A stretch of 64,000 nt of DNA from Octopus sinensis (Eukaryota): contig NC_043013.1 of the NCBI RefSeq assembly GCF_006345805.1, positions 5,394,001 to 5,458,000 on the forward strand. Direction: 5' to 3'. A program made the position numbers and the translations under genes. Numbering within the stretch: the stretch's first letter is position 1; every line of letters begins with the position of its first letter. A model generated the notes under the pieces. The model did no database searches. It was given only the letters and a program-made list of their open reading frames with translations, and was not told the origin of the DNA. Shown here one piece after another: positions 1 to 64,000 of this stretch.

Positions 1-12474: not shown

Positions 12475-12509
<35 letters not shown>

Positions 12510-12700
12510 CATATGACGGGCTTCTTTCAGTTTCTGTCTACCAAATCCACTCACAAAGCTTTGGTAGGCCCAAGGCTATAGTAGAAGATACTTGCCCAAG
12601 ATGCCACACAGTGGGACTGAACCCAGAACCATGTGGTTGGTAAGCAAGCTACTTACCACACAGCCACTCCTGCGCCTATCCACACAGCCACTCTTGCGCC
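12285..12700 (-). mobile_element. tRNA-derived SINE family A
   Basis: Family A consensus on - with a duplicated head segment. Confidence 0.9.
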
Positions 12701-12713
12701 TATAATAATAATA

Positions 12714-12765
<52 letters not shown>

Positions 12766-13029
12766 CATCATCATCATCATCAAACATCCTTTTTTTTCCA
12801 TGCTGGCATGGGTTGGATGGTTTGACTGAGAACTGGTAAGCTAGGGAGCTGCACCAGGTTCCAATCTGATTTGGCATGGTTTCTATGGCTGAATGCCCTT
12901 CCTAACACCAACCAATCCAAGAGTGTAGTGGGTGCTTTTTATGTGCCTCAATGGAGAGCTATACCTAAATCCTCGTATCTTTCCTCTTCCTCACAGCAAA
13001 GCAATATCTCAGAAAGCCTTGCCAAGCCA

Positions 13030-13380
13030 CCTCATGGTCCCAATGGACAAAACGGAAAAGGTCTTCCCCCAGGGGATGACAAGGAAGATGCACTGGGACA
13101 GCCACTCTGACTCACGGCGTTCACATTTTCAGGCAGCCATCTCCACTCTGGTAGTGTTGAGCAGGGATGTAGTCTGGGAGCCAAGAACACCAGAGGTCTC
13201 CACTGTCACAGGTTCAACCACAAACCTTTGACATTTTGCCCTTCTCTGCCTGACAAGCAGTGGAGCCCAGGCTGGTTGATGAAAGCACCAAGTTGCAGCT
13301 GAAGAAATTGTCACAGTATGTGGAATCCCAGATGGACAATCAGTTCACTTGACAATTGTTTCTCTTCTATGAAGAGAACT
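13030..13380 (-). mobile_element. non-LTR retrotransposon RLE-domain fragment, CRE-clade-like
   Basis: Minus strand: IWDST.., EPVTVETSGVLGSQTTSLL, RRESEWLSQCIFLVIPWGKTFSVL, resembling the CRE-type C-terminal PVAVET.G..G / RE..WL.QRIS.AI.RGN motif. Confidence 0.6.
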
Positions 13381-13659
13381 ATGGAAGCTCAGTGTCACCT
13401 TAATTACACATCGATTTATTACTCCTCTACTTGATTGTAAACAATACCTCTTATTTCTCTCTGATACATTTCCTAACATAGTCGTTTGCTTGATGTTTAG
13501 AAATTGCAATTTTACTGAGAAATAAAATATTTAAACCAGATACAATACTTATATTTTAGGTTTACCTACACAAGTATACCCCTTCCTTCTAACTTTGTTG
13601 CCTCACAACTTCTAGAAAAATTTTCAGCAAATACATTTCAGGCCGTGTAAAAAGTGTAA

Positions 13660-14330
13660 ACACCTCCTTCGGTCATGAATGACCATGGGATTGCACCTAG
13701 AAAGTTCCCGTCCAAGGCACAAGTCTGGGCAAGATTGTTTATGGACGACCAGCTGTCACCCATTATATGTAAATAGGATGAAGGGTAAAGAGCCCCTTTG
13801 GTCATGAATGACCATGGGATTGCACCTAGAAAGATTCCCTCCAAGGCACAAGTCTGAGCAAGGTTGTTTATGGAAGACCAGCAGTCGCCCATGCATACCA
13901 GCCTCACCCTCTCCACACCATTATATGTACATAGGGTAAAGGGTAAAGACTGCCTTCGGTCATGAATGACCATGGGATTGCACTTAGAAAGTTTCCCTCC
14001 AAGGTGAGGTTGTTTATGGAAGACCAGCAGTTGTCCATGCATACCAACCTTCTCTCTCCACACCACCAATATTATTCAAGGGCCAATCAATACAGCTTGA
14101 TTACTGATTATTAAGGGCCAATCAATACAGCTTGATTACAGATTATTAAGGGCCAATCAATACAGCTTGACTTCAATGATGTTGCAACTCATTCCTACAG
14201 CTGAGTGAACTGGAGCAATGTGAAAATAAAGTGTCTTGCTCAAGAAAACACACACAGCCTGATCCGGAAATCAAACTCACTACCTTATGATTGTATGCCT
14301 GACAGTCTTACCACTGAGTCATGCATGGCT
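13660..14330 (-). mobile_element. CORE-like SINE with RTE-type tail, 3' segment triplicated
   Basis: GGTCATGAATGACCATGGGATTGCACCTAGAAAG occurs at ~13670, ~13800, ~13960; CAGCTGAGTGAACTGGAGCAA..AAGTGTCTTGCTCAAG core; another copy at 29110-29385. Confidence 0.7.
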
Positions 14331-15892
14331 ATATCAGAATTTAATATGAAACAAAATTGGTAGACTCGTACACATACATACTGACACACATCAACATATA
14401 TCTATAAAATGAAACTTGAAATTTAAAAAAAATCTTAATCCCCTGAAAATCTATTTACTGTTCACCTAGTACTCAAGGATGCAAGCACAGAAGTTCTGGG
14501 CCCTGAGAATGGGGCAAAAATGCTGCAGTTTTTGCCATCTGGCCATTGTCACCAACTTTTGTTCTGCTCCTATCTCCTCCAAAACTGGTTCATTCTATCT
14601 GTAAGCCATGGACTATATGTACCCCTAATTTTAATCTTGATATTATTGAAAGAAAAAGAAAATAAAGATGCCTTTTACAAGTTCTGTGGTATCATGACAA
14701 CCCCATACTTTTCATATAGCTAAAACCTCAGCCAATTAGAAACAACCTCTAAATCTGCCTCAGATAATATGCTACCCTCTTACAAATGGTATGTCATACA
14801 AAATAATGGAGTCCAAAATATCTGAAAATAAGATGGGATGGTCATGGGTGGTCTATGCTTTCTTATTGGGCTGATTATTCAGAGCTCACTTGGAGTCAAA
14901 TAACAAGAGCAATTTTTTTTATAAAGGTTGCATTTCTTTCTATATTAATGCCACAAGCTACTTCAGCCCAGAACAGCTGCTAAGCATTTACAATGGTAAA
15001 GTACACTTCACTGCAAAGTTATCTTCTGAATTATGCACCAATCAAACTTGCATGCATTCTTGAAAAACATCCAAAATAAAGTCAAGATGTTGCTTGTCTG
15101 TTAGTCAAGATATTGATCTATTGATCTGATAGTGAAGATGTTTGCCTGGTAGTCAATAGATCTATTATCTACTCAAGATTTTCATTTTCTTGAGCCCTCA
15201 GACTCATAAGGTCAATTGCCCAGTTTCTATGATATATAAGTGAATTGGATGTTCTTCCATTGCAGGGTTCAACACCAGCAATTTTTGAGAAGAGACAAGT
15301 CAATTACATTAATTCCAGTACTTGACTGGTACTTTATTTTATTGATCTTAAATAAATGAAAGGTAGAGTCGACCTCAGCAGGATTTGAACTCAGAATGTA
15401 ATGCCATTTAATGGCACTTTATCTGAAATGTAAACAATTCTATCAGTTCACCATCTTGCTCTCAAGATATCTGTCAGATAATAGTTTCATAACTACTTCA
15501 ACAAATAAGGTGATGTTTGTGTTCTCTAATGAAGCCACAACAATACCAAAACATATTTAAAGTTGTCTCCCTTACTTGCCAAAAGAATTATAATAATATT
15601 AGACACTGACTAATTGCTGGCAGTAATTTTGTTCTTTAATACTTTTGGATTTTATCTTTAAAGACATCTTAATTCTCTAATGATGCTGCTGTTGAAAAGC
15701 TGAATGAGATGTTAGATAAATGAAAAGAATAGTCATTCATTTTCACTTCATCATATATTTAAAGTTAAAAGCTTGTCCTGGATCTAACAGTCCAACAAAA
15801 AGAAACAACTGAATAATGTTGGAAAATTTTATTGATAGTAGTTTTATGTGTTAAGAAGCAAGAATATGACTATGAAAGTGGCAACTGTGCAA

Positions 15893-16056
15893 GCGCAGGA
15901 GTGGCTGTGTGGTAATTAGCTTGCTAACCAACCACATGGTTCCAGGTTCAGTCCCACTGCATGGCATCTTGGGCAAGTGTCTTCTGCTACAGCCCCGGGC
16001 CGACCAACGCCTTGTGAGTGGATTTGGTAGATGGGAACTGAAAGAAGCTTGTCGTA

Positions 16057-16113
<57 letters not shown>

Positions 16114-16323
16114 TTGTGTGTCTGTGTTTGTCCCCATAGCATTGTTTGACAACCGATGCTGGTGTGTTTACGTCCCCGTCACTTAGCAGTTCGGCAAAAG
16201 AGACCGATAGAATAAGTACTGGGCTTACAAAGAATAAGTCCCGGGGTCGATTTGCTCGACTAAAGGCGGTGCTCCAGTATGGCCGCAGTCAAATGACTGA
16301 AACAAGTAAAAGAGTAAAAGAGT
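15893..16323 (+). mobile_element. tRNA-derived SINE family A, young subfamily
   Basis: Diagnostic GCTAACC/GGCATCTT/GTCACTTAG/ACTGGGC variants shared with 40062, 43562, 49074 and 61730. Confidence 0.92.
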
Positions 16324-16714
16324 ATACAATTCTTTTTACAGTTCAGCCTTTTATCAGTCAGAATTGTGAGGACAAGAATTTGCCTGTCATTACACTTCAC
16401 TGCTTACATCATTAACCTCCTGACTTATACATTGTCTGTCTGTCTCTATAAAACTGCTTTCTTTTAACATACCTTGGAACAACTCTGAATGAACAGATCT
16501 ATGGTGATGTCATCACTTGAAAATCTGGGAGATATTTACAAGAGTAGGTGAAAAGCTCTTGGGGGTCACTATGAAGGAGTAATGCTAGAGCTGTGAAATC
16601 TTGCATGCGTTAATTTCAACTCTTCTTCTTAATAATTTGCATTTGTTTCTTTCTGGGTAAACTGACATCCGACTGTTCAAAGAAGATTTCAAAAGTAACT
16701 AGTAGTTATTTCTT

Positions 16715-17520
16715 ACGAAAATGGACAAAATTTGGTATCGCCATGTTATCAAGTACCTGCAGAAAAAGGGGTTTACTTCCACCCCACACACAAGGACATT
16801 CATGCTGACATGGCTACTACATTAGGAGACGGACACTCCAGATTTATCAACAGTGCAAAAGTGAGCAGCCAAATTTTCGTAGGTGAAGGGAGAGTCTTGA
16901 AGATGGCCCAACATCTGGACGCCCTGCAACTGCCACCACCGAGGAAAACATTGATTGTGTTCACCACATGGTGATTGATAACAAATGATTGACTATAAAT
17001 CAAATAGCCAATGCTATTAGCACATCTTTTACAGATTCCATGGACAGCGAGGCTCACCAATGGAGAAGTTCTTAAGCAGATCAGGCTGAAAATGTCGCTA
17101 GAAGCTAGGATCACCAAGCATAGATTGACATATTTCGGTCATATTATGTGGAGAAAATCCCTGGAGAAGGACATCATGCTCGGAATGGTCAGTGGCAAGA
17201 GAGGAAGAGGCCGACCAAGAACCAGCTGGCTTGACACCATCAAGAGTGATACCAGAATGGACATAGCCAATCTGAAAGAAGCAGCCCAGGATAGAACTGA
17301 CTGGAGGACACTGATCCAATGAGTAATCGAGAGTCGACTTCGACTGAGCGGATAGATAGATAGATTAGCACATCCCTTGAGAGACTTGAGAATGTTCCGC
17401 ACAATGAACTTGGTACAATAAAGGTTTCTGTTCAGTGGGTACCACGTCTTCTGACACCTGATCAAAAGCATACCAGGCTGATCACATCACAGGAACATCT
17501 GATATTGTTTGAGGCAGATC
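16715..17520 (+). mobile_element. decayed mariner transposase 5' fragment interrupted by an RTE LINE
   Basis: MDKIWYRHVIKYLQKKG..., SGRP-like, then after the insert ...VSVQWVPRLLTPDQKHTR (WVPHEL-type motif). Confidence 0.8.
17027..17363 (+). mobile_element. 5'-truncated RTE (BovB-like) LINE with TSD
   Basis: IPWTARLTNGEVLKQI..YFGHIMWRKSLEKDIMLGMVSGKRGRGRPRTSWLD; (GATA)n tail; TSD ATTAGCACATC at 17016-17026 and 17364-17374. Confidence 0.9.
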
Positions 17521-17839
17521 CCTGAAAGAATGAAAGGCAAAATGAACTTCGGTGGAATTTGAACTCAGAACGTATAGACGGATGAAACGCCACTAAGTGT
17601 TTTGTCTGGCAAGTTAACAATTCTGCTACTTTACTGCATTTGATGATGATGATGATAATCATCATCATCATCATCATCGTTTAACGTATGCTTTCCATGC
17701 TAGCATGGGTTGGACGATTTGACTGAGGACTGGCGAACCAGATGGCTGCACCAGGCTCCAATCTAATCTGTCAGAGTTTCTACAGTTGGATGCCCTTCCT
17801 AATGCCAACCACTCCCAGAGTGTAGATAATGATAATAAT

Positions 17840-18470
17840 AATCCTTTCTAGTATAGGCACAAGGCCTGAAATTTGGGAAAAGAGGATAGTCGATAACATT
17901 CACCTCGGTATTCAACTGGTACTTATTTAATTGACCCCAAAAAGATGAAAAGCAAAGTCAACCCTTGCAGAGACGAAATACCACTAAGCATTTCACCAAG
18001 CGTGCTAATGGTTCTGCCAGCTTGCCACCTAAATAATCCTTTCTACTATAGGCCTGAAATTTGGGGAGGGGGATAGTCAATAACATTGACCTCAGTATTC
18101 AACTGGTACTTATTTTATTGACCCCAAAAGGATGAAAGGCAAAGTCAACCCCTGCAGAATTTGAACTCAGAATGTTAAGAGAGACGAAATACCATTAAGC
18201 TTTTCGCCCAGCATGTTAACAATTCTGCTGGCTCACCGCCTTTATGATAATAATAATGGTTTCAAATTTTGGTACAAGGCCAGCAATTTTAGGAGAGGGG
18301 GTTAGTCAATTAAATCAACCCCCATGCTTGACTGGTACTTATTTTATCAACCCTGAAAGGATGAAAAGGTACAGTCGACCTTGGCAGAATTTGAACTCAG
18401 AATGAAAAGATAAACGAAATGGCACTAAGTGTTTTGTTTGGCATGCAAACAAATCTGCCAGCTCATTGCC
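17840..18470 (-). mobile_element. tandem chain of Nin-domain-like SINEs (family B)
   Basis: Three copies of the CTGGTACT..ATTGACCCC.AAAGGATGAAAGGCAAAGTC motif in series. Confidence 0.75.
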
Positions 18471-19309
18471 TTTGACGATGATGATGATGACAATGGCAGC
18501 AGTGGTGACACCGCTGATAATTATTAAACAGGATGTTCATAACTAGAATTCTTTTGATTGCAAATCTGCTCAATCAAGTCTGACCTGTGGTTAAACAACA
18601 ACAACAAAAATAGCGGGGTGGGGGGTTAAAATACCACTATACAAATACTATTTTCATAATTTTGTTTAATTCCTCCCAGAAATCATGTTTGTCTTTCTTT
18701 ATATACAATCAGCACATTTTACTAAGTTCAAACTAGTTTTTTTGCTATTTCAAAATTTCTAGATTGCAGCTGTGGCAAATTCTAGCCCCAACTCTAACTT
18801 GTTTGATATATTTAGTGAAGGAAATACATTGTGTCAACATCAGACTTTATGTAAAATGATATCATATCTAAAGCAGAATTGTTTCAAATCTTACTTTTTT
18901 TTTTGTTTTTGGTTTTCATTGTTTGCTTCTAGTTTTGTTTTTTTTTTCTTCTAGTTTTATCTTTCCATAGAGAACTTATCAGTAATTATCGACTTCACTG
19001 AATATGATAAACTATCTGTCTGTTTTATCTGTTTCTTTCCCTCTCTTTCTCTCTCTTTATGTATGTATGTGTGTGTATGTGTGCATGCGTGTGTGTGTGT
19101 GTGTGTGTATATACACACACATATATACATACTTAAAGTAATGACTTTTTGCGAACATAATGTGGCAGTCCCAGGATGAGAAGAATGTTACTGTTATTTA
19201 GCCCCGGGGAAACATCATTTCTAGCTGGCTATATGACACATAAAAAATTGTGTGTCCTTATATTTTTCAAATAGGGGAGATCATCACCTCCACTCGGCAC
19301 GACTTTTCA

Positions 19310-19351
19310 TCCACAGACTTGTTTCTGGGTTATTGCTTTTATCAGCGTGGA
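19310..19351 (-). ncRNA. decayed type I hammerhead (G8>A)
   Basis: TCCACG-CTGATAA-AAGCAATAACCCA-GAAAC-AA-GTC-TGTGGA. Confidence 0.6.
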
Positions 19352-19663
19352 GTAGCTTGGTTGGTTAGATGTCGCTGCTGAACTGCTGTAGAAAATATAT
19401 AGATTTTTTAAAGTAACACACAGTCACTGATCTACAAAATAGAAATATTATTTCTAAATCTCTCAAAGAGAGATATACAGTAACAGCACCGTAAAGTAAT
19501 GACTTTTTGTGAACATAATGTGGCAGTTCCAGGATGGGATGAATGTTGCTGTTATTCAACCCCAGGAAACATCATTTCCAGCTGGCTATATGACCCAAAA
19601 AATTCTGTGTCCTTATATTTTCAAACAGGGGAGATCAGTACCTCCACTCAGCACAACTTTGCA

Positions 19664-19708
19664 TCAGTGGACATTTATTTCTGGGTTATTGTCCTTTATC
19701 AGCATGAA
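19664..19708 (-). ncRNA. decayed type I hammerhead (G8>A)
   Basis: TTCATG-CTGATAA-AGGACAATAACCCA-GAAAT-AAAT-GTC-CACTGA at the homologous position in unit 2. Confidence 0.5.
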
Positions 19709-19879
19709 GTAGCTTGGTTGACTAGATGTCACTACTGAACTGCTGTCGAAAATATAAGAACACAGAATTTTTTATGTCATATAGCCAACTGGAAACGATG
19801 TTTCCTGGGGCTAAATAACAGTAACATTCATCCCATCCTGGGACTGCCTCATTAAGATGGCAATAAATCATTACTTTAT

Positions 19880-20520
19880 TGTGCACTTTCCATACATGAG
19901 TTGGACGATTTTGACTGAGGGCTGGTGAACCAGATAGCTGCACCAGGCTCCAATCTTGATCTGGCAGAGTTTCTACTGCTGGATGCCCTTCCTAACGCTA
20001 ACCACTCCGAAAGTGTAGTGGGTGTTTTTTATGTGCCACCGACACGGGAGCCAGTCAGGCAGTACTGGCAACGACTTCGCTCAAATCTTTTTACACATGC
20101 CACCAGCACAGGTGCCAGTAAGGCGTGGCTGGTAACGATCACACTCGAATGGTGCCTTTTATGTGCCACTGGCACAGAAGCCAGTTGGCCGCTCTGGCAA
20201 TGATCACGATCAGATGGTGCTCTTAGCTCCCTACTAGCATGGGCACAAGTGCCAGTAAGGTGATGCTGGTAACGATTACACTCGAATGGTGCCTTTTACG
20301 TGCCACCGGCATGGAAGACAGTTAGCTGCTCTGGCAACGATCACGATCAGATGGTGCTCTTTGCACCCCGCTAGCACGGATGCCAGTCATCGAATTTGAT
20401 TTTGATTTTGATCTGATTTCACTTGCCTCAACAGGTCTTTGCAAGCAGAGTTTAGTGTCCAAAGAAGGAAAATGTATGCATAAGTGGGCTGGTTACGCTC
20501 CTGGCATAGGCCACGAGATT
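19880..20520 (-). mobile_element. Meta-domain-like retroposon with internal duplication
   Basis: Same family as 10900-11460; ~140-bp internal segment repeated twice. Confidence 0.7.
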
Positions 20521-20887
20521 ATGTGTCTGTGTTTGTCCTCCTGCCATCGCTTGACAACTGATGTTAATGTACTTATATCCCCGTAACTTAGTGGTTCAGC
20601 AAAAGAATAAAATAGAATAAGTACTAGGCTTACAAAGTTCAAACCTGAAGTGAATTTTGACTTACTGTTTTCAAGAAAATAAAATTCCTGAGAAGTTCTA
20701 AGACTAATATTTATATTCTTATATAAACATTTTGAATGTGAAAAAAATTATATAAGAAAACTAAGGCTTCCACCCAAGATGTTCTCTTTTGCGGCTGATT
20801 CTAGATAAATTTTTCACATTGTCTGGCTTTTGACCTCCATAACTGTACATAATTTTCGTTTCCTGTATCAGACAGATATCTCTGATC

Positions 20888-20965
20888 TGTTGTTGTTGTT
20901 GCTGCTGCTGTTGTTGGTCTTGTTACTGTTGTTTTTATTATTGGTGCGGCTGTTGCTGCTACTGC

Positions 20966-20996
<31 letters not shown>

Positions 20997-21205
20997 GATG
21001 GTGGTGGTCGTGTTGCTGTTGTTTTTGTTGTTGTTGATGGTGGTGGTGGTGGTGGTGATGGTGGTGGTGGTGGTGATGGTGGTGGTGGTAATGGTAGCTG
21101 TCATGGTGGTGGTCTTGTTGCTGCTGCTGCTGCTGTTGTTGTCATCGTCATCGTCGGTGGTGGTGGTGGTGGTCTTGCTACTGTTGTTGTTTTCGTTGTT
21201 GCTAC
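20888..21205. repeat. (GTT/GGT/GCT)n compound microsatellite
   Basis: Visible trinucleotide repeats. Confidence 0.95.
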
Positions 21206-21758
21206 CATGGGTGTTGTAGCTGTACAACCCTAAGTCATTTCTGATTGAACATAACCTACAGCAAGCAGTTGGTCTTATTGTATTTGGATTTGGCAGAGGT
21301 TTTGATGGAAATTTACCACTGATATTCCTTACATTGGAATACATAAATGTATTTTTGGAATATTTATCCCAGACAAAGGTCTTCTGATAGACAATTGCAT
21401 ATTATTTTTAGGAACAGCATCATGCCACACAGAAGCATTATTGAATGCCTGCTCCTAATTGCATATTCTGTATTCCGACCTCCGCAGCAGAGAGTAATGA
21501 CCTCCATGCCACAAAGCAAAATTTTAATTGTTTACTCTCTGGCAGTCTGGCAGAATTGTTAGCCCATCAAACAAAATGTTTACCAGCACTTCTTCAAGCT
21601 CTGTATGTTCTGAGTTCAAATCCTACCATCGTCTACTTTGCCTTTCATCCCACCACCACCACCAACACCACCACCATCACCACCACCACCATCACCATCA
21701 CCATCACCATCATCATCATCATCACCACCACCACCACCACCACACCACCACCACCACC

Positions 21759-21789
<31 letters not shown>

Positions 21790-21792
<3 letters not shown>

Positions 21793-22260
21793 TCATCATC
21801 GTTTAACGTCCTTTTTCCATGCTAGCATGGGTTGGACGATTTGACTGAGGTCTGACGAACCAGATGGCTGCACCAGGCTCCAATCTGATCTGGCAGAGTT
21901 TCTACAGCTGGATGCCCTTCCTAACGCCAACCACTCTGAGAGTGTAGTGGGTGCTTTTACGTGCCACCAGCACGAGGGCCAGTCAGGCGGTACTGGCAAC
22001 GGTCATGCTCAAATGGTGCTTTTTATGTACCACCTGCACAGGAGCCAGTCCAGTGGCACTGGCAACAACCACGCTCGAATGTTTTTTCACATGCCACCAG
22101 CACAAGTTCCAGTTAGGCGACGCAGGTAACAATCACGCTCGAATGGTGCTTTTTATGTGCCACCAGCATGGAGGGCAGCTTGTTGCTCTAGCAACGATCA
22201 TGCTCGTATGGTACTTTTAGCGGTCCACTAGCACAGATGCCAGTCATCGAATTTGATTTC
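21790..22260 (-). mobile_element. Meta-domain-like retroposon with expanded (CAT/CAC)n tail (21650-21800)
   Basis: CGTTTAACGTCC..GCTAGCATGGGTTGGACG..GGATGCCCTTCCTAACGCC family signature. Confidence 0.75.
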
Positions 22261-23276
22261 AATGAAGAACCAGTTAAGTACTAAAGTTGAGTTGATGTAA
22301 CTGACTGGTTCCCTCATTGGCCTTGAACCCTACAATTGACAAGCATCCCTTTCAGGGGTATATGGTAATCTTGGTTATTTATACCCCATGGAAACCAGGA
22401 AACCAGCTTTATGAATCCTTAGACTCAGGAAGAATATTAAAAAAAAACCTTTTTTACCATTTTACTAGGCCAATGAGAGAGCAAGTACCTCTCAGTCATG
22501 TACTGGTTATATAAATAGAACCCAAAGGTCTCTCTCCAGCTTCACTCCACTTTACCTGGCTGAACTCAGCAAGGGCAGAAGGGTTTTATTTGAAGAAATT
22601 AACTGCAGTATTTATGTTTTTTTGAAGCCTGTACATATTCTATTGGTCTCTTTTGCTAAACTGCTAAATTACAAGGGACATAAACAAACCAATCCTGAGC
22701 ATCAAGTGGGAGTAGGTATGACACAAATACACACACACACATCTGTTTACATAACAGGCTTCCTCACAGTTTCTCACAAGGCATTGGTCAGACTGGAGCT
22801 ATAGCAGTAGACACTTGCTCAAGGTGCTGTGCAGTGGAACTGAACCCAAAACCACATGGTAGCAAAGTGAGCTTCTTAATTACACAGCCAAACCTGCACC
22901 TAATACAAACGAGATAAATGAAGACTGATTGGTTGAAAGTTTTTTATGTCATATAACAATAGTACATACCTTGAGAAGAGATGGTCACGTGTCATTTTGA
23001 AGTTAAGCTACTGGAGTTAATGACAGGTGACCTTTTTACTAATTCTGACACTAATTACATTTGGTAATTCTATAACCTTTGAACTTAACTAATTCCGTAA
23101 TTAGATGTGACCTCTTTTAATTGGACGGGATCTAAAAAAAGAAGAAAAAATAAACGTTGATAACCAAAACATTGATGACAAGTACTATAGCATCATTGTC
23201 ACAGAGCAGAAATTGTACATAGGCGTAGGAGTGGCTGTGTGGTAAGTAGCTTGCTTACCAGGATGCAAAGGATTTA

Positions 23277-23363
23277 GCGGTACATATGTTTCTGGCTTTA
23301 TTAGACAGTTTATATTAATGCATAATTGATGTAATATGTATGTCAAAAGCCTTCTTCAGCCGC
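23277..23363 (-). ncRNA. type I hammerhead ribozyme, intact core, long stem II
   Basis: GCGG-CTGAAGA-A-GGCTTT.GACA..ATATTA..TAATAT..TGTC..AAAGCC-A-GAAAC-ATAT-GTA-CCGC; perfect palindromic stem III ACATATGT, GUA triplet. Confidence 0.8.
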
Positions 23364-23551
23364 GTACAATTACCACACCAAAGACATGTATTAAATTATA
23401 GCAGGTTTGAGAAGTTTGGGAAAAATACGGGTTTCGTTGGGGATGCAAATCCTCATAGTTGTATACAGCAGAGCGAGAAACCAAAACAAAAACAAAGCAT
23501 CCATACCGTTTTTCACTCAATGTAGAATATATATATATATATATATATATA

Positions 23552-24840
23552 CGAGGGACGTTCAATAAGTAATGCCTCTGACCCACTTGCAGTTGTTTGA
23601 TCTAGCTGAAACTTTGTATGTGCAATCATTTATATCTCTATAGAGTAAGTGGCAAATTACAGCACTGAATTAATTGTGGTTTCTGATTTACAGGTGTTTG
23701 AACCGAGTCAAGTGTTAAATGGAGCCTGTTGAGTGTCGAGCAGTGATCCGGTTTTTGTATTTGAAAGGACGCACACCACGGGAGACTTTTGATGAAATGA
23801 AAGTAACTTATGGTGATGATGCCCCATCATATGACCTTGTAAAACGCTGGCATCGTGAATTCAAACATGGTCGGAACACTGTGGAAACAGCTCCCAGATC
23901 TGGTCGCCCCCTTCTGCCATTGATGAGGCATCTGTCCGTGAAGTTGAGGCTGCCATTTTGGAAGATCGACGCATAACTATTCGCCAAATAGCCCATGAGG
24001 TCAAGATTAGTACCGGGTCTGTGGAAACTATCATTCATGACCATTTGCATATGCAAAAGGTATCTGCCAGATGGATTCCCAGGTTGCTCACGCCTTTCCA
24101 GAAGCAAGAACGCGTCGAGTGCTCGAGGATGAATTTGGAGATGTGCCAAGAAGATGAGTCAAAATTTTTCAAAAGACTGATTACACAGGATGAAACCTGG
24201 GTCCATCATGATGATCCAGAGACCAAAGCCCAGTCAATGCAGTGGAAGCACCGTGACTCACCCCCTCCAAAGAAGGCAAGGATGCAGCCCTCCGCTGGCA
24301 AGGTCATGCTCACAGTCTTCTGGGACCAGGACGGAGTAGTGATAACAGATTTCCTGGCAAAGGGTACCACAATTGCAGGAGCCTATTATGCTTCACTTTT
24401 GAGGAAATTAAGAGAAGTTATCAAAATCAAGAGGCGGGGCAAGATCAGCAAAGGCATCCTCCTCCTGCAGGACAACGCTCCGGTCCACAACTCGCTTGTC
24501 GCCAGATCAGAAGCACAGGCGTATGGCTATGAACTCCTCCCCCATCCCCCTACTTTCCTGACCTTGCACCCTCTGATTTTCACCTCTTCCCAGTCATGAA
24601 GTTGTTTTTGAAAGGAAAGCGTTTCCCAGATGATGCAGCCTTGATTTCTGAAGTTGCGTTCAGGTTGGAGTACCAAGCTGGGGTCTTCTATAAAAACGGT
24701 CTCCAGAGCTGCATCAAACAATGGGAGAAATGCGTAACTCTGGGTGGTTCCTATGTAGAAAAAGACTAATACTGTGCCAAATTTCGTTGCTCTACTGCTA
24801 TGGGAAGTGGGTCAGGGGCATTACTTATTGAACGCCCCTC

Positions 24841-24841
<1 letters not shown>
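23552..24841 (+). mobile_element. full-length mariner element (DD34D), 1290 bp
   Basis: 37-bp TIRs CGAGGG(A/G)CGTTCAATAAGTAATGCC(T/C)CTGACCCACTT with 2 mismatches; flanking TA inside (TA)n. Confidence 0.97.
23719..24769 (+). pseudogene. mariner transposase with two single-base frameshifts
   Basis: MEPVECRAVIRFLYLKG HTH, WIPRLL, ITQDETW, QDNAPVH, HPPYFPDLAPSDF (D-34-D), ending EKD*; frameshifts near 23910 and 24550, both in C runs. Confidence 0.92.
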
Positions 24842-24901
<60 letters not shown>

Positions 24902-25159
24902 GTATATATATGTATATATATATCTATGTATGTGTGTGTATATGTTTGTGTGTCTGTGTTTGATGTAAATAGGATTAATCATGCAAAATACTTATGTATG
25001 TATGTATGTATCTATATAACAAGCTTCTTTCAGTTACCAAAACCACTTACAAGGCTTTGGTTGGCCTAAGACTATAATAGAAGACACTTGCCCAAGGTGC
25101 CATGCAGTGGGACTGAACTCAGAACCATGTGGTTGGAAAGAGCTATTGGAGCTAATCTA

Positions 25160-25497
25160 ATCAATTAGTTTCATACAAGGTATTAAAACCAGATGTTAGA
25201 TAACAGTACAGATAAATAACACTGTATGCTCTTTAGAAATGGCAGGAATCCTGAAGTATTCTTGCTATCTCTGAAGAGCATGCAGTATTACTTAATTGTG
25301 CTGTTATCAATCGGTTTTGTTCTGGGAGTTAAAACCAAATGTTAGATAACAGCACATTTAAATAATATTGAGCAGTCTTCAGAGATAGCAGGAATCCTGC
25401 AATATTCCTGCCATCTCTGAAGAGCATGCAATATTACTTATCCATGCTGTTATCTAACATATGGTTTCTATACCCAGTGCAAAACCGTTTGATTGAT
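25160..25497. repeat. tandemly duplicated foldback (palindromic MITE-like) element
   Basis: Two consecutive hairpins with arms ..GTTAGATAACAG..TGCTCTTCAGAGATGGCAGGAAT / ATTCCTGCCATCTCTGAAGAGCA..CTGTTATC and 8-nt loops. Confidence 0.75.
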
Positions 25498-26719
25498 AAG
25501 ATCGGTTGTAATGGATCTATAATACTGCATATTCTGATTAATATACCCACTCTGTTGATAAATATACAAGCGCATATGCTTTTGTGTAGTTACTCAGACG
25601 ACTATGTGTGTATATATATGTGTGTGTATGTATGTATGTATGTATGTATGAATGAATGAATATTAATTTTTCTTTTCACCAAGCATAACATATAATTTAG
25701 TAACGAGATGAGACCTTCATTTTACTCAAACACTCTCACTTTTGTCGAGAGGTGGTGGTTAAAATTTACAGTGATCACACAAAACGAAAGAAAAAATAAA
25801 TCTCTGACAACTTATTTCCTCTAACCTACTGAAACTAAATGTGCAATTATCCTGCGTAAATTATGTCAGAATTGACTCAGATGTCATAAATTTAGTTCTG
25901 GTGCAATTTCTAAGATGACAGACATTTAAAATGTCCATTTGTTGAAATAAACGACTAAGAAATATTATCTGTAAATTGTTCATTAAAAGACAGGAAAAAC
26001 GAATGTAAAAGAGATGGGTGTGTTAAAAGGAGCAGGAACAAGAAAGATTATCACTAATTTTCATTACTTAAAACTTCAACAAAAATAGACATGATTATTA
26101 TCTTTTAGAAATGCGCAGTTATGTCATCTTGTTCAAAACTGGTTGTGTTGGGAGGGAAGTACGATAAACACACATCTACTTACAGACTTTTGTGAAGTGT
26201 AGCCTAGTTTGGTATTAAACAAACATTACGTTACATTAAATTCACCGAATTAGAGACTTGAAGAAATAAGAAAAAAATTGTTTTACTTTTATCTTTTCAC
26301 AAGTTTACATTGATAACTGTTATTCTAAAATAGTTTTAATTCTTTTACAAAGCCAGCAGTATCGAGAGGAAAATATTATCGAATACCATCAACCCTTGTA
26401 CTTGACTGGTACTTTATTTTCCGGAGAAGTTGACCTCAACATGCTTGAACTCAGAAACCGAAGGGCTGGAGAAAAAAAAAATCCAAAAACCCACAAAAAG
26501 CATTTTTTAAAGATCTGCTGATTCAACCAGTTGACTACCTGAACTATATTCTGCAAATAGACACAGGAGTGGCTGTGTGGTAAGAAGCTTGCTTACCAAC
26601 CATAATGTTCGAGGTTCAGTCCCACTGCGTGGCACTTTGTCTTCTACTATAACCGCAGGCCGACCAAGGCCTTGTGAATAGATTTGGTAGACGGAAACTG
26701 AAAGAAGCCCATTGTATGT

Positions 26720-27262
26720 GTGTGGGCAAGAGACAAACTTGGCAGAGATGTGCCACATGTTCAATTCAGACGTTAGGATTGCCTGCATAGACCCATACAA
26801 CAGACCAACAACATCAGCAATGTTGTTGTTTGTCCTCCAGTGATCCTTATGCGCAAGCTGATGAATTCTCTCCACATTTATGGGGATGACTCTCATTGCA
26901 AGTCTTCCAGATTGCTCATCTTCTGCTTTTGAAACATCCGTGCTACTGGAAACATTGCATACGACCCACTGCCTCGTCACCGTAAGCTTGCCAAAGCATG
27001 CTCAATGTCTCTGTAGCAGATTGCCCAAGCCTGATGCAAAATTTCACATTGGCTCTCTTTGTTCCAGCTTCCTGTCCATGACAAAATCGGAGACTACAGC
27101 ATACACGTGATCACAAATTTCACAACTTCAAAGTAAACACAGCAATGTCATTCGGCACATTGTCTCATGAAGGTCACTACGAGCTTTCACTGCACACACA
27201 ACCTTGTGCTGACATCTGTTGGTGCACTACAGAACTAGTCCAGGAACTTTTGAAACCACCTA
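26720..27262 (-). mobile_element. decayed mariner 5' half
   Basis: TIR GGTGGTTTCAAAAGTTCCTGGACTAG at 27232-27262; translation EDEQSGR..INVERIHQL..ILTSELNMWHISAKFV. Confidence 0.75.
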
Positions 27263-27315
27263 TATATATATGTTTTAATATTTTGCTTAGGCATTGTGTG
27301 ACTAATAACCTCAAA

Positions 27316-27735
27316 GGAGCAGGAGTGGGTGTGTGGTAAGTAGCTTGCTTACCAACCAAATGGCTCCGGATTCAGTCCCACTGCGTGGCATCTTGGGCAA
27401 GTGTCTTCTACTATAGCCTTGAGCCGACCAAAGCCTTGTGAGTGGATTTGGTAGACAGAAACTGGAAGAAGCCTGTCGTATATGTGTGTGTATATATATA
27501 TATATATATGTATGTATGGGTGTGTATATGTTTGTGTGTCTGTTTGTCTGCCCCCTGCATCACTTGACAACCGATGCTGGTGTGTTTACGTCCCCGTAAC
27601 TTAGCAGTTCGGCAAAAGAGACCGACAGAATAAGTACTAGGCTTACAAAGAATAAGCTCTGGGGTCGATTTGCTCGACTATTAAGGCGATGCTCCAGCAT
27701 GGCTGCAGTCTAATGACTGAAACAAGTGAAAGAGT
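27316..27735 (+). mobile_element. tRNA-derived SINE family A
   Basis: Full family A consensus. Confidence 0.9.
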
Positions 27736-28333
27736 ATACATATGTTTCAGGACAGAGTGCTAATAAGAAAATGAAATGGCAAAGGAATAAACTTAAGTTA
27801 CCTTATGAACTCCATTAGCTTGCAGCTGTTTCTGCTACTGGAAGCAGTGGACACATAGTTGAGTGCCTGAGTAACAGCCAATAGCTTCAAGGTTTGCAAT
27901 ATTGCAAACCTGTACAAGTGAGCATGTAAAAAACAAAATAGGAATTTTGACAAAAGCATCTATAAAACTAGCTTTTAAAAATTGAATGGCTTATAAGGGT
28001 CCACCAGAATAGAATAGTAATAGAAAAAATTGGTTGGGAAGCACTGATCTGTATTGTCACTTGGCATGCTAGAAACAGTAGTCAAATCTCGAATCAGGTC
28101 ATATTGTCTATATATTTTTTAACAAAAACAGTCATAGGGAATTATATGAATTAACTGTCTGTTGAGCGGGGATGATCATGGATGGAATATGTTTGGTCAT
28201 AGGTCTGTGCAACCAAGGGATGATCTGTGGAATAAGCAACAATAATAGCAAGACAACAATTTCTTGTATGTGTGTGTGTGTGAGAGAGAGAGAGTGTGTG
28301 AGAGAGAGAGAGAGTGTGTGAGAGAGAGAGAGA

Positions 28334-28370
<37 letters not shown>

Positions 28371-28575
28371 AAAGGGAGAGATGGGTGAGTTAAGCAAACA
28401 TGAGACGTGTGACTGAAATCTGGAATTATTCTGAATGTTGTCTCGCTGAAGTAAAGTTTGTTTTGCAGCAGTTAACTAAACAGTAATAACATGATTTCAA
28501 CAGGTTCAACTCACATATATCTAGTGTGTGTGTGTGTCTGTGTGTGTATATATATATGTATGTATGTATATATAT

Positions 28576-28619
<44 letters not shown>

Positions 28620-29416
28620 AATTAGAGACAAAACCACTATTATGCAAATCAAACAAAGAAAGACTTAATCCAATACATAAATTAATTTATATTATTTAGT
28701 AATTTAACAATTATTAATCATCATCATCATCATCATCATCGTTTAACGTCCGTTCTCCATGCTAGCATGGGTTGGACGGTTTGACCGGGGATCTGGGAAG
28801 ACAGGAGACTGCACCAGGCTCCAGTCTTATCTGGCAATGTTTCTACAGCTGGATGCCCTTCCTAACGCCAACCACTCCATGAGTGTAGTGGGTACTTTTT
28901 ACGTGCCACCTGCACAGGTGCCAGGCGAGGCTGGCAACGGCCACAGTCGGATTGGTGTATTTTATGTGCCACCGGCACGGAAGCCAGTCGAGGCGGTGCT
29001 GGCATCGGCCACGAGTCGGATAGTGCTTTTTATGTACCACCAGACCAGGGATCCTGGCTGGTTCAATTCGATTTCGATATATATATATATATATATATAT
29101 TACATATGCTGAGACCCTCTTCGGTCATGATTAACCATGGGATTGCACCTAGAAAGTTACCCTCCCGGGCACAAGTCCAAGCAAGGTTGTTTATGGAAGA
29201 CCAGCAGTCGCCCATGCATACCAACCTTCCCTCTCCATGCCACCGATGTTATCCAAGGGATAAGGCAAAGGCCAATACAGCTTGGCACCTGTGACGTTGC
29301 AACTCATTTCTACAGCTGAGTGAACTGGAGCAACGTGAAATAAAGTGTCTTGCTCAAGAACACAACGTGCAGCCTGCTCAGGGATTCACACACACACACA
29401 CATACACACACACACA

Positions 29417-29479
<63 letters not shown>

Positions 29480-30417
29480 CAAAGAGGCTGTCAGGCAGAC
29501 AGACATATAACTCTGGAGACAAATTTAATTGTCTTTGACTCAACATTTCCAGTTGTCTCCCTTGTGTTTACCTTTGGTTTAGTCCAACATCATTCACCAA
29601 TGTTTACCTCTGGTCAATGCAGCAATACAGACTTGAATGAATTAATCCAGTTGTATATTTGCCATTTTAAGTGTATCACTAATTACTCTGCTATTAATAA
29701 CCTGATTTGATTAATTTCATAAGGAGCCACTGTAAGCAATAGGCCATCCAAGAAACGTGTAAAATACGCTTTAAGCTAATATGTTTCATATTGTATATAA
29801 CTTAATTCATGATTTTCATACCATTTTGTCATTTTTATTTTGTTTGCTGTAGGTTTGTTTATTTTTACTAATCAATCAGTTATTGACACCTAACGATCAG
29901 TTCAGTGGTTAATAAATTAGTGAAAAATAATGTAGTAACAAAGTGGTAATGAATTTAACTGGCTGGCATTTGTGCCTTTCATTAGAAGAATTTGCAATTT
30001 AGCAGAATAAATTGGTGGTAGAAAAATATCCATATACCGAAGTGTTGTTGGCTCTTATGTCTGTAGTTTGAATGTATGAATGATCTGTGTGTGTATGCAT
30101 GTATGTATGTATGTATGTATGTATGTATGTATGTCATTAGTCAGTTTATTTCAAGATTTCTTGCCAATAGAGAAAGAACTGGTTTCTAACCTAGATCCAA
30201 GGCTACTTCATTAGAATTTCAACACCAACAACAGTGTATTTTTGTTTGTATGTATGTAACTGCATCTGTAGGGTTTAGATGGAACCAGCATGTGGGTAGC
30301 CGCTGGTGCAAGGGGGAACTGACCACCCTAAAACACCAGGCCTATATAAGTATGTATATGTATCTATGTGTATATATAATAAATATACACATCACACACA
30401 CTTGGACTGAGACAAAT

Positions 30418-30584
30418 GCTGAGTGGTTATGTGGTAAGTGGCTTGCTTACCAACCACATGGTTCTGGGTTCAGTCCCACTGCGTGGAACCTTGGGCAAGT
30501 GTCTTCTACTATAGCCTCGGGCTGACCAAAGCCTTGTGAGTGGATTTTGTAGACGGAAACTGAAAGAAGTCCGTTGTATATATG

Positions 30585-30617
<33 letters not shown>

Positions 30618-30838
30618 ATGTGTGTGTGTATATGTTTGTGTGTCTGTGTTTGTCCCCCCAACATCACTTGACAACTGATGCTGGTATGTTTACGTCCCTG
30701 TAACTTAGCGGTTTGGCAAAAGAGACCGATAGAATAAGTACTCGGCTTACAAAGAATAAGTCCTGGGGGGCGATTTGCTCGACTAAAGGCGGTGCTCCAG
30801 CATGGCCACAGTCAGATGACTGAAACAGGTAAAAGAGT
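30418..30838 (+). mobile_element. tRNA-derived SINE family A
   Basis: Family A consensus. Confidence 0.9.
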
Positions 30839-30844
30839 TTATTA

Positions 30845-31540
30845 GTTTCAAATTTCAGCTCAAGGCCAGCAATTTCGGAGGTGGGGTCAAGTTAATTACA
30901 TCAACCCCCAGTGTTCAACTGGTTCTTATTTTATTGACCCCTGAAAGGATGAAAGGTAAAGTCAACCCTGGTAGCACTTGAACCCAGAACATAAGGACAG
31001 ACGAAATACCTATTTCTTTATTACCCACAAGGGGCTAAACACAGAGAGGACAAATAAGGACTGACAAACGGATTAAGTCGATTATATAAACCCCAGTGTG
31101 TAACTGGTACTTATTTAATCGACCCCGAAAGGATGAAAGGCAAAGTCGACGTCGGCGGAATTTGAACTCAGAACGTAGCGGCAGACAAAATACCTATTTC
31201 TTTATTACCCACAAGGGGCTAAACACAGAGGGGACAAACAAGGGCAGACATAGGTATTAAGCCGATTACATCGACCCCAGTGTGTAACTGGTACTTAATT
31301 TATTGACCCCGAAAGGATGAAAGGCAAAGTCGACCTCGGTGGAATTTGAACTCACAACCTAACGCAGACAAAATACCGCTAAGCATTTTGCCAGCTTGCT
31401 GACCTACTTCTTTTATATATATTCTTTTCTACTCCAGGCTCAAGGCCCGAAATTTGGGGGGAGGGGCCAGTTAATTAGATCTACGCAACTGGTGCTTAAT
31501 TTATCGACCCTGAAAGGATGAAAGGCAAAATCAACCTCCC
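30845..31540 (-). mobile_element. nested chain of Nin-domain-like SINEs (family B)
   Basis: Four GACCCCGAAAGGATGAAAGGCAAAGTC cores; tails ..AAGAAATA joined to GGTATTT(C/T)GTCTG of the next copy at ~31008 and ~31192. Confidence 0.8.
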
Positions 31541-31743
31541 CCTTTTATACATATCAAAACAGGTGACAGCTAGTTTTAAGACATTTACTTTGCAATCGAA
31601 AGGTCCTGGGTTCAATCCTGCTGTCTGGTACCTCGAGCAATTTATTATTTTGAGTAAAATGAGTTGACCAGTGAATAGATTTCACTGTAAATATATATAT
31701 TTGCGAAGGCTAGACAGGTATCTCAACTAGCAGGACTCGCTAT

Positions 31744-31789
31744 CCTGGACTGATGACGGGTAAGACCCAGAAACATGCATGTCTTCAGG
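31744..31789 (+). ncRNA. minimal type I hammerhead ribozyme, intact core
   Basis: CCTGGA-CTGATGA-C-GGGT(AAG)ACCC-A-GAAAC-ATGCAT-GTC-TTCAGG; palindromic stem III ACATGCATGT; GUC triplet; downstream 31815-31935 is homologous to the 9205/19134 repeat. Confidence 0.85.
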
Positions 31790-32190
31790 TGTGAATCCTA
31801 GTTGGTGGGGGTATTTGCCTCCCTTTTGCACATATAAGGACACAGGAAATGTGTCAAAGCCGACAGGAAGCGTCAATGCTTCCTAGGGCTAAACAGCAGT
31901 GGTGTAATTCCCTTACGGGACTATCACGTTATGTTGACAGTATACAACCACTCTGAGTTGATGGGAATTGTATGGAAGTAGAAGTTCACAATTAGCCTAC
32001 CGCAAGAAACTAGTGACATCTACAATGAGGCAGCACCATTTTTTGAAACTCGGAAGGAGGTAGGAACAACTGTTTTTTCCTTGTTTTTCATGGTTATGTA
32101 AACGTGAATAACTGATCTTTTCTTCTTCATTATAATCTCTGTTATAAGAGTTAACAATTACAATTACCAGGCATGTAAAAACATTTTAAA

Positions 32191-32562
32191 ACAAGAGCAC
32201 TTTGAGAGCGCAAACTTCCACCAAGGCAACACCAATGTCCTCTCAACGATTAACCAGAGATGATTTTTAAAATGAGAATATCTGAAATATACTCGACTGC
32301 TCTCACAAACGAGAATACCAAAAACGAAACTGACCGCTCTCAAAAATTAAGTGAAAAAAAAAAACGGAAAAATAATTCAGAATCCTTGTCTGGTACCGGA
32401 TCGATCCCAAAATCTAATCAGTTCGTGCCAGTCACAAGACCAAACATCCCTGGAAGTTTCATCAGGATCCATCCAGCAGTTCTTGAGATATCTTGTCCAT
32501 GGACAACCAACAAGCAAACACGACTGAAAACAATCCCTCTGTCTTCGCTAAGGCGGAGGTAA
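32191..32562. mobile_element. Helentron-associated (HINE/DINE-1-like) non-autonomous element
   Basis: ACAAGAGCAC..GAGAGCGCAAACTTCCACCAAGGC at one end and AAGGCGGAGGTAAT at the other (subterminal inverted repeat plus short hairpin). Confidence 0.55.
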
Positions 32563-33917
32563 TAAATCGATAAATAATCGTATGTAACTTAATGTATAAT
32601 GATACGTTTTTTTCCCCAACCCTCAGAAAAACCCTCATGACCCTTATTTGGGTCACGACCATGGATTTGGAAACCCCTGTTGGATATACAAATTTCATGA
32701 AGCGGGGATAGACACAACCATCTTCAGACGACGTACTCTAAATTACTCCCCTAAATACGATACTCCTATAAATTCAGACCCCTACACCCTTCTTTTTTCG
32801 TCTCAAACCAATACGCTACTTTTTAGTCCATTCTTCCAAACCCACAGGGCTGTCAACGACTCTTGCCACAACACCATCACCATCACCAGCAGCAACAGCA
32901 ATAAATATACCATGACCACCACCACCACCACATGTTGTTGTTGTTGTTGTTGTTTAGTCCCAGATAAATCCTGCTTGAGCAGATTATGATCAAAAGCATT
33001 TTAGCCGCGTCCTATCCGTCATCTTGCATATCAAGAGACCACCATCGACCAATGTTGTCTCTCTCCTTCCACCTGCACACTTTTCTTTAAAACAGACGAC
33101 AGGTCATAATTTTAGAGAGACTTTGCTGTTATTTCTAGCAGTTCGCACCATCACGTTGAGGCCCCTTCCAGAGAAAAAGTTGCTTTTCTTGAGAAATATC
33201 TCACTGTCGCTGTTCCCTTGAGTCGAAGATGTCAGGTTGCCGTATCTGTTGACACAAGTAATCCTTCTCTGACGAAAAGGAGTATTTGTCTGACGTGAGG
33301 TCGACACGTTAGGAGCGGTTCAGAGAGAAAGGAAAGGATGTCGGCTGCTTTTGTGAATGAGTGAATGTGTGAACACACACACGTGTGTATTGTGTCTGTG
33401 TGTGTGACTATGTACGTCTGTATGAGTCTATCTGTCTGTCTGTCTGTATGTATGTATGTATGTATGTATGTGACCATCTATGTGTGTGTGAGTGTGTATG
33501 TGCGCGTGTGTTCACCTACGAACGTACGTATGTGTGTGTGTAAGCATCCGTATGTGTGTGCATGCATGCATCTGTGTGTGCATGCATGCATCTGTGTATG
33601 TGTATATGCGCCCGTGTGTAAATGTATTGGGGGGTTAAAGATAACGTTAAGGAAATCGGTGATCTTTCGGACTTTGTATGTAATATACTGTAGACAAGTA
33701 ACAACAAGCAGATCCAAAGATAAAACAAATAAAGCGTTATCAATCAACAAAAGTCATAAACAAATGAATTTTCATGCTTCTTTTATGGTTTTAATTATGA
33801 AACTACGTTACCAAAGCAGAAGATAGGAAGGTAAAAATAAAAATATAAGTATTCCCTCTCTCACATATACAGTAGAATGGTATACATGTACAAATGTTCC
33901 TTCCTCCACCATATTAT

Positions 33918-34035
33918 GCGAGGTGGTATCAAAAGGTTCCAGGACTAGTTATGTTTAATAAAAAATGAATTATTTACCTAAGTTTTAACATTATCTTGGA
34001 AATAGTCACCTTGCATAGCAATACACCGGTTCCAG
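33918..34035 (-). mobile_element. mariner 3' end fragment
   Basis: TIR CGAGGTGGTATCAAAAGGTTCCAGGACTAG; minus-strand WNRCIAMQGDYFQDN* C-terminus. Confidence 0.75.
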
Positions 34036-34144
34036 TCAGGGCCGGATTAAGACCCATCGAGGCCCAACATCAGAAGCAGTAGTAGCAGAAACAGCAGCAG
34101 AAGTAGTAGTAATAGTATTATTATTATTATTATTACTATCATCA

Positions 34145-34214
<70 letters not shown>

Positions 34215-34215
<1 letters not shown>

Positions 34216-34681
34216 TATGTTTGACTTTTGCTTTACATTTGTACAAGTTGGCTCCAAGTCTCATCCAGAGACCTCAAGAGACAACAAGTTAGAAGTTAAT
34301 GTTGGTGTTATGCCTAGGGTGCCATATATTTGGTTTTGTACATAGTGTTGTTCTAGAGAATGTTTAGGAAACCATAATAAAATTATGTTTGTTTTAAAAT
34401 TTGAGTCCGGACGCAGTTCATCGCAGCCGTTTCGAAAGGATCGGGTGGAGGAAGCGACGACGACGACGACCACCAACGCGTAGGGCGCCGGGCGAGTCTA
34501 AAAGCTGCAGCGGGCCCGCGCCAATCGCCGCTGTCCCTCTCGTCTGCCGACCTAGTCGCTGGCCTTCTTCGCATAGTATTTGGCATAGGACATGGGCAGT
34601 TCCCATGAGCACTATCTTTTGAATTTCTGCCATTTTGGGGTTTCCTGGTATCTGAGCTAGGTAGCAATCAGTCTCTTTTGC
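34215..34681 (-). mobile_element. Dong/R4-clade 3' end (family 1) containing a GC-rich insert
   Basis: YLAQIPGNPKMAEIQKIVLMGTAHVL C-terminus, 3' UTR, (TAA)n on both sides. Confidence 0.75.
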
Positions 34682-34706
34682 TATTATTATTATTATTATT
34701 ATCATT

Positions 34707-35645
34707 CAGTAGTTTTATTTTTATAGCGTGCTTTCACTTCACTACCGAGCGCAGCTCTGTGTGCCTTGGGTATGTGCTGTGATTTGTTGTGATGCTCTGA
34801 TGGTCATTGTATGGAAAGTGTTCTGCGTAGGATGTGTGCAGTGCCTAGTAGTGCAATTTTCTGTATGTTATATGTGTTTGTAAGTCCTGGTATTTTTGTT
34901 ATGTATTTGTCTGAATATTTTTTTATCATGCCTAATGCACCTACTATGATAGGAATTGTTTCTGTTTTTAGATTCCACATTCTGGTTACCTCTATTTCCA
35001 GGTCTTTGTATTTTGAAAGTTTCTCCATTTCTTTTAGAGACACGTTGTCATCTGCCGGTATTGATACATCAATTAGAAAGCATTTTTTTTCTTCATGATC
35101 TCTGACAACTATATCTGGTCTGTTAGCCTTAATTTCTCTATCTGTGTGTATCGGCATATCCCAGAGTATGGTTGCTTTCTCGTTTTCTGTGACCTTTTCT
35201 GGTGTGTGCCTATACCATCTTTTTCTGTTGTTATTCCATAACGTTGGCATAGCTTCCAGTGTATGTAGATTCCAACTCTGTCATGTCTGTGAATATATTC
35301 CTTCTTAGCCAGGACTGGGCAGCCAGAGATAATATGATTTATTGTTTCTTGTCCATCTCCACATATTCTGCAGTTATTTGTTATATTTCTTTTCATTACA
35401 TGTTTTTGGTAAATTCTGGTGGGTAGGCTTTGGTCTTGTGCTGCAATTAAGAATCCCTCTGTCTCTGCTTTGAGTCCTGAGCTTCTCAACCATTGCTGGG
35501 ATTTTTCTTTATCTATTTCTTTTGCATTTAGTTTAGTCCAGTATTTACCACGAAGGGGCTTTTCTTGCCATCGTTTTATCATGGTTCTTTGCTGTTCTAG
35601 TTTTAGTTTGGATTTCATTTGTATTATAGCTTTTGTTGTTTCTTC
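34707..35645 (-). mobile_element. 5'-truncated Dong/R4-clade non-LTR retrotransposon (zinc knuckle + RLE)
   Basis: ETEGFLIAAQDQ, CRIC..ETINHIISGC, RHD, ANRPDIVV..LIDVSIP, KLSKY, IQKIALLGTAHILRR; one frameshift; flanked by (TAA)n. Confidence 0.92.
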
Positions 35646-35707
35646 ATCTTCTTCTTCTTCTTTTCTTCTTCTTCTTCTTCTTCTCTTCTTCTTCTTCTTC
35701 TTCTTCA

Positions 35708-35772
<65 letters not shown>

Positions 35773-35788
35773 ATTATTATTATTATTT

Positions 35789-36305
35789 AGTGAGAGAGCA
35801 GTACGTGCCATCAAAGTGACACTGGGGTAAAATATATGAAGCCCAGTAAAACTACCCATCTGATAAGGGTACACTATGTACATGCGTGACATAGTTATCT
35901 AATATCAAGATAAACAGTGCATGACCTTACAGGTGGGGCCCAGTTAGAATTTTCTTCAGGTCAAGTAGCCCATCCCACTCAAAAGATCCTTGAATAAGGA
36001 TTGTTTAAGGATGTTGAAAGAAACACCCATGTTTCCAAAGGTTAATTATCCAAACCCCCAAAGAATTGCTCTCAACACATGGCTATGATGCTCCCCCACT
36101 ACTTCTGCTCGTGATCAGAGATGCACATATCGTCAGCCACTAAGGGACATGCTCAACTGGTTAAGGTCAAACAACTGACAAGCAAATCTGTGGTATTGAG
36201 CAGAATATTTGCTGTAGCCCATCTTTTATTTCAAGACAAAACAATGTACATGATAACACTTCCAATCAGTTAAGATCAGAAGCCATGAGAGCTACTGCCT
36301 GGTAC

Positions 36306-36306
<1 letters not shown>
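35789..36306 (-). mobile_element. non-coding ~520-bp element between (TAA)n tracts (probable Dong-mobilised element or 3' UTR)
   Basis: Complex sequence bounded precisely by (TAT)n runs within the Dong stack; strand inferred from neighbours. Confidence 0.45.
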
Positions 36307-36363
<57 letters not shown>

Positions 36364-36366
36364 CAT

Positions 36367-36712
36367 TGCCTTTGCACGGCTTCTAACGCTGGAGATGTAT
36401 TATAGTGTCAGCTGTTCACTACCAGTGGACTAAAGTAACACCCCATATTTTTCGAGTACCTTCCAGAGTATTTGAGTAGTTCCAAACAGTGCTGTTTTTT
36501 GCTAGTGCTGCCCCCTTATTGCAGCCTCTATTTGTTCCATGTACTTCTTAAGAGTTTTACTCACTGTTCCCAGGGCTCTGAAAATTATTAGGACTACTAC
36601 CACCTTTTTCAGTGAATACAACTGCTTAACCACCCAAACAAACCTGTCATATCTATCGACTTTTCTTTCTTCCTTATTGCATACCTTGTTGTCAGGTAGG
36701 CATGCTATATCT
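36367..36712 (-). mobile_element. Dong/R4-clade RLE C-terminal fragment (family 3)
   Basis: DIACLPDNKVCNKEERKVDRY..VVLIIFRALGTV..QKTALFGT. Confidence 0.8.
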
Positions 36713-36863
36713 GTTGTTGTTATTGTTATTGTTATTATTATTATTATTAGTAGTAGTAGTAGTAGTAGTAGTAGCAGCAGCAGCAGCAGCAACATCAGCA
36801 AAACTACTAGTAGTAGTAGTAGCACTAGTAGTAGCAGTAGTGGTGGTGGTGGTGTTGGTGTTG

Positions 36864-36894
<31 letters not shown>

Positions 36895-37284
36895 CAGCAG
36901 CAGCAGCAGTAGCAGCAGTAGTAGTAGTAGTAGATTCTAGCTAATAACAACATGGTGATCTGGTCGACAAATATTTATACTTTCTCTGACATTTCAAATT
37001 ATTTGAATTATTCTTAAGAAAAGGTCACCAGGAAAGGATTGCCATAAATAACCTGTAGTGACCTCTAGCTCTAAAACTGCGCACCATCCTCACTTTATAT
37101 AAATAATGTCTTCACTGTTTATAAAACCACTTTGTCACTGGATTTTTTCATTTAAATCCTTTTCAAACAGACACATGGTTCCGGGTTCATTCCGTCTGCA
37201 CGGCACCTTGGGCAAGTGTCTTCTATTATAACCTCAGACCGACCAAAGCCTAGTGAGTAGATATGATAGGCGGAAACTGAAAGG

Positions 37285-37319
<35 letters not shown>

Positions 37320-37334
<15 letters not shown>

Positions 37335-37834
37335 TGTAGTTGTGTGAGTGTTTGTCCCCTTCGATTTAGATTCCTAACTCCTCCCACATTTTGTGGTGCA
37401 GTTTAACCAAATTCGGGTATCTTATAGTCGTGATTAATATCGAGCCCGTCTGGCTATTAGCGCACGTCTACGATGAGTCTACGATTTTTAAAATAATTAA
37501 CATCATTTTTTATTCCATTTTAATGCATAATTTTTCGTGTGTCGATGGCGGCGGAGTTGGCGTCCACGCTCAAACACCTGCACCTGTGTTTGCTTCTCCC
37601 CCTTCTTCCCTCCCTCGTGAAGCTGTGGGGAAGGGAGTTTAAGGAAATCAACGTCGTAATGCGTTGTCAAGGAGACCAGCGTTCTTTTAGAACAACGACT
37701 TCATGGCTTGAAGACACCAAAACAGAAATGGCTAAGAAAGCCCGAATTGGCATCTATAAAGGAAGTAACTCTCTAAAAATGCTTATATAGTTATTTCCCT
37801 TACAAACCCGAGCAACGCCGGGCGATACTGCTAG
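37320..37834 (+). mobile_element. non-autonomous Helitron, longer variant
   Basis: Same termini as 4965-5341 (..CCCGAGCAACGCCGGGCGATACTGCTAG|T); 5' end merges into (TA)n. Confidence 0.85.
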
Positions 37835-37865
37835 TATATATATATATATATATATGTATATATGT

Positions 37866-38245
37866 GGAGGCGCAATGGCCCAGTGGTTAGGGCAGCGGAC
37901 TCGCGGTCATAGGATCGTGGTTTCGATTCCCAGACTGGGCGTTGTGAGTGTTTATTGAGCGAAAACACCTAAAAGCCCCACGAGGCTCCGGCAGGGGATG
38001 GTGGTGATCCCTGCTGTACTCTTTCACCACAACTTTCTCTCACTTTTACTTCCTGTTTCTGTTGTACCTGTATTTCAAGGGGCCGGCCTTGTCACTCTCT
38101 GTGTCACGCTGAATATCCCCGAGAACTACGTTAAGGGTGCACGTGTCTGTGGTGTGCTCAGTCACTTACACGTTAATTTCACGAGCAGGCTGTTCCGTTG
38201 ATTCGGATCAATCGGAACCCTCATCGTCGTAACCGACGGAGTGCT
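37866..38245 (+). mobile_element. tRNA-derived SINE family C (OR-type-like)
   Basis: Head GGAGGCGCAATGGCCCAGTGGTTAGGGC..GGTTTCGATTCCC; 3' half shared with 46853-47161; partial copy at 52096-52228. Confidence 0.8.
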
Positions 38246-38528
38246 TCCAATCAATATGCATATATGGGTACAGGACGTCAACAACTGTGTAAACAACATG
38301 AAAAACAGGACAAGTAAACACAGAGAAACAACCCTTCATCAGTTGTCAGCTGTCTATCTTCTCCTCATTTTGAGCATTCAACGACAAAATATATATCATC
38401 ATCATCATCATCATCGTTTAGCGTCCGCTTTCCACGCTAGCATGGGTTTGACAGTTCAACTGGGGTCTGGGAAGCCAGAAGGCTGCACCAGGCCCAGTCT
38501 GATCTGGCAATGTTTCTACGGCTGGATG

Positions 38529-38583
<55 letters not shown>

Positions 38584-38920
38584 TTATTTGTGTGTCTGTG
38601 TTTGTTCCCCTGCCATCGCTTGACAACCAATGCTGGTGTGTTTTTTTGTCCCCATAACTTTGCAACTTGGTAAAAGTGACCAATAGAATAAGTACTAGGC
38701 CTACAAACAATAAGTCCTGGGGTTGATTTCTTCAATTAAAAGGCAGTGCTCCAGCATGGCCACAGTCAAATTACTGAAACAAAAGAACAAAAAAATATGT
38801 TTTTTTTGGTTGGTAACACACAGGTCCCTTTAATGGTCATAGTTATAATTCAAAGCAGGATTAGAAATTCGAAATTGAAATTAAGGAATTAAAAGGGAAA
38901 AGATGCATGGAATTCATGTA

Positions 38921-39290
38921 CTCTCTTTTACTTGTTTTCAGTCATTTGACCGTGGCCATGCTGGAGCACTGCCTTTAGTCGAGCAAATCGACCCCAGGAC
39001 TTATTCTTTGTAAGCCCAGTACTTATTCTATCAGTCTCTTTTGCCGAACCGCTAAGTGACAGGGATGTAAACACACCAGCATCGGTTGTCAAGCAATGTT
39101 GGGGGGACAAACACAGACACACAAACACACACATACATATATATATATACATATATACGACAGGCTTCTTTCAGTTTCCGTCTACCAAATCCACTCACAA
39201 GGCATTGGTCGGCCTGAGGCTATAGTAGAAGACACTTGCCCAAGGTGCCACGCAGTGGGACTGAACCCAGAACCATGTGGTTGGTTAGCA
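38921..39290 (-). mobile_element. tRNA-derived SINE family A
   Basis: Family A consensus; tail-to-tail with the partial + copy at 38590-38790. Confidence 0.9.
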
Positions 39291-39532
39291 AATTCATTTA
39301 TTGTTTATTTGTTTACTTATTACGATGTTCTTGAAATTTTTAGTTATTGGCAATCATTTATAACCTATTTCACTCTTTTTAGAAATCACAAGCATGACAT
39401 AAGCTGTGACTTATTAATTAAACATTTGGTAAATTTTTACTATTACACCTGCCTCATGATATGGGTCTAAATAGTAAAAATTTACTACCACACCACCACG
39501 ACTACTAGTGCTATTATTACTACTACTAGTAG

Positions 39533-39563
<31 letters not shown>

Positions 39564-39684
39564 ACTACTACTACTACTACTACAACTACCACCACCACCA
39601 CTACTACTACTACTACTCATAATAATAATAATAATAATAATGATGATGATAATGATAATAATAATAATAATAATGATGATAATG

Positions 39685-39734
<50 letters not shown>

Positions 39735-40061
39735 TCTTTCATAGAAGGAAACAAACACTGAATTCCTTGCCTCTTTCCTTCTCCATGAGATAGTAGTGAT
39801 ATCTCTTTCAAAAGTCCACTGATGAGAAATTACACTTGTTTCAGGAGATGGATGTAATAATGAAATTTTACCCCCCCCCCTTTTTTTTAAAGCTTACATA
39901 AAAGATAAATTATGTAACAGATTTTTACTGTGCTTTGAACTTAAATCATATTGATTTCCATATGCAAAAAGCTGTATTTTGTCACATCAGCAAAAGTCTG
40001 ATCAATGGTTTTCTAGAAGTTTTTGGAATATGGTCAGAATAATTCATGGCTGTGATGACTT

Positions 40062-40465
40062 ACTCTTTTTTACTTGTTTCAGTCATTTGACTGCGGCCAT
40101 GCTGGAGCACCGCCTTTAGTCGAGCAAATCGACCCCGGAACTTATTCTTTGTAAGCCCAGTACTTATTCTATCGGTCTCTTTTGCCGAACCGCTAAGTGA
40201 CGGGGACGTAAACACACCAGCATCGGTTGTCAGGCAATGCTAGGGGGACAAACACAGACACACAAACATATACACATACATATATATATATATACATATA
40301 TACGACAGGCTTCTTTCAGTTTCCGTCTACCAAATCCACTCACAAGGCATTGGTCGGCCCGGGGCTATAGCAGAAGACACTTGCCCAAGATGCCACACTG
40401 TGGGACTGAACCCGGAACCATGTGGTTGGTTAGCAAGCTACTTACCACACAGCTACTCCTGTGCC
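40062..40465 (-). mobile_element. tRNA-derived SINE family A, young subfamily
   Basis: Diagnostic variants; near-identical to 43562 and 49074. Confidence 0.92.
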
Positions 40466-40749
40466 TACTTGAAGAAAAATTTAACTAATAATGTTTAACT
40501 GATATCAGGAAAGATTCTAAAAAGTCCGAAATTGTTGGTTAAAAATAAGTTATGCTTTGATTATGTTAATTTAGCTGATAAAAAGAGTGATGAACAACAA
40601 GCAGTGGAGTAGAATTAGACAAACACTGAGACAAGCTTGATTGGGTTATCAACAAGTGAACATGGAGCTGATACTGGGAAACCAAATGCTATTGGTACGT
40701 AAAGACAAAAGAAGCTGATAGGTAGAGCCATGAGTGATGAAGCACAACT

Positions 40750-40975
40750 ACTCTTTACTCTTTTTACTCTTTTACTTGTTTCAGTCATTTGACTGCGGCC
40801 ATACTGGAGCACCGCCTTTAGTCGAGCAACTCGACCCCGGGACTTATTCTTTTGTAAGCCCAGTACTTATTCTATCGGTCTCTTTTGCCGAACCGCTAAG
40901 TAACGGGGACATAAAAAACACCAGTATCAGTGTCAAGCAATGCTAGGGGGACAAACAGACACACACACATACACA

Positions 40976-41029
<54 letters not shown>

Positions 41030-41215
41030 TACGACGGGCTTCTTTCAGTTTCCGTCTACCAAATCCACTCACAAGGCTTTGGTCGGCCCGAGGCTATAGT
41101 AGAAGACACTTGCCCAAGTTGCCACGCAGTGGAACTGAACCCGGAACCATGTGGTTGGTAAACAAGCTACTTACCACACAACCACTCCTGCGCCTACACA
41201 GCCACTCCTGCGCCT
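40750..41215 (-). mobile_element. tRNA-derived SINE family A
   Basis: Full length with duplicated head. Confidence 0.9.
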
Positions 41216-41944
41216 ACAAACAAAATTCTTTCTCTGACTGATACTATGATCAAAAGGCCAACAGAACTTCAGCCATGTGAATAATTGTGGCTGGTTCTAT
41301 TTTGACCCCCTGATTGTCAGTAAAATACGAATGCCAACCCTAGCTAACCTTAGCTAACCACTTCAGTATATCAACACTCATCACCACTCAGAAAAATCCC
41401 TCCACAGGAGTGGACCCAAGGGAAGGGGCCTGAGGGGCACATGTCCCACCTCAAGAAAAGAGTGAGCCCTTCTAAATAATGTTATTACACCCTTTTCTCC
41501 TTGAATAGTATTCCCTTCTGACCTTGCGCCCTCCCTTTGAAAAATTCCTGGGACTGCACCTTCTCCATGATGTTCCATTTCTTTCTTATTTTGTTCTACT
41601 GGACCAATGTGTCTGGTTTTTCTTCCTAAAGTAACAATAAATATATTTTTTCGAATTTTGGCACAAGGCCAGCAATTTTAGAGGTTGGGGTGGAGTCAAG
41701 TCCATTACATCAACCCCACCACTTGGACATTACTGTCTCAAGTCCCAGGACTCATAGGGCTGGTTATCCAGTTTCCACGACATCTAAGTGACCAAAATCA
41801 TAACATTCCTCAAGTGAATGGGGTTACTCATTTTCAGCTGAGTGGACTGAAACAATGTGAAAGGAAGTGTTTTGCTCAAGAACATAACAACACACTGCTC
41901 AGTTCAGGATCCAAAGCCACAATCTTGCAATCAGGGGTGCATAC

Positions 41945-42178
41945 CTATTTCTTTACTACCCACAAGGGGCTAAACACAGAGAGGACAAACAAAGGTAGAC
42001 AAACGGATTAAGTCAATTATATCGACTCCAGTGCGTAACTGGTACTTAATTTATCGACCCCAAAAGGATGAATGGCAAAGTCGACCTCGGCGAAAATTTG
42101 AACTCAGAACATAACGGCAGACGAAATACAACTACACATTTTGCCCGGCGTCTTAACGTTTCTGCCAGCTCGCCGCCA
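41945..42178 (-). mobile_element. Nin-domain-like SINE family B, full length
   Basis: GGCGGCGAGCTGGCAGAAACGTT head to ..GTAAAGAAATA tail. Confidence 0.85.
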
Positions 42179-42526
42179 CACACCCTCAGTCCAGGCCTGA
42201 AAGGATGAAAGACAAAGTTGACTTCAGTATTGTTTGAACTCAGAACATAAAGCATCAGAAAAAATGCCACTAAGCATTTTGTCTGATCTGCGAATAGTTC
42301 TCAAAGCTCACCATCTTCTAAAGTATAAATAAATATATGCCAAAGAACTGACACCGACTCATATTCATTTCATCAGCTCTGGCTTATCAGTCTGATCATT
42401 ATAACTAAGATTCTTTTAAGAAGGTTTGTCTCTGTTTCCTTTGATGTCTGCAAGCAACTACTGTTGTTGTTGTAAACAAGACAATGAAGGCACATGGCTT
42501 AGGGGTTAGGGGTACTCGGCTCACAA

Positions 42527-42757
42527 GGCAGAGAGCTGGCAGAAACGTTAGCACGCCGGGTGAAATGCTTAGCAGTATTTTGTCTGCCGTTACGTTCTGA
42601 GTTCAAATTCCGCCGAGGTCGACTTTGCCTTTCATCCTTTCGGGGTCAATAAATTAAGTACCAGTTACGCACTGGGGTCGATGTAATCGACTTAATCCGT
42701 GTGTCTGTCCTTGTTTGTCCTCTCTGTGTTTAGCCCCTTGTGGGTAGTTAAGAAATA
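42527..42757 (+). mobile_element. Nin-domain-like SINE family B inserted in a CORE-like SINE head
   Basis: 16-bp TSD GGTA(C/T)TCGGCTCACAA at 42511-42526 and 42758-42773. Confidence 0.9.
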
Positions 42758-43049
42758 GGTATTCGGCTCACAATCATAAGGTTGTAAGTCTGATTCTTAG
42801 TGGTGTGTTGTATCCTTGAGCAAGATACTTTATTTCACCCTGCTTGTATCCTTGTATCCTTTATTTCACCTTGCTCCAGTCCACTTAGCTGGCAAAAGTG
42901 AGCAGTACCTGTATGTCAAAGGACCAGCCTTTGTTACATTCTGTGTCACACTGAATCTTTCTCAGAACTACGTCAAATGTCTGTGGAGCGCTCAGGCACT
43001 TGCACCTTCATTTTATGAGCACCAGACTAAATATTTCACTATTTAGTTT

Positions 43050-44130
43050 TCATCCTTCCAAGTTCCTCGTCCTTCTATTTTTCTATTTCATTAAGTTTAC
43101 TTCTCTATGTCTCTAAGTCCTTCCTTCCATTATCTAAGGTCATCCTTCCATATCTCCACTTTGCATTCTTCCTTTTATGTTTTTTTAAGTTTATGTTTTT
43201 ATATTTCCAAGTCTTCTATATTTTCTAAATACATCTTTCTATGTTTCCAAGTCCTTCCTTCCGTGTTTTCTAAGTACATTCTCCAAATCCTATCATCTAT
43301 ATTGTCTTAGTATATATCCTTCTATATTTCTAAATCCTTCCTTCTATTTCTCTAAGCACATCCTTCCATTTCTCAAAGTCCTTCTACATTTTCTGAGTTC
43401 ATCCTTCCATATTTGCAAGTCCTTCCTTCTAAGCTCATATCTCTCCCTCTTCTATATTTTCTAACTTTATCCTTCTATGTCTCCAAAGTCTCCTTCCATT
43501 TTCTAAGTACATCCTTCCACATTTCCAAAGCCTTCCTTCAATGTTTTCTGAATTTATCCTTAGGAGTGGCTGTGTGGTAAGTAGCTTGCTAACCAACCAC
43601 ATGGTTCCGGGTTCAGTCCCACTGCGTAGCATCTTGGGCAAGTGTCTTCTGCTATAGCCCCGGGCCGACCAATGCCTTGTGAGTGGATTTGGTAGACGGA
43701 AACTGAAAGAAGCCTGTCGTATATATATGTATATATATGTATGTGTGTGTGTCTGTGTTTGTCCCCCTAGCATTGCTTGACAACCGATGCTGGTGTGTTT
43801 ACGTCCCCGTCACTTAGCGGTTCGGCAAAAGAGACCGATAGAATAAGTACTGGGCTTACAAAGAATAAGTCCCGGGGTCGATTTGCTCGACTAAAGGCGG
43901 TGCTCCAGCATGGCCGCAGTCAAATGACTGAAACAAGTAAAAGAGTAAAAGAGTAAAGAGAGAGAGTTCCATTTCCTGAAGCCCTTCCTTCCTCATTTCT
44001 ACGTCCTTCCCTCTACGTATCGAAGTTCCTTACTTCTATATTCTTAACCTCAATGTTTTCTAAGTCCTTCCTTCATTCTATACTTCTTAGTCCATCCTTC
44101 GATATTTGTAAGTTTTTTCCTTCTCTAAAT
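43050..44130. repeat. degenerate ~22/44-bp pyrimidine-rich minisatellite split by a SINE
   Basis: Recurrent ATCCTTCCATATTTCCAAGTCCTTC / TTTTCTAAGTAC units on both sides of 43562-43967. Confidence 0.7.
43562..43967 (+). mobile_element. tRNA-derived SINE family A, young subfamily
   Basis: Diagnostic variants; CpGs retained. Confidence 0.92.
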
Positions 44131-45320
44131 CCAAATTCCACAAGTACCAACATTTCATTCACCATTCTTCATTCACCAATCAAAAAAAATCAGACTGGTA
44201 CCAGTTATCTATTGAGGACAATTCAATCATTTATAATACTCCTTCCACCTCAACAGAAGCATGGCCTGGCTTCACTCTAAAAACATCAATATTTACAATA
44301 CAGAAATATTTTTATTCTGTTGATAACCTTTGTACAGTTTAACAAGTGTTGTGCACTTGTGTGTGTTGTTTTAACCTTTGTACGGCTCTTCACTCAGATA
44401 AATCCATATCTATTATTGATTGTTTATTTATTTCACACACACAGATAGCAATTTCTATTCAAGTACATTGTTTCAGCTATTTCCGTTTTTTTTTTAATTA
44501 AATAAGCACAGAGCTGAGTGGTTGAAGAAGCTTACTTTGCAACCATGGGGTTTTGGGTTGGGTTCAATCTCAGTGCATAGCATCTTGGGCAAGTATCTTC
44601 TTTTATAGCCCCTGACCGATGCCTTGTGAATGAATCTGGTGCACAGAAACTGTGTTGAAGTCCATCATGTTTGTATGTGGCCTAGTGGTTAGGGTGTTGC
44701 ACTCACAATTGCTAGATCGTGGGTTCAATTTTTGGGCCAGGCAGTGTGTTGTATTCTTGAGCAAAACACTTCATTTCCTGTTGCTCCGTGGGTAGGAGAG
44801 TGACAGAATCATTGGCACATCAGCAGAAATGCTTTACAATATATCTTCCAGCTTTCTATGTTCTGGGTTCAAATCCCACCTGCCTGCAGAAGGCAACAGG
44901 AAACCATGCCGGTATTCATTCCAAGTCTAGACATGCCAGCCAAAGTTCCAGTAATCTACTTAATGGCAGCATGGGAGGACAAGGGCCCTCCTACGTTGTA
45001 TAGAGAGAGATGGAGAAGAAGGTTCACATGCCCAAGGGTAGACCAACACTAGACTATATATGTATATTTGTATCTTTGTATGTGTGTCTTTGTGGCTGTG
45101 TTTGTTCCCCACCAAGACACTAGACAACTGGTGTTGGTTTGTTTATGTTTCTGTAAGTTAACAGTTTGACAAAAGACACCAATAGAATAAGTACCAGATT
45201 TTAAAAATTTTATGAAGGTCGATCTGTTTGACTAAAACCCTTCAAGATAGTGCTCCAGCAGGGGCACGGTCCAATGACTAGAGCAATTAAAGATATAAAA
45301 GATAAAATTTGTGTATAAAT

Positions 45321-45491
45321 GGCGTAGGAGTGGCTGTGTGGTAAGCAGCTTGTTTACCAACCACATGGTTCCAGGTTCAGTCCCACTGCGTGGCACCTTG
45401 GGCAAGTGTCTTCTACTATAGCTTCGGGCCGACCAAAGTCTTGTGAGTGGATTTGGAAGACGGAAACTGAAAGAAGCCCGTCGTATATATG

Positions 45492-45532
<41 letters not shown>

Positions 45533-45745
45533 ATGTTGTGTGTCTGCGTTTGTCCCCCCAACATCGCTTGACAACTGATTTGGTGTATTTATGTCCCCGT
45601 AACTTAGTGGTTTGGCAAAAGAGAATGATAGAATAAGTACTAGGCTTACAAAGAATAAGTCCTGGGGTCAATTTGCTCGACTAAAGGTGGTGCTCCAGCA
45701 TGGTCACAGTCACATGACTGAAACAAGTAAAAAGTAAAAGTAAAG
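45321..45745 (+). mobile_element. tRNA-derived SINE family A
   Basis: Full family A consensus. Confidence 0.9.
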
Positions 45746-46390
45746 TATATCAAAATATTTTCTAGAAATATTTATTGTAGGCAGATAAGCATTGGTTTGT
45801 TGTTTGTACCTTTGTTTGGAAGTATTCGATGGCACATTGATCAGTTATATTTTTGTTTGAGATTTCAATTTATCATAAAAATTGAATGTTTTCATTTATC
45901 AGGCTCGGTACAGGTGAGGGTAGAGTTGGGGAAATAGGAGCAGATAAGGTGTGATGGGGTCTATGTTTGATGTGGCTCTCTCCTATTCCTATATATCATC
46001 CTCAGCAGCAGCAGCAGCAGCAGCATCACCATCATCATCATCTACATCATCTGCATCATCATCGTCATCGTCGTCGTCGTCATCATCATCATTATCATCA
46101 TCAACATTGCTATCATCATTTTGATGTCCACTTTCCACTTTACATTGATGTCCAATTTGCATTGTCCAAACAAAATTCATTGAGAAAAATTTGCTACAGC
46201 TGATGCCGTTTCTGTTTCTACCAATCCTCACCTGTTTTGCAATCAAGGTAATATTTCTCCATGGCCAGACATGTTTTCATGGAAGACTGGAAATGAATGA
46301 CACCACTTGTATGACAGTGACACCCATGTACAACTGTTGTGCCATGTCAAAATGTCAAAACAAGATCTAACACACCACACATATGCGTGC

Positions 46391-46435
<45 letters not shown>

Positions 46436-46852
46436 GAGAAACATGCATACACACACACGCAGAGAAACATGCATACACACACAAATGTATGCACACACAC
46501 ACACATATATATATACACATTAAGTTTCTTCAAGTTTCCATCAATCAGATCCAATTTCATGGCTTTGATCAGCCTAAGACTATAATTGAAAATATTTGCC
46601 AAAGGTACCATGCAGTGGTACTGAACCTGAAACTATATGGTTGGGAAGCAAACTTCTTAACCACACAGCCATTCCTGCACCTGTCCCATTCCAATTTATA
46701 ACTGGAAAAAAATAATTTTACTAATATTAACCAATCGTTAATGAGGAAAATAAAGCAAGTAATTAAATAATAATTTTTACTACTAAATATTATAAGAACT
46801 AATAATATCTATTATTGGATACCATTGAACTGACAACACTGGATCTAAAGAC

Positions 46853-47161
46853 CGCGGGTTACGACGACGAGGGTCCCAGCTGATACGATCAACGGAACAG
46901 CTTGCTCGTGAATTAACGTGCAAATGGCTGAGCATTCCACAGACACGTGTACCCTTACGTAGTTCCGGGGGAAAATCAGCGTGACACAGAGAGTGACAAG
47001 GCTGACCCTTTGAAATACAAGTACAAATCATTTTGCCAGCTGAGTGGACTGGAGCAACGTGAAATAAAGTGTCTTGCTCAAGGACACAACGCGTCGCGGG
47101 AATTGAACTCACAACCTTACGATCATGAGCCGAATGCCCTAACCACTAAGCACGCGCCCTC
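46853..47161 (-). mobile_element. tRNA-derived CORE-like SINE (OR-type-like)
   Basis: Head GAGGGCGCGTGCTTAGTGGTTAGGGC..GAGTTCAATTCCC; GTGTCCTTGAGCAAGACACTT core. Confidence 0.8.
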
Positions 47162-47369
47162 ACACAACATGGATAAGATTTTATGAAGACCATAAAAGAA
47201 ACAATGTGTAATTTTTTAATTAATTATTATAATCAGAAATCAGGACTTTCAAAATAGCATATTTGACAAATCCTGGAAGTACTGCAATAACAAAGGTGGA
47301 GCATGCCCCTAACTCTTTGGCTTGCTTGGAAACAGGTGAGGGTTGGTGATAACATGGAACAAGTACCTT

Positions 47370-47765
47370 TTTTACTTGTTTCAGTTATTTGACTGCAGCC
47401 ATGCTGGAGCACCACCTTTAGTCGAGCAAATCGACCCCAGGACTTATTCTTTGTAAGCCTAGTACTTATTCTATTGGCCTCTTTTGCCGAACTGCTAAGT
47501 TACAAGAATGCAAACACACCAGCATTGGTTGTCAAGCGATGTTGGGGGGACAAACACACACACACAACACACACACACACACAAACACAAACACACACAT
47601 ATATACGACAGGCTTCTCTCAGTTTCCGTCTACCAAATCCACTCACAAGGCTTTGGTGGGCCCGAGGCTATAGTAAAAGACACTTGCACAAGGTGCCACG
47701 CAGTGGGACTGAACCCAGGACCATCTGGTTGGTAAGCAAGCTACTTACCACACAGCCACTCCTGT
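47370..47765 (-). mobile_element. tRNA-derived SINE family A
   Basis: Family A consensus. Confidence 0.9.
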
Positions 47766-48228
47766 ACCAATGACTTTTATATGACATTAGCTTCAGTACT
47801 TTCCATGTGACACTAGCACCAGTGCCTCTTACATACATGGCACTATAACCAATGGTTTTTACATGGCACCATCAGCAGTGCTTTATATATGACACCAGCA
47901 CTGTCTATGTCCATTAAGTTTGTCAGCTCAATTAATTCATTTTTTCCCATTTCTTTTAATCTTTCCTATGGTTATTTGAATTAACATGCAGCATATTTTT
48001 ATCCTAATGTTTTGCATATTTTTTTTATGCAGCTCCATTCTTCTACAACTTTTGTTTGTCGTTTTTGAAATTTAAATAGAGTGCTAATTATGTAAAAAAA
48101 TAGCTAATGCAATTATCTGACAATGCAGTCATCACCCAAACTATTATATTTAATATATCTAATATATTTTAAATATTTAATGTGTCTAATTTGTTTATCT
48201 GCAAATTGCCTCTAAAAATATACATACA

Positions 48229-48275
<47 letters not shown>

Positions 48276-48358
48276 ATTTACATAATATTTACATAATATT
48301 TCCTCTATTTACATAATATTGAGGTCTCTTTCTTTCTTTTGTTATCTTACCGTTTTAT

Positions 48359-48396
<38 letters not shown>

Positions 48397-49073
48397 TGTA
48401 CATTTACACGCATAAGAGGTATCCTTCATAGGATTCCTTTCATGCTAGAAGGGACAGCTAAAGTCCAAAGGGATAAAAAAAATCTCGAAGGGAATGAAAA
48501 ATAAAAACATTTACCATCTATTTCCTGGACCATGGTTTCTAACTAGATATTATTAATTTATTATATATATATTTATATATATATGTGTCGGTGGCACGTA
48601 AAAAGCACCCACTACACTCACGGAGTGGTTGGCGTTAGGAAGGGCATCCAGCTGTAGAAACACTGCCAGATCTGACTGGCCTGGTGCAGTCTTCTGGCTT
48701 CCAAGACCCCAGTTGAACCGTCCAACCCATGCTAGCATGGAAAGCGGACGTTAAACGATAATGATGATGATGATATGTATAATTACACACACACACACAC
48801 GCGTGCATGCACGCACACATATATATAAATTAAACTGCATCTGGTAGTTGGACCCTGGTTTGAGAGTTCCAAGATTTTGAGGTCAGTGGAATCCCCTCTT
48901 CACCACTATTGTTACCAGATCTACTCTGACCTGGAGTATTTGCATCTCTCAGGGTCGCAGCTATGGGTTAAATAGCCATGTAACCAGCCAAGCCAGGGTA
49001 TGTTAAAATCATGGGATGCAGCATGATGGATGTGGACTATTTTGGCAGATGAACTTATTGAAACAAGAACATA

Positions 49074-49475
49074 GGTGCAGGAGTGGCTGTGTGGTAAGTA
49101 GTTTGCTAACCAACCGCATGGTTCCGGGTTCAGTCCCACTGCGTGGCATCTTGGGCAAGTGTCTTCTGCTATAGCCCCGGGCCGACCAATGCCTTGTGAG
49201 TGGATTTGGTAGACGGAAACTGAAAGAAGCCTGTCGTATATATATATATGTGTGTGTGTGTGTTTGTGTGTCTGTGTTTGTCCCCCTAGCATTGCTTGAC
49301 AACCGATGCTGGTGTGTTTACATCCCCGTCACTTAGCGGTTCGGCAAAAGAGACCGATAGAATAAGTACTGGGCTTACAAAGAATAAGTCCCGGGGTCGA
49401 TTTGCTCGACTAAAGGCGGTGCTCCAGCATGGCCACAGTCAAATGACTGATACAAGTAAAAGAGTTAAAGAGAGT
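49074..49475 (+). mobile_element. tRNA-derived SINE family A, young subfamily
   Basis: Diagnostic variants; AAGAACAT on both flanks (possible TSD). Confidence 0.92.
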
Positions 49476-49650
49476 AAGAACATCTATAATTGGTTGCTGG
49501 GTGGATGAACAAAGAACAAACTGTGATTGGCCAGGACCAACCAGGGTGGTTAGTCAACTACTGCTACCATCTGTAGTCATGCCAAGCTTCCCGACCAGGT
49601 AGTTTCAGGTTCAGTACCACTGCATGGTACCTTTGGCTGTGCAGAGATGA

Positions 49651-49753
49651 GGTTAGGGTTAGGGTTAGGGTTAGAGTTAGGGTTAGGGTTAGAGTTAGAG
49701 GGTTAGGGTTAGGGTTAGAGTTAGGGTTAGGGTTAGCGTTAGGGTTAGGGTTA
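49651..49753 (+). repeat. interstitial telomeric repeat (TTAGGG)n with TTAGAG/TTAGCG variants
   Basis: About 17 hexamer units visible. Confidence 0.9.
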
Positions 49754-49788
49754 AAACACAAGCCAGATATTTATGCAACATCACTTGT

Positions 49789-49826
<38 letters not shown>

Positions 49827-49895
49827 TCTGTATTTTACAGCTGGATGCCCTAAATAAAACCAGCCACCAAGGAAATATATATTATCATCATTTAA

Positions 49896-50110
49896 GGCGG
49901 CGAGCTGGCAGAAACGTTAGCACGCCGGGCGAAATGCATAGCCGTATTTTGTCTGCCATTAAGTTCTGAGTTCAAATTTACCTTTCATCCTTTCGGGGTC
50001 GATAAATTAAGTACCAGTTTCGCACTGGGGTCAATGTAATCTACTTAATCCGTTTGTCTGTCCTTGTTTGTCCCCTCTGTGTTTAGCCCCTTGTGGGTAG
50101 TAAAGAAATA
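49896..50110 (+). mobile_element. Nin-domain-like SINE family B
   Basis: Full head and tail; ATATATATTATCATCAT duplicated on both sides. Confidence 0.85.
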
Positions 50111-50196
50111 GATATATATTATCATCATCATTTGGTGGTTGGTTTTATTTAGGGCTCCCAGCTGTAAACTCCATGCCAAAACAGACACAGAAATCT

Positions 50197-50234
<38 letters not shown>

Positions 50235-50899
50235 TGATGTGGCATGAATGTGTGGCTTGGGTTTTAGCCATAGTAATCTCTCACAAGCAGAAATATCTCA
50301 TCTGTGCATAGCATGATTGCAGATGATAGCATTTTTGCCAGCAGGGTGGACTGGAGCAAAGTGAAATAAAGTGACTTGCTCAAGGACACGATACGCTGTC
50401 AGGAATTGAACTGTCGGTGTGTTTATGTCCCCGTAACATAGCAGTTTGGCAAAAGAGACCGATAAAATAAGTACTAGGCTTACAAACAATAAGTCCCGAG
50501 GTCGATCTGTTCGACTAAAGGTGGTGCTCCAGCATGGCCACAGTCAAATGACTGAAACAAATAAGAGAGTAAAAGGATAAAAGAATTATCTAACAAAGTA
50601 CAACAATACAGCTAGCAGTACTCTACGGTACATTTCTGTACTTTATCTAGTTTAGTTTGTCAGTGTTTTAGTTTCATCCCTAAGATAGCAAGTTCACATC
50701 CCACCCACCCACCCATATTGATTTTGTTCTCCATCCTCAATTTGAAGGCAAAGTAACAATAATAATAGATTGTGCTTGATTTTATTTGTCAAGCCCCTGT
50801 TCTCCCTCACGACCTTACACACACTTTGTCCTTCCTTTATCAAAGTTAGCCATTTGTCTAACCAAAATAGAATCAATTTTTCACCAAAGGTCAGTTTTA

Positions 50900-51625
50900 G
50901 TGGTAGTGGTGGTGGTGATGGCTGCGGCAATGGTGGTAATAGTGATGATGGTGGCAGTGATGGTGGTGGGGGTGGGGGTGTTGGCAGCAGTGGCAGTGAT
51001 AATGGTGGTGGTGGTTGAGATGGTGATGATGCTGGTGGTTGAAGTGATGGTGGTGGTGGTGATGGTGGTGGTGGTGACGGTTTGGTGGTGGTGGTGGTGG
51101 TGGTGATGGTGGTAGTGGTGGTGATGATGGTGATGGTGATGGTGACGGTTTGGTGGTGGTGGGGGGGGGGGATGTTGCCAGATATAGAACTACAGTTTAC
51201 AAATGTTATCTGGTATTTATTTTGAATCTCTTTAAGGGTCTTGTCACATGTAAATAGTCTCTCCGGAAATGACTTCCTCTTTTTATCTCCTCTCTACCAT
51301 CACCATCACCACTACCACCACCACCACAACCACCATCACCACCACAACCACAACCACCATCACCACCACCACCAACACCATTATTGCTGTTACTATCACT
51401 GCCACCTATGCTACTGTCAAGACCACTACAACCACCATCACAACCACTACCACCACCACTACCCCTACCTCTAAGATTGCCACAACCAGCCTATCACCAC
51501 TACTATCACTGCTGCTGCCACCACAACCACCACAACCATCAAAACTTCTACAACCAAGACCACTGCAACCAACCCTACTACAACTACTACCTTCACCACC
51601 ACCATCACCATCACCACAACCACCA
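50900..51625. repeat. (GGT/GAT)n and (ACC/CAC)n microsatellite blocks
   Basis: Visible trinucleotide repeats at 50900-51170 and 51295-51625. Confidence 0.9.
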
Positions 51626-52520
51626 AGACTGTACCAACTCCACTCTGACCATCAGCCATGTTAATAGAAATCATATTCTGTTTGCCTTGGAAATAAAGGG
51701 ACAGTACATTGGATAAATGTAGTCCTAGATACACAATGTCTTGTACAAAGACAACAACTAGACCTAGGAAAATTGGGAGAGCCTGAGTTTTGGTTTGTTA
51801 GATTAGGAGGGATTTGAGGTTAAACAACAACATCAACAATAATAGAAATGGCAGCAAAAACAGCAGCAGCCGTTCAAGAATTTGGACCTGGAGATCTCCA
51901 TTTCCAGCGACTTCGAGGGCCACCTCCCACTGGTGTCGGACGCCAACAAAGAGCCCTTGACTACAACAAGACGACCAAAGTTTTTTTTTCCCAAGGTCTG
52001 GGGTCTCCCGCCCCTAATCTCTTGACCATCACCTAATCGCCCTTACCCATCTTGTTGCTTAACAACAACAACAACAACAACAGCAGCAGTAGTAGTGGAG
52101 GCGCAATGGCCCAGTGATTAGGGCAGCGGACTTGCGGTCGGAGGATCGCGGTTTCGATTCCCAGATCGGGCATTGTGTGTGTTTATTGAGCAAAAATACC
52201 TAAAGCTCCACGAGGCTCTGGCAGGGGGTGGAAGAAGAAGAAGACAACAACAACTACTGCAACAAATACAAGAGCAATAACAACTACAACAATAGCAAGA
52301 GCAACAACAACAACAATAACAGCAGCAGCAACTGATAATACAATATCAAACCCAAACAGGGATGGAAAATTAACCTCTAAAATCTGATAAAATAATTGTG
52401 GTTGACATTCCAGCAAATTCCAACATGAAAGTACTAATTGTTGTGCTTCGTCACAGGAAAAACAGCTTTTCTTTTATGACAGAATATATCTTCATAACAT
52501 ACTTGAGTTGTTAAAATAAG

Positions 52521-52711
52521 GCACAGGAGTGGCTGTGTGGTAAGTAACTTGCTTACCAATCACATGGTTCCGGGTTCAGTCCCACCGCATGGCACCTTGG
52601 GTAAATGTCTTCTACTATAGTAGAAGACACTTGACCAAGGTGCCACACAGTGGGATTGAACCTGGAACCACGTGGTGGGAAAGCAAGCTTCTTATCACAC
52701 AGCTACACCTG
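52521..52711. repeat. foldback of two family A SINE heads
   Basis: + head and - head fused at palindrome CTTCTACTATAGTAGAAG (~52609-52626). Confidence 0.85.
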
Positions 52712-53325
52712 ACAGGCTTCTTTCAGTTTCCATCTACTAAATCCACCCACAAGGCTTTGTTTGATTAAACCCTTCAAGGTGATGCTCCAGCATGGACATA
52801 GATAAGTGAGTGAAACAAATAAAAAAAAGGACAAAGAAATGTAAGTGGACAGGTTCCTTAAGGACATCTATGCAAACTATGTCATAAAATGTTTTCTCAG
52901 AATGTAAAGACAGATGAAATACTGGTAAGCATTTTGCCCCATGTGCTAACGTTTCTGCCAGCTTGCCACCTTCCAAATTTGGTATATTGATGTAGAGATG
53001 AGTTACAAATGCTCAGAAAATAGGCACTCATCAAAGAAAATAGACAGATAAAGAAAATACATGGTGTAGTTTTAAGCAGACTACAGCTTGGCTTGTTACT
53101 ATGGAAACAGGCACCAATGTGTCTGTGGGTTTTGATTAGCTAAAATTACCTGAAATTTTAAAATTAGTTAACTTTTTATTTATTAATTCATGGCAAAAAT
53201 GAATTTCATTTCCATAATTAGCATATAAAACTGCATCAGTATACCAAATTTGAAAACAAGAGGAACAAAATTTTAAAAAATAGAAAACTGTGAGAGCAAA
53301 AGAAAAAATCTGTGTTGTGAATGAA

Positions 53326-53543
53326 CCCTTTCGCATTCGGGTTACTCAGTCAAATGTAATTCTTAGTTATTCACATTGTTTTGAATCTGTCATGCATTAT
53401 CTTGTAGCTTCAAGATTTCAATAAGATAATTGTCTATTTTTAGAACAATATTGTAGGGTGAGTGTGAGAGGCTGGATATCACCAGTTTGAACATAAAACG
53501 TAGAATAATTGTGCTGGTTATGGTCAGTTTAAATGCTAAAGAG
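53326..53543. mobile_element. TTAA-type (piggyBac-like) MITE
   Basis: TGAA|CCCTTTCGCATT ... AATGCTAAAGAG|TTAA termini. Confidence 0.55.
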
Positions 53544-54490
53544 TTAAACAAGCTTTTAGACCAGTTCAAATACATTTAGGACACATTAGACCTGTAGCAC
53601 ATCCATCTTCACTGTGGTTTTACCATGGAGGAAACCAAAAGTTTTCTCCACAGCAAAGTGCAGTAAAAAGGGCATTTTTACAAATCAGATACATCCCATA
53701 CATATTTGAACTGATCTAAAAATTTGTTTAACCAATTATATATTCAGAAATCTCATTGAGAACAAAAGCCATAGTCAAATAGTTCTTGTTATGATGCCTC
53801 TCAGGAAATTTCTGTGTTTTATGCTAATATAATTTCTAATCTTTAAATTATACATAATGAAGATGAATAATTCCTGTGAAGTCAATAACATGTTAATATT
53901 ATTGCATGCTTGATGGTTCTACATTAATTCATGAAATTGAAGGTTTTGGCACAATCTGGAAGATTAAAAGGTTTTATAGATTAAGATTTTTTCTTAAAGA
54001 GAAATATCGAGCCATGTTATTTTGCTAATATACATTAAAGTAATGGCCTTAGTGAAGCTGTGGAAACTATTAATTAACATCTTTTAGAAGAAATTCCTCC
54101 TGGAAACAATATTCGACACTCTTCTATGGAAACGGTGGAAAAGGTAAATGGAAATCTCAGAATATGTAGAAACCATTAAGTAAGTCATCATCATCATCCT
54201 CACTACCATCATTATCATCATCGTCATCACTACCACCACCATCACCATCACCTTCATCATCATCACCACCACAACCAACACCATCAGCAGCAGCAGCAAC
54301 ATCGTCACCGCAACAACCACCACTACCTTCATCGTCATCATCATCATTATCATCATCATCATCATCATCATCACCACCACCATGACTACAACCACCACCA
54401 TCATCATCATCATCATCACCACCACCACCATCACCATCACCATCATCATTTAACGTCATTCTTTTTTCCCATGCTGGCGTGGGTTGGATA

Positions 54491-55012
54491 CCATAAATCC
54501 TTGAATATAGTCTGCCCTTGAGTATAATACGCAGGGGATTTTTAGGAGGTTGTTCTTCTGAAAAACCTAAACCTTGTGTATAATACGCACCCCTTCTCAA
54601 ACTTGAGTTGTGCGTAATTAAGCCAGCAACACCTAGTCAAACAAATACTTCCGCGCATGCATAATACAATAATGGTGATGTTCTTATCTGTCATATGGGA
54701 ATGTAAATATGTTTGCAAATTGTTTTTGTTACATGTTATTCTGTGTTCTGAATACTTTTATTTTAATAAATGTTGCTTATTGCAAGTTATGGATGATTCT
54801 TTTAGAACTTCATTGCTTTCAGGCTTAGCTTAAGGTATTTTCGTGCCCAACATCACAAAATGCCTCTGAATAAACATTGCCAGACAGCAAACAGAAACTT
54901 GGACATTGCTTAGAAAATATTTTTCCTTTTTAACCTTGTATATAGTATGCACTAGGGATTTTGACCTTTAAATTTTGGGGAAAAAATTCAGATTAAACTC
55001 AAGGATTTACAG
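54491..55012. mobile_element. non-autonomous Tc1/pogo-type (TA, CCGTA-ended) element
   Basis: TA|CCATAAATCCTTGAATATA at left; TAAACTCAAGGATTTACAG at right; a second right end at 56625-56711. Confidence 0.6.
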
Positions 55013-55779
55013 TTGTTGAACAGGAACCAATGAGCCAAAGGGCCATGCTGAGCTCCACTGTCTTCTTAGGCATTATTTCTACAGTGGAGACATGTGGCTT
55101 AGCGGTTAGGCTGTTGGACTCATGATTTGCAAAATTGTGGTTTTGATTCCTGGACCAGGCAATGTTTTGTGCTCTTGAGCAGAACACTTCATTTCACATT
55201 GCCCCAGTCCACTCAACTGGCAAAAATGAGTAATCCTGTGACAGACTGGAGTCCCATCCAGGAGGGAAATATATATATGCCATGGAAACCAGGAAACTGG
55301 CCCTTATGAGTCACTGTGACTCAAGAAGGTAGCTTTACTTTATGTTTTACCATCATTTCTACGGTTGGATACCCTTCCTAACACCAACCACTTTATAGAG
55401 TGTGCTGGGTGCTTTCCTTTTCATGGTATCAGCACTGGTGGGGTCACCAAGTACTTGCAAGAAAAAAAACCTTCTTAACTAAGGGAGAATTATAGAGAGG
55501 GATAAGGAAATGATAGAGAGAGAGAGAGAGAGAGAGAGAGGAACAAGTGTCTTGCTGAAGAGGTAAATGCATAGCTTCTCCATCAGGAGAGAGAGAGAGA
55601 GAGAGAGATGAAGTCAAGGTACAAAGTGAATATGAGAAAGAGAACAGGGATAGAAGAAAAGGTGAGTGGGTATGTGTGCTGGAGAGAAAGGAGTGTAACA
55701 AGTAATTAGAGATGGGGATTGAGGTGAATGCAATGAGCATCAGTCTGGTGGAAGTGAAAAAAAAATTGGTTCAGATTTT

Positions 55780-56230
55780 TAACCAAGTTCAAACACTGAA
55801 TCGCTATTTTTATTCTCTTTCTGGCATGAATGATTTTGATAAATCTCATTTAAACATAACAGAAATGTGTTACGAAGCAAGAGAAGTGAGTTTGGTAAAT
55901 GCACCAGTGGCCTTTTAAGACGGACATGTCTTCCATGCGGAATTAAAACAACCAACACCATGTTTCTGAAGGTCATCGATCATATTATTGGAAACGATAT
56001 TGGTAATATTATTATTATTCCTCAAGATGATGTATGTGTTGAAGCTGCCAAAACTGTTGGAAATCTATTAATCAAGGTAGATAGAATGATAAAGCAACAT
56101 AAGTTGCAATCACTACGTATGGTGATCAATCAAACTAAATCTGTATCAGAGACTGCTGAATTGCCTTTGAGATGATAAAGACTAATAAGGAGGTAGATAT
56201 CACTAGATTATTGGGTGGAATTCTGGTTTA
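55780..56230 (+). pseudogene. decayed Ty3/Gypsy reverse transcriptase fragment
   Basis: LPCGIKTTNTMFLKVIDHIIGNDIGNIII.PQDDVCV resembles the LPFG...FQ...YxDD RT core; upstream EAREVSLVNAP resembles the ..KELTTINT block. Confidence 0.55.
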
Positions 56231-56878
56231 AGCATCCTGTATAATGCCTCAGAGTTTTTACTTTTTGGAATTACCACGACATTTTTGCAAATTTGTGTTG
56301 TACACATGAAAATTCGTTTTTTGAAAATACTTTTTTAAAGATCTTCTTCCACCATAAATCCTAAAATTTCCTTTCATTTTCAAATTTTTTTTTTTCCAAA
56401 TCAGAGTTTAAAATGTGGACAGTCTGAACTTTTTGCTTAAATCCCAGCAATTGAGCACCCTTGGGTGCATCGTCATTCCACTAAATGTGTTTATGAGGAG
56501 AAAAATACTGAAAAATATCAATACATGTCAGAGAGGCAAAGAAATTAGGACGATATCAGGTGGTCGTGGGACGTGCTAAAAACAACAGCTAAATTGTCCT
56601 TAAATCACACATGCAGAATAAAAGTTTTAACCTCGTATATAGTACGCACTAGGGATTTTGACCTTTAAATTTTGGGAAAAAAATGCGGATTAAACTCAAG
56701 GATTTACGGTAGTTGAACAGGAATACAAAATTGCAAAAATTTTCTAAAACTTCTTAAAAATATAAAACCTATGAGAAGTTATATGGGGTACTTAAACCCG
56801 AATTTTGTTAATTATTGTTTAGTAGGGAGAATATATCATCATCATCATCCTCATCACCATCACCATCACCACCTTCAC

Positions 56879-56916
<38 letters not shown>

Positions 56917-56983
56917 CCACCATCATCATCACCATCATCACCATCACCATCACCATCATCATCATCACCATCACCACCATCAC

Positions 56984-57019
<36 letters not shown>

Positions 57020-58319
57020 TTAACATCCATCTTCCTTGCTAGCATGGGTTGGATGGTTTGACAAATTCCAAGCTGGAAGACTACGTTGAGAACCAATGTT
57101 TGCTTTGTTATGGTTCCTATAACTCAATGGTTCTCAACTATTTTTTCACCTGTGGATCCCTTTAATTCTTAGGATCCCCATAGCCACTGGATATTTAAAA
57201 ACTAGGTTTATAGATACTTCTTTCAAACTGCCTATTTTTTTTTTCCAAACATTAACTTACATAACTTGAGCTATATAAAATGTCAGAGGAAGAAACCAAG
57301 CTATTTCTTGCAATGAATGCATTGAAAGCATAACCTTTTAATGAACCCTTTAACTACTACTGTGGACCCCCAATTTACTATTGTGCTTGCATGGACCACC
57401 AAAAATCTTATATGGACCCTCAGGGTTAAGAACCACTTATCTAGAGTAAGTTGTTGATGTATTGAAAAAAGATTGGGGTAAGAAAACCCAAATCGTGGGC
57501 AATGAGTTTTCAGCTGCAGGAAATTTGTACTGTTGCTCTTAGCATCAGCAAAACTTGACTGTGTCTGGCACACGATCTTTTAGGAAAACTGTACTGGATA
57601 TTGTCATGTAAAAAGCATCCTCTACACTCTATCTAGTGGTTGGTCTTAGGTAAGGTATCCAGTTATAGCAATGATTCTCATCCAGGGTTGAGAAAAGATT
57701 TTGTGGGATCCATGGTTGCAGAATAGTAAATTTGATAAATCATGGTAATATTTTTGGGTTCCGTGAAAAAAATTATGTGTTTATTGCAAAAAACAGCTCA
57801 GTTTCTTTCTCTAATATTATACATAGTTCAAACTACACACGTGAATGTGTGTAGAACAAAATAGGGATTTAGAAAGCAGTATCTATAAAACTAATTTTAA
57901 ACATGGAATGGCTACAGGGCTCCAGCAGAATAAGATAGTAATCAAAGGGGTCCATAGATAAAAAATGATTGAGAATCACTGATTTGGCACATTGCTATTT
58001 GTGACAGTTATTAAATGTGTTCCATTTTTGTGGGGATTTCAAAAACAAAAGGTATTTTGAGGAGATAAAACTGCTGTTGGCCATATTTATGTTACCACAA
58101 AATAAATAACTGTAAATGCAGACATTGGTGTGTGGTTTAGGAGCTTGCTTTACAGCCATGTAGTTTCAGGTTCAGTCCCACTGCACAGCACCTTCAGTAA
58201 GGGTCTATAGCCTTTGACCAATCAATGCCTCGTGGGTGTTGAATCTCATTGTTTATATGTGTGTGTTTGTGATTCCAGGTTTTGATTCCAAGCCTGAAAT
58301 TTCCTCTCTCATTCCACAA

Positions 58320-58890
58320 CAGTTTCAGCTATAAGAACAAGACCATCAGCGTAGAGGAGCTCCCACAGACAACCAGTCTTAAACTCTTCTGTTATGACCT
58401 GGAGGACGATGGTAAATAGAAAGAGACTGAGACGCAAACCATAGTGATCACTTACTTGCACACTAAACTTGTGGCTCATTTCCAGTATTTGTCTTACTAA
58501 CAGACTGACACAATTTCAGTACCTGGCTTGGATGGCCCAAACTAGCCATTTGTCTATTTCTAGCTTCTGCAATGACCACCAGATGGAATGAGAAACCCTT
58601 TCAAACTTTTTCTCCGTGTTGACAAATACGAAGTGCAGTAGTTTACTTTTGGCTAAATGCATCTTTTGTTGTTGCATTACAAGAAAGAGAGCATCAGAAG
58701 TGTTTCTCCTTGGCACAAAACCAAACTGCATCTCATCTAGGCTAACTCTCTTCCTAACGAGTTCAGCTAATAACCCCTACTGTAACTTCCATTACTTGGT
58801 GCGGCAATTTGATATTTTTGTGTTTACTTCTCTGCAAGGCAATTCCTTTATCCAAGCAACAGTTGACTGTAATGCTAATATATACAGTAT
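58320..58890 (-). mobile_element. decayed RTE-clade LINE reverse transcriptase fragment
   Basis: MQFGFVPRRNTSDALFLV..FVNTEKKFERV..WWSLQKL; ..ITEEFKTGCLWELLYAD; a short copy of the same segment at ~62500-62537. Confidence 0.85.
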
Positions 58891-59139
58891 AATATAAATA
58901 AATACATGTGTGTGTGTGTGCGTATTTATGCTTATGGGAACTGGCTTCCCGCTGTAGAAACTGCAGAGTAACAGTGTCTCTGGACCAGCCCAAATCTTGT
59001 TCACTGTTTTTGAAATCTGCAATGTGAAACTTGTGAGTAAACAGCTGTTGAAAAAAACACCATTCTACTGTTGTTGTTGTTGTGCATGCATGTGTGTGTG
59101 AATATATGTATACATACGCATATGCATGTGTGTGCATGA

Positions 59140-59368
59140 ATCGTGGCTGTTTGCCAGCTCTGACTGGCACCTGTGCGGGTGGCACGTGAAAAGCACCCAC
59201 TACACTCACGGAGTGGTTGGCGTTAGGAAGGGCATTCAGCCATAGAAACACTGCCAGATCTGACTGGGCCTGATGAAGCCTTCCGGCTTCACAGACCCCA
59301 GTTGAACCGTCCAACCCATGCTAGCATGGAAAGCGGACGCTAAATGATGATGATGATGATGATGATGA
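59140..59368 (+). mobile_element. Meta-domain-like retroposon 3' part with (GAT)n tail
   Basis: GGAGTGGTTGGCGTTAGGAAGGGCATTCAGC...GCGGACGCTAAATGATGAT. Confidence 0.75.
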
Positions 59369-59408
59369 TATATATACACACATATCTGTATATACATACA
59401 TAGATATA

Positions 59409-59496
<88 letters not shown>

Positions 59497-59571
59497 ATAT
59501 ACATATATATATACATACATACATATATATATACATACATATATATATATATATAATATATATATATATAT

Positions 59572-59603
<32 letters not shown>

Positions 59604-60112
59604 TTATATATACACACATGTGTATGTATACACTTAAATATATGTATATATACATAGATATATACATATATATGCATATGTTATATGTGTATACACACAC
59701 ACGTGTGTGGATGTAAACATCTGATTTTTCGCCAAATTCCCGATGATTGTTTTTGTTCTTTGTAAAATGTAACTGTGCACGTATTTTGATGTAAATACAT
59801 CTGTCATGTGACTTCAGTCACATTTGCATATGACATCATAGCAACCTAATTTTCTACTTGTAGTCAAAACAACTTTATCTTAAGTTAAATATATTCAAAG
59901 AAGCTGATGGTTAGTATGTTGAAAGAAGCTGATAATGTAACTAACGAAAATATTATTGTTTGACTAATTAACTTTCTATGAAAATGCAGTTTGCGAAGTT
60001 ATATTAGATATCTGCATTAACTCACACACACACACACACACACATGCTCACACACACACACACACATGTGGGTGTGTATATTTATATATATATATATATA
60101 TATTTATACATA

Positions 60113-61014
60113 CAGGGTGTTCCAGAAGTCTTGGGCACATTTTGACATTGAATATCTCAAAAACTATTAAGGACATAAAAATGCATCTGATATATTCTGA
60201 AAGCCTGCAATTTCAAGTTTTTTATGAAATGTTCAAAGATGTTCAATGTGAGCACCGTTGGTCACACAGCACACATCAAGCCGATGGTCCAATTCTTGCC
60301 AAACGTGTTCCAGCATTGCGTTGTCGATGGTTGCAACAGCTTTCGTTATTCAGGCCTTCAGTTCATCCACGTCTTTTGGAAGGGGAGGCACATAGACCAG
60401 TCCTTTCACAAATGCCCTCAATAAGAAATCACAGGGTGTGAGATCTGGAGACCAGGGAAGCCAGGGCATGAGAACGTGATCATCTCGCCCAGACCATCCA
60501 ATCCATCTGTCTGGCAGTGTTGTGTTCAGATACTGTCTAACCCTGAGGCTCCAGTGCAGTGGCGCCCCATCCTGTTGGAAAATGAAGTCCATACTGGCTC
60601 TTCTGATTGATTTACAGGGGCTCTGCTTGAAGGCAGTTTGAACTCGCTCACCCATATCATCTGAAGTTGAGGGGTGTTCTGTTCTCTTAGCTGGGCACAA
60701 ACACCCATCCTTCATGAATTTACCATGCCATCTCTATATGGACTTCTGTTCTGGTACCTCTTTTCGGAGTTTTGTGCGAAATGCACATTGAACAAGTGTC
60801 CATGATTCAGTTTTTGCAAATTCAAGGCCGCAAAACGCCTTTTCTGGTTGAGTGAATGCCATTACTGGATCTGAAAAAAATATGAAAAAATCATTGGCAT
60901 TACAAAAAACTTAATGAATTTAGCTTTAAAATGTTACCAGTTTCATCTTACTACCAATCATAGTCCAGCAGATATGAGGACTTGAAATGTGCCCAAGACT
61001 TCTGGAACACCCTG
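60113..61014 (-). mobile_element. internally deleted Tc1/mariner of the rosa/DD41D group
   Basis: Perfect 30-bp TIRs CAGGGTGTTCCAGAAGTCTTGGGCACATTT, TA flanks; transposase from ATG at 60862 (MAFTQPEKAFCGLEFAKT..) joined to FQQDGAPLH..RWIG..WSPDLTPCDF. Confidence 0.92.
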
Positions 61015-61020
61015 TATATA

Positions 61021-61073
<53 letters not shown>

Positions 61074-61697
61074 CGAGGTCTGGTCAACAAGTATCTGGAC
61101 TGTTGCCATAGTAAGTAAGCTAAAGTACATAGAATGAAACCACTTGGTGCAAGTTGACCTTGACCTCTGCTGTGCATGTACACTAAGTTTTAACATTCTA
61201 GCTTATTTCCATTGTTTACAGCAGCGCTTTGAAGTAACGTAACGTGTGATCGTCGCATTGACCATGACAGAGAAAGATATCATGGCGATACCTGCTCAGA
61301 AGCCTACTCAAAGTTGCAGAATGTGTATGGAGGGGAGTGTATGAGCCACACACAAGTGAATGAGTGGTTTAGACATTTCCAAGATGGCTGAAAGAATGTC
61401 AATAGTGCCAAACATTCCGGGAGACCTGCTACCAACAGAACTGAGAAAAACATCACAGATGTGTATGATGCAGCTGTGAGGGGAAATCGTTGAATCACCA
61501 TCCGTGAGTTATCAGAGGATGTGCAGATTAGTTACAGTTCAGTTCAGTCCATTATCACTGAAGATTTGGGTATGAGATGTGTGTCTGCCAAGTTTGTGCA
61601 CAAACTGATTTCAGCTGACCAAAAAGACACTTGGGTTTCAGTTGCATAAAATCTCCTTGATTGCATTGAGAACGATGAAAACTATTTGAAAACTTTG
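61074..61697 (+). mobile_element. decayed mariner 5' half
   Basis: TA|CGAGGTCTGGTCAACAAGTATC TIR; ..EWFRHFQDG*KNV..HSGRP..IITEDLGMRCVSAKFV. Confidence 0.85.
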
Positions 61698-61729
61698 TGT
61701 AGGCCTCTGAGCAGGTATGGCCAAGCTTT

Positions 61730-62130
61730 CTCTTTTACTTGTTTCAGTCATTTGACTGCGGCCATGCTGGAGCACCGTCTTTAGTCGAGCAAATCGACCC
61801 CGGGACTTATTCTTTGTAAGCCCAGTACTTATTCTATCGGTCTCTTTTGCCGAACCACTAAGTGACGGGGACGTAAACACACCAGCATCGGTTGTCAAGC
61901 AATGCTAGGGTGACAAACACAGACACACAAACATATACACACACACTCATATATATATATATATACATATATACGACAGGCTTCTTTCAGTTTCCGTCTA
62001 CCAAATCCACTCACAAGGCATTGGTCGGCCCGGGGCTATAGCAGAAGACACTTGCCCAAGATGCTACGCAGTGGGACTGAACCCAGAACCATGTGGTTGG
62101 TTAGCAAGCTACTTACCACACAGCCACTCC
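61730..62130 (-). mobile_element. tRNA-derived SINE family A, young subfamily
   Basis: Diagnostic variants. Confidence 0.92.
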
Positions 62131-64000
62131 ATATATATATGTATTACCATAATATCACTGTCAAGCAGTATTTAGGCATATGCAAACTTTAGGTTAGTTA
62201 AAATATGTTTGTGACATATATCAACTGCTAAAAGGCAAATTCACTGCAGTTCTTTGAAGAAAAATTCTCTTTTATTATAAGAAGGTGTAAGAACATGTCT
62301 GCTCAGTTAAAGCCATGGCTTTGATAAGGTCTGTCCAGAGTTGCCTCTCTTAGGTATTTCCCATTGATCATGGTTAAAAAGTTAGAAACATTGATGTCTG
62401 GGAATCTGATAGGTGGTGACTCTGGGCAGATATGGCGTTTTTACACCTTTTTACCATAAGAGAGAATTTCTCTCCACAGTAACTGCAACAAATTTTCCCC
62501 CCACAGACAACCAGTCTTAAACTCTTCTGTTATGGCCCATCGATCCTTGAACGTGCAGGTATGGCTAACCAATGGAGATGGGCTAACGCACCTTATGCTC
62601 AGCAAGCATGACGCAGCGAGTCACACAACCCGGCCACCCACGCACAGCTGCGCTCGCCCTCACAAGTTACTCAACAACCTTACTAGTGTTGGTGGCACAA
62701 ATAAAAAAAAGTACCCAATATACTTCAATAAGTGATGGGTTTTGAGAATGGCATCTAACCATAGAAACCATGCCAAAGTTGATACTGGAGCTTGGTGTGG
62801 CCTTGTAAGCTCAGCAAATCTTGTCAAACTGTCCAACCCATGCCAGCATGGAAAGTGGATGATAAATGATGATGTTAATGATAATGATGGCATGTACAGG
62901 AAAAAGTATGATAGACACAATCTGCAGTTTAAAACTTTTTTTTTCCACACACGTTTTGCTGTTGAGGCTATTGGCATCCTCTGCAGAGAGTGTTTATTGC
63001 ATTTGGATGGAGATCCACAACTGTGTTCTTCGGTGAAAACTTTATTACATTATGTTAACACAGAATGAATGCATTTTGTTGGATAGTTATTATAAAAGCT
63101 GGTAATTCTAGTAAGTACAGAAGTAACCACGTTATGAGCTGTATACTTGATGAAAACACTCTAAATTCCTCAGTAATAGTCATACATCTAACTTGTGTCA
63201 AAGTCTGAAACTAATATATTCCTGATAATTATTACCGATTCACTGCTCTGATGCGAAGTCAAGCTGGGCCTGAACACGGAACACAAAATTATGCAGTGGA
63301 TAAATTCAACAGAGTAAACCAGATCACCTACCTATTGCATTTGTTATGTCTAATGTTGCCAGAAAACTGAAATGGTTAAGTAATTGCAGCATAGAAGAGC
63401 TATTTTAGTGTTTTAGTATACAGAAATAAGCTGTTAAAATATCACTTCTTGTTTATTTAGTAGCGATGTCAACGTTCTTTTTGTCCCAATGTAATCAGTG
63501 AAGCCGTGTCAATGAGCCGGATATAGCTGTGGGACTAAAACTTTCGATACCTTGAGGAATAAACGAAATGGGAATTCAACATTTTTGTGTGTGTTTGGAA
63601 TTTCTAAACTGTGTGTTTTATTCTGTAATTGTTTCAACACACGGATTTCAGATTATGTCACTTACCAGACAAGTGAGTACACCTTAAAAATAGAATGGTT
63701 AAGTTTAGAGGAATAACAAAGAGCTGAAAAAAACCCATACAGGAATGTTGATTTAATTTTGTATTTATTTTTCGAATAAGTTACGTCACAGCCGGGATGT
63801 TTGGTTCGGCAGCTGATCGTTGCAGTTGCTCTAATTTCCAGCACTTGTTTACAATAGAGACACATGAAGGTTTTGTTTATAAAACGTATGTAGATATATT
63901 CTTTCAGAAGTTCCTGTTATTGTATTCTGGTCATATTAACATACTGACTTTGTAGGGTATAGTCACACTTGGGCAATCTTTGAATTTAGGACACCAATTT

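What the first reader, a model, noticed from the sequence alone, without database searches (positions are those of the whole stretch)
19134..19878. Tandem ~354-nt hammerhead monomers with an upstream inverted segment (retrozyme-like architecture)
Seen: two direct repeats 358 bp apart, each with a minus-strand hammerhead; the GUC cleavage sites (19316 and 19670) are 354 nt apart, and a ~130-bp inverted copy abuts the 5' side of the ribozyme strand. Established: non-LTR retrozymes are tandem monomers of a few hundred nt released by hammerhead cleavage, and Penelope insertions typically show tandem pLTRs plus an inverted 5' segment. Inference: fossil of rolling-circle-type reverse transcription of a circular RNA. 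Both cores read CTGATAA, which could be CpG decay of CTGACGA, so this copy is probably dead.
Basis: partly seen in the sequence, partly recalled or inferred. Interest (0 to 1): 0.75.

Follow-up and report, generated by a model that had tools for sequence, protein, structure and literature searches.

The report
Penelope-moved repeat with mismatched hammerhead core
This is a worn-out copy of a small, protein-free jumping repeat whose copies end in the pattern of Penelope retrotransposons; its whole lineage spread while carrying a mismatched base pair in the core of its hammerhead-shaped RNA, a change predicted to cripple self-cutting, which two related lineages likely repaired later.

Summary
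The locus is 1.75 tandem copies of a 353-nt unit (19134-19756, minus strand) plus an inverted arm (19746-19884), with GUC sites 354 nt apart. It is a decayed copy (about 9% from its subfamily majority) of a dispersed non-coding family. Arms end at two fixed internal sites, not at the cleavage site, and 39 of 40 classifiable inverted insertions pair one short with one long end. That matches the two internal reverse-transcription starts shown for a Penelope protein (PMC11167929). The scan already reported this footprint for other families in this genome. CTGATAA is not CpG decay: A8 is subfamily-wide (29 of 32), giving a C3·A8 mismatch at the core 3-8 pair. On the tree, C3·A8 lineages lie between two C3-G8 groups and a U3-A8 group (AU p 0.001-0.004 against single clades), and stem I kept co-varying meanwhile. 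So a core predicted to be crippled propagated for a long time and was likely re-paired twice. A circular template is neither shown nor excluded, since 5' truncation makes long arrays rare either way. No coding partner was found; cleavage is untested.

The parts
19134..19756 (-). Main arm: 1.75 head-to-tail units; 3' end at the 'short' site (unit position 178 after the cleavage site); crosses two cleavage sites
   Evidence: 90% identical to the subfamily majority; the only arm crossing two cut sites among 47 of its lineage (it was the query)
19316..19669 (-). One cleavage-to-cleavage unit, 354 nt, non-coding
   Evidence: fold z -1.5 for this decayed copy; z -8.9 for the subfamily majority; no ORF of 100 aa or more here
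19310..19351 (-). Downstream type I hammerhead remnant: stem I intact, core C3·A8, stem II weakened, stem III palindrome lost; cut site after 19316
19664..19708 (-). Upstream type I hammerhead remnant: core C3·A8, stems I and III broken; cut site after 19670
19437..19491 (-). Approximate 'tail': the ~55 nt between the family's short (about 178) and long (about 233) 3' end sites, two small hairpins
   Evidence: for the two end clusters; hairpins
19746..19884 (+). Inverted, 5'-truncated second arm (unit positions 46-184); predicted to have ended at the long site before being cut short
   Evidence: 92% to majority; no remnant of the missing tail found in 19885-21700 (31% of shuffles score as well)
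19746..19756 (.). Inversion junction: 11 nt shared by both arms, lying in the element's own inverted repeat (outer end of extended stem I)
   Evidence: same junction type in L173, L180 of the young sister family
19058..19133 (.). (TG)n/(TA)n microsatellite abutting the 3' end: likely target site
   Evidence: microsatellite or AT-rich 3' flanks in many loci
19885..20440 (+). Very abundant unrelated interspersed repeat (SINE-like; label inferred, right end approximate) that begins where the inverted arm stops
   Evidence: D7, D9, D18; summed depth above 10^6, loose ends

Best explanation
The locus is a decayed insertion of a dispersed, non-coding 353-nt hammerhead-bearing repeat that was likely copied in trans by a Penelope-like element (PLE) protein from an uncut, more-than-unit RNA, and its whole subfamily carries a C3·A8 core mismatch predicted to cripple self-cleavage. 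Inferred mechanism: the GIY-YIG endonuclease nicks both strands of AT-rich or microsatellite DNA. Each 3' end primes reverse transcription inside the RNA, one at the short site (about 178 nt after the cleavage site) and one at the long site (about 233). Both cDNAs stop early and anneal through short complementarity, here the element's own stem, which gives two back-to-back arms. The ribozyme is likely dispensable for a single insertion, which is why a C3·A8 master could spread. It is likely favoured over longer times, since the 3-8 pair was re-formed as U3-A8 in one descendant group and as C3-G8 in at least one other. Shown: anatomy, end sites, long/short pairing, subfamily-wide A8, tree position. 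Inferred: the enzyme, dual priming, loss of activity, order of events. Linear read-through versus circle: about 55:45.
For: 3' ends cluster at two sites in five subfamilies; only 4 of 230 arm ends lie within 10 nt of the cut site. Of 70 inverted pairs, 40 had both ends classifiable: 39 long+short, 1 long+long, 0 short+short (binomial p 4e-11). The two arms of one locus are more alike than arms of different loci (0.94 vs 0.885, n=18 young-family pairs; 0.84 vs 0.80, n=11 here). PMC11167929 (abstract and main text read): PLE RT cleaves and extends both strands, prefers AT-rich DNA, starts at two internal sites that bound the 'tail', and hammerhead mutants insert normally. PMC8557442 (passages): partial tandem plus inverted 5' copy plus tail at one end is the PLE signature. 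Only 1 of 196 arms with an intact 3' end starts at a cut site, while 151 cross one (sets were chosen by ribozyme-covering queries). The unit follows itself with no ORF, and no shared coding flank was seen in 80 loci. The genome holds GIY-YIG PLE-type ORFs up to 883 aa, several of 781. Core: C3 in 30 of 33, A8 in 32 of 34 arms. Single mutants at the 3-8 pair have low activity (PMC9901934 passage; G8C and C3G in PMC11167929). With columns 3 and 8 removed, AU rejects one clade for all G8 rows (p 0.0011; 0.0042 without the long-branch family) and for all C3·A8 rows (p 0.0014).
Against: No autonomous partner identified: of 30 GIY-YIG loci (out of 5029 candidates) none shares its 3' end with the unit; the only hits (L097, L107) are separate neighbouring insertions. 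The tail here (about 55 nt) is longer than the 30-40 nt described. 30 of 70 inverted pairs could not be classified, including this locus, whose inverted arm stops at 184. In vitro PAc showed no strand difference in start site, so the strict long+short rule is not explained by that paper. The G8A change itself was not measured in any passage I read. The rest of the core stayed invariant along the C3·A8 lineage (0 of 11 vs 33 of 131 unpaired columns, p 0.07) and stem I co-varied, which could mean retained catalysis. Trees are 'quick' IQ-TREE, unrooted, groups were named after seeing earlier trees, and recombination between subfamilies was not tested. Divergence ages do not order the subfamilies cleanly.
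Confidence: 0.78

Rival explanations
1. Same element and enzyme, but the template was a ribozyme-made RNA circle copied for more than one lap; this requires that the C3·A8 hammerhead kept enough activity, probably as a dimer or with protein help.
For: The unit majority folds strongly with ends brought together (z -8.9; a natural young unit z -6.8). The two tandem units diverged independently from one near-identical master (15 differences in 156 non-CpG sites). Arms crossing two cut sites occur even in the canonical-core family. Logic (inference): if RT needs RNA downstream of its start, as PAc does, a linear template loses a unit each generation, yet the C3·A8 lineage lasted through 37 + 40 fixed differences. 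The stem III palindrome changed CCGG to CTAG in two lineages. Mussel retrozymes of 350-390 nt form circles (PMC7229834 section read). Earlier notes report multi-lap arrays for other families here (not tested by me).
Against: No arm of 2 or more full units in 136 loci (max 1.82; 1.99 for L036 by a rough map) and none crossing three cut sites in 196 arms, though steep truncation makes this weak. In the young family 331 exact motifs give only 1 direct pair at unit spacing. The fold is equally formed in a linear tandem. The 3-8 mismatch is predicted to impair cleavage.
Confidence: 0.4
2. The repeats are only the pseudo-LTR ends of a protein-coding Penelope element, left by 5' truncation.
For: All end features are PLE features; most PLE hammerheads in genomes are solo remnants (PMC4209133, parts 1-2 read).
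Against: Long arms run from unit into unit with no ORF between; no shared flank or PLE ORF next to 80 loci or 30 young-family loci; sampled coding PLEs have unrelated 3' ends with U3-A8 hammerheads.
Confidence: 0.07
3. Local tandem duplication and inversion of a dispersed repeat after insertion (DNA-level event), with per-copy decay of the core.
For: The two window units group together weakly in FastTree (support 0.74).
Against: The same tandem and inverted layout with fixed ends recurs at dozens of unlinked loci; each unit is as far from the other as expected from independent decay since insertion; A8 is family-wide.
Confidence: 0.03

Closest known systems
Metazoan non-LTR retrozymes (PMC7229834, mussel 350-390 bp units; bioRxiv 10.64898/2026.07.22.740005)
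   Same: Non-coding unit of about 350 nt, GC 42%, type I hammerhead with 6-bp stem I and short palindromic stem III, strongly self-paired, tandem copies, co-occurs with PLEs.
   Different: Core is C3·A8 with an A·A mismatch at the base of stem II; arrays stay under 2 units and are mostly two-armed inversions; cleavage and circles untested; neither paper's read parts describe fixed 3' ends or cephalopods ('octopus' and 'cephalopod' 0 hits in PMC7229834).
EN+ Penelope-like elements and their pLTR/tail (PMC8557442; PAc in vitro, PMC11167929)
   Same: Partial tandem, inverted 5' arm, tail on one end only, AT-rich or microsatellite targets, 3' ends downstream of the hammerhead and not at its cut site.
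   Different: No ORF; tail about 55 nt; partner element not identified.
Non-autonomous Chlamys PLEs such as MRC1 (PMC8557442 passage)
   Same: Non-coding, pLTR-forming, head-to-tail insertions moved in trans.
   Different: Those resemble their autonomous partner at the 3' end, and most Chlamys elements lack hammerheads; here no such resemblance was found in 30 loci.
Natural hammerhead core variants U3-A8 (PMC3088659 section 8; PMC4209133)
   Same: A sister group of this family carries exactly U3-A8.
   Different: The uncompensated C3·A8 state as a family-wide, propagating core was not in the passages read nor found by the searches.

Membership tests
Non-LTR retrozyme | Short (150-450 nt) non-coding unit in head-to-tail repeats | tested here: met
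   353-nt unit, 1.75 copies, no ORF
Non-LTR retrozyme | Type I hammerhead secondary structure in each unit | tested here: met
   Across 24 rows stem I is 93% paired, 5 of 6 pairs change on both sides; 0 of 500 shuffles reach the score (rows are related, and one row, L074, was given on the wrong strand)
Non-LTR retrozyme | Complete canonical catalytic core in two consecutive units ('active' definition of the 2026 preprint) | tested here: not met
   C3·A8 in both units and in the subfamily; met by sister subfamilies
Non-LTR retrozyme | Self-cleavage of the transcript | not testable with these tools
   needs an in vitro assay
Non-LTR retrozyme | Accumulation of unit-length circular RNA | not testable with these tools
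   only contigs of runs guessed to be RNA were available
Non-LTR retrozyme | Long multimeric arrays from rolling-circle copying | tested here: inconclusive
   max 1.82 units in 136 loci, but truncation alone predicts that
PLE-mobilised (non-autonomous) element | Two fixed 3' ends bounding a tail, tail on one end of the insertion | tested here: met
   39 of 40 classifiable pairs
PLE-mobilised (non-autonomous) element | 5' truncation with partial tandem and inverted 5' arm; AT-rich or microsatellite target | tested here: met
PLE-mobilised (non-autonomous) element | Shared terminal sequence with an autonomous PLE | tested here: inconclusive
   none in 30 of 5029 GIY-YIG candidates
Autonomous PLE | RT + GIY-YIG ORF between pLTRs | tested here: not met
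   no ORF in the unit or shared in flanks

The most novel reading that the evidence does not exclude
The family is a natural record of a hammerhead crossing a fitness valley: a C3·A8 core, expected to be nearly dead, stayed functional enough (as a dimer or with PLE protein) to keep making RNA circles through about 75 fixed substitutions and several compensated stem changes, and was then rescued twice by different routes, U3-A8 compensation and return to C3-G8.
Probability: 0.3. Interest if true: 0.72.

Novelty: new variant of a known kind. Interest (0 to 1): 0.5.

Why it matters
Whether the hammerhead in Penelope-type elements and animal retrozymes is needed for spreading is open: an in vitro PLE inserts without it, yet it is widely conserved. 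This family offers matched natural alleles (C3-G8, C3·A8, U3-A8) in one scaffold, each with many genomic insertions. One cleavage assay would therefore tell whether a retrozyme can spread without cutting (short-term dispensable, long-term favoured) or whether an unrecognised core variant works. The long/short arm rule also links retrozyme insertion to the PLE two-site priming mechanism, but the scan has already reported that for other families in this genome. The locus itself is an ordinary dead copy.

Tried and rejected
Rfam: no hammerhead hit at gathering or E up to 10. CpG-decay idea: rejected. Search for a coding partner: Pfam accession PF26215 is not in the library; PF01541 gave 149 matches, 30 fetched, none sharing ends; flanks of 80 loci share only microsatellites and SINE-like repeats. 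RNA: no RNA holder listed; contigs of four runs guessed to be RNA hold family fragments and one 93-nt piece identical to 19295-19387, which says nothing on strand, level or circles. Array length as a test of the circle: uninformative, since 2 of 73 young-family arms pass the second ribozyme, about what exponential truncation predicts (my estimate about 1.4). Shared private variants between tandem units: 8 seen vs 13.5 expected in this subfamily, no signal. A 5' wall at the cut site: not seen, 1 of 196. Missing tail beyond the SINE-like repeat: not found. Invariance of the core along the C3·A8 lineage: not significant (p 0.07 and 0.13). The first pile-up majority was wrong in its first few positions and was replaced. 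Five rows were wrong motif picks and were dropped before the AU tests; ten rows without a readable core were left out. Papers not held. Supplements were not read; those of the bioRxiv preprint and of PMC9901934 (per-mutant activities) could bear on novelty and on the G8A effect.

Full report
Observation. On the minus strand 19756-19134 holds 1.75 copies of a unit, and 19746-19884 is an inverted arm of unit positions 46-184. GTC triplets end at 19670 and 19316. The two arms overlap by 11 nt inside the element's own inverted repeat, the outer end of an extended stem I. The main arm ends against a (TG)/(TA) microsatellite; the inverted arm stops where a very abundant SINE-like repeat begins. Contigs from two other runs span the junction with no difference. 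Both hammerheads in this copy are damaged and fold no better than shuffles; Rfam does not detect them.

Family. The window lies in G000, a 2.7-Gb animal genome (octopus-like by my recall and by earlier notes; not established here). A search with the unit gave 2838 first-look candidates, 40 scored, 70 matches. A pattern for the ribozyme loop with up to two mismatches gives 210 matches. Related sequence is present in DNA runs of four other coded organisms. The subfamily of this locus has a 353-nt majority that folds at z -8.9, and copies are 9.0% from it (38 arms). The two window units differ at 15 of 156 non-CpG sites and share 2 derived changes against 1.8 expected, so both were close to the master at insertion. 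No ORF lies in the unit, and no coding flank is shared among 80 loci or 30 loci of a young sister family.

Insertion footprint. Measured from the cleavage site, arm 3' ends fall in two clusters, about 165-182 and 220-241. In 60 young-family loci taken in listing order from an exact-motif search, 80 of 95 arm ends lie in these clusters. Over five subfamilies (136 loci, 230 arms) 4 ends lie within 10 nt of the cut site. Of 70 inverted pairs, 39 were long+short, 1 long+long, 0 short+short and 30 had an unclassifiable end (p 4e-11 on the 40). Arms of one locus are more alike than arms of different loci, consistent with one template variant per event. This is the PLE signature of partial tandem, inverted 5' copy and a tail at one end (PMC8557442, passages). 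It fits the in vitro behaviour of the anole PLE protein, which cuts and extends both strands of AT-rich DNA, starts at two internal sites bounding the tail, needs RNA beyond the start, and inserts hammerhead-dead RNA normally (PMC11167929, abstract and main text). The genome has PLE-type GIY-YIG ORFs with a CxxxxCxxC linker (Neptune-like by the description in PMC8557442), but the 30 fetched share no ends with this unit. Earlier notes of this scan report the same footprint for other retrozyme families here; my reading was written before that look-up.

The core. Position 8 is A in 29 of 32 nearest copies and position 7 is T in 31, while CpG columns are split, so CTGATAA was in the master (C3 30 of 33, A8 32 of 34 arms). 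Exact patterns give 32 G8 and 20 A8 matches, linked to different loop II bases. C3·A8 occurs with two stem I types that differ by three compensated pairs. In one search, 26 of 63 one-mismatch rows are U3-A8; all 21 that I examined are nearest to the second C3·A8 group (three are near-identical duplicates). A further group nearest L048 is C3-G8 in 19 of 22 rows with a correctly located motif, out of 30 fetched. With columns 3 and 8 removed, C3·A8 rows form the backbone between a C3-G8 group (SH-aLRT 99), a nested U3-A8 group (83 for 16 rows) and a second C3-G8 group (99) that also takes the long-branched young family. AU tests reject one clade for all G8 rows (p 0.0011; 0.0042 without the young family) and for all C3·A8 rows (p 0.0014). 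The three C3·A8 majorities differ by 37 and 40 positions; 7 pairs changed on both sides and stayed paired, 11 changed on one side and stayed, 11 broke. The other 11 core positions did not change, but that is not significant (p 0.07). The tree is unrooted, groups were named after earlier trees, and recombination was not tested. With the root outside the C3·A8 groups at least one return to G8 is needed, and U3-A8 is a likely second, compensatory route.

What the mismatch should do. C3 and G8 pair in the active fold, and natural covariation to U3-A8 is known (PMC3088659 section 8; PMC4209133 parts 1-2). In a full pairwise scan, all single mutants in this region had low activity (PMC9901934 passage). 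G8A itself I did not see measured. Searches for a described C3·A8 family found nothing (two searches found no cephalopod retrozyme paper), within an open-access library only. A repeat annotation of Octopus vulgaris does not mention ribozymes (PMC13282606 passages).

Circle or linear template. Cleaved linear monomers are not the usual template: 1 of 196 arms starts at a cut site and 151 cross one (the sets were chosen by ribozyme-covering queries). Two arms cross two sites, none three. Direct pairs are rare (1 among 331 exact motifs), but 5' ends decay steeply with distance, so absence of long arrays is no test. For a circle: a linear template would lose one unit per generation if RNA beyond the start site is required (inference), and the palindromic stem III was re-formed in two lineages. 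Against: the core mismatch. I put it at about 55:45 for linear read-through. PMC7229834 (sections 14 and 17, passages) and the 2026 preprint (parts 1-3 of 5) propose PLE mobilisation; in the latter only 1 of 9 tested dimers cleaved.

Verdict. It works like a non-LTR retrozyme moved by PLE machinery, but this subfamily fails the canonical-core test, so I file it as a variant, not a plain member. The locus is a dead copy and the class has been reported repeatedly by this scan. What is added is a long-lived, propagating C3·A8 core flanked on the tree by two different paired states, which a single cleavage assay can resolve.

Noticed in passing
window 31673-31956 (+): Copy of a younger sister family (352-nt unit, about 5% diverged, canonical C3-G8 core with palindromic stem III, fold z -10 for the majority); best candidate for an RNA circle test.
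   Followed up: yes
window 9177-9454 (-): Copy of another sister subfamily of the same unit (G8 lineage; this copy has T at position 3).
   Followed up: partly
window 11610-11690 (-): Separate minimal hammerhead-like motif with a 4-bp stem II and canonical CTGATGA, next to a (TA)n tract; fold z -2.8; possibly the end of another PLE.
   Followed up: partly
L107:46-415 (as oriented): A more distant two-armed unit of the same superfamily whose single readable core is also C3·A8; may be a second family with this mismatch.
   Followed up: no
L085-L110, 3' untranslated regions: Young Neptune-like PLEs (several open frames of 781 aa) carry U3-A8 hammerheads near their 3' end and end in (TA)n.
   Followed up: partly
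L036 (G000:C4:4947970-4950995): Arm of about 1.99 units by a rough map, the longest seen, in a canonical-core subfamily.
   Followed up: no
window 5804-5877 (-) and 47088-47157 (-): tRNA match of 70.8 bits and a weaker tRNA-like match of 34.4 bits.
   Followed up: no
window 23859-24599 (+): 246-aa open frame with Pfam Transposase_1 (mariner-type label recalled).
   Followed up: no
L234-L236 (G000:C3 near 74.1, 74.4 and 74.7 Mb): Three near-identical loci about 285 kb apart: a segmental triplication or assembly repeat.
   Followed up: no
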